Position numbers and translations under genes: made by a program | Notes under the pieces: generated by a model | Databases searched by the model: none | What the model was told of the DNA's origin: nothing | What the model saw: only the letters and a program-made list of their open reading frames with translations | In this document: piece by piece, positions 1 to 64,000 of the stretch | How positions within the stretch are numbered: the first letter of the stretch is position 1 | Layout: the number at the start of each line of letters is the position of its first letter | DNA from: Tubulanus polymorphus | Lineage: Eukaryota > Animalia > Nemertea | Length of the DNA: 64,000 nt | Direction of reading: 5' to 3' | Assembly: GCF_964204645.1 (NCBI RefSeq) | Contig: NC_134026.1 | Span: forward strand, 22,230,150-22,294,149

Positions 1-870
1 ATGAAAACCCTGATTTTCTTAGTGAATTATCTCATTCCACATGAATATGTTAGCCAATTTTGCGACCACAGTCAGCTCATAAACCAATATCTCGCAACTA
101 TTTCAATTTCATCCTGTTTGAGAATTTACTGTTATTACTCTTAAGGCCAGCGAAAGGTGATCATACTTTGTATACAATATAAACTAAGATGATATTTCTA
201 CAGACTCTGTGCGCCAAACGGATACATAACATTATTACTGTTTTATTTTACTTCATCTTATCAAATAGTGCCGTTGCTATCATCATGAGCACAGCAAAAT
301 AATAAATAAATTAATCAATCCCAGCAATCAACGTTAATATTTTTACCATATATGAATTATTTAATGGAAGTTTGCTTTACATTTTTGTGTGTATTTTCTT
401 AATTAGTTCACTAACTATATATAATACCCCCACATGTCCTGATGTCTGAGACGAACTTCTATGTGAACTGAATGATGCCTGTGTTAAGATGAGTAACCAA
501 GTCCGCCAGTTTCGCGCTTTTTGGCATTTTTTCCCCATATATATTCGAGGAGGCGTCTCTATACCTCCCGAAGATACCAGATATACACAGCTGCTTTTTG
601 AAATGAGAAGAATGAAATCGGTCGCCGCGTTTCTAGTTGTCATGTTTTTCCTTTGCGTTTGTTGTTGTTTTTTCGTCAATCTACCAGACATGGCGACTAC
701 TTATAACGAGAACGAACCGATATTGTACGGATAGTTATAATAAGGATTAAGATCACCAGATGAAGATCTGCCCATCAGTATTTGTCATTGGTCGTCGCTG
801 GCAGAGGGCTAAACGAGTTCGAACATACGTTTATATATTTTATACAACAGAGTGGCGCGTTGCGGGCTTA

Positions 871-1061
871 CTAACACTGACAGCCGCTGTTCTGTTGATT
901 CGGGTTCTCCGTCAGACGCGTGCCCTTCGATTGATTGCTGACGATCGTCGGATCAGAGTCGAGGCTTTCGCTCATTTTGTCGCATATGATATCCACCAGT
1001 CGTTCGAATACGGCTTTAACGTTTATGTTCTCTTTCGCCGATGTCTCGAAAAACTCTAAAC
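871..1061 (-). CDS. Rab3: Rab3 last coding exon (G5 ETSAK, helix 5, hypervariable tail, CxC prenylation motif)
   Basis: ttcag|GT TTA GAG TTT TTC gives (G)[34 protein letters not shown]...SGCQC, then TAG followed directly by TAA. Phase 1 matches both exon-3 copies. Confidence 0.97.
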
Positions 1062-1210
1062 CTGAAAATCGGGACAATGATAGAAAAACACGGATTAGAA
1101 AATGCCTTAACAAATATCGACCAATATTCACATCTTCTGAACAATGTCACATTAATGCAGCCAAAAAGGCAGTTAAAATTGGCTACTACACTTCTCTCTA
1201 TGTACATAGT

Positions 1211-1462
1211 AGCCACGATCGCACAAGCGTTTTTGGCCTGTTCCAAGTTTGGCCAGGAACTACTGTTCACACAGATGCCCACTGGACTTGGTTTGTTTGG
1301 CCCGGCCAAAAACATCGGACCAGGCCCGAGCCAAATTCTAGCATGGGTCAAATTATTGCTACAGGTTTCGGAAGTGACTCATTTCGCTTTGTTTAGGTGG
1401 CTTACATGTGAACGTACTCTCTTATGAGGCATGGGCCAAATCGCCTCCGTGTGATCGCGGCT
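1211..1462 (-). mobile_element. MITE family A copy (Harbinger-like, TIR AGCCGCGATCACAC), internally deleted
   Basis: Ends agccacgatcgcac...gtgtgatcgcggct; internal sequence is homologous to 29176-29518 in the opposite orientation. Confidence 0.8.
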
Positions 1463-4400
1463 GATGTTTAAGATTGTGTAAATGGAGAGAAAAGGGTTAA
1501 AGATAAGCAAAATTTGGCATAAACACAGATATAGACATCATCAGTAGGAAGTCAAATTCAGGACATGCATATCGTTGAAGCTAATTGCCCTATTCAGAAC
1601 GAGTTAATCATCTATCTATTACAGTAATATGTATATACATGGATACAATATTAGCATGCTCATTTTGACATCTGATAATTTGATTATTTACAACTATGAG
1701 CAACATGCCATAAATCTACTACGACTGATGTCTATAAGCGCTTCCTTCAGAAATCTGATGTCAACCTGACTACGACCTACACAAATAACCCGAGATAATT
1801 TCCGCCAAATCTTTTAAATGTCGACGTTAAAGTAGACACAGCAGGTGATGCCGCAAACCAACCCAGAGCAGTTACGCATCAAACAAACTCTTTTCGCGAC
1901 AATTAAACCGGAAATAACAGAAAGTTCACTTCACAAGTTGAAAATTAATTAAATTTCCCAGACGCAGTTGAATCGACCTTGCAATTATTTCCACTCCGAG
2001 CAGTAGCTCTCAATACACGCAGAACACCTATTTGATGACGCAGCCTGCAGTGGCAATATTAAAGACTCTTTGATGTTTTCGGATTGTCGTTATTATTTCA
2101 GTTTCGTATACATGACCGCCTCGGGTAGCCTTACATACTCACGTTGTTAATACTTATCGATTGATTAGTCTCCGCACCTTAGAGTCAATTTTACCAGGGC
2201 GGATTCAAAAAATGAATTCTCAGCGTATTGACTTCTACTCGAAATGCCTGAATTCCATAACTTCACAAGGGGAAAACACAATGTATATACAGCAAAACAT
2301 TTCTGGGTGTTGAAATAATTGAAATCTGCCAATTCAAAGAAATCAATTCATTTCAAGTACTGTTCTCCCTATATAACAGCCAGCCGGTGCTACATACAAA
2401 TTGATTCGAATCCATGAGTCGAAATATTATAACGCGCTATTTACTTTATCAGAACCTTAATATTGATTCTCTGGGTGACAGTGCAATGACGGATAATGTA
2501 CCCCGTACTCTGTATGTGCACGCTGATAATGAAATAAATATTCAAATTCAAACAACTGTAACAGAAGATCGCAAGTTTTCTTCTATCAGATCTTCTCCAT
2601 CAGTACTGATCGTACTAGAAATGACTTTCCTATTCTAAAATCCGAATTCAGGTGAAGTGTACTGCATCGATCAATCAATTATGAATTCAAGTTCAATTAC
2701 GATATTCAATTTACTGCAGATGTTGAACAAATTATTGTCGAGTACGTTTAATTTGTGCTTAGAAATGAGGTAAGTTTAAAGATTGGGGACTTCGTCTGGT
2801 GGATGTAATTATTTTCTCATTTTGATTCGCGAATCAATACGCGGTTAACATTCATCGGTAATGGAATCAGTTCGTAATTTGTTCACAACTATCTCCGATT
2901 AATCGAAGAATAGACTAGGAAACAGCGAACCTGTTAACGCACCCTGTATGTCCATTAACAAATAAAACACGCAACCACTAATCGTTGACGCTTTCGTCGA
3001 AATGTCAAATGATTGTTTGCGTTATTCATCTTCTGTAGCGGATACAAGTTACAATGGTTGTCTTTTTATGTAGCATTTCAAATGGCATAATTATTACCAG
3101 GTACTCAATTCATTACTGAAACATACCTATAACCACCATCTAAAACAACCAGATGCAATGGATAAACAAACAAAAACCAATGAGATATCATAATTAAACT
3201 AAAATGGGCTCAGTTCGACTGTTGTGAGTTAGATTTGACGGAGTTGAATTTAGGCTAAAAAGTCTATTGTTTCCCCTTTCTTCTGAGCTTAGAAGTTGAC
3301 CCGGCCAACCGCCAATCTACCCTGTACATAAGTTTTTTACCATAACTATAGCTACAGAAATGAACTGATAACAAATGTCGCAAAGGTGTTACAAAAAGTG
3401 ACCAGGCCAGCTAGGAGAAACAAGGTATCTTTTTTAGCCTTAGCTACAAATCGCAAATTCTAACAACGAAACCACCAGTATAATTATTAGAACCGGTTCT
3501 ACTATTTTCATTGTAAAACCTCAGTTCAATAATCTTGAGAGTTCACCTGATAAACATGAGAATAGATATATACACATCATGACACAGTTCCATAATCATG
3601 AGTTAAAATTTCAGTTACAAAAAATTCAGATCGTCAACTCGACTTTGAACCGAGAAATATTGAACCGGTCTAAGCAAACATTCATAGACCCCGATATTGA
3701 CTTATCTCGAAAATTATGTGAAACCTCCGTGTAAGACATAACTGGTTTCACGGGTGACTACACAACACAATGCTGAATCGAAATCAACTTCAAACTGCGA
3801 CCCATCCATGCGCACGACGAACGATAGTGAATTAATTTCTAAATGTTCTGTTCCGTTGTTCGCATCGATGAAATTCGCACCAGTCAGAGAGATAAGAGAG
3901 ATTATACATGAAGATTTCAACGTAGGGAATTGTGTGTTGGTTCGTGACATGTCTGCGATCTTCATGCTAAAGTAAATTCAGACTCACGATGAATTACGGC
4001 GACGAGATCTGTGCACCTATGTTTGAAGTTGGTTTACATCATTGACATTGTGCATGTGTGTCCCCTTAAATGGTATTGAAAAATGCTCTATGTGCATTTT
4101 GTTTGTGGGTTAACTGTGCTTAAAATCAGTATGTGCAAAGTATGGACTTCCACAGATAAGATGGCTGTCTCGATGAATTCCATGGTGACATCACCAAATT
4201 ATGTAGTCATTCATTAACTCAGCTAATCGGCAATTAATCGTAATTAGTGATGCCATATGGGGATTTTGAGGAGGCAGCTTTCTTTTCTCTGGAAGGGTTA
4301 TGTCGATGGCAAATCAAAACCTTCCCAAATATGATTTAGAATTGATTTACCACCATGATGTGTCAATAACCTATCCGAATGGCCTCATGACAAGTTGCAG

Positions 4401-4710
4401 AATATCTACCGGTAACCATATTCATGGCCAGGGTTGTGATGAGAATTTAGTGGCAAAATGTTTAAAATCCTTTTTGATCATGGGCCCAAATGCCTTTTTG
4501 TCATTCATGCCCCAACATACCAAATCAAAAACAACATGCAAATTCATCCACTGAAAATTACACCTACGATTCATCTACAATTCAAGCAACTGACCAAGTG
4601 ACGAGTTACCATCAAACACTGCATCTACTTAAGGAAAAGGTCACTTCTACCAAGGACTCTAAATCATGCGAGATATAGAGCCCATGTTTCTACTGAACAC
4701 ATATCGTTAC

Positions 4711-4835
4711 CTAGTTGATCTGCGAGCTGTTTTCCACGTTCTGTCGAGACTACGCGTTCGTCTTCAAGGTCGCATTTGTTTCCCACTAGCACGACCTGCG
4801 CGTTGTCCCATGAATATGTCTTGATTTGGGTACAC
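4711..4835 (-). CDS. Rab3: Rab3 exon 3b (canonical copy, 125 nt, G4 NKCD)
   Basis: aattgcag|G TGT ACC...CAA CTA G|gtaacg; encodes (W)[41 protein letters not shown](G), typical Rab3 sequence. Confidence 0.96.
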
Positions 4836-4887
4836 CTGCAATTTACCACACATAAAAGATATGATACTTCAGGGCTTGCATATTCAC

Positions 4888-4984
4888 CATAACCGGCCAG
4901 CGAGCTGTTGGGTACAACAGCCATGTCTCTGTGGTCATTTTTGTTATTTTATTGACCAGTAATACCTGTGCATCACTTGTGCAC
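4888..4984 (-). pseudogene. Degenerate third copy of Rab3 exon 3 (pseudo-exon)
   Basis: tttttgtag|G TGC ACA AGT GAT GCA CAG GTA TTA CTG GTC AAT AAA = (W)[12 protein letters not shown]; distal AACAGCTCGC matches exon 3b; ends ATG|gtgaat. 97 nt, with deletions and a frameshift. Confidence 0.65.
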
Positions 4985-5114
4985 CTACAAAAAAGCATGA
5001 AGTGGTGTGGTTGCATGATGTCTCCCATCACCATTTTTGAGAGCTGAAGAGTAAGGTGAATGAGGAAAGTATCAGCCACCGAGCAACTAGCGTATGAGAA
5101 TTGAGGAGTACATA

Positions 5115-5355
5115 AGCCACGTTCACACTATGTCATTTAGAACATTCCAAACTTGAAACGGTCAAATTTTGATCAGACCAAGCATTCATACTACCTAAGT
5201 CTGTTCTAAATTGGCCCATTCCATGTAAAAACAGACTTTAGACTGAGCCAAGTCCAAATTAGGTTAGAACAGACCTTGCCTCTATGTATGAATGAAAAAT
5301 TCGCTTTGATAGCCCTTCCAGACCAAATTAGAACAGTGACAGTGTGAATGCGCCT
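5115..5355. mobile_element. Degenerate MITE with (GC)GTTCACACT-type TIRs
   Basis: cacgttcacactatgtca ... tgacagtgtgaatgcg; termini resemble those of 62216-62627. Confidence 0.5.
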
Positions 5356-7507
5356 ATAGTGCAGTCTGTTCTTAGTGAGATTTCTCTTTTCAGAAGTAAG
5401 ATAAAATTGAATTGGGAGATCACCAAAATGCATGAGACTACATCGCAGGATTTCTCTTGTTATTGAATCCTAAAGTGCATTTGTTTTCTGGAAAAGAGAA
5501 GTTGACAACACGTCTCTTTTTACTAGCATTGCTAAAATATTTAATGATCAGATTTTTTATAAAATATCACAAGGGGATAGGGTGTCCATAAATGCGAGCT
5601 TAGAAGGGTGGGGGTAGTGCAAAGAGAAATGACTGAAACAGAAACACTGTTTGATGTCCATCTAAAAATCTTTCTAGGAAAAAAATAAGCAACATAAGGA
5701 GATACAATCGTAACGGTAAGATAATCCGGCTTTTTCCCGTCGCTGAAAAGAAACGTGCTATAAGATCGTAGATGAAAAGGCTTTTAAAACATCCAGTTAC
5801 CCATGACATGTATTAACAAACACCAAGGGTGTAGGTATGGTCTGCACACACACATAATATACATATGAATATAGGGAGGATGCAGAAGTGCTCGGTATAC
5901 GTGATCTTAGAAACCTATAACTTATTATGGCATTGCTTTGTTTGATTTCAACAATTATGCAAGAGCGTTACGCACAAAATCAATTCACATTAATTCATCA
6001 CAGAATCTATTCATTTTCAATCTGAGTGCAGGATAGGATATGGAAGCTGAACGGAGGAACGAAAGAGGAAGTTTCTCCTACGTTAGTTTTGTTTGTAATA
6101 TCGATATTTTGCGCGTTCGTAATGCGCAGCAACAAATGCCAACAGCACGAATGGGCGCTAAAGTAAACATACTTTCTATTCTGTTTATCAATGTTCACAG
6201 GTTTGTTCAGAAAGCATCGAAATGGTGTATGACGAAAATAATGGTGTCTGATTAGCTATTTATCCAGTCAATAAGTTTGTGAAAATTTGACATCTGTAAG
6301 CAAAATATTCTGTGATGATAATAACCATAATATCTGTATTTGAAGTATGTGAATTTGCGACGAATTCCCTTGTAGCACAATCATCGTTGCAAAGCAGCTA
6401 CCGTCACAATCCAGCCCCCGCAATGGTGAATCGGCTGAAACGCATGAAGACAGAACACAATTAACTCACGCCAATCCCACTACGGCAATCTCATCAGAAA
6501 GTGTTGCATATCAACATTATTTAGAATGGTTCATTCGAATTTCATTTAAGCCAACAAAGACGTAATGTGCATTCGCTAGTTTTCTCGCGCTCTCTGTCTC
6601 TGGTACGGAGTGGGTAGCGCAATGCGACTGTCGGCTACAAGATAACAACACCTTTGCTTCTGCGCATTTCTTGGAAGTCAACATCAAAATATTTATGAAA
6701 CTTTGATTCAACCGAAATGATTTTTCTAATGTATTTTGACAACACTATCAATGGGGTAAATATCACGGGTGGCATTTAGAGTTAATTGCATTCAGCGTCT
6801 GCCTTCAAATCGACCATGCTTCTTCTTACCTCGAGTTAAGTTTCATCATGGATCGGCTTGACCTTTATTGCACCTACCTTATTTAACAAACGCAAGATCG
6901 CCCGACTTAAAGCCCGAACCCGAATTCAATTAAAACCTGAGGACCCGTAGATGATCCGTGATACCATCACCAATCCCTGAGGTACTGGCGGCGTACACAT
7001 CAAACATTATCGATTACCAATTACCATTTTGAGATATATATATATTCAAATACGAAATCTATGTATAATCAATGTTAATTTATGCAAATCAAATAATCAC
7101 TTTGACGTGCACTGATTAATCGTAGGGAGAATTGTTTTTGATTTGTGTGATATAGATGTCGTTTATCGTCTGCAAAACGCACCGAAATCAATCGATTATG
7201 GACAGACGTATAATTCACTTAAGAAATGCAGCAGACGAACTTGATATTGAAATATACCCGTCCACGAACGGGTAATCCGTTTAAACCAGATTTTGAAAGT
7301 ATCGTTAATCGATACAAACCGATAGGCCTCGACAAATAATAGGCAAACGTTCATATTACACAGTATCGATAATTTTTGATCCAGCGGCTCCATGTGATTA
7401 GTTAGCAATCCATCACCGAGGTTATTGTCCAACAATGACCCGAATGGTTGGTTATGGAATGTAGAACGTAAAACGACCGTCATTGTTCCGAGGATTTAGT
7501 TGGTTAC

Positions 7508-7632
7508 CTAGATTTTCGGCGAGTTTTTCGCCGACTTCCTTGTTGACCTTGCGGATGTCTTCACGGTCGCATTTATTTCCGACTAAGAGAACCTGTGCAT
7601 CCTCCCAAGCATGGGTTTTTATTTGTGTTACC
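7508..7632 (-). CDS. Rab3: Rab3 exon 3a (divergent alternative copy, 125 nt)
   Basis: Pyrimidine tract, cctaacctcag|G GTA ACA...AAT CTA G|gtaacc; encodes (W)[41 protein letters not shown](G). Same length and phases as 3b, no stops. Confidence 0.9.
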
Positions 7633-7735
7633 CTGAGGTTAGGAGAGGAGAGAGAGAGACATTTTATATACAAAGTATATCTGATCGTACAGACACCCTA
7701 GTGGTTTCAGGCATATCAATATGCAACAAGAAACA

Positions 7736-7931
7736 TTAACCCTTTCCTGCCCTGTTGCTAAACTGCTGGCCTCTGATATCAGAACTTAGAAAATGACACC
7801 AAGTATTGTAAATTCTTTCGTTAAAAGTAGTACCGGTATACAGTTCAAAAATCATTTTCTGGATTTGTACAAATTGTGGCCCGGTTCATCACTTAACCTT
7901 CATTTAAAACAAAAGGGCATGAAAGGGTTGA
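7736..7931. mobile_element. piggyBac-like MITE
   Basis: ttaa-ccctttcctgccc ... gggcatgaaaggg-ttga: CCCTTT TIRs with TTAA-like flanks. Confidence 0.65.
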
Positions 7932-8744
7932 AAAAAATTGAAATACTCATTTGCAAAGGCTCATGAATCATCAAAATTCTTATTTCGAGAGCATAGATTT
8001 ATAGATTTTAAAATGGCAGTCACAGATCTCTGTCAAAGCGATGAGATTAAGGCGGTTGCCGTATAGCGACTTAATCACATCGCTAAATGAATCGATCTCG
8101 ACTCGAGAGACTTCCCGTTCATGATAATTTAATGCTAAGTTAACATCTCTCGCTAACAAGATTTGTTTTCTTTTGCTCGATAATAAGCTGCAAAAATCCA
8201 ATTTTGCATTGAATTTATGAACTGGAAGAAAAGCCAGAAAGACATTATTTCTTCAAACGTGGAAGTACCTTACTTTAAATTGTTAAGAGTGGGCTTCATG
8301 CAGATAGAGGAAACACAGCAATCATTCTCTTCATAATGTTTAATCACATTCGAAAATATCAATATTCAACCATAAAGAACTATCTTGGATATTGATGTTA
8401 TGTTGGCTATGTAAGAGCGAGCTCTGCAGTTGAAATTCAAGCTCTGCAGAATACATTTATATTGATCAGTCAGATCTGATGTTAATTCACCAAAATAGCT
8501 AGTATTTGGTTTTTTGAAACATTAACAAGTTTTATGACCGAACCAAAATGTATTATCAATTGTTTAAAATAGGAGTCTAGAATTCAGAAACCGAGATTTG
8601 TAAATCAAACCAATTTGAATCCCTAGTGATGTGGAATATATTCATTAACTGCAGAACTGGTTCTTGAGTATGTTGCAGTATTATATGGTCTAGTATCCCG
8701 TAGAAAAGCACCTACGAGCTCATAGCTATTGGAGCCAACACATG

Positions 8745-8761
8745 CCCCCCCCCCCCCCCCC
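8745..8761. repeat. C17 homopolymer (G17 in the Rab3 pre-mRNA)
   Basis: Read directly. Confidence 0.95.
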
Positions 8762-9552
8762 GCTTACGCATTGTAACAATGCTGTTAATTTAGCTGCACA
8801 ATGATTACCAGTAATTTCTCCGTCATGGCAAACGATGCGAAGAAACGATGCAGCCATTCATCACCAGACTCCATCGCCGACGCCGCCGCATCCATGACAA
8901 CGGGCCGCGATTTATTGGCTCTAAGTCACGATATAACATCCATTATGTTCATAAGCTGATCAACAGATTTTTCAATAACGAATGCAGTTATACACGCGCC
9001 CGGATTCAGATTTATTACACGTTACAACCACACAGGGTAGGCTGCGAGTAACTTAAGAGATGCTTTCCGTGCGTTACTAAGGACGTTTTATGCCGGGGCA
9101 TTGGGTGTTGAGAACGTTATCATTAAAAGTTAAAGAGGGCAGCGCTATTGCAATATCATCATCTCGAGAGAAGGTCAAGGGTACAATCGGTAGGAAGATG
9201 ATTTCTTAGAAATGAGTAGGAGTTGCTACTATTATTGTTGCTCAACCGGGAACTTCCCGGAGTCAATGATGCACGCGATAAAAAGAATCGATGGTGCTTT
9301 ATAATTTCATTAGCGGATCAATATAAGGACATCAAATGAATTGATCATTTCTATATTTAGTAAATGAACTTTGTCATCATCAAAGTGAAGGTTCGGCCAT
9401 TGAGTCAGCATCAACGACGACGTACTAACAAGTGAGTCGGTCTTATTAATGGCGAAATTGAATTAGCAGATGACAGGATGAACTGAAAACCCTTCAAACT
9501 CATTCGAGCACACGCAACGAGTAGATCTACGTAAAAGTCGGCGAACACCTAC

Positions 9553-9671
9553 CAATCTTGAACGGCGTTGAATGACTCTTCGTTTGTGACATCGTACATT
9601 AATATGAAACCCATAGCACCTCTGTAATACGCAGTTGTGATCGTTCGATATCGTTCTTGACCAGCCGTATC
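9553..9671 (-). CDS. Rab3: Rab3 coding exon 2 (G3 DTAGQE, switch II), absent from the ORF track
   Basis: ttcag|GAT ACG GCT GGT CAA GAA...CAA GAT TG|gtaggt; [39 protein letters not shown](W), 119 nt. Confidence 0.97.
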
Positions 9672-9857
9672 CTGAAAGTGAATAGAAGAAATGAAAGCCA
9701 ATGCCATTATATCATATCACAGGTGTTTTCATTCGTTTCTATACTCTGACATTTAATAAATAGCTTATCGACTAATTTAAATGTATGGATTAGTCTAATC
9801 TTTGTCATTGTTAATACTGATTTCCTTGAAATAAGGGCAAATGATATTTACATCCTT

Positions 9858-9911
9858 TGCACGATAAAATCAGGAATATAAGGACTCCTTACATTCCTGA
9901 TTTATCGTGCA
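9858..9911. repeat. Near-perfect 54-nt palindrome/hairpin
   Basis: tgcacgataaaatcaggaatataagga-c-tccttacattcctgatttatcgtgca. Confidence 0.85.
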
Positions 9912-11970
9912 GGACAAAGTTCATATTTTTGTAGAGGTCCTTACGACATCACTGACCTCAAATGCATGGTTACTAATTTGATGGATGTATAAACTAAGTT
10001 TCTACATCCATGCTCTTCCAAGATACTTTTGCACTGCCACAAGCACCAAAATATCTAACCTATCAACAAGTACATTTTCATTCAAAACGAAGCTACTTCC
10101 TAAATTTCCAGAAGAATCAATGGTTTACTTTGCAGCGATTAGACATCAGGCCTGGCAATCAGTCCATTTCCAATCACTATAAAGCTACTTTAACTATAAA
10201 TTGAATATATTGGGCACATAAATAAAGGCATATCGATTTGCTTTCTAGTTACTTCTTTGAGGCAAGATATTTCAGATCTAGCATTACAGTACCAGTACTT
10301 GTTGGTAAGGTGTCGAGGTTCATTTAGGTAATTCTAAGGTGTCTTGACTACCAGCAAGTACATTTGATACTCCAATACAATTTTGCGTGGGCAAGATGGC
10401 AACCATTCGACGTCATTTATTTCATCAGATTACTTTGCGCGAGATCTACAATCCATTAGTACTAAGAGTCCATATGCTGCGAACGCGCTTCTTCGTTTCC
10501 TGACAAGAGGAAGGTCGTGCTAGGCGCATCACCGGTTCGAGAAAAGCTAGGTCGTGAACTAACGACGACATCTTGTATTACCACAAACATCTATAATTCG
10601 TCTTGAAGATTGATGAAGGATGCTGGCGATTAATGCATTAGTCACTAGGCGCAGGGGTTCACTCCTTGTGCCACTACAGGATCGAATTAAACATTCAGGG
10701 GAAGCACGAGTAGACCTCAATCAACTTATCCTCCTGTGAGCGGTAGCAGCCTTGACTGGTTGCTTTTGTTAATCTATTCAACTTCAGGCGGAGGCCTTTG
10801 ATTTCACATTCCGATATACGCTGCCACTATCTTGCAAATCGTCTATCAAGCCTTATTCCGCAATGACGAGTCATCAAGATCAACTTTGCATAAACAGATG
10901 GCGGATTTATGCCATAATTGAAGCCGTTCGCGTCGACTCTCGGCATCGTTTTAATGAATTTTGCACGCAGCGTAGACTGGGTATAGTAATAAACCCGGTC
11001 AATTTTTATGCGGCGCAAACACGGAATAATGATGGAATCGTGTTTGGTGCCAGTTGGTAATGAAATCGCCACTGAACTGATTGGAATACTAATGAGACCG
11101 ACAACGCAGCAGCCCTGAGACTGCGCTTCTATAACGAGAGAGTGGTCTCTTCAAGAAATGAAACCGTGCATAACCGTGTCAGCGCCTGGACAACCAGTTC
11201 TCAATCATCATCAGCCTTTTTTTTAAAGATTATCCAACTCAACTGACTGGAGGCAATTATAGTAAATATTTCCATTATCGCTAATTGCCTACTTAAATCA
11301 TACCCTCGACAACGTTATACTTGACACAATACCTTCGTATCATTAACCAGTGCACTTAGATGGCTTCGTGTATGATTGAATTTTGACCCGATATCGACTA
11401 ACAGCGCCGAGACACGACTCTATCAGAATTTCCAATGAAAACACGGGCAATGATGAAGTTGAAAAAAAATATATGACAACATGCCAGATGCCATGTGAGA
11501 TAGATACTTAGGACTGCGAGAGGAAGTAGGCAGAATACCAAAACAAGTTTTCTTATCGCAAAAAGAGCTTTCGAGACACCTTCCTTGATAAATCTACCGG
11601 GATCGCCGTATTTTGTCATCCGAACATCCCACAATCTCCAATGAACTTTAGAAGAAAAGAGAAACACAGTGAACAATTTTTTTCACGGAGAACTAAAAGC
11701 AAACATCAACAATACAATCGGGGCTTTATTTTGAAGCTTCATATTTGATGTTGTTGATGATATGAAATTGAGCGGATGATAACAAGGACCAAGCATTATA
11801 TTGATTCGTACGTGAGACAAATGTCGTTTCTCTCACAGCAAACATAGTGATTACTTTTTGAAGAGTGACATTCATACGCGTATAATACCTCAGGGAATAT
11901 AAATAGGAGATATATTTGGCTTTATTTGTGAATAAGGCTATCATTCCGTGCGCGTATCTGTTCTATCGGA

Positions 11971-12455
11971 AAACAAGGGGTCCAGGGAGGTAACAGGTAA
12001 TAATCCCCCTGGTAGAAATCCCCCTCAGGAACAAATACAGTGATCAATGATTTTGAAACTATACCACAATCATTCAAATTGGCACGGATCAGGCTTGGGC
12101 CAAATTTGGCCCGTGCCTAATTAGAGAGTGCGTTCACACGCAAACCATTCACTCGATACTAAACGATGCTCAAACAAAGCGAAGTGGATCATTTCCGGTG
12201 CCAGTTGCAATTCAAACGCAATCATTTGTCTGGTGCTAAAATTTGGCCCGGGCCTGGTCTGACGTTTTTGGTCGGGCCAAATTTGGCCCGGGCCAAACAG
12301 GCTGGGGCCCATTTAGCACCTGTGTGAACAGTTATTCCAGGCCAAATTTGGCCCGGGCCAAAAATGCTCTTGTGATCGCGGCTATAGAACACGTCATGAG
12401 CTACAACAGCAATTGATTGTGGTTACAAAATATACATGTAGGCACCAAAATTAAT
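11971..12455 (+). mobile_element. Truncated Helentron-type element (relative of 32882-33969) interrupted by a MITE
   Basis: Starts aaacaaggggtccaggga like 32882; one repeat unit (gaaactataccacaatcat / atagaacacgtcatgagctacaac...ggttacaaaatat) is split by the MITE. Confidence 0.7.
12075..12383 (+). mobile_element. MITE family A copy, left end missing
   Basis: Nearly identical to 29209-29518; ends tgtgatcgcggct. Confidence 0.9.
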
Positions 12456-12541
12456 TCATATACCATGTAATTCGAACATTTAAACCCCGCCATGGCAAAC
12501 CTTGGGTAATCAATGACCTTAAAACTTAAAAATGTTAAAGG

Positions 12542-12617
12542 GCATTTGAACTCAGTGAGCAGGCAGCAGATGCATTTTTGCATTTGAACTCAGTGAGCAG
12601 GCAGCAGATGCATTTTT
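12542..12617. repeat. 38-bp tandem duplication
   Basis: gcatttgaactcagtgagcaggcagcagatgcattttt x2. Confidence 0.9.
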
Positions 12618-14122
12618 TCGTAAACGATGTCTTTTAATGTGGCATTTAATCACTTGATGGTTTCAGTGTTTCTGAGTAAAATCTGGCTCTCGGTGAATTA
12701 GAATTATTGAAAAGCTGACTTTAAACTAAGTCAAAACTGTGGAGCTGGGTCCTGAAGGTATTCTGAAGAAATGACGAAAGAAATTTCTGATGATTTCATA
12801 CACTCCGTTGAGGTTCACTTCGATTATTCCTTTTTAAATCCAGATAATGGATTCTCGGTGATAAAACAACCATTTTGCGTAACACCACAAGGTATACATT
12901 TCAATTCCTAAAAGCCAGTAATTTGCTAATGACTTACTTACGTCAGGCTTACTAGCACCGAGTTCAAACCATGAAGAGAGAATTTTCAGCAGGCTGTGTA
13001 TTACTGTATTTGTCAGTTCTAATCACAACTGATTAACTACTGAAACCCACGTCTTTACTTCCATTAACGCACATTAAATTCCGACCCCACACGGATGAGG
13101 TTTCCACATTGCTGTCTGTGATAAAGACTTCAAGCACGCAACAAAATCTCAAAGTTGAAATATGACAGTGGGTGTTTTATGCAAAAAGTTAAATTGAATG
13201 AGAAAACTAACTTGGAAGTTTATTGAGGTATTGAAAAATAACACATTTTATAACTCAATATCGTCAATGAATAACATAATATGAAATTATATAATATTAA
13301 GGATCACTTAAGTTATTTTGGATTTGAATATGGATAATTGAATTGACCGGCAACCAGTCTAGCCCCAATATATTGATGACATCCTCTCAAAATTAACCAT
13401 CAAAATTTTGCAAATATGAAAAATAAAAAAAAAATAAATAAATTAATTAAAAAAAATTAATTAAATAGAGTTAAATAGAGTTAATAGAGTTATGAAATAT
13501 AATTAATTACAAAATAAATGCCAAAATTCCCAATTGTAATTGTTATTTTGAAATGCCAATATTGATGACATAGTGCACATAACGCATACTAGGTATCATT
13601 TGTTACAGTTTTTACGGCGTCAAAAAATATAGGAAGCTAAACGATACTCCAGTTGTAAACCTGAAAACATTCACCATTTCTTGTGTGAAGTCTTAAATGA
13701 ACTTTTTTTTGGAAATGACGATGAACGGTGATAAAATGTCAGGTGTGTTTTCCGTCAGTGCAATTCGAAATTTTGAATACGTTCTTCGAAGACGTTCTTC
13801 CTGCATTAATGACACAAGAGATTTCCAAGGTTGCAAAGGATTTCTATGTTTCACCCACTCGGCTTGGGATTGACTCGGTAAGCTTTACCGCAACTATAAA
13901 CAATGTTATCATCCCTACGGCTGCCGGTGGAAGACAACCACTGATACTTTTCAAACGATAAACCCTCGAGATCTATAATACCATTTTCAGCCTCCGGCTT
14001 TTGCGTTGGAGGGAGCATTTGTATTACGCATTGGATAAGCTTACAAAGAATAATGCTTTGTATTGCGTAAACTGGGGAGTTAAAAGTCAAGCTGAATATC
14101 AATACTGAACTTGAGGGTCTTT

Positions 14123-14425
14123 AGCCGCGATCACACTGGGACGATTTGGCCGGGGCCAAATCGGCAGGATCAGGCCCGAGGCAAATTTGGCCCGTGCCTA
14201 ATGAGCGAGCACGTTCATATGTAAACCGCTCACTAGATACTTAACAATGCTCAAACAAAACGAAGTGAGTAATTTCCAGAACCAGTTGCAATTTACACGT
14301 AATAATCTGACCCGTGCAAAATATGGCCAAGGCCAAACAGGCAAGAACAGCCATTTGGCACCCATGTGAACGGTTGTTCCGGGCATAATTTAGAACTGGC
14401 CAAAAACACTCATGTGATTGCAGCT
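14123..14425 (+). mobile_element. MITE family A copy
   Basis: agccgcgatcacac ... gtgattgcagct; collinear with 29176-29518. Confidence 0.85.
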
Positions 14426-16817
14426 AATAACATCCACATTAAAACCGCGAAGATAAACGAAATTGAATTTTATCATCTGGGATTCAGCCTTTCTCTCGAA
14501 GATGTAGTTGAGTATCATCAGTATGATAATTCTCCTGACAGTACATACAAGTTACCCAAAAAGATAGCATGGTATGCTGCGATCTTTAATCACACGCAAA
14601 TCAAATCAATGACCAATTCAATTCTTCAAATCATGTAACTAAATCTAGAGCTACATCGGCCGAAGAAAGTTCATCAAGCCATCAGTTTCGTAGTAATACT
14701 GCGATGTATACGAACATTGACAAGCCGCATACACATACATACGCAGCTTCCAGCTAGAATTTCGAAACATATTAGATTACATCGTTCGAAAATCAAATCA
14801 CGCAGATTACCGCGAAGAAATAAGGTGACACTTTTCGCAAAAGAGCGAGCAATTTAAAGAGAATATCTTACAATAAGCCTTGTAAGGCATAAAAAACGTT
14901 TAGGCATAAGGCTAAGCTATTGAAAGGATATATTTCTTTCTCAGAATTGCACGATATCCAAACTACGCAGCGAGATGGCCAGCCGAGACACAACATCGCT
15001 GTCAAAGCAAATCATCTACGGTTATCGGTGGTGCCTTTTGGAAGGATAATGGCTTGCATAAGAAAATGGCTTCTATCCATGAACACATTACTGAAAATCT
15101 ATGCACAATATTCATTCGATCATGAGTACGACCATGATCATGGAATTCATGAAAATTCCAAAAACTAGACCATGATACTAGATACCTAATGTATCTATTG
15201 ATAATCTTGTAACCAGTGTTCTTCTGATGTGCAAATGCAATAGATATACTCCCTATCCTTTTAATATAAGTGCCTTTTCGAGGAAAACACCATTTAAAAG
15301 ACATTGGGGTACACTACGTTGCTTTTCATTACCATAAAAAGTAAATCATGAATGATCAAAGCTTTAAGTGTGTCAAATATATATGCAAATAGCACACACT
15401 TATAAAAGTTCAAAGTGGAAAAAATGAAAGATTTACAGTCATTTTCAATGGAACAGAAATTCTGCATTAAATGCACAGTTTATTGAACCACGACTCGACG
15501 CTGCTATTTCTGGTTTGATTTTCAATATAACGCGCAGTGCAGAATTCATAATTAACAGCAAATATATTTCGTATGCAGATCATGAAACAACTGCGATAGT
15601 TCTCATCGCGTTACGAACATCGATGTCTTCGCTTCATCTTCAATTCTGTAACAATTTCGCGGTGAAGTGACTCTTCATGGGTTCTCGTACGCGCGCCAAG
15701 AGAGCTCATAACGACTGGCGATACTGGCCCTAGTACAGCCATACACCAAACAGACTCATCAAAACAAAAACTGCTTCATTTATACGTTCATGCATGTGGT
15801 CGCCGTAAAAAACCGTTACAATTATGTTTATATACATTCTGCGGCGTAATATAAGGGGTTCTGTGTAAGACGATGTGCACTACATCATCAATATTGGCGT
15901 TTCAAAATAACGATTACAATTGAGAATTTTGGCATCTATTTTGTTATCAAATCTGTTTCATAACTGGTATGTGCATATCGAGGCTAGACTGGTTGCTGGT
16001 TAATTCAATTCAATTATCAATACATTCAAATCCAAAATAAAAATTGATCCTTAGATATCATAAAATTTTTCATTCATTGTCGAGAATTAAGCAATATATG
16101 TATCATTTTTCAAGGCATCAATAAACTTCCAAAATAGTTGTCTTCTTTATTGAAATTCATGATTATGAGTTTGGATTTAACTTCAATACTTAAAATATAT
16201 TGAACTCTGTTTAGTCACAGATTTACACAGAAAAGCAACCGGGCTCCAGTGTTTTTGGGTGAAACTTTTTCACGTTCACTTACAAATAAAGTGTTGATTG
16301 AATTGAATTGACCTTTTGAAATCATGGTTGTTTCTTCTTCCTCTTGCGCATACTGGACGCCTTCATCAGTTTGAAGATTAAGCCAGTTACGCACTTGGAG
16401 TCCGTTAAAGGATATGCCAAATTCATAATCCATTAGGCAACTATAATCAATTAGGTAAACTGTCACAGCTATAGATCTGTGTAAATTCTTATATTCATAT
16501 TCTGAGTAGTTATTTCCACTGCAGGCTTACATGCCCCTCTCTACATTTATTTAGTTTATTCAATACATTATACCTGAAAAGGCTGAAGTGACTAAGTGAA
16601 ATTGATCGTACTAGAATACATACCATTTATAAAGGATAGGTTTTGTTTTAGTTACACGATCCTGTTGTCGCTTTATACGTTATGCAAAATTATCTGTAAA
16701 CCGATGGTTTGTGTGTTTCAAGCTTTATACGCTGGGCCGATGGAAACTTTTTCATTACATAAGATATTCGAGATGCGAGATACGCCATACGCGATAGAGT
16801 TGAACATCTTTACTTAC

Positions 16818-17042
16818 CCATATTTGTAATTTGACTCGTTTGTCTTGTCTGAATACTGTCTTCACTTTGAAATCTATTCCGACCGTGCTGACGAACGCCG
16901 ACGTGAACGAATCATCCGCGTATCGAAATAAAAACGACGTCTTACCGACGCTACTATTTCCGATGATTAAAAGTTTGAACATATAATCGAAATTCTGATC
17001 GGCGGCGTCTTTTTGCCATTTCGAGTCGCTTGCTGAAGCCAT
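16818..17042 (-). CDS. Rab3: Rab3 first coding exon (G1 GNSSVGKT, switch I)
   Basis: ttttctag|ATG GCT...ATA TGG|gtaagt; [75 protein letters not shown]. The acceptor directly before the ATG implies an upstream non-coding exon. Confidence 0.98.
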
Positions 17043-17703
17043 CTAGAAAATACGAGAACAATTGATTAGAATATCGCACAATGGTTACTCGGAAAAGTAT
17101 GTTTTCTGAACTTAAACCTTTTATCCAGTTGTAAAGTGATATGAAAATCTTGATAATTCTCATTGTTCGATCTAAGCTTAGGTTGTCCTTACAATAAGAT
17201 ACACTCAGCATGCTAACAGAATTAGACAGCAGTTATTAGTTCATGCAGAATAGGCAGTTATGAGGGTAAACTATACAACATTTTAGTTGTGATGATATCT
17301 ATATGGAACGTCTTCAAAAATGGCGGATGAAAAAATGTCATATTTGGGAGATGAAGCAGGTAAAAACTTGATTCATACAAGCGGTGAGCCATACAGACTT
17401 TCTCGGCAGCGTTCGAAAGACAACATCTTTGGGATCCAGACGCTGGGTGTTGTCACCCTGACATGTGCATTGTTGCAATAATCGGTTGTCAGGGTGACTC
17501 TTCTCCTTTCGGTTTACCTAATTTTTGGGCACCAAAAAAATCAGCAATAACTCATAAAACCTATGAGTGAAGAGACAAATCATTTCACTTGATAGCATAC
17601 AACCGGTCTCAAATAGAAGTCAAAATCTCATGTCATCTTCGTATTTTGAGGTCGTTGTGTGTGCTCATGAGCTTTCATTACTGACTACAACTCATCGACA
17701 CGA

Positions 17704-17994
17704 TTAACCCTTTCAGTGCTGACTAATTAATACCATATAGTGCTGGAGATAATTTGAAAATTCCACCCTAGTCTGTTGAAGAGCGGATATACCACTATAG
17801 TGCGACGACACCGTGGCGCGGTGTATCGTTGGTTACTAATATTTCACTATGTTTGACAGGTGCTGCCATCTTTCAAGAGAGATAATTACTAATTACATCA
17901 ATACACCGTAGTGCGGTGTATTGATGTAGAGTAGACATCATCGATCATCGATTTATACACCGCAATGCCGTGTAGACGCGCTGAAAGAGTTATC
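17704..17994. mobile_element. piggyBac-like MITE
   Basis: ttaa-ccctttcagtgc ... gcgctgaaagag-ttat, with internal inverted acaccg/cggtgt motifs. Confidence 0.6.
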
Positions 17995-19689
17995 ATATCG
18001 AAGCAGAAGCATATGCTACTACAGATTGTCAATATTATGATCGATCGCCGCCGAATTAACCGCCATTTTTAGATATCCGTTGGCAGCCCCGATGTTATAA
18101 ACGATGTGTATTGTCTCGACAAGGAAAAATGAAGAATACAGCCACACCGCTGGTGCACACACGTGAATGCCATACTAATGATTTAAGCTGATTATCAGTC
18201 AGTTTCACTCCGTACGTGCAACACTCAGTATTGATCATGAAAATATCCTGGTGGTCCGTGGTCGATGACGATTTTTAAAGATCGATACAAAATATCGAAT
18301 ATGACTTAATCAGAAACAACAGTTATGTTAACAAAAATGTAGTTTAGTATATGTACATACGTACAGCTGCAGCTGTGCAAACCACATCAGTCATAATCCC
18401 GGTACTAATTTGGACGATTTCTGAATCAGTGTGGCACAGAAAAATTGGAATTAGAAATCTTCGGATCGGTTATAGGAAGATGATTTATTCCCGAGATCCT
18501 AGACATTTCGCTCATGTCAGAGGCAGAAGACTTTCCACAGAAAAGGCTGAAGAATTACTATAAGTTGACAATTCGCTACATATTCACTAACTTGCTAGTA
18601 AAACATCAGTTCGTATAACTATGCAATACTATCGATAATGTATGGCTGCGCTCTACATCATCTTCTACTCTACATCATCATCCGAAATACAAGTAGACAG
18701 CGCAATTTGAAATGCGATGAAAAGGCACCGCATATTTGTTAATATTTCTATGTTATGAAGATCATGATATGAGATTGTCAAATGCAATTACGCCCAAATC
18801 ATATAAAATTACATGGAATAGAATCACAGTGTCGTGCACCAACCTCAGATTATCATTCCCAGTGTCTGTGCCTTACATCTTCAAGCTAATTACAGAGACA
18901 CCACCAACACGATATACATTTGTATCATATTACACGAAAACAGGACTGCAATACAGCGGCATTAGCCAGCATAAGAGTAAGGTTTCATGTAAGCTACAGG
19001 GGGAAAAACTGATGAAGCTATATCATTAGTATAAACTGGAGGTAGTTTTAAATCAAATGGCAGAATATTATGTCTTCCTACACAAGCAGCTCGATATAAC
19101 ATACAATTATGGTGAAGTCCGATTTAACTGAAATGTTTGTGTTCAACAAGGATTTCGTCACTGAGTGTTGTAATCGGGGATTAATGTACGCATCACGGGC
19201 CCAATCAACATTTCCGAAATCTTTCTACAACATGGGAAAAAATCTATCAATTTACTGAGATTATGTCGTCATCCAGCAATGACGTCAGGGATCAGGAAAA
19301 TGTATCACGACACAGCTGATTAAACAAAAACAAGCAGAACACAGCCAGACTGACTAATAACATATTTCAATGCCTTTATCAACTAAATTATACCCGAGCA
19401 GGTGGTGCGTAATAATCATAATATGGAACTCAACATCTGGCTATGGGGATGAACCCATGAGGTTGGGTTTAATTCCCAGAATTTAGGGTGATTCAAACTT
19501 CTCTGCGGCGGCTGTTACCATATTTGAATTTCTAGTCAGTTGTTTAAAAATGATTGATCACCGATTTCTACGAATTAGAGGAAGCCCCCCAGAGCAAAAT
19601 TACCTTTACCAGAATATCGCGAGTAAGTTTCTAGTCTCTCAGTAAAATGCTGATAAAAATAGCCTCAGCGCAAGGCTAATAATTTCATG

Positions 19690-20332
19690 CTAAAATGGCC
19701 AAGGAAAGAATGGCTAAGGAAAAAATGGCCAGGAAAAAATGGCCAAGGAGAGAATGGCCAAGGTATTTGCCTAGAAAAAAATGGCCATGGAAAAAAGGCC
19801 AAGGAAGATTAAATAGAAAAACTAACCATCATTTCATTGACTAAAAAGAAATCAAATGCATTGATGTTTTGACATGTCACTTTTTGAGATTATTAGTCCT
19901 GGATTAGTTTAGGTGTATTCATGATGAGCATATCTCACTTCGATGTTATCAGACACTACACCAGTTTGCTATATAAATTACCACACAATTTCAATGCATT
20001 TACCTTTGATGATTTAAGAGTCTGTGCCCTAATAGCTTACTTAGATGTTTTGAAATATTAATTTAACTAATTTATTAATTTTAAGTTTATCACTATTAAG
20101 TTTATCCATTGCCCACTTTCATGATAGTTCTTGATATATTCATCATATGTAATGAAATAAATGTAAGTTCATCACATTTCTGAACTCATTCTACCGATTT
20201 CAATTGTTTTTAGCCCCATGAAAAATAAATGATGTCATTAAATTGAAAGCTTAAAGTTTATTAACATTGTCAGTAGTAAATTTTTCTTGGCCATTTTTTC
20301 CGAGGCCATTTCTTCCTTGGCCATTTTTTCCT
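19690..20332. mobile_element. Foldback-like element with about 15-bp terminal sub-repeats
   Basis: Left array of aaaatggccaagga units (19690-19806); inverted array ttccttggccatttt at 20281-20332; AT-rich middle. Confidence 0.65.
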
Positions 20333-20655
20333 ACATTCAATAAACGTGTAACCCTTTCCTGGCTAGTCCTGAAATTATTCAGCTTAAAGAACTGATTCCA
20401 AAATCATTGGTTGAAAAAGGTTTCAGTCCGATATATCGTTCACAAGAAACTGCGGCACTCAATATCTATAACTCCAACAACAACGACTCACTCTTTGCTA
20501 TAATGAGACCTAATTTGTAGAAAATGGAGAAGCAATCACAAGCTTTGTTTTATCAACAGAAGGAATAGATGGTTCCGACAAGCAATGATCCTCGGCATAA
20601 GCCTAGACTGAAAATACTTGTGAACCCAGGATAACATAGTTTTGAAAGTCACTTA

Positions 20656-20810
20656 GGGTCATTCATTTATCACGTACGCATCAGGGAGGGGGGAGAAGTC
20701 AGTGCAATTGTGTACTGTAATGCTTAACGTATATGAAAAAATGGCCGATTTTGGGTACAGAGGGGTTGAAAAATTCAAATTTTATGCGTACGCAATAAAT
20801 GAATGATCCC
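20656..20810. mobile_element. PIF/Harbinger-type MITE with TTA TSD
   Basis: tta|gggtcattcatttatcacgtacgcat ... atgcgtacgcaataaatgaatgatccc|tta. Confidence 0.8.
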
Positions 20811-22420
20811 TTAATGGCCTCTGATTCTATACTATGAAGATATAAATGTCCCAACGCCCGGTGGATGGACAACATCCACGACTATACCAATGGTAGTGTG
20901 AACACAAAATCGGGCGTAATCAAACATTACTCGTTAAGATGGATATCCGCAGGAAATCAGGTATGAGCAAATATCGTTTGGCAATCCAAATCGATCAGTT
21001 CAAAGTGAGGACATTGTTTATGAAACTATTCATTAATGGCTGATTAAACATTTGAAACTAAGTGTCGTAATAGGGTCAACTGGTGCATCAAGCGATTCAA
21101 ATAGGACTTATCAGTTACAGCGACGGAAAGTTCTCCAAATACATCCTACAACAACGGTTCTTTAGGAAGATACCTACATCAAACGGTCTACTCCAAGCTT
21201 GTTACTCCCTAAAACTGCCAGTGGATCATGCTCGTGAAATATCTAAGTCTCTTGTGAATCTTAGATGAAAATAAGATCTTAATTTTAAGTCATGAATGGC
21301 GAGATTTATCATCAGTAGCAACTTGTGCTTAAATCGCCAAGAAGTCATCTGGCCATACTGGACGATTTTCATAGCCTAATCGCGGGCAAAAAATGACACC
21401 ACTATATAGTTGTGGGTGCCATGTCACTTCAAGGGGCCTCCATTTTGTGAATTACTAATGATTCTTATCTCATTGATTGGTAATTTGTTATAGGATTTGT
21501 CAGTAGAAGCTGTACACTTGGTGATTGATAGTTATTTGCTGCCGAATTTGGGGATGGGGAATGGCTGGTGACCATTTGTCTTACGAAAAGAGTTACCAGT
21601 GGCCGCAGACTAGGCGATATTTGTAGCTTGCGACGAACATCACCAAGAAATTGGCAAGAAATCACGTAGATTCTATAATCGACAGGCTTTACGAAAGCTG
21701 ATAGACGCCTCCTCCCATTACCCCCACTGACTATTCATCTAAATATCTATATATAAACAATAATTCTTTTTGCCAATATCTCACAATGGGGAATATATCA
21801 TCAAATATCTACATTTCTCCATTTACATATGTATATATACATACACTAGATTAAATCTAAAGTTATTATTGTTTTCCTGAAAGGCTGTTGTCCATGCTTA
21901 CCACGACAGATGTTTTTGCTATGTTATAAATGTTTGATGAAGTCATAGCTGTTACTTTTTTGAGAGACGAAAAGCATGTGACTCGAAAACAGCTGTCCGC
22001 TTAGTAATGAAACCTAAACCAACGAACCACCCAAACATTGGCCGGTGTCATCTACTGGCCTGAATACGAGAAAAGCTTTCGACCGATTGGCCGCGCAATT
22101 GAACCCATTTGGGCTAGTGGCGCGAGTAATTATTCTCCGTAGACGAACCAATCGACGAGTAATATTCCTGTGCTGACGATAACCAATCCTGTCACTATGA
22201 CGAGAGAGATGTCGTCGCAAACAAATAACAATTATCGTCGTTTGTCGAGTTACGCTGATTCTTCTCGAGACGTCCGGCTCTATCACACATGGAATGTGGA
22301 AAACGAGAAAAAAAAGCCTTTCCCACATCAGCGTCAAACGAAATTACGTGTATCTATGATTTTGCCATGTCTGACATGAACATCGAAAAACCTACGATGG
22401 CTTTTTCACGATGTCATCCA

Positions 22421-22591
<171 letters not shown>

Positions 22592-25500
22592 CCGGTATAT
22601 TATCTATTATGTATTAGCTAGCGTACATACTGATGAAGTATCGGCGACCACCACCACGCAAAGTGGTCGATAAAAATCATCAACGGAAAATTGATCGGAA
22701 ATATTTGTGACTCAACTGTCGGTAGAATGTATGTACGAATGTATACATCGATGTACATCAAGTATACGCAAGAAATTCTCTCAAAGCGAATGGCCATAGA
22801 GAGATAGATGGATAGATAGAGAGCGCGAGGGGAGAAATCAATTGAATTGATTTTCTCTGTATAAGACGCCATCAGTATATGTCGTCGTCATCATCGCCAG
22901 GGTTAGGCAGCGCCGTACCAATACCACCAATACACGATGATGAACAACAAGCAATCAAGCGCTGCATAATATATGATCTCTGGAACGTATTCTATATATT
23001 CGACCCTGTGTAGAGAAACAAAACAACAGACACAGTAGTCTGTGAGCCTGGGGTGGGTGTCATAATCCCATAGATCGCACTATGAAACAATGGATTCATC
23101 AAAGTAAGGTGGTTATTACTTATGATAATATCTGTAGTCAAGACGTGTTGGTATATCTGACTAATTGAAAGATAACTGCGGGTGTTAATGATGAATGAAA
23201 ATGGCACGTCATGGAGGCAGGCGTCTCCTTATTTCAGATGACCAATGTTCTTGCACGTACAAAGAGTTCAAAGAGTTTGAGTCAAGTGATAATTCTACAT
23301 ATGAATTAATGAAAACTTGTACCAAAAATTCACAGCTACAAGTTTCAACAAAAATGGCTTCATATAGAGCCTCATCGGTATTACTCCACAAACTTCTTTT
23401 CTCCCGAGCATAAATGTATATGACCTACAGGCCAATCTAAAGATAACAGTTTTTATTAATTCTAGCAATAATGTTTATCCACACCAACATGTCGCACCGC
23501 CCTTGTTTGATAAATTACATGGCAGATGACATCAAGCAGTCCAAATAAGTGGATGTACCATGTTTAACGACAAACAGCCTAATCGATATATGAAATTGAA
23601 ATTTCGCATAGGTTCATACGTCCTGCATATGAAACGAAGCCATAATACTTGACGTATGTGTACAGTGATAATCTATTCGGGCTAATTATACCAACTAATT
23701 TTGCCATCACGAACGGCAAAACAAAAAATTTACTGGTACATAATTCGAGTTCATGTCTGCATCGCTGTCAACAAGCGATAGACACACATTTTCATTCAGT
23801 TCAATTTATCAAATCGTTCATGGAAATGAATATGATCTAATACATCTCTATCCACGAAGTGAAAAAGTTCACATCGATCTTACTAATATCTGGTGAACTA
23901 TATGTCTAAAACGTATAGCCCATAAAAATCGTACCGGTATCAAAGAAGAAATGCTTAAAAATTACCATAAAATCCTAGAAACCTTAAACATGGATCCAAT
24001 AGAAACGGTTATAGATATTTTAATATATTGTTCTAATATCATAAATATAAACCAGCTTTATTCAAATTGTTAGGCGATCATCATAAAACAAATTAACCCC
24101 AATCACTAAAGTTCTAATTGATTTACTATTAATATAAATATGGTAATTACAACAATAGAACTGAACTGAGCCATTAAAGCTTTTAAACGATGAAAACCTG
24201 ACGATACCTAATCCCTGGATGAATGAGAACGCCGGTGAAAAACCTACCTTATTATCCAGTCCGAACGTTTACAATATGATATTTTAGTTCAATTTAAGAT
24301 TAATTCCGAGACGTGTAATTTCGGCGATTAAATGATTTTGCGAATCGACAGTAGTTCCCGAAGCCGCGATTCTCGTTTCAAAATGGCTGCAAAGCAATGA
24401 ATCCTGGCGTGTACAGCGACCTTCTTTCATTCGCTGAATCAATATATGCTAATGTCGCGTAGCAGCAGTGTGAATATTCCAGTGCGCACGCCGCCGCCAG
24501 TCACCAATGACAGTACACACAGATATACAACACAGCCTGTATGCGTTACCATAGTAATCAATATCGTATTCATCGATACAATGAAATCATCAGAAATTTT
24601 GACGGATTTCGCGCGCGTGCACCGATAGGGGGTACGCGGGGTAACGGGGCGATAATTAATATTAATGACGTAACAGATTCATTACGCGAAAAGGGTAACA
24701 ATGACAACGTTGTTTGGTGGTAGAAATAACTGGAATCAAGTTCTGACAAGAGGGCCATATATACACGAATTACGGGTTTGATATTTTGTGGATATTTCTC
24801 CGCCCTTCGATGTCGGATCAAACCATTCGAACATTCGTCATAGGGAAAGCAGATAGATTTGAAAGATGACTAGCGATCGATATTCCACAGCTGGGACACT
24901 CCTTTCTATATCGTATGTTTAGGGTTGAAATTCGTCCTTGAAGAAGTGGTTTTGGCCCAGGCGACTTAGAGTGCTTGAACCGAGAGGTATCAAATTCATA
25001 CCTGATCTGATAAATTTCAAATTCTGGCGTCTTTTTTTTAAAAGAATTCTCATCATCGAAGCCAAATCGATACCGCTCCCATTCAACGAGGTCAGGATTA
25101 AAAGACGAAATACAATACAACGTCATCTCATTAAGGACTGTTTTTCATCCCATCATGATTACATTATCATTCGAAAGTGGCACAGGCGGAAAAACGTTCG
25201 CGCGATTACGGCTTTAAAATAACGTCATACATCAAATTTTCATCGTTTCGAAGAAATCTTCCTCTAGGATCAACTTTCAACTCATATACGCATACTATAC
25301 GGGGAAATTAACCCAAAAGGACAAAGTTACTTATAATACGAAATGTAGTTATTTATTCAACCCCGGAAGAAATGTATTATTTGCTACTTAATTTGATCAC
25401 GACCACACCTTACTTAAACCTACGTAATACCCCTGAAGACAATCTTTTTTTTTTACAATACAAAATTTCTTCTTTGATTAAATAATTTAAGCGCGTAGAT

Positions 25501-27861
25501 ATAATAGTAGTATCTATTCATCTTACGGAATAATGTAACAATCAATTGAATATGCCACCGAAAAGGATGGATGAATGGAACCTCAGGACAGGGAGAAAAA
25601 ATAACCAACACTGTCAGTTCCCAACCGCCGTGGGACTAGCGCGTACACTTTCATAGTTAATCAATTACACGAAGCCTATACCTTGAAGTAATCATTTGAT
25701 TACTCCAAAAGCCTACACTATAATTAACTGGAAGTCGAAATCTTAACATTACTTATAAGAGATAAGGTACTTAAAAATGGTTATTCTTAAACCTATAAAT
25801 TGGAAGACTCATAAGAATTCACAAACTCATCATTGTCTCATGAATTAAGATCAAAAGAGTTTAAGGATGAAAGTGCGAAAACTGACTGGCGACAATTCCC
25901 CATGACCTGACTTCAGGTGAGGCAAGTATCAAATCACAATTGAAGCCAGGTTCGATTTGAGTTGTGGCTGTCTCCACAAGAGAGATGTTAGAACAGTTTA
26001 AAATATGAACTCATTTTGGTGCCACTGAACCGAGCCTGGTAAATCAGTAGGACCGGTCCTAAGATTCTAAGACAATTTCTCGAACTCGTCACGCCTGTCG
26101 TTAGTTTGAACTACAAAATATAACTTACAAGCACTTTATAATTCTTGCGAACACTTGCATTTCGTATTACCGATCTCTTTTCCTTCTTGACCATTCTTTC
26201 GATACGGTCCAGTACAGCAGAGCCGCGTTATCGCAAAGCCAAAAGCGCCAAAAAACCAACCAACATTCAACCTCAGTAGCACTGGATCGGAAATTTTGAA
26301 TTTGTCAAGTCGTTATTCCGGGCTTGTTATAACGAGGTTTCAACACAATTAACACTACCATATAGTAGTCCTCATAATTGGACATGGAATTCATTCACTA
26401 ATGAAATGACATGAAATATATATTACATATACATATATTTTTTCAAAATTTCAAATAGTTCATAAGTCTATTCATGAACTTGTATGATAGTCATAGTACA
26501 TACTAACAAGGATTTATAGGTTCAGTGGTTATTCTTTTGTCTAAGATGTCTAATCTTGACTTATTCTAGGAATGCGTGCACAATAATTATGCTTTACACA
26601 TAGCAGGCAGTAGTAGGCCTATATACCCTTGAATTAAACCCTGCTATCGAGCTAATTATAAAATTCTAATCACTTCTTAGAGAGTAGAAAATAGATCAAG
26701 CTAATTCATCGCTAGGCGGCAATATACCAACTTTGTTGTTGGGGGTATGTTGAAACCAAAGGTGCATGACAAGCGACACTTGGCCACACTCAATGTCTTA
26801 ATAATTGATTAAACTCTAATTACACAAGGAGCCCGCCTGATGAAAACGACCCGCGTATAACAATCCAGCGCAGTAACAACTATATCAAAAATGCTATGAA
26901 CAAATAAACAATGCCTGTTAAGGGAAAACAAAGTGCCCAAATGAGAATGTTAGCAAGATTCCGAAAAATCCGAGGTGACGAACTATGCTCCGAATGAATG
27001 AAGATATTACGTGAACGATGAACTACAAAAATTATGTGCATGAAAAAGCGATTTGTTGTACGTACCATGATAATGGCACCAGCCATCTTGTCCACGGAAG
27101 TTTGCGAACTGCATGGCATCCTCTTATGAGCTACTCAAACGTAACCGTCGCGTTGACACTCTTAAGCAGGTGCACATTATGATTTTTGATGCCAGCTTAT
27201 AATGAATGATATGCATTCAATTTTTTATTCATTTTCATAGATATTAATCTGATAACCCTATTTAGCTGTTCTCCCATATTAAGTGGTCATTAACCTTGAT
27301 GATTATCATTTCATTCACATCTAAGTGACACGACAGGTGGTTTAGGACTTACAAATTTACCCTTTTCAAATATCTATCGACATTTTAGTGATTTTATAGT
27401 CTAGGCCTATATATATTCAAACTTCTTTTGACCCATTAACTACGCTCGCTGCTTCAAAAGGGACTCTATACCTTTACCATCAGCCACTACAACTAAGATA
27501 ATCCTAAAATTGGGCATGCAACCTAGACTAGGGGCTATGACCAATTATACCTATTATATCCATTCACTCTAGAACATATTTTTGAGAATGGTCCCTATCT
27601 CTCAACACTGTCAGAGCTATTATATTAGCTATACAGACATAGGTGCTTGCCTGTAAAGGAATCTTAATCAATATTTCGCGTTCAACAATCTTTCGAACTA
27701 TAAACCATAACCTCACTAGTATAGGGAATACAGGGAGTATGGGAAGAGTATAGGAGGTAGTAGGATGTAAGGAGTCCTGGGTATAAACCAACGATGCCTT
27801 CACCGATACAAGTACGCCACCGGACGAACACCGATCGTCCCGCAATCATCATCATCATTAC

Positions 27862-28290
27862 CTTGTATAATGGCGAGCTTTGAAAAGATTTATTTTTTGA
27901 ACTGTGTAGTCTATAGTATCGATCGCGTTGTTGATATTCGCGACTGCGACGACGAATACGCTGCTGTTGTTTTCGTTTATGAAACTGTTGTTGTTGCTGC
28001 TGCTGCTGCTGCGGTGGTTTGTCTCCGCCGAAATTCTCTCGTTGCATTGTCCCGCATTTTGAGCGTTAATCGAAGTAGCCGGCGTCGGCGCCCGGAGACT
28101 CGCTATGAAGACGACACATCTACTATGTACGCGGTCGGAATAATAGCGCGGCTGTGGTTGGACTGTGTAGAGCGAACACACATCTGAACATACGAGGAGG
28201 ACTCGTTCGTCGTTGGCTGTCGTGGTGTGCAGATGATGACGACAACGGGGGCCACTGATGGATGACTGACTGCCTAGCTGTCGCTTTTAA
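27862..28290 (-). promoter_or_regulatory. Candidate non-coding first exon/promoter of Rab3
   Basis: CpG-rich segment with (CAG)n(CAA)n, ending at a good donor AAG|gtaatg at 27862. The upstream boundary is approximate. Confidence 0.5.
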
Positions 28291-28354
28291 TCGATACGTT
28301 TATTATTTGTTCCCTAATATTTCGTTAACGATTGCTTCGATTATTCGAAATAAC

Positions 28355-28422
28355 AATCGAGGACCTGCTTCCATGGTTCTTAGATATTAATCGAGGACCT
28401 GCTTCCATGGTTCTTAGATATT
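28355..28422. repeat. 34-bp perfect tandem duplication
   Basis: aatcgaggacctgcttccatggttcttagatatt x2. Confidence 0.92.
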
Positions 28423-29175
28423 GAGTTTGACTCGATAGTTTGATAGTAAATTGTTCGATTAAACCTTAGTCAAATTCAGAACTGAGTCGAGAATCTCGGT
28501 GGAAATTTGACCAGTCGGTTAATGTCCCTGACAGATGTGGTGGGTTTGTAAGGGGCAGCAAATCAAATCAAAAAAGCGAGGAACTGTGGAACTGATGATC
28601 CAACTGTGGAACTCATTAACCAGACCACAGACAGTTAACATTTTGCGTTGAGGTTGAAGTTTTTTTTGTACCGACCAAAACATATCATTAAAACCGAAAA
28701 TAGTCCTGTCCACCGAACGAGGAAACTCATACTTGTTAAGGGGTAATCTGTTATCCTAAAAGCCCCTGAAGGGATGCCGTGATTTTACATTTAGTCACGT
28801 ATGTCGGCACAATTTTGCCGCGGTTTTCTAATTGGTTCAAAAACGACATGATTTCGTTTCGTAATTGAAACGAAAAACGCTCGGCGAAACATAAGAATTG
28901 ACATCATATATCTTGATAACAACACGATTTGATGGAAACGCTTTCATTATTCAAATCCCGAGCGATTTTGACACAACGAATAATGCAAATCCCATCATGT
29001 AAAGGCCGCCATGCCAAAGCTGTTTGGAGAGAAAAATAGTCGCGATCGTCTGAAAGCAAGTCAAAATTTATTTGAAGCATGGCCCATTCATTAAAGCATG
29101 AATTCATGCTTCCGTTCGCCGTATGTTCTACTAAGAGGAAGGGACGTTGAAAATCAGCAAAATCCGTTATTCAAT

Positions 29176-29518
29176 AGCCGCGATCACACGGACACGATTT
29201 GGCCCGGGCCAAATTGGCACGGATCAGGCTCGGGCCAAATTTGGCCCGTGCCTAATTAGAGAGCGCGTTCACAAGCAAACCATTCACTCGATACTAAACA
29301 ATGCTCAAACAAAGCGAAGTGGATCATTTCCGGTGCCAGTTGCAATTCAAACATAATCATTTGTCTGGTGCTAAAATTTGGCTCGGGCCTGGTCCGACGT
29401 TTTTGGTTGGGCCAAATTTGGCCCAGGTAAAACAGGCTTGGGCCCATTTGGCACCTGTGTGAACAGTTGTTCCGGGCCAAGTTTGGCACGGACCAAAAAT
29501 GCCTGTGTGATTGCGGCT
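29176..29518 (+). mobile_element. MITE family A, full-length copy with AAT TSD
   Basis: aat|agccgcgatcacac ... gtgtgattgcggct|aat; internal palindromic tttggcccgggccaaa motifs. Confidence 0.9.
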
Positions 29519-30485
29519 AATGATTAACGAAGGATTCGAAAAAATATTTCCCGGTTTTCAATAGAAAACTAATGAAATTGAACACAAGTAAAGCCTAGGG
29601 TTTAAGCCGTACCCGGCCTACAATGAATCCATCTTTGATTATTCCCATTACTGATTAGAGCCATCAGCACCTGCTACGGCGAGATAAAAGGAAATATTAT
29701 CAATAAAAGTCAACAGCAATCAGGCGAAAAAGAAAAGAATTCAGATTCCGGTGTACCCATCAGTACCCTGATCGGAAATAAGAGAGCGCCGCGATATTTT
29801 ACTTCGTTTACATGACAAAAGATTGAAGATAGAGACAGGTGTTGTCCGAACAGAGGATGGCGTACCGGGTGGTATTCATTGAAAGCAGTAATATTTACGC
29901 GGAAACTATAAGATCATAACTTCTTCCGTAAGTGGCCCAAAGCGAGGTACAAGACAATAACGTGTCGCTGTATGGAACGTCAAAATTCTTAAAAACTGGT
30001 AACCGAACCGGAATGAGCCTCTCAAAATCACCTTCAACTAATCGTTTTAGGTTCGTATCATAAAATAAGAAAAGTCTAAAACAAACAGGAATTATATATA
30101 ATTCTACTCAAAACCAGTATTGACTAAAACTGAACCACCCGAACCGGAATTAAGACTCGATGAAAACCAAAGAAACTCACCTTGAACGAATGAAAAAACT
30201 TTTTTATAATATTTTTTTTTCAAACAAATTTGGATGCTATTCCAAAACCTCCGAAACAAATGAGACACTACTTAAAACAAGTTGACTGCAAAATAACCAC
30301 AATGTGCACCCGCCTTTATTCATTTCTATAATTCATGTCTTTGATAATCAGGTCTTAGCGTGTACCACTCGAAAAATAGCGTTTGGTTGAGTGATCAAAC
30401 ACAAAATTTATCCGAACGTCTTTAGTATTGCCACTACATGGCTTACTGTTATATATCAAATACACCATGTTGATTTCGGCACCGG

Positions 30486-31035
30486 AACTAGGCCATCCCG
30501 TCAAATACTATACATTGATATGACCAGTCCTCGTTGTTTCACGGTTAAGTCGGCCAAATAGATAATAAATCACTACCGAGTTAAAATACTATCGTTTGAA
30601 AGATCTGAATTCATGTCCTTCACCTGACATTAATCTAATCTTAAAAAAGAAATCGACGATTATCCACCAACTTGGCAGAAGCGAGACAAACCACAGGCTT
30701 CAACAGTTCTCTCAGGCTCAGGCTCTACGAAATTACCATGCGTTATTTCCCATTACAATTTGGAGGGCCAATAGCTAAATTTAGCCAAGATAACTTATTG
30801 ACCCCGTTCCTAAGTTATGAGGTCATCTCAAGGTCATAACGCTGTCGCCTAGTTCTGCCGCACTGGGTCATTCTTTGCACTGCACAACTAGACCTCCATC
30901 CAAATGTTGAATGAAGTGTCATCAAGATCGACCCATTATTACAAAGCTAAGTAGCTGAAAGACAGACATACAGATAAGACGCACAAACAGTATGAGAATA
31001 AGGGTCTTCATGTATGAATGCGACCAATATTAACA
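30486..31035 (+). mobile_element. Old Helentron-type (HINE-like) element
   Basis: aactagg start, ttgacc/aaggtca motifs, degenerate (GACA)n, then a ggtc-ttcat..atgaa-gacc hairpin. Boundaries approximate. Confidence 0.4.
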
Positions 31036-32320
31036 ACAAATATTCCATCCGTCACATTGGACGTCAAATAGCAGTGAACTATGACCATTTATTTCAGTTA
31101 ACTGCTTGCGCTTAACGTCCAATACGACTCAGCTCTTCATAAGACAATTGCAAAACTTTCATGCAGTAGGCCAACGGTTTTGATGAATCCACCCACACGA
31201 GGATTTACCGGGACCTTCACTCGCAAGGTTATCATATCACTAAACACCTTTCCTCCACTGAAGATACTACTAAACAGATTTCAATTCCTGTCGCTTTAAG
31301 AGGGTTTGATAAACTCGAGATCGTTCTAATGCGAATTTATCAACAGCCTTGAATCAAAGCTCCATTTAGAAGCTTAGAGTCGCAACTCGACACTAAAAAC
31401 CAAATCCGATCAATAGCGTATATTTCCTGATTATCTCGCATTTGGTTAAACTTCAGAGCTTATTATCACCGAACTAAATGATCTACGCCTTTGTAGCGAA
31501 ACATTTTCAAATATCAAATATTCAATTTACAAAGCACATAGTTTAAATAGGCTATCAGAGTTGAATGTTGACAATTCACAAATCAATGTCTTGTCATATT
31601 GGATTAGTCTCAAGTGGACCTCTCAAGAGCCGTGTCTGTTTTAAACATTCCTACATATCACCACCTATCCGGCAGAGGTGGGACAATAATTTTTTCAAAA
31701 AAGAGTAATATTTATAATCAGACCTGCATATTTGTTCTAACTGAAAGAGCAAATATAGAGAAGTTATCATACAGTCTGTATTAGGCCGTGTATGAAACGA
31801 TCATATCTAACTGCATATCTAAATACAGCTGGCCGCAGCGAATTCGTTTCCCAAGTCATGTAAGAATTCGCAAATTATAACATGCAATAGAACGGGCGGT
31901 AATTATCATAATACTAATAAATCATCACAATTCCGATGAAACCGCGTCTCTAATAAATATACACACACGTATCACTTAAAATTGATCTCGGTCAAATCAA
32001 TACCCACGCATAGTCGTTATTAGGCAGCAGCAGTCGTTTCGAGATAATGCAATGGGGAATCGAATTCGACAGGGGTGTATCCCATCTAATCTTAAACGCA
32101 AAGATCTTTCGGCAGCGCATCAGGGTAGAGTCATAGAAACAAAAAGGCTTCAAGAGTGTAGGTTATTAATATAGGCTAAGCCATTTCAGTTTGAACATGC
32201 TTCACTCTATGTCTAAGAGTCGAGGGTTTGAATGACTAACAACAATCAATCAACATGTAGGAATGAAAAATGTTATTTCAATCAACATGAAAATGACACA
32301 TATTTATATCGAGATAGTTG

Positions 32321-32541
32321 CAGATCCAGGGGTAGATAGATTTCCATAAATTGCCCTTGCAATAGAAATTTTTATCATGTTAATATCTTTTTCAGAAAGC
32401 CATCAGACAGCGTGTCTTCAATTTTTCAAAACCTTTAAGGTGGAATCATTCTAGACCCGCACAAGCATAAACTCTTCACACCTTCAGAGGTTGCTAGTGA
32501 TTAAAAGAATGCCTCGTTCCCAAATATTGGCCCTGGATCTG
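32321..32541. mobile_element. Degenerate MITE
   Basis: Inverted ends cagatccaggg ... ccctggatctg. Confidence 0.5.
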
Positions 32542-32881
32542 TCTGTCAAGGCAATAAAGCAGTTTGTGTTACATCGAAAAATTCAGCAAAACGAAAAAAC
32601 AATTAGTGATATCTATAAAACAATTCAGGCATACAATCTGAAAGTGCTTGAAAGAAGTTTAGCAAAACATTAATTTTTGAATAAGAAAGAGTTAATTTTC
32701 AGCTCTCCATTAAATGCAATATGTAATTACTGATATTTCATGCAGTTTTAGAAGAAGCCACATACTACCAGTAGTGTAGATATAACACACTATGCCCAAC
32801 GCATTACTGGCAATACTCATGCAAACTGTAGATAGAGGGTTAGCAGCAGCGTAGTTGGGCTTAAAACAGTCACGTCATATA

Positions 32882-33969
32882 AAACTAGGGGTCCAGGGAC
32901 ACCATGCCCACTTGGGAAGTGGTTTCAAATGCTCAACAATCTTACAATTTCAACATTCAACACCCCCTGGTGACCATTTACAAAAACCAATGACCTTGAA
33001 ACTCACCACAATCATAGAACATGTCAGCAGCTATGATTTTGTAATTGATTGTGATAACAAAATATGCCTCGTTACCAATTTAATATGGAAATACTAAGTC
33101 ATTCTACTACTCAACGCCCCCTGGTGACCATATTCAAAACCAAATGACCTCGAAACTTACCACAATCGTAGAACATGTCACGAACTATAACTTTGTAATT
33201 GATCATGGTAACAAAATATGCCTAGGTACCAATATAATAAGGAAATACTAAGTTATTCTACTATTCAATGCCCCCTGGTGACCATATAGAAAAACTTATG
33301 TCCTTAAAACTCGCAACAATCATAGATGATGTCATGAGCTACAACTTTCCAATTGATTGTGGTTACAAAATATGCATAGGTACGAATATAATAAAGAAAT
33401 GCTAAGATATTGTATTATTCAACGCCCCCTGGTGGCCATATACGAAATCCAATTACCTTGAAACTCACCACAATCATAGAACACGTTATGAGCTACAACT
33501 TTCTAATTGATTGTGGTAGCAAAATACGCTTAGGTATCAATATAATGTGGAAAAACTTTTTCCCACTTACGAATGAGTACTGGTGACACCAAGATGGCCG
33601 CCAATTGCGTCATAATTGGCTGATGAAAAATACCTGTCTCAGGCATAAAACATCCCTTTCCAAAGAATACCCATCACAAATTGTAATGAGAAATGGCAAA
33701 CCAGTAGGAAGCTACATGACTCAGAATTCGGGCCAAAATTAACATTTTTGGGCACTAAAAAGGTCATAGGACGGCCATCTTGAGTCCGACCGACCCACTT
33801 TTTGTTATGTTGATGGGCCCTGGGGGGATTCACATATATCCGAAAGATCAAGGTAATTGATCAAAGCGTCTTCAAAATTTCCCTCAAAAAGTTCCGTCTA
33901 CGGACGGACGACGGACGAAAAGTGAACGCAATAGCCCGCTGGGACTGAAGTCCCAAGTGGGCTAAAAAA
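32882..33969 (+). mobile_element. Helentron-associated non-autonomous element (HINE/DINE-1-like) with a central tandem array
   Basis: Central 154-bp repeats, (CGGA)n microsatellite at 33901, 3' hairpin agcccgctgggact-gaa-gtcccaagtgggct, A-run termini. Confidence 0.75.
32955..33553. repeat. 154-bp tandem repeat, about 3.9 copies, each with a CTCF-like motif
   Basis: Motif YRCCCCCTGGTGRCCA starts at 32961, 33115, 33269 and 33423 (period 154). Confidence 0.92.
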
Positions 33970-34251
33970 CATAGTAAGGGATGGCAGGCGCAACATAATA
34001 ACATTCATTTTTCGTTCAGAGCAGAGTAATATAATAATATAGGTATCAAATATCATTCTCTAAATGGGAATGAGTTAGGTTATTGATAGGTTTATGATAG
34101 GTTATTGAAATTTGTACAACCTATATGCAGAGTGGCTACCTTGTTTTACAGTGGATTGGATCCATGATACAGGCTAGATTATCAGTACTGGTTATGGTAC
34201 AAAGACTATAAGGACCGATATTTACCCATAACTATGGGTTCATTCAACTAT

Positions 34252-34574
34252 TGCTGTGATCACGCAAACATTTTTGGCCCCTGCCACACAGGCATGAGCT
34301 AACCATTCACCCGGGTGCCAATGGGCCTGTGCTTGTTTGACCGGGGTCAAATTTGGCCCAAACAAAAAGTCGGACAGGCCTGTGTCAAATTTTTGCACGG
34401 GTCAAATCATAGCATGTGATTGCCTACCAGTTCTGGAAGTGACTCGCCTCGCTTTGTCACAGCATCGTTTAGTATCAAGAGAGTAGTTTACACGGGGACG
34501 CGTTCTGTAATTAGTTACAGGCCAAATTTGACTTGGGTCTGATCCGGACCAACCGTCTCCGCGCGATCGCGGCT
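34252..34574 (-). mobile_element. MITE family A, diverged copy
   Basis: tgctgtgatcacgc ... gcgcgatcgcggct; reverse orientation relative to 29176. Confidence 0.75.
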
Positions 34575-37500
34575 AATTAGTCACTTGAGTAAACTCCAGG
34601 GTTCAAGTCAAAAACATGTCTTTAATCTAACCTAAAGCCTGGCGCAGACGGGCGACTTTTGATCACCTGGTTGCCACAACCAGCAATCAGGAGAGCTTTA
34701 ACCAGTGGAACTGTGACCAAAAGCTTGCTTCATAGTCCAGATGACGATTAACCCCAGGAAAACAAATTAAAAACTGTTCATTCATTTCCATCTTGGTAAA
34801 GATTTTATCCCTGTAGGGAAAACCAGTTTCTAACATTTACCACTTAGTACCATGATACACATGAACTTATATTCCGTTGGTTTTTACAACAAACAATTCA
34901 GTAATTGGCGTGCAAAAATGAGTAGGCTGGCTTCAGCAATAAATAAGAAACAATTATGCCTGTGATTTCAACCAGTTAGCCTATTCAGGTTGTACACTAG
35001 TATTTTCTTTTTTAGGCAATAACAGATATGAAGAGAATTGACAGATTAAAGAATACATTGAGCGGTGATTCGTGTTAAAAACAGAGAAATATTTAGAATA
35101 AATACAACACAAAATGATGTGGTACCTGCATGAGCCCGTCTGCCCTCATTTCACGTTATAATACACGGCACTAAACAATCAAGAAGAAAAGAAAATACAT
35201 TTCTTACTCTGTAATAACCTTTGATACAAGCAGCGGTAGCAGTTCGATCATCGGCGAATATCATTAACGCTTTCGTATTCGAAGACATATTTACTGATAT
35301 TCGGCATCATCGAAAATAGTCCTCGGTTTAGAATTACAGCAGAACCTCATCACAAACCGTAAATTATGTCCCGAATTAGAAAATTTGACGACACCATATC
35401 ATACCAAACTATCGGTTAACATAACTGGGCTTTGGTAATAGATTTACAGATCCTGATATCGTTAATTATAATGAGGATGTTATGCTGTAGATTATTTACA
35501 AATGCCCGAAATGCGTTACCGGACATGGAATTTTATCCGAGCACGCGGCTTCTTGTCAGCAATCTCAAGCGCGAGCCTCGCTTGATGAATTATCATTCAT
35601 CTAAAATTTATAGCCTATATGTAAGTTGCAGCAAGACAACTAAGAGACACAGCCTTTCTCTCTAGGGAATTGGATCGAATTAAGAATTCGATCAGAATTA
35701 GATGCCGGTCGGTTGCCTCATACGAATTTAATGTTCACTTTACAGTAAATGATACAATTAATGCTGAATTGATTATCGACTAACCTAGTAACATCAAAGC
35801 ACAGACAGAAATGGTAAGTATTGAAACCTATTTAGGCCTACAGATTTTACTTGTAATGAGTTTTACACGCAAATCCTATATTTGAGCACAAGCACTTGAA
35901 TGGGTTTTCGATACTGGAAGTATAATTGATAATCCACAAGAATCCTACTTCGATCATCAGCCATTTTTAGAACAATGAATTTATCCATGATGCACCACAC
36001 ACCCTTTTCTATATCTATATTATACAGTAGGACAGGAAATGATCTTCTCTGCCCTAATGCTAAGTTTACGACCAATGATATTGGGATATAAACCAAACAC
36101 TACCATTGATAACCTAAGTTGGTTTCTGGAACGAGATTTTTATCCTGAATTATCATTCTAGATGACTATTAGATGACATTGGCCAATGTTATTACATATT
36201 AGTATCTGGCTAGAAAAATTATGAAATGTTCATCAATAAATGAGTGGGGAATTCAAATACGATCACTAGATGGCGTGTCATGGGTGCTTTGTCGGAAATA
36301 CCTGTATGCATCTTCGGGATTGCTGTGACGTCTGTCGTCCTGACTACAACGGATATAAGCTAAGCATTACTACTAAGAGATAGGACTGTTTCCTGCCTTT
36401 CTGTATAGAACAGATAGAAAAGGGACACGTGTTGATGATAATGGGTTAATTCCTTCGAGCTTGTATGTTGTTGGGCAGATGATGAAGAAATTGAACACTA
36501 CATATCAGCAGTAGTGATCACTAGTGGATATTTTGTTTTCACCAGTATCAAAGCCCATATTCAAGTGCCTGTGATTTGAGGTCCTCAGAGAAGCAAAATA
36601 GAAGAATTAGTGACTTTATCGTTCAGTTAAAACGGCATTCCCTGTTTGGCAAGTGAGCCAGAAACTGGGCTGGAGACGGAGTAGTCTAAAGTGGAATGTT
36701 ACAACAACCAAAACCATCAACTTTAACCTGCATAAAAAGACTCTGAAACGGCCGAAGCTTTATTCTTTACCCCTCATACTAGACTGTAGTTGATGAATTA
36801 CCATAAAATTGTATTCTGTACAAAAGTCTTGCCTAAAAAAGCAATGAATCTGGAGATTTACCTGAATTTCTTCTCACACTTCAAAATTCGGCTCCACAAA
36901 TTGAAATGAAGAATGTTTACTAACTACTAAGACCTCTAGCGCCATCTGACCGTAACAGAATTCGCGATTTTTATTAGGTTCGAATCCCGATCAAAATGAA
37001 TATTTAAAATGATATTGAATATTCATAGATTTCTCAATGATATCTATTTGAGTTATTCATATGGTATTGGCAGTAATTAGTCGTCTTGGCTACATGTATT
37101 TGCCATTGCCCATTGGACAGGTTTTTATTCCAACCTTATCAACGACGAGATTTTTCGGCCTAGAGTCCCAGCTACCACTGGGTGTGAACGGGTAGTGTTG
37201 GGATTTTTTTCGAATGTAAAAATTAATGAAAACGCTTTGTAAAAATTGTCTTCTTATACTTTGCCATCAACGTCGCATGTCTTATAAAAAGGAAAACAGA
37301 TACAAAAAAATTAGAATCAATCGAATTGTTACTGGGGGTACTGAGGGTACCGGGGACCCAAGGGCCCGCAAAGGAGTGACCCCCCCTTTGCTCATCTTGC
37401 CATTAAATCCTTATACCCTTAGCTAAGTTAGTTACCTAATCGTTGGTGGTAAGCTTTTTATAATCGGATGGATTTATGTGAAAATATCCGATCGTGAAAC

Positions 37501-39700
37501 TAAACCACAGACAGGTTACTGACTAACCCTTAGCGTGAAGGACAAGGCAGTTTAGATAAGCAGCGGACCAATCCCTCAATATTCTTTCGCGACTACGCGC
37601 GCTTGAAGTTTTCTCTTCGCAATTTTAGCCTTGATCGGGAGATTGACCTTAGTACTGAGTGCTCGGAAATTGGAAATAACATTTATCCGATCCGGTTTTT
37701 ACATACCGGGTATCAGTAAGTTATTTAGTCATTGTTATTGAGGTATTTTCAGCAGATGTTTTTGACATGAACAAAGTCATTAAACTATGCGTTGTGCATC
37801 GACTCTTTATAGAAATGTATAAGCAGTTGTTGATCAATGCTCTAAAGATATTCTTTAGAGCATGGACTCATGTTGAAATCATCCAGCTTTCCTGACCCGG
37901 ATTTAGTGTGTGATGCTCAGCTCAACCATCGACGATGTCTTCCCATACTTAGCTGTAAAACTATCATCAAAATTTTCTGCTTCACTTTCAATAACACAAT
38001 AGTATCCTAGTTTTCTTCCTTTCTTTGTCGTGCTTGTTTTGTAAAATTAATTAGCTTCTTGTATTCTTTTTTCATAAACTTGAACTTGAAATATACGGCG
38101 GGCGGGGGCAATCTGTGGTCGATTTCCGTGGCTTACTGGGTGTAGTTCCACACAGTTATGAATCTAAATATTCATATATTCATTTGGTCATCAAATAATA
38201 ATTAACTCTTAGCATGTAGCCACATTTTAACTGATCAGGTTTGGTTATAGGGACCACTGTTGAGGGTAGCACAAATTATAAAAAGATGCATCTCTACGAC
38301 AAAGGAAAATATTGAAAGTTCACCGCTTTTGGTGCAATTTCTAAACAATAAATGAAGTAGTTTCCAGGCAATAAATATCATCAAGAATGGTGTGCCTTTT
38401 TGTTGGAAATCATCTGTCTCGTCTCGTAATAATGTGCCCTTTCCTACTTATGGGATTGTTTTGGACGATTAAATGCGCCCTTTTTATTTTGAGAACGAAA
38501 TTTTTGCGACTACCATCTGAATCCATTCATCCATTCCCCTGGTGAATAAGGTAACAGAAAAACGACCGTGGGACAACGATCCTCTGCTTGACAAAAGAAA
38601 GAACACTGTGAGACAGGACAATAAACGAAAAACGACTGTGAGACACCATATTAACTATAAAATGTTTGTTTTATTTTTCGTAAGAAATTCAGATCTAAAA
38701 TAATCGTAATCTACTTCATAATGTAACAACCATGGTCAATAGATCGCCTGAAATTCGGCGTTTAACCAGTTTAAATTTCATTTGCTATTCGAATGGAGTT
38801 TACACCATCAATTATTACTAATCCGGTTAATTACAAAGTAAAACGTATCATTTATGAAATTATCCAAAACGGTTTTCTATTCAAAACACCCACAAGCAAT
38901 GCCCATTAATTGAATATTGAATGGATCTGTTTTTCATATACAAGTATTCAAATATGCCTTCTATAAAAAGGACTGAATACTAATTTCTAATTTGATTTCA
39001 TAGAATAAATACAGGGTTTTATGTTAGTGATGTACATGAATATTGGAATCTAATTCTGGTATTTTCAGTAAAGGGTTTATGTTCTACCAATGATCATCCA
39101 CGTCGGCCATAGAGAAACTGGCCTTATATCGACACAATCATACCTAAATTGATATAATGATGACACATACAATGTACCGATTACATTAAAATCTCTGAAT
39201 GTTAGAAATACTGAAAATCAGTGACCAGTTCTACAGGTCTTGGTTGGATTTGACTCTAGAGTTCAAAAAGTCTAATCTGAGGAGTCAAATATTAACTGGC
39301 GACTGCGAAACTGAGTCCAGTACGTTATATATTCTTGCCGATAATTGAAAATTCCGAGAAAAAAAAATTGTGGAACCACTTTACATAAAATCTCTTTGTT
39401 CGTTATATAATCAAAAGTTTATTACAACCAAAGTATGATCCAATCAAATTGTGTCATTTCTGCCTAAGTTTTCAGTTTGTTACATATGATAAATCGTTTC
39501 ATTGCATTTTGGTAAGGCAAGGTTCCACTGTTATCATGCAGCATTTGATTATTCACTTCGATGATAATCAAATTTTGTGATATAATAAGCTATGTTTAAA
39601 TGACTGACAACATTCAAAATGTTTGCTAATCAATACTCCCGAATATTAAGGCTATCTGATAACTTGTTTCAAAGATCACAAACGTATTTAATTATTGAGA

Positions 39701-39882
39701 TAAAGTAAAACCCGCTCGATCTGGAACATTTCGGGCCAATAATATTCATCTGGTTTCATGACAAAACAGATTGAAATCATGATATTCTATATATGTTTAA
39801 GTACAATTTGGTAACGGAAATATTTCAGATCGAAAACAATAATCTGAATTAATCTAATCCATATCAAGCGGGTCTTTACTGT
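39701..39882. mobile_element. Tc1/mariner-like MITE
   Basis: taaagtaaaacccgctcgat ... atcaagcgggtctttactgt. Confidence 0.55.
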
Positions 39883-41479
39883 TTAACACCTGGTTGAAGA
39901 AACGTAAAGATGATGAATGTACCTGTCGCGTTTTAAATATAACACAAAGAATAGCACGACTCTTTTATTTTTCAACATCGCTTGCATAGATAAAAACTTT
40001 GAAAACAATATACAAGAAACATCTAAACTACGTTGTACTTAATTGATACAAAAAAATCCCTACCACTTCTGCCAATTCTACAAAACTAGATTACTCGGTA
40101 ATTTATATAAATTTTACAATGGAATGACGATGCGTCTTAAACTAATACTCAATATATCTTAAGTTCAATCGAAGCAAAACTACAATCAAAACAAGAAATT
40201 GACATAACTATCCCAAGATCATTAACATTGATGATGATTTTCATGATGGTTATTATCATATTATCATATTGCACAAATGTTGACAGGAAACGAAAGAACC
40301 ACTACATTTTTGCGTGTGTAAATCTTAATAAGTTATCATTGTCGTAATATAAATGTACCCATAACAACGAGATTAAGCAATAGCGGATGATTAATAAATA
40401 AATAATCAGTAATAATAATTCCGTTTGTGTAGATAGCGGACACAAAGAAACAATTGAAAAAATACTGCAACCATCATGATGATTATAATATGTTTTATAC
40501 AGATATTGAAAGACTTTAGTCGATTTGTAATTTACGATTAACAAAGAGGAACATCTCGAGACCTCACATTCCATGTGGGGTCGTCGGGCTAGTAATAGTA
40601 AACTATGTACAAGAATTTACAGCAACACGCGAAAGAGTTCTTGTGATCATCAGAAAAACGACTTAGAAATAAGAAAGAGGTACATATTTATTCATAAACG
40701 AATTAACAGCAATTCGTTGTAAGAAAGATTATTCATTTAATAGTCAACCTACCAAAAACGAGGAAAAAGTTGTCCACAACGGCAACTTTTAAGTAATAAA
40801 AAAGTCACAAAGTCGCGCACAATTCCCATGTGTTGGTAGTGTATTGTATACAAGGCAGCAATGATGAGGGCCTGAGAGCAGAGCCATAGCATAAATCATA
40901 CAAATTGCACATACATATGCCAAGGCTTCTAGTGTAGTATAAATCTATATACATATGATATTCAGTCTCGAAGTTCCAAGCGTCTGTCTCTCATCTGGAA
41001 ACTCGTGTAAAATCAACATTTGTAATTCGTTTCATAATGTCAAAACAAATGAAATATTCACACATTTAAAAAACCTGTAACAGGTATATATGTTATATAT
41101 AGAGAATCCAGGTGGCCAAAACATTATATTTAACGTAACAAAAAAATGGCTGTGTATCGCCATATAGTATCGTTCATCATTTGCAATACCACATACGGCA
41201 TGTATGATCCAGCAAGCACACTACAAAACCTGAGCGACTGACGATAACATTTGGTAAATTCAGCATTCCACTTTGTTGTTTTCATTTTTCATTTTCAGTA
41301 ACACACAGAGCAACGCCTTTTTTGAAAGTACGAATGAGTATGCAGAGCAGATCAGCAGTGTTGTGTCATTAATGCAAAATGGTATTTGCATAAAGATAAC
41401 GATAATCAGATGCTCCGGCAGTGTGCTGAAAACACCGAGGAATTCAAAAGGAGAGTAAAACGTAGGATTTTCACAATTG

Positions 41480-41750
41480 TCACGACATGATAGTCAACGT
41501 CACAATCCCAGTTGAATTTTTTAGAATGTTTACAGCATCGTCGTGCGTCGCTCCATCTAATGGCTGTCCATTTACGGCCAGAATTTGATCACCACGGTGT
41601 AGATCCCCACATTCCGCAGCTGCGCCCTGAGCAAACACCGTTTTGACGTAAATTGGAAGATCTCCGTGCGGACTGCCGTAGCCACCAACTATCGAGAAAC
41701 CAAGTCCAGCAGGACCACGTCTCAGGTTCACTATTTTCACCTCGGGAGGC
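41480..41750 (-). CDS. MPDZ: MPDZ/PATJ-like last exon (terminal PDZ domain)
   Basis: ttcag|G CCT CCC GAG: [61 protein letters not shown]...LTIMS*. GFSIVGGYGSPHGDLPIYVKTVF is characteristic of MPDZ PDZ13/PATJ PDZ10. Confidence 0.93.
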
Positions 41751-42059
41751 CTGAAATCAGATCAATGAATGTATCATTAAACATTTCCATTCTTAGAACA
41801 AAAGAATTCTCTTACTGTTGACAAAAACAGTCCACATTCAGATGAATTTCAATAAATTTTGAATGTATTCAGATTATCAACTTTTGACGTTGAAAATCGA
41901 TATGAGAATTTCAGTTTTATATTCAGGCTGTACTTATCGTGGTACTACAATGTCTTTTCTGAACATTATAACAAAACTAAGATTTGGTTTTCTCAAGATT
42001 CACTGATTTTCAACAAAATAACTGTGTCGTACATTTGAGAAAAAATAACCTCCTCTTAC

Positions 42060-42195
42060 CCTAGATCTTCATCATGATCCTCTTCTTCATCAGCAGAAGA
42101 TGCTATCTTGCGGTGGCCACGGTTACTTGCATTGCTGTTCTTAGACTGCTGAGAGGAGAAACTGTCATTGGCGGCATTTCTGTGCTGTGGATCAC
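42060..42195 (-). CDS. MPDZ: MPDZ linker exon
   Basis: tatag|GT GAT CCA...CTA GG|gtaaga; 136 nt, phases 1 and 2 fit the neighbours. Confidence 0.85.
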
Positions 42196-42466
42196 CTATA
42201 AAAGAAGATGGAGGAAAAAGCATGATGAAAGGTGACATCACATGGCGTCCAGCATTTCATGATGGTGGAGAAGTCAGCAACTATATTTTTCTCAATCTTG
42301 ATTCTAGTCTAGAGCTAAGAAGCTTCTAACACTTCGAGTCTGGCCATTGTTGATGTCAACTGTATTTTTGTCGAAGGCTGTGTCATTGGGGATAGAAACC
42401 TGCCACTAAAAACTTTCACAGCTTGGATGATACAACTCATGTACAGCCATTAGTCAAACTGCCAGT

Positions 42467-42504
42467 CACACAGAACAGGGCTATTCCTGGCCCTGTTCTG
42501 TGTG
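42467..42504. repeat. Perfect 15-bp inverted repeat with an 8-nt loop
   Basis: cacacagaacagggc-tattcctg-gccctgttctgtgtg. Confidence 0.9.
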
Positions 42505-42612
42505 TCTTTGAATCAGGAGAAAAATGCCATTAGATTAATGAGACTAGGGTATCCAATATATCAGGGAAGGCATTTACCTGAGTATACTAAAGTTTTAGTG
42601 TAATATTCATAC

Positions 42613-42727
42613 CTGGAGTGACTTCTAAAGTTACTGTCCCTTTGGCTTGAACTAGCAAATTAGCAGCTTGAGTCTGAGAAAGGTTTTCAGTTGAAACTGA
42701 ATTGATCGCAACGATATGATCTCCAAC
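42613..42727 (-). CDS. MPDZ: MPDZ exon (second half of the penultimate PDZ)
   Basis: tttag|VGDHIVAINSVSTENLSQTQAANLLVQAKGTVTLEVTP G|gtatga. Confidence 0.92.
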
Positions 42728-42951
42728 CTAAAATGAACAAAATCTCATTATTGTAAGTCAACAACCGTAAATCGATTCTAATTCATGATTCACAGGATTC
42801 ACTTAAAGGGTCCGAAAAATGTCCTTAAGTCTCCCAAGTTGTCTAAAGACCTATTTCAATTTAGTCCAGTCTATGGTAAGTTTAATCAGTGTAACTGGCC
42901 CCTGAAGACATCATATGAATGTGAACGGAAATCATTTGACCTAACAAGTAC

Positions 42952-43142
42952 CATTAGATTTTTTGATTTAGCTGCCGGTCCGTTTGTGCTCATGCTCGCA
43001 ATGATAACGGGTGTATTGCCTAATGGACTGCCATGTCCACCGGCGATACTGAGTCCAAGTGAGCCACTCATATCTCGCACGAGGTGCACAATTCTCGTCA
43101 TTTTGTGACTCCCCTGACTACTACCACTCACATTGCTGTTTC
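42952..43142 (-). CDS. MPDZ: MPDZ exon (first half of the penultimate PDZ)
   Basis: ttcag|GA AAC...RIVHLVRDMSGSLGLSIAGGHGSPLGNTPVIIASMSTNGPAAKSKNLM|gtactt. Confidence 0.9.
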
Positions 43143-45661
43143 CTGAAATCATTCAACAAAAAGCACGTTAAAACCAGCGCAATAAACAAGCATCGAACGA
43201 AATAAGAATTTCTTTCATTAAATCTTTTAATCATTTGACCCTATGTAAGAGTTCTTTTACAAATTTCGGCTCAAATTCGTCGGATCATCTACGAACATGA
43301 CATGCAGTGCTATGTTCCCTAAACTAATCACATGAAAAAAATCATAATGACTTCTTATATCATGCAGATACATTCATATAAAAATAAATAAGAAATTGCT
43401 AACCTATCCTAATAAACAGCTACTTTAATTAACATCATATCTCTAAATCCTATCATCTGCTAAAACCAACTCTAAACATGAAAGCATAGTACATTATCAA
43501 CAATGCATAATGATTATTATAATGATGATGAATGATGAAAAAAAAATAATTTCTGATACAAAATAAAGTCCTTTAGAACATGCAAAAAATCAATTGGATA
43601 TGCTACATTGCAATATCCATTTTCCATAAAGGGAATCTCAGCAACTTTCACTTTTACAAAAGTTCTAGTTCATAGAAATAAAGCGACTATATACTTTCTG
43701 CGTTTCTAACTCAATGAATAGGAATAAGTAGCATTCTGTTTTACGAATGAAAAATTCACAATTTCAACATCTGACATCAAGAAGCCGTCAAAATCATAGG
43801 CTTGATTTCAAAGGCTTCCATCATGCAGGTATACTAATTCGAGAACACAAAAATAATATGTGTAAACATACAGATAATAGCTAACCTTCCATGGAAGATT
43901 TTAAATCCACAAGTATGAACATAGAATAGGCGCGAAAACGAGACTATTTAATGTTGGAATGCATTAATTTTTGCTCTCAATATGTAAGCTAGATTTAAAA
44001 ATGAAATTTTAGCAATCGTATCAAAAATTGTCAGCCCTGTTTATACCTTAACAGTAGAAAAATGCTGGCCACTGATCAAAATGTATTCATTTTACTCTGA
44101 TTGTAAAACATTTACTCTGAATGAATTCACAAGCTCAGATTTCAGAAAAGTGAATGTATAGAGATCGTGGTATTTTGGTTAATGAATTCAAATATATTTC
44201 TAAAAATGATTTGGCAACGACAATAGTCAGGTCCTCAGTAACTTTTGGATGATGGTAATCCTGTGAAAAAAAAACAACAAAGAAAGTGATCAGACAGTAG
44301 AACATCAGTGATATAAAATATTGAACTTTTGTGCACAATTCCCTAACTACCGAAAGTCCGTACCAAGAATATATACATGCATTACCAATTTAAACCTATA
44401 TCAATTCAGCAAATCTGCTGCTTTGGCAAGAAATGATAATAACAATACAGTAACCGATTAGTGATCAGGTTTGACAATCATCATTATTAAGCACCGTGTC
44501 CCACTATTCCTACAAATTAGACACAGATTGATCGGACTTAAGGTAAATAAAGATAGAAACCATTGAAAGATTTTCGAGATGTAAAAACGAACACATCTGA
44601 TTCATCGAAAGACCTGTACAAGCTAAGATGCACAATGTGTAATTTTTTGTAATGGGTGATTTTACCAACAGAATCATCGTGCTAAACCCCATCAATCTTA
44701 TTCCTCAAATATGTCCATATATTTGAAGCAGCAGCAGCAATTTTCAAGCAGGTTCATAAAATGCATATGATGATGGAGCAAAGATATATTTGTCAACAAC
44801 AAAGTTTGCACACTTTTGTTTACAGAACTGACAACCTGAATGTACATGTAAAGTATCTTGAATCAACACCTAAAAACACCTGGGTTATTAATGAGTAAAT
44901 GGAGTAAAATTGAAATTGCATTATACCGGTACTTCATTGGATAAAGCTTGTCTAAAAATGAGATACAAAAGACAATTTAAATCTTCAAGGAAAAGGGGAA
45001 GAGAGAGATAGATGTTGAATCAAGATGACATAGTTTTGACACAGTAAACCTGATCATCATGCTTCTTGTTCTGATAACCAGGTGCACATTGCTTATTTCA
45101 CCTGATCTCATACTCTGCATCCACATAACTTTGGTAAAACTTTATAAGAAGAAAAATATATAAACCAAACTTAAAAAAACGAAAACCAATTCAAGTGCAT
45201 CAGTGAGTCAGGGTGATACTATGTGAAACCAAGAGTTCTAAATGAAAAATTTGTTATTGTGGGGTATTGTTTTTAAGGGTGATGCATTCTCTGAAAATCT
45301 AACTGTATGAGCAATCCTCGTAGGTCTGATGTAGTACAGCACATATAGTGCAATACAAAACTGAATTCAATACAGAAACTCAGAAAGGATCTCTAGAAAG
45401 ATTTTAAAGTTCTTCTCAGGTACATCCATGAAGATGGGTAAGATGGTGAAATTCATATGGAAGAATTCATACTACAAAAGCAGATAGCAATTATATAGAT
45501 AAATATGTATATGCAACACTAGGAAGAATTCTTAAACCATATGTGGATGCGATGAAAAGTATGTACTGGCACATGTACATGTACATGAAATGTACCAGAT
45601 CGAATTTTATGAAATGTCTAAAATGCATGGATGTGTACCGGTAATTCAAATTGAAACACAC

Positions 45662-45815
45662 CTTTTGGATGTTTTCCTTTATTTTTCACATTACTCGCGC
45701 TGGACTCAGATTTTTTCAGACCTCGATCGCTTGCATTACTCGAGTTGCGTCTGGATGATGATCGACTGCTGATCTTTAATCTTCCAATCACTAGCGTCAC
45801 TTTCCCCATCAATGT
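45662..45815 (-). CDS. MPDZ: MPDZ exon (end of the PDZ11-like domain plus a Ser/Arg-rich linker)
   Basis: ttacag|TLMGKVTLVIGRLKISSRSSSRRNSS...KHPK G|gtgtgt. The donor is uncertain; an earlier phase-1 A|gtaatg also exists. Confidence 0.8.
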
Positions 45816-45979
45816 CTGTAAAGACAATATTGAAAGCGGTCAGGAAAATTGGATGTACTTTAATTTGTAAATATGACCATTTTTGGAACATCGCAATACA
45901 TTTAGATGACTGCAGCCGAATAAAAACATCTTCATTCTACGGTATCAGGATAGGTAGGATTAATACTTCATGTACATAC

Positions 45980-46096
45980 TTTTAACACAGTAGCTGCATA
46001 ATCTTGAGTAACACCTTTCATATCTTCACCATTCACAGCGAGTATTTGATCACCTTGCATCAGTCTCCCATCAGCCTCCGCCACTCCACCCTTTAC
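45980..46096 (-). CDS. MPDZ: MPDZ exon
   Basis: ccag|[39 protein letters not shown]|gtatgt. Confidence 0.95.
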
Positions 46097-46199
46097 CTGG
46101 TTGGAATAATGAATGAAATCATTTCAAACAGGCTTATTTGTGGAAATGATAAGAAAAATTAGTACAAATTAGTTACAAATTAGTAGAATTAATACTTAC

Positions 46200-46424
46200 G
46201 ATGTCTGAAATGAACACACCGACATCATTCTTTTTGCCCACAATGCTGAGACCGAGTCCTTTGTTTGGCTTCTTCATCAGTTCAACAGTAAAAACATCGT
46301 AAAAGTCTTCATCTTTGACTTGCGCGTCATCACGTAGAACGATCATACGTACGACAGGCGGCGTCTGACGTAGGACTTGTATAGCGCGATCGTGAGATGC
46401 CTCGCGTAGATCATCTCCGTTCAC
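46200..46424 (-). CDS. MPDZ: MPDZ exon
   Basis: ttag|[22 protein letters not shown]...[25 protein letters not shown]|gtaagt. Confidence 0.95.
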
Positions 46425-46495
46425 CTAAGAATAATTTCAGCATCATGAATGATCATTATTCCTGCATGACGGAGCATAGAAATGACAAAATATAC

Positions 46496-46579
46496 CTCTA
46501 ATATTTGATCACCCGCCCACAGACGTCCGTCTTTCGCTGCAGCACCATCTTCGTATACTTCATGAATAATTATAGCACC
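46496..46579 (-). CDS. MPDZ: MPDZ exon
   Basis: ttcag|[28 protein letters not shown]|gtatat, typical of MPDZ PDZ10. Confidence 0.95.
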
Positions 46580-46754
46580 CTGAATGTAATAAATCATTGA
46601 GGTGATTAGATCAGCGAGATGAATAAAAGGTACTTTCGGCAGTGCTTGGACCATGATTGATATTGCATTCACAGTGTTTGACCATGAAGATGATTAAGTA
46701 TATCATTATCGGGTCACCTTTTTCTCATTGGATATTAAAGGTTTTTTTACTTAC

Positions 46755-46948
46755 AAGTAAGGTATCACTTCCGCCTACTATGCTCAGACCTAGGCCTGAC
46801 TTTCCTTTCTGGATTTCGATCACAGTTTCATGTCCAGGAGATATCACACATGTTGCCGGATCACCCTGTATATTTGGCGTGGTAGTAACATTACTGATTG
46901 AACGTTTTTCTTCTTGGTTTGATCGCTGGTCAGGATCTGGGATTTTAT
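46755..46948 (-). CDS. MPDZ: MPDZ exon
   Basis: ttcag|AT AAA ATC...[36 protein letters not shown]|gtaagt. Confidence 0.93.
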
Positions 46949-47438
46949 CTGAATCGGGGAAATAAAAAAACATAGTAAATTATGGCATTTATTCATTGGG
47001 CCTCTGCAAAATAGATTCTAATGCAACAGAACACCAAAAACTAACCACAAGTGCAACCTCAGATGAATGCTGGTAGGAAAAAAGTATAATGGGTATCTTG
47101 GGAGAAGTCAAATAATTCATGGTATGAATGGGGTACTAGTGATTCATGAAGGCAACAAATTCAATTTTTAAACTATTCTAAACAAATCTTTTCATCAATA
47201 TCCTTAATTGATGCTGCACTATAAGTCCTGTGGCACAAACTAAGTTTTCAGATATTAGGATAATGCTATTTGCACAGGAAAAAAGTGAGCCATATCAGTG
47301 AGTTACTAAACAATTGTCAACCCTGCATAAACCTAGGGAGATCAAAATCTGACCACCAGCACCAACTAAAAAAGTGATTGTAACCTCATGCAGTCACAAT
47401 ATATAAACAAGAGAAAATTCTGGAGGTATATTGTTTAC

Positions 47439-47498
47439 CAGGAATTATGATTGCTACTGAATTGTAGTCACCATTGTCCATCACATCGAATTCAGCAT
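47439..47498 (-). CDS. Candidate 60-nt in-frame MPDZ cassette exon
   Basis: gttttcag|AT GCT GAA TTC...ATT CCT G|gtaaac; phase 1-1, open frame (AEFDVMDNGDYNSVAIIIP). Confidence 0.5.
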
Positions 47499-48272
47499 CT
47501 GAAAACAATCTCCACAATGTCACCATCGGCAAATGATGTTATCCCCCAGTATGATAATAGAATGTCACTAACATCGGAGATCAAGGGAAAACAGGAGTGA
47601 CTGCTGGCTAAAATGTCTGTTCACATCAAATCATGTCGCGTTCATCCCGAAAAGTAGCACTAATATCATTGAATGATTATTTATGACCACGAAAAAGCTA
47701 TTACTTGAAGAATTAATTTCTTACATAAATTTAATTTATCTATGCTTAAACGGATGAAAATCGTATATAAAGTGCATTATGAAAAAACAAAAATTGACGA
47801 GCAAAGATTTTTGTAGAGGAGTGTCTCTTGCGAGAAAACCCGATGGAATTAAAGCGGGATGAAGCAAACTATCTGGATGTATACCACCCACAAATCCAAT
47901 ATTTGATGGCAAATTTATATCATTTTCTACTGAAGAAATCAAAGATAAATCCACCAATGGTGATGCAGACCACCAACTCTTCTGTGCAAAAAACAAAGTA
48001 ATAACGATGCCTATGTCTGCCAGCCATTTGTGATTAATTCGCAATGAATGTGAATCATGCACTATAACCTTCATTAGAAAAAAGCCGAGGATGTTTTTTC
48101 CTTATACGATCAAACTTTAAGACCAATGACCTCAATAAAGCTTATCGCTTAAAATACCCATCTTTTTCAAAGCAAATAAAAGCCGAGGTTATGTTATTCA
48201 TTTTCCCGTCTCTATAAGTACCAGTATTTGTATATGTATGATATGTGAATTAGTGTTTTTGAGTTTTTTTAC

Positions 48273-48383
48273 CAGTTGAAAAATCATCATCAGAGACAAA
48301 TGACGAAGAGCTTTCGCTGCGACTGATATCAGGAGAATTCTCAGTCTCAAAACTGATGGTGAATTCCTGTTCTTCTTGTTCAG
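48273..48383 (-). CDS. Candidate 111-nt in-frame MPDZ cassette exon (acidic/Ser-rich)
   Basis: tttattcaag|CT GAA CAA...TCA ACT G|gtaaaa; phase 1-1, EQEEQEFTISFETENSPDISRSESSSSFVSDDDFST. Confidence 0.55.
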
Positions 48384-48550
48384 CTTGAATAAAGGAACTT
48401 TGAAATTCATTTCGAATTCGGTTACGATTAAATTTCATGCGGACATGTTTTTTCTACAATGGCCGTGGTGATACAGCTACTGATAATTCCCTTCGGACAG
48501 TGATATTATCATTGTATAGCACAATTCATTTACAACAACAGCTGACTTAC

Positions 48551-48683
48551 TTTGATTTTGAGATAAGTGTTGAAGAGAGCGGGATTGCGGAGTGGTAGGG
48601 GTTGTGGTTTCGATGACAATATTTGCATCACTATTAATCGTCAAATTCACTGTTCCTTGAGCTTTACGTAGTATTTCAATAGC
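48551..48683 (-). CDS. MPDZ: MPDZ exon
   Basis: ttcag|AIEILRKAQGTVNLTINSDANIVIETTTPTTPQSRSLQHLSQNQ A|gtaagt. Confidence 0.9.
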
Positions 48684-48866
48684 CTGAAAATAAATAGATA
48701 ACCAAAGTCAGTGCATGTATGTATCAATAAGCATACAAGTACTCATAATTATACCAAAATATTTGCCTGAAAAGTCACCTTAATCCTTACTTTTCTTTTT
48801 AAAATGGGATTTATGATATTATACTTTGAGTAGTATAGTGACTACAGATAAGCACGTCATACTTAC

Positions 48867-48941
48867 TTTATCGTAATGGACTCCGATTACTGGAGTTTCA
48901 TCAACGCATAACAACTGATCACCAGATTTCAATTGGCCACC
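48867..48941 (-). CDS. MPDZ: MPDZ exon
   Basis: gtcag|GGQLKSGDQLLCVDETPVIGVHYDK|gtaagt. Confidence 0.92.
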
Positions 48942-49490
48942 CTGACAAATCAGAAAAAATGACATTAATTAGTTCATCGATTGACATATTTTGCAGATAT
49001 CACTCCATAGACTCAAACATTCTTCATGTTCTCTGTTTAATGTCTGGCATTTGTACTCCATATCTTATTTCATTTTCAATAGAAATGGCACAGGTGAAAC
49101 TGAAAGCGCTGAAGAAGGTTGGAACCAGGCTACAGATTGTGATAATTTTGTCACATTGTTGCCTAGTTGATAAAAAGATGATAAAGCCAGATGAAACCGG
49201 GAGCGAGCAAATTATAAATATTGATACGTACGTAATGACCACTTATGAGTATCAGAAATGATTGATTGATCAGATTGTTAAGACATAACGATCGGATGAA
49301 GACTGGTATCGAGTGATATACTGTAATCATTTCAACTGAGTAACATGAAAATCCGATAATTCGATTTGATCAATCGACTGATTTCAGCTAAATGCATAAA
49401 CGAATTACTTCTCAATCTGAACTCATAGAGAATTTTACATGTACAAGTCTGTCGAGTTCATGGCTACGTCTATTCTGATTCAGCGCTTAC

Positions 49491-49583
49491 CTCAGCCGCC
49501 GGTCCGAGGTTTATGCTTTTGACAAAAATGCCCTTACGGTCATCGTAGTTTTCTTGTATCGCAAATCCTAAGCCCATATTTGT
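49491..49583 (-). CDS. MPDZ: MPDZ exon
   Basis: ttccag|TNMGLGFAIQENYDDRKGIFVKSINLGPAAE|gtaagc (GLGF loop). Confidence 0.92.
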
Positions 49584-49668
49584 CTGGAAAAGAATAAATC
49601 TCTCCTAGATAATCTAAAACTGGTTAACCAATGATGTTATGTTTATTTCAGATTGAAAATTTAATTAC

Positions 49669-49773
49669 CTTTTCAAGTGTAATTGACTTAATATCTTTAT
49701 ACGGTGACAGATCATAGCCGGCTAGACAAGCTATTGATGGAATGGTCGTATCAGCAGTAGAAGGTTCATCATC
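49669..49773 (-). CDS. MPDZ: MPDZ exon
   Basis: tttccag|DDEPSTADTTIPSIACLAGYDLSPYKDIKSITLEK|gtaatt. Confidence 0.88.
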
Positions 49774-51053
49774 CTGGAAACAGAAATATCAGCATCAAAC
49801 ACCGTAAGGCTGGAGACTGCAATTAGTATGTCGTATATTGGTCGGGATCAGGGGATAACTGGAGCGTATCTTAATCTAGAAGAAGATGTTTCAGGCTGAA
49901 TATGAGAGCTATGTTTGGTTAACTTCGTAAACTGACAATCATGTTGGTTGGTGTAAAACGAATTTTTCATGACAAAGGTTGGTTAAAAATTTCGTGACTA
50001 ACTACTGGAATGAATTAGATGCAAATTATATGGTATTTAATAAGTGATTGCATTAGTTATCAACATAGAACTGAGGAGAGATCATGAGCAGGAGGAAGGC
50101 ACCAGTGAAAGAACCCGCAATTTTTCTTGCGAGTGCCTTTTGAAATACATGTTCTATACCTGTTGCAAAAGAGCCTGTATAATTCTTATAAATACACCAA
50201 CATTTTGAAATCTCCTAATATCACATCTTGCATAAAGATTTCAAAATTAGTGAATCCAAAAATGCAATGCTTCTAACAATAGAAACTAAAATGATAGTCT
50301 TTCTTTTAAAGGGCATAATTTATAATCGATTCTACGAAGCAAAATTCTATAACATAATCACAAAAGCATTGGACAATATAAATATGAAAATCACAAAGGA
50401 GAGATGTATATGAAATCAAATTAGTACATACATGATCATACAAAATAGTTTGTTAATTTGCATCTAGAGCCAGAATATTGATTGAATAATAAACATTTAT
50501 GAATGAGAGGATGGACTTTCAAACGAATAGACGAAAAATTGGAAAACTGGATGAAAATGATCTGCTTGGGATATAGGGGCTGGTTTCGATCCATAAAAAC
50601 CAGTCTGAGGGTCATTTTGATCCTACTCACTTAATCGTAAATTTTGCTCGAATGCGGAAATCATTCAACATTTCAATATATGAATTTGATAAATTTCAAT
50701 GGTTCAAATTTAGTGAGTTTCAGGGAACAATCTGATGTTTTTTTTTAGGTATCAAATCGAAGCCCATTTCAGTCATTGCTATACAACTGAGCATGGTAGC
50801 TCTACAAACAATGCAAGAAAGACAGCATACAATATGTTACTTGGGCAACATGCTTTATGCTTCGTGGATTGGAAACAAGGAAACTATATCGTTGAATGAC
50901 ATCTAGAAAAATGAAACCGCGTTGATAAATTTTCAGCAATCGGCAGCAAGAAAGTGACGAAAGAAAGTCATTAGAAAAAGGAGAGAATAGAAGCAACGTT
51001 CAAACTGCGTTCAATATATGAAGAGGGCAAGTATTTCATTGACAGTTACTCAC

Positions 51054-51083
51054 TTTCAAACAGGGAATTATTCTTGTTTGTTT
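51054..51083 (-). CDS. Candidate 30-nt in-frame microexon of MPDZ
   Basis: cacttacag|AAA CAA ACA AGA ATA ATT CCC TGT TTG AAA|gtgagt; phase 0-0 inside a phase-0 intron. Confidence 0.45.
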
Positions 51084-51545
51084 CTGTAAGTGACACATTA
51101 TATTATGACACCCTGTTAGATTTGTTTTTAAATGGAAATTTGAAGTGAATCCTGAATCATGTTAAGTACGATAAGTAATGTCTATACAGAGACGATACAC
51201 CAGAATGTATAACTAAACGTCTAAACTATTCACTGAACGTCTTCTTAACTGGCGACCATCAAACTACGTTTCCAAAATACACCACCTGATTATTAGTTAC
51301 AGTCCACTGTATAGACATTTTAGGTAATAGACTTAACTCGTGATTTATATCATCAGAGGGATGAACTAATTCATGAAATTTCATCATTATTAAATACATT
51401 GTTGAAAATTCAAATCAAAAAGTACTGACATTTTTCATGCTAAAACAGAACACATTTTGTATATAAATCATAGCAAATTTGTTGCTTTTTTTTGGTTTTG
51501 AATAAAGAGGGGTTTAAAATATCTGTTACACACTAAATAACTTAC

Positions 51546-51612
51546 ATCATATTTAGCTGGTTGGGCTGGCGTTAAAGGTTTGACAGCCATATGGTTCAGG
51601 AAATCATCCCTC
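51546..51612 (-). CDS. MPDZ: MPDZ exon
   Basis: ttacag|G AGG GAT...: RDDFLNHMAVKPLTPAQPAKYD|gtaagt. Confidence 0.88.
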
Positions 51613-52528
51613 CTGTAAGCAAAAAAGATATTTACATATTTTTAAACATGTGGTTTTGAAATTCCAGTCGAAATACAGGTTGTTTTGAAAATCAATCTGG
51701 TGATTGAAATGAACTGATGAATCATCAGCCTCCAATCATGCACATGCAAAGAGTGAAAAATGAATGGCAAAAATCTGTGCCACATTTTTGGAATTTTTCA
51801 GATATTTCAACTAATGAAAATAGACACAAAATCGATTTCCAAATGATTTGAATCTGAATAATAAACATATTAATTGCATTCTAGAATTCTAGAGTTACTG
51901 GAACGAAATAAAGTCAGCTTCAATCATTGAAAAATCTTGAAAAGTTGGGCCTGATATTGTTGTATGACTTAAACAACTGTTTTTAATAGCCGAAATTATT
52001 TGCCACTTCGAATCAGCTAATCAGAGAGCACCAAAATATGAAATCATTGCCCTTGATCCAAATTACAGATACATGAAAGCAGAAGATCTTAATGAAGTTG
52101 ATATTCCAAAATTTATTATGGCAAAAATATGGAAAAATTGAGATCCAGCTTAATGAGGCTTAAAGCATCTTAGTAGATGTCTGCATCGTCTATCTATAGA
52201 GCTGTATCATTCGGCGAAAACATATCAATTTCTTTCCCCAAAAATCAGATTGTTCACAGCCACCTGATTCCTCATGAATATACTATGCAAGACTGCCTTT
52301 GGACCACACGCAACAAACAGGACGTTGACTGTTAATATGTTGATTGGCACAAATTCTCAAGAATATGACAATAAACATTGTTCTTCCCCCTGAAGGAAGT
52401 CAGCCAATACCATCAAGATTTGTTTCTGTATATGCACATGACCATCATTAGTAATCATTTTTTCTGCTGCACGCATAACAGACATACGAAAAAAAAATAC
52501 AGACAAAATTTCATTCACAACAACCACA

Positions 52529-54415
<1,887 letters not shown>

Positions 54416-54461
54416 ACTTCATTTGAGACATGGGAATGTTCATGGCGTACAGCCTGATTAC

Positions 54462-54556
54462 CTGAGTAATATGATTTTGACGGTTGGAAGAGTTACTCCC
54501 TTGATGATGGCTGATGCGTTAAGATGACTGCGGCCGTATAGAACTTGTCCATTTAT
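54462..54556 (-). CDS. MPDZ: MPDZ exon
   Basis: catag|INGQVLYGRSHLNASAIIKGVTLPTVKIILL AG|gtaatc. Confidence 0.94.
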
Positions 54557-56196
54557 CTATGCAAAGACAAAAAGAAAAAGATTGATAACATATCAATGCA
54601 ATCCAGATAGAATGAAATTGTAAAATACCCCCGGCTAACCTTGAACATGTTATTTTAGACTGCTGGATATACAGTTCCAGGAATATTCTCTTTTATAGCA
54701 AATCTCATCTCCCTTTCTACACTTAGGGCATAAAACTGCTATAAATTAGCTATTAATGCGAAATGTACGTCGTCTGAATAACAATTCGTCAACTGGCATC
54801 TCCGGTGTCACATTATTGAATTCCCTGAGATCGGGTATCAGTTCCCATCAGGGATGGAAGATATGTCAAACGCTGTTGTTCTTTTGAGAACTTAGCTAAG
54901 TAGATATTTATTCATTCAAAAGGAAAATAGATTAAAAAACTTTTTAAATTATACAAATACGTAGAAAAGCTGCTGAAATATATATCAAATGTTACTATAA
55001 AACAGATTAGGTTTGATTTAAAATACAGTCTCTCATAATACAAGAGAGGAACATACATTCACAGCTAGGCTGCTGGACTGAAAATACTAGATATTAAGTT
55101 CTTTCTAATGTAGAAGCAAGTTATATTTATAAATAAAATAATTCAAATAGATTTCGATTCATTTCATAGTCAGCGAATATTCAGTATTTCAATAAATCTG
55201 CCAATTTGCGGGTCGATAAAAAAGGCAGGTTTTTCTGACAGGTAAGTTATAAGATGTTTGACAGATGCGCGGAGAACAGTATTCAAAATTTGATTCGCGT
55301 CAATATTCTGATTCGGGCCGTGATTTATTGCATCAAATTTTAAATGAAAAAATGGAATCAAATGGAGATAACATTGAAACGGTTGCGCTTATTAAGAAAA
55401 ATGCAAATTCAATTTCTGCGTAAATCTTTTTGTCGACAAGTACTTTCAATACCATTGGGTTGATTGTGCCAATACCTAGACAGTTACAAATCTAATTCGT
55501 TTTGACTTGAACCAATCATATTTACATATCCAGATAGGAATTGAATTAACTGAAAGGCTAATAGATGGATACATTCTTAGGATGCATAACATAGACCTTG
55601 AATAGACTGACTGATGATAATGGACACTTGGGGGTGATGGGACCTAATCCAGGAACAATCTTCATTGCTCAATCTACCGGGCTCGATTTACATCGCTGCA
55701 TGGCTTCTCATAGAACCTTTTAGATACCGAGCAGCACAGCGAATTCAATACTGTGAACATTGAAACAAGTAAACTTATATCGCGCCGGACCTGAGAGTTA
55801 ATACTGTGTGTAAACTTGCGTAGGTTTCGATAAGGATTATCCGGATCGTGGCACTGAAATTAACACGTTTGTAACCGACGTTGCCTTCATCAGATTTTAA
55901 GCTTCAAGGAGCTATCTTCATACTGCAATGGCGACGGAGGTTTATCGAAAGGAATCCCCGATGTATGCAATTCGGGATTTAGATATCACATTTGGTAAAG
56001 ATCCCTTGATGAAGTGTTGAGCATCGAGATAAGCAGAGATATGTCACCTTGAGATAATCAACGATTAACATATTTTGATTCGAATTGAATCGAATACTGT
56101 AGAACTGTGACCTAAGTTGCCATAGCATTGAATGAATGCCAGACAGTGAAACATCAATCAGCATAATTCAATATGGCCATTAATATGTTTACTTAC

Positions 56197-56393
56197 TTCC
56201 AGTAGTTCATCGCCAACTTGTATACGACCATCTCTACCGACTGGACTATTGGGTACAATACCCACTATGAATATACTCATCATGTTGAGATCTTTATTGC
56301 CCGCCAAACTCAGCCCGAGTCCGTTCTGGCCCCGCTCCAGCTCTATCAAGTGCAAGCTGCCATTAAGGTCACCATACTTTTTATGAATGCTCT
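56197..56393 (-). CDS. MPDZ: MPDZ exon (PDZ8-like); most 5' exon recognised, the gene continues upstream
   Basis: ttttcag|AG AGC ATT: SIHKKYGDLNGSLHLIELERGQNGLGLSLAGNKDLNMMSIFIVGIVPNSPVGRDGRIQVGDELLE|gtaagt. Confidence 0.95.
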
Positions 56394-57382
56394 CTGAAAA
56401 ACATAAATACAAAAACAAATCATGCAAGTTGCAGAATCTTTTGCCATTTTACTGTAAGCATCGGGAATATAAATTCAATCAGGCATAGCGGTGACAACAT
56501 CGTCCTATTCCCGTGAACGAACAAGACATTATTCTGCTGAAATTTCCCTGGGGTCATTTAAAACATTCGAAGTCAGTCAGATGATGATGATCCGATTGAG
56601 AGATCTATAGAGAAACTTTGCAGCTTATCATCTATCACAGCAACGCCGAAGACTTAACATCATTTTAAAAGATATTTTATCGTGCCAGCTGTGTAAAGCA
56701 TAAACGTTTCGATTTCATGTCAGAACACTGCCGTGGAAGTGTGATAAAAATGATTTAAGGAGATGAAATAGTCCATTTGTACACAGAAAAGGTTTTGGTA
56801 TTGTGTTTATCGATTCATCAACGCTGCGTCATAAGACGTGAAAAAATCAGGAAAAACAGCCCACCTGAGCATTACACAATATTCCCTTTTCGTGTCATTG
56901 CCTCGTTATAAGCTGACACATATTTTCATCACTTCACACTTTTTTAAGAACGAAGGAAGTATATATGGCACCTTTGTTGAGACAAAGTTTTAGTAACTGA
57001 TAGTGAATTTCCATTGGTTATACCCGGTAATTTTAGGCCATAAAAATGTGTATAAGAATCATACCTAAACATTAATGATATAAATACAGTAGTCTTCTTA
57101 TAGATGAATTAGTTTGGGAAAATAGAAATCCTAATTGATTGTCATTAAAGAATTCCTTGAGCACCTGAACTTTACAAAGAGTTCATCTGTACTGTCGTGA
57201 AGACAGTTTCTGTTGCGTGCGTGTTTGTTTGCCAATGTGCCGATGTCAAGTCCAATGTGAATGAAAAAGAAAAACTTATCAAATGACAGCGCACCCATAT
57301 GCAAGGTTTCGATGTCATCACGTCTCCAATTCATTAGAACGATGTCATATAAGTGCGTTTGAAGCTAAATAAAACAGCCTAA

Positions 57383-57555
57383 CATCCTTAAAACAGCCTT
57401 TAAATCTAAGCTCAAAACCCATTTGTTCATCAAAGCTTTTGATTAAACCTGTTTCAGTTTTCTCTGTTCTCTTTTTATATTTGATGTAGAACCAATGAGC
57501 ATGTCTTATATGGATTTTAGGGTGAATAAATTACTATTACTATCATTATAATTAT
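57383..57555 (+). mobile_element. 3' fragment of an L2/CR1-group LINE
   Basis: 57399-57446 translates to FKSKLKTHLFIKAFD*, the typical ORF2 C-terminus, followed by a short UTR, aataaa and an (ATT/ACT)-like tail. Confidence 0.7.
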
Positions 57556-59033
57556 GAACTCGTAGACGTAGATAAAATTTCATCTTCGCATTTCGACATG
57601 CGTCGTTGCCATGATGTCATAAACGCATGCACTTATAAAACTTGATGAAGCGGAGTCTTTCAGATGAGTTAAGGTTTCATGGTTTCATGCTTTTCCGGTG
57701 TAAGACATCGTTGATCAAGTGAAGAGATGCTATTCTGAGCGAGAAGATGAGCGGCAATGCTTTGCGTTGAAAATGAGATAATAAAGCTAACACATTATAA
57801 ATGGAGAAAATGAAATCGAAATCCACTTGTGAATGCTCGAAAAGCTGAAAACATGATGTAATAACAGTTTTTAAGCAAGAAATGCGGGTAATGGCAAAGG
57901 TAACCGCTACTGAAGAATGATCACAGGAATAAAATGAGAGATGTTGGAATGTTGATCTATCACATACGTTTTAATTGTGGTATTCTACCGATGTTCTGGT
58001 TGTATTCTGGTGGTATCCGGGTACCGTTGAAACATTGTGGTAATTATACAGCTATATATCTCAAATGTATGCAATTACCAGGCCTTAATAATTCAGTTAT
58101 TGACAACACTACCAATGCAATTTCTTTCATCGAATAAATTAAAGACATATAGATAAAGAATGGTGCTGTACTGAAGTGGTATATTCGTATATTGGAAATG
58201 TCGCCATGTTCATTCTTCAGGTTTTCAATACTGAGTGCAGGCTACCACTCGCTACACATGGATTCTTCACAAAAATGTTTTCTATCCCCCATTTTTTCAA
58301 TCAGTATTCTGAATGATTTATGATGTGTTTTTACAGGAAATAAAAGGCACTAGACATCAATTCAATAATATCTGTTGTTGGGTGTGGTGCGCTAGGATCC
58401 GGTGATAAATTCCGTACATCTCCTCGGACCGGTTGAAAGATTGTTGATGATTTAGTATTGACAATATACCATAAATGATTTACTTTGACAATATCGATTC
58501 TGGAAATACATAGCAAGGCATGTAAATTAGTACTTTTGCTTCTTATCGTAGGTGATAAAAGCTTGGAGTAATCATTGTCAAATGATAAAAGTGAGTTCAA
58601 AAATATCTACTGACGAACTATTCCCGGGGTTCTTTGAACGAGGATCAATGGAATGACAAGCCTGCTGCAGTCATTTCCTCAATCTCCGGAGTTAAAAAAT
58701 GAGCTATCAAATCAATTTTCATGTTCACAATCGCAATCACCCCAAAGGTTTCATTATGCGCGGTAATCTTAAAGGGGTCGGCATTAACAACCGATACAAC
58801 TTGTTATTTGTGTGATGTAGATACCATATGCACTCTTCAATGTAAGATTAGCTATCTAACTCCAAGCCTCGTTTTGTGAAAGAACACACTTCAAGTTACT
58901 CAGTAGTTATTAGGTTTTCTGACCTATTCTTATTCCCTCCATTGATATCGTCATTTTCTTTACTCCACACTTCGACTGTATAATTTTCTGTATTTTACTG
59001 CTATTCTGGGTGAAATCATAACGTGTCATTAGA

Positions 59034-59954
59034 TATGGTGGCTGATAAGGGCCATAGCGTAAAATTCCTGGTATGTAAATGAGGGCGCCAGAACGCCAGA
59101 ACGCCAAAACGAAAAAAAACGTCCAATTTTCTCTAAAAGTTCGTTTTGGCGCGCCAAAACAAAGAAAATTCCGTTTTGGCGCCCCCGCCAAAACGAACTT
59201 TCATTTTGGCGCCCCCGCCAAAACGAACTTTCGTTTTGGCGCCCCCGCCAAAACAACGAAAAACGTCCAATTTTCTCTGAAAGTTCGTTTTGGCGCGCCA
59301 AAACAACGAATATTCCGTTTTGGCGCCCCCGCCAAAACGAACTTTCGTTTTGGCGCCCCCGCCAATACGAACTTTAAACCACGTAAAATAGTTCTATATA
59401 TACGTAAAATATTTTCATTTATGAAAATTTATGCAAATTACACACAAGATCAACGCGCCAATTTGAAAAATAATTTTACTGTGGTTGAATGCTTGTTTTG
59501 GCGGGGGCGCCAAAACGGAAATAACGCCAAAACGATTTTTTCTTTGTTTTGGCGCGCCAAAACGAACTTTCAGAGAAATTTCGACGTTTTTCGTTGTTTT
59601 TGCGGGGGCGCCAAAACCAAAGTTAGTTTTGGCGGGGGCGCCAAAACGGAATTTTCTTTGTTTTGGTGCGCCAAAACGAACTTTTAGAGAAAATTGGACG
59701 TTTTTCGTTGTTTTGGCGGGGGCGCCAAAACGGAATATTCGTTGTTTTGGCGCGCCAAAACGAACTTTTAGAGAAATTTCGACGTTTTTTGTTGTTTTGG
59801 CGGGGGCGCCAAAACGGAATTTTCTTTGTTTTGGCGCGCCAAAACGAACTTTTAGAGAAAATTGGACGTTTTTTTTCGTTATGGCGTTCTGGCGTTCAGG
59901 CGCCCTCATTTACATACCAGGAATTTTACGCTATGGCCCTTATCAGCCACCATA
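59034..59954. mobile_element. 921-bp foldback non-autonomous DNA transposon, IS3EU-like
   Basis: attaga|TATGGTGGCTGATAAGGG ... CCCTTATCAGCCACCATA|attaga: 6-bp TSD, TAYGG termini, long TIRs made of ttttggcgcgccaaaa and ttttggcgcccccgccaaaa sub-repeats. Confidence 0.85.
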
Positions 59955-60499
59955 ATTAGAACTACGGGGTGTTAAAAAATACTTCACATTAACTTCAAAA
60001 TGCATTTTCAAAATGCATTTTTATCCACATCTATTCACTAGATTAAGGGATTTTGATGAAAATTGATTACACATGCACCTAATATCAAGAGAAAAGCAAC
60101 ATCCTACACAATTAGTTCCTACTCTTACCACTAGGGTGAAGGGTAAATCTTTAAAAAAAAAACAACTCATTTCATCATCAGTTTTTATTAATTATCTCGC
60201 AGACAAGGCTCTAGTTATCAGCATTCTAATATTTCATGACTGATGTGATAATGACAAATGATTATTGTTTTAAATCGACGATTATCACTTCGTCATAATT
60301 CAAAATCTTGCAACCATAATAAAGCAATCGCTAATGACTGCTGACAATTATTCAGTATCCGATGACAAATGACATGCATGGAACGAAGCATTTTTACCAT
60401 CCCTCAAGATCAAAGCAAATGTTTTTTGACAAACGATATAAAAACAACGCCCCAGACACACCTTATTTCAGGTCATACGTCATCATTCCAACTGATGAT

Positions 60500-60706
60500 A
60501 GCTGAAGACAAGAGACAATTTGGCCCCATGCCAAATTGGCACGGATCAGGCCCGCGCCAAATTTGACCCGTGCCTAATTAGAGTGTGTTCATCACGCAAA
60601 CCACTCAATTGACCCTGAACTTATACAAAGCGAAGTGAGTCACTTCCGGAACCAGTTGCAATTCACACGCAATTATTTGACCAGTGCTTAAATTAGGCTC
60701 AGTCGT
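60500..60706 (+). mobile_element. MITE family A, partial copy
   Basis: ccaaattggcacggatcagg...cccgtgcctaattagag...caaagcgaagtgagtcacttccggaaccagttgcaattc is homologous to the 29176 copy. Confidence 0.8.
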
Positions 60707-62215
60707 GGAAAAAACAATATCATTGAGCCTTTTACTTGGATATTACACCATTCTATCAGCATCACACCATACAACAAGAAATCCAACCTGAATGTTTATC
60801 CATCAATGTATATAAGTGCTATTGTAACGTTTTTAGGGCGTCAAAAAATTATATTTTCAGCTTATTTTGGTTGCAGGATGATGGTGACGATTTGTTCACG
60901 GTTAATGCCTTTTTTGTTTCTCAATTAGCTTCATCAAAGATAAGCACAATGACCACATTGATTATCACAAAACATTGACAAAGACGGTCGGTCCGCTTTG
61001 AAATAAGAGATTGTCACAGGCGACTAGAATAAGCCAAGATACATGAAATATAAATGAAACCATTGAATATGTCTGAACGGGCAACGTCTCAGGGGGAGCT
61101 AAACTATGGGCTAGATTCATAGAAACTTATGTAATATGAATGAAATCAAGCTGCATTGGGTTGATCCGTGTGTAAAACTGACTGGCAGCCGTCAAATATA
61201 AAATGAGATGACAGGTAAAAAACAAAACTCCGAGACCTGCGGCACTTTTTAGTTTACGCAGAGGAGGGTTCAAAATTTGCCTTTCATTTGAAGCAGTTTC
61301 TGAGAAAATTAATCAACATAGGCATCAACTGAAACGGCATTCACGCCATCAGATGAAGCAAGGCAGAAACACGCTCCTATGCCAAATCAGTGTCAAGTTT
61401 CCATAGCCTAAAAATCTGGATGTCCGATCTGGATGTTAGACAAGGCTTGATTTAAGGTCAGTTTTGGTTCCATAGCCAATCTAATCAAGACTGTCCAACT
61501 GTCCTGGCGGTTTGTAAGATTGGTTACATTAATGAGCTTTCCACGTATATTTAACTGAATTATGATCTTTGGACAATAAATCAGGGTTTTACGCGACACT
61601 TTGAGGATTCTTCGCTGCTAAATTGGGAAAAGATACGACAGCAAGTGATATGTGTGCGCTTCAACGCGAACGAACGGCAGAATAAATCTAATAGCACTCC
61701 CACACACCAACCTGTCACCGCCATCCAGCACTATTTACCGGGTCCACAATGGATTATCTGTCATCACGGTTTCACCGAGATTATCACCGATGAGCGAGAG
61801 AATTGTTTCCAACTGGAGAATTAAAACCGTGGCTGCGTACATGATTTTTCCCAAATCCGGAAAGTTGAGTTAATCTATATGCGCAGAAATGTGACTTCAA
61901 GTGTCTCTTGCGCTCACAGGGGACCGAATTATTCACTAAGTGCACTTGAATATAAGAAATATAACGATGAATACATCAAGAACGAGATGTATTTTCTCAA
62001 CGGGTAATGTGTACATATCTTCAGAGAAGACTTGCAACTATTGTTGTTACAATATTTAATTTAGTAGTAGACTAGCGCTGGCTGCAATCCCCAGTGGTTC
62101 GCATTACAGCATACACCACATTGGCAGAATTATCACATTACAAAATCTGTAGTATAATTCAGACTCTTTCCAATGCGGGTGCCACGGAAATTTCGTATTT
62201 CGATTTTGAATTATA

Positions 62216-62627
62216 AGCTGCGTTCACACTAGGATTTCAGTACGGTACTAAGCGTTCATACTAGGAAATTATTCGAGGCCTATTCGCGGCTTATTCAGTT
62301 CCGCACTGAAATACGCGGCTTATTAAGCGCCGAAAACCCGGTCTCAGTACGGCATTGAGCTGGCTGCGTATTTTCTGTAGTGTGAACGCAGATTGGGCGC
62401 TTAGCTAGCCGCGTATTCACATCCTTGTACATGTAGTACAAAACACTTAGCACTAATTACACTCCCCTCTATTGGCACACCGGGTGACTACTATACTGGG
62501 CTTACTAAGTGCCGAATCGCGACTCGTAGTGTGAACGTAAATGGCTGTATAAGCGCCGTATTTTGGTGAATTCGGCACCAGCGAAGTACAGTACTTCGTA
62601 AGCGCCGAATCTAGTGTGAACGCAGCT
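62216..62627. mobile_element. Harbinger-like MITE with a 17-bp perfect TIR
   Basis: ata|agctgcgttcacactag ... ctagtgtgaacgcagct|ata; internal copies of the TIR motif. Confidence 0.85.
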
Positions 62628-64000
62628 ATACTCAGTAGACCCAGAGACAAAATTTTCCCACGAAATTATAATCATCTCGTCGCGTCTTAATCTAAACAAA
62701 TTCCTTGAATGAATTTATCGATTTAAAGATTCATCATTCACTCGGATCTTGCCGATATTCAATGAAAGACCGAATGGAACCCTTCAAATGCAATAAACTA
62801 CACGCCTGCAATGGGCGAGCATGATTCAGAAATCTACACGATCAAGTGGAAAGGAATTTATGGCCGTCCCATGGCCCCTGGAAGATTTGATGGAGGTGAT
62901 TTGCTTCATTGAGGTGGTTTATAGGTGATCGTCGAAGAATCTGGTATCACACACAGTTCAAGCGTGTGCAAGATGATGACTGGAACATCAATCATAGATT
63001 TGGAGGAGAGAAAATACTGGAATCCATGGCAACAGTTCCGCTAAGACTTTTTTTTTGAAGAGCAAAAATCCGTCACCGATAATCCCTGTCAAAAAGGTGA
63101 GCGGATCAGGCGATGAAAGATTTCCGGCTGCAGCGATGCAAGACGATTCCACAAAAATAAGGATGAATTTGAACGTTTTGCTATCGGATTCAGACTTGTT
63201 CAGCTGTTACTCATAAAACACGACAATAAGCAAATAACATATAAGCAGATGGTTTACATATGTTTCATCATTTAAAAAGCTGAAAGTCTGGTTGCAGCAT
63301 GAGTGAATAAGTGAATACTAGGCTACCACAAGATTTCTCAGTACAGTGGTAGCGGCATAAAATCTGAAGTAGAAAATATTGGTCTAGATCTATAGAAGAT
63401 GAAATTGGATTCATGAAATCTTTGACATACCTATCTCAGTCCCAGATAGAGTTAATCGCTGTCTATCCATATTCATTTATAACCGTGTTGAGTTAAACTA
63501 AATTCTCATATTATTCCATCAATAATCGTGAGAAAGATTTTCAACCATATACGCTGCATACACATTCGATAAATCCGACTGTGAAAAAAGTTGCATGGCT
63601 CGAAATTCAGCAATTTTTCCACCAGTGAAGTGGCGACAATGCGAAGAAACCCCGCATAGGTGACTAAATATTGGTCGTCGATGCTAATGAAATAACGACC
63701 CTAGCGCTGAGCCGATGAGGTGTTTCCTGTCTGGCATTTAGTCAGCCTAACTGATTGCATCCTGGGCTTCCATGGATTTGCATCACCTGAGCTGCCGTGA
63801 ATATTCAACGCTTTTACCCCCGTTGACACAAGAATTACTTCGCAACCTGTTGCCACAGCGTGAAGAGGATAAGAGACCGCGTTCCACGAATGAATATTGT
63901 TAATTCGTATGCATTACGAGTGCAGACACAGCCGATTTGCAGCGATAGTGACAACCGCTACCGCCACCCTAGTCATCGCCGATCTTCTGATCACATCAGC

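Follow-up and report, generated by a model that had tools for sequence, protein, structure and literature searches.

The Rab3 gene of the nemertean (ribbon worm) Tubulanus polymorphus contains two intact 125-nt versions of one internal exon, each of which completes a Rab3 protein of 219 residues. The best explanation, very probably the right one, is that the two exons (3a and 3b) are used one at a time and give two predicted 219-residue Rab3 proteins, of which the alternative one likely binds effectors differently. Rab3, a switch protein that helps the release of neurotransmitter vesicles, ranks with the most strongly conserved proteins of the presynapse, and from corals (YSWxN) to humans its CDR2 motif is unchanged. 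The exon pair is real, old and annotated, yet apparently undescribed. The features discussed below were located in a stretch of 64,000 nt, here called the window.

35126..35149, minus strand: alternative 5′ coding exon for an 8-residue N-terminal extension, as in RefSeq isoform X4 (P0228); GT follows
27862..28047, minus strand: alternative 5′ coding exon for a 62-residue Gln/Arg-rich extension, as in RefSeq X1/X2 (tblastn 100% identity); GT follows
16818..17042, minus strand: shared exon 1 of the 219-residue frame, with ATG, CDR1, P-loop and switch I; 225 nt, phase 0
9553..9671, minus strand: shared exon 2, with DTAGQ, switch II and the start of helix 3; 119 nt, ends in phase 2
7633..7659, minus strand: strong, CU-rich acceptor of 3a, with 20 of 22 pyrimidines and a putative regulatory role
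7508..7632, minus strand: alternative exon 3a, His-Ala-Trp type; 125 nt, residues 116-156, matching RefSeq X2
4888..4984, minus strand: decayed remnant of a third exon-3 copy, with deletions; its AG and GT enclose 97 nt, and the 3b acceptor follows after 52 nt
4711..4835, minus strand: canonical exon 3b, YSWDN type; 125 nt, matching RefSeq X1
4506..4669, minus strand: three GCATG words, a possible RBFOX-type enhancer, within 205 nt downstream of 3b
871..1061, minus strand: shared last exon, with G5, CDR3, the hypervariable tail, a CxC prenylation motif and the stop

On the minus strand of the window, the Rab3 frame is assembled from 17042-16818, 9671-9553, one 125-nt exon and 1061-871. As the original prediction stated, 3a (7632-7508) and 3b (4835-4711) are both exactly 125 nt long, run from phase 2 to phase 1 between AG and GT ends, contain no stop and keep NKCD intact. 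Both are directly preceded by CAG and directly followed by GTAAC. They are homologous exons in tandem, on the same strand and between the same flanking exons; sequence comparison found no second copy of any other coding exon in the 64-kb window. The predicted one-of-two rule also holds. Either exon alone yields a 660-nt coding sequence for 219 residues, whereas inclusion of both yields 172 residues, the stop falling 75 nt ahead of the last junction, and omission of both yields 129 residues, with a stop 46 nt inside the last exon. A single DNA contig of run X1, which may be the window's own source, spans 1434-12116 with one difference, and 3a and 3b therefore lie on one molecule. In RefSeq models with the extra 5′ coding exons (28047-27862, 35149-35126), 'exon 3' becomes exon 4. 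Mollusc models carry an 8-residue N-terminal extension resembling that of 35126-35149.

A high-copy interspersed repeat of about 300 nt occurs both in and outside the Rab3 introns (12075-12384, 14122-14428, 1210-1441, 29175-29521, 34248-34552 and 60514-60698), and its summed contig depth in run X1 reaches 30,000. Intron 1 holds two inverted copies of another repeat (13201-13580 and 15873-16143), about 2.3 kb apart and 76-88% identical. A 1.9-kb near-perfect (CA)n tract of 944 copies at 52525-54413 accounts for a skew spike.

The peptide of the last exon is a 100% match to the named Rab-3 of Tubulanus polymorphus, whose cluster is made up of two members, XP_074644075.1 (X1) and XP_074644076.1 (X2). 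X1 ends letter for letter in the 3b isoform and X2 in the 3a isoform; the predicted isoform pair is already in the annotation, as automatic models. A word-index search with the 41-residue 3a peptide returned no match, the X2 protein being clustered under X1. The best PDB match of the 3b peptide is Rab3A (E=1e-20); the 3a peptide is diverged, yet nearest to Rab3 structures (E=1e-11). Both isoforms are of Rab3 type, with intact G1-G5 motifs and a C-terminal CxC. The RabSF3/CDR2 signature YSWDN is found only in isoform B, where isoform A has HAWED.

In the Logan proteins P0012 (219 residues; longest contig, 4,173 nt) and P0042 (221 residues; 1,444 nt) a 3a-type exon is joined in frame to the exons on either side, and the short contigs behind them are probably spliced mRNA. 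Run X5, guessed to be RNA, comes from a relative, its exons being about 85% identical. One of its contigs joins exon 1 to exon 2 and stops at 9552, one base beyond exon 2, where 3a (GG) and 3b (GT) would fork. At 85% likeness the run covers neither exon 3 nor the last exon, other small variants are present in it, and this contig end is at most a weak hint. Separately, the GenBank models P0011 and P0022 wrongly join both exon copies.

Aligned without gaps, 3a and 3b are identical at 82 of 125 nucleotides and 25 of 41 residues (tblastn E=4e-14). Different codons are used for 11 of the 25 shared residues, in line with the prediction, and identity at codon positions 1, 2 and 3 is 28, 34 and 18 of 41 (positions 1 and 2 against 3, Fisher p=0.0007). 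The NG86 method gave dN 0.30 and dS 2.43, and LWL85 gave 0.30 and 1.39, that is, a dN/dS between copies of 0.12-0.22 with dS near saturation (the ML dS of 32.7 was unusable). In simulations of neutral decay to an equal nucleotide distance, 0 of 20,000 runs kept at least 25 identical residues, while 19% remained stop-free. This codon-shaped divergence and the simulation bear out the view that the duplicated, mutually exclusive exons are under protein-level selection. The two copies have moved at different rates: over the same 11 taxa, one congeneric pair among them, mean pairwise identity is 66% for 3a and 96% for 3b. The faster evolution of 3a would be compatible with a minor or relaxed isoform.

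The original prediction had taken the second exon to be peculiar to this animal, and had counted absence or decay of 3a in relatives against itself. Neither proved to be so. Among the matches listed (120 of 463, a further 120 of 7,908, and the listed members of related clusters), 3a-type exons occur in models of 23 named species from four lophotrochozoan phyla: Tubulanus, the brachiopod Lingula anatina, the bryozoan Watersipora subatra and, among molluscs, the chiton Liolophura, ten gastropods and nine bivalves. The CDR2 loop reads His-Ala-Trp in 22 of the 23, and His-Thr-Cys in Physella. All 22 of the named 3a exons tabulated, Physella being left out, share H122, A123, W124, V129, G133-D137, R142, L152 and L156, and none has Asp at position 125; the count is partly circular, since the type was assigned by this motif. 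The same-species isoform pairs compared (Tubulanus, Lingula, Gigantopelta and Watersipora) differ solely within the swapped exon in all four cases. A third type, Met-Tyr-Ser-Trp, is present in Haliotis rufescens X2, beside a canonical X1 and a His-type X3, and in Lineus longissimus.

In the arthropod/vertebrate, echinoderm/hemichordate and coral clusters sampled, only the canonical exon was seen. Ten clusters with arthropod, vertebrate or like-type representatives contributed 122 newly listed members, the large clusters being sampled (e.g. 15 of 307), and a non-canonical exon was found in 0 of the 113 exon-bearing proteins among them. The same was true of 13 members of an echinoderm/hemichordate cluster and of the 15 members listed, out of 27, of a coral cluster. 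Octopus (3 of 3 isoforms listed) and two annelids have the canonical form alone, which is no proof of absence.

Several records depart from these patterns. The two listed Watersipora models are of the His-Ala-Trp type and the Met type (P0158, X2), with no fully canonical one between them. Among 150 listed of 431 matches, the rotifer Didymodactylos (P0212/P0256) and the records P0408, P0409, P0500, P0410, P0416 and P0481 have two exon-3 copies or His-type exons. In Didymodactylos and in P0408/P0409 the canonical-like copy comes first and the divergent one follows about 40 codons on, an order reversed with respect to Tubulanus; the array is either pan-spiralian or has arisen again. Some of the gastropod 3a exons P0026 (Physella X2), P0042, P0237 and P0238 alter G4 (GSKSD, ANKCD) or lose the CDR2 Trp, which suggests relaxed or changed nucleotide handling. 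The scorpion Rab3 P0115 has the Tyr-to-His change alone and is otherwise canonical.

The swapped exon encodes the end of helix 3, the CDR2 loop, β5, the G4 NKCD, the CDR5 loop and helix 4. Its two versions differ at 16 of 41 residues, and the switches are common to both isoforms. In 3a the core and G4 residues are kept, as is the key CDR2 Trp; His-Ala is fixed before this Trp, Asp125 is lost, and CDR5 and helix 4 vary freely. In fly Rab3, WDN124-126 forms the second CDR, in the α3-β5 loop (PMC4552854), and CDR2 overlaps RabSF3 (PMC9308819; PMC3327705). The SGAWFF motif of rabphilin binds the Rab3 CDRs (PMC9308819), and in Rab11 a second effector site is formed by CDR5, which is the β5-α4 loop (PMC5902227). 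Because the exon encodes both the CDR2 loop, part of the rabphilin-binding pocket, and CDR5, isoform A is likely to differ in effector binding. The isoforms would share switches I and II, the nucleotide motifs and the lipid anchor, and their differences would be confined to helix 4 and the loops of CDR2 and CDR5, with the SGAWFF-like motif of rabphilin-, RIM- or Noc2-type effectors docking on the CDRs. Whether isoform A is, as its residues predict, an active, prenylated GTPase with a changed affinity for such effectors is an even call. The AlphaFold2 model of isoform X2 has a mean pLDDT of 42, and no structural mapping was drawn from it. By comparison with Rab27A, His-Ala might make isoform A Rab27-like. 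This idea is a lead only: the likeness was not seen in the alignments looked at, and a plant Rab8-type protein has His-Ala in the same register.

The changes in 3a could instead reflect constraint by the fold, with no distinct effector specificity, the exon being spliced at a low level mainly to tune Rab3 dose or to provide a weakened isoform. We consider this doubtful, though it is the alternative that survives best. It would fit the lower cross-taxon identity of 3a noted above, and it would fit the fly, in which Rab3 WDN124-126AAA still localises and rescues the active-zone distribution of Brp (PMC4552854). Given these alanine mutants, CDR2 may be of little weight at synapses. However, His-Ala at two surface-loop positions in 22 of 22 exons, with Asp125 lost in all, exceeds what fold maintenance would require.

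A tree built on the 41 columns groups the named 3a exons (SH-aLRT 85/UFBoot 93, with three scallop-type rows at 37 residues), and a second tree on full 41-residue rows does the same (90/87). Support for 3a monophyly is 71/71, again on full rows, once rows without a species name are added. The shared motif, the shared position and parsimony argue for a single origin: the array very probably arose once, in an early lophotrochozoan. The established dating of these phyla would place this event more than 500 million years ago. Several independent tandem duplications converging on His-Ala are improbable. In their favour, a duplication confined to Tubulanus is not rejected (p-AU 0.066), removal of the three motif columns leaves 0% of the bootstrap trees with the 3a grouping, the exon order is reversed in the rotifer models and P0408/P0409, and Tyr-to-His has occurred in isolation in P0115. 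On the other hand, the best trees unite the 3a exons, dS between 3a and 3b is saturated, and two identical substitutions together with the loss of Asp125 recur in four phyla. Moreover, the His-type exon is upstream of the canonical one in Tubulanus and comes first in the fused GenBank models of Nucella and Batillaria.

The prediction had counted just two copies. An intact third type exists in Haliotis rufescens and Lineus, as described, and the window itself contains a decayed third copy (4984-4888). In this remnant the exon-3 homology is spread over three reading frames, and its acceptor is an AG with 16 of 22 pyrimidines. It was spotted by eye ahead of a scan with a frameshift-aware protein profile, made from 136 homologous segments with the window's own proteins excluded. 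In that scan it ranked third in the 64-kb window after the two real exons, with 27.6 bits against 20.8 for the next hit, a score that none of 1,000 Markov resamples of the intron, and none of 44 real tiles, attained. DNA alignment was blind to it: blastn gave E=3, nhmmer did not list it among its matches, and in a glocal DNA scan it fell below background. It scored 43 with Tubulanus 3a, 40 with two Met-type exons, 40 with human RAB3A and 35 with 3b, and can be assigned to no type. None of the splice combinations that include the remnant restores the frame (148-170 aa). With 52 nt between its end and the acceptor of 3b, steric exclusion may once have applied to the remnant and 3b. It is scarcely credible that 3a itself is a pseudo-exon lacking expression, or that gene predictors have stitched in an artefact of assembly: the RefSeq XP_ models of Tubulanus are automatic and some GenBank models (P0011, P0022) fuse both copies, but 3a shows codon-shaped divergence with no stop or indel at saturated dS, its splice sites are intact, it shares one contig with 3b, 3a-type Logan proteins are in frame, and the neighbouring remnant shows how decay looks at this locus.

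The acceptor of 3b is weaker than that of 3a, with 12 of 22 pyrimidines, and the donors are alike. Downstream of 3b, where 250 nt would be expected to hold 0.23 GCATG words, three are present; the p value of 0.0018 is uncorrected and rises to about 0.07 when all 42 motif-region tests are allowed for. The splicing behaviour of RBFOX and PTB is established knowledge. Taken with the acceptor strengths and the GCATG words, it points to a regulated use of 3b favoured in neurons or muscle. The choice would be made at the acceptors, 3b being favoured in these tissues by the downstream RBFOX-type sites and 3a being used elsewhere or at a lower level; the tissue part of this model is tentative, and we lean slightly against it. 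Transcripts including both exons would be cleared by nonsense-mediated decay, which probably acts as a back-up against double inclusion. Such decay has been described as a way of achieving exclusivity when exon length is not divisible by three, and steric exclusion by a short intron is likewise a described mechanism (PMC6071210). Double skipping puts the stop inside the last exon, and junction-dependent decay would not clear it. Steric or U2/U12 exclusion between 3a and 3b is ruled out by the 2,672-nt intron and by both donors being GTAAC. For the pairing of 3a with a 20-nt arm at 5874-5893 the energy is -27.7 kcal/mol, but about equal values were obtained for 1 of 42 control tiles and for 2 of 5 other exon-intron pairs, so that an exon-masking RNA duplex at this position is not above chance.

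The automatic RefSeq X1 and X2 models of Tubulanus hold the same proteins as found here, and equivalent models of molluscs, Lingula and Watersipora the same exon swap; these Rab-3 models come with no statement on age or function and no mention of a remnant exon. A search of mostly open-access literature, PMC9741552, PMC9714508, PMC4814827 and bioRxiv 591974 included, found no description of a Rab3 exon swap, though supplements of genome papers could list one. RAB3A and RAB3C have 0 occurrences in a catalogue of human tandem exons (PMC8373072). That the isoforms are already in RefSeq and that the class of mechanism is known limit the surprise. Nevertheless, an old exon that rewrites CDR2 while the switches are kept is a natural experiment on whether CDRs set the effector specificity of Rab proteins, a role supported by the rabphilin structure and not by the fly mutants. 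The question is directly testable in molluscs, classical models of synaptic release, in which work on 'Rab3' may have dealt with a mixture of two or three isoforms. On a bolder and rather unlikely reading, spiralians would have inherited a cassette of two to three exons (His-Ala-Trp, Met-Tyr-Ser-Trp and canonical) that has swapped effector loops by tissue for more than 500 million years. It would supply a CDR2 absent from vertebrate and arthropod Rab3 and redirect the protein from synaptic-vesicle effectors to another secretory route; its members would have been gained and lost, one loss being caught in decay here.

Tandem either-or exons are a known class of mechanism, RAB6A and RAB37 being examples. 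RAB6A and RAB6A′ are nearly identical, whereas the Rab3 copies differ at 16 of 41 residues. As in Rab3, an internal tandem exon of human RAB6A/RAB6A′ gives Rab isoforms of the same length (PMC8373072; PMC4814827). However, the RAB6A swap involves 35 residues of switch II and is dated to Vertebrata (PMC8373072), while the Rab3 swap leaves the switches shared. RAB37, of the RAB26 family, has an ancient internal exon pair dated to Bilateria in a secretory Rab, which resembles the case of Rab3, and the residues in which its versions differ make up a patch on the surface that is presumed to alter its partners (PMC8373072). It is nonetheless another exon of another gene, covering the P-loop and switch I, and is shared with Drosophila (PMC8373072). 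The Rab3 swap, unlike that of RAB37, was seen only in spiralian sequences among the matches listed. The SNAP25 exons 5a and 5b are developmentally regulated. Like the Rab3 pair they are either-or duplicates in a presynaptic release protein, but SNAP25 is a SNARE and its exon, of 39 residues, is dated to vertebrates (PMC8373072). Finally, the original prediction saw the exon pair as a stand-in for the vertebrate paralogues RAB3A-D, and this does not hold. These are separate genes which, in PDB alignments, vary in the β5-α4 loop and helix 4, as 3a and 3b do. None of RAB3A, 3B, 3C and 3D departs from YSWDN in CDR2, the very motif that 3a rewrites, and the overlap is confined to the β5-α4/helix 4 stretch.
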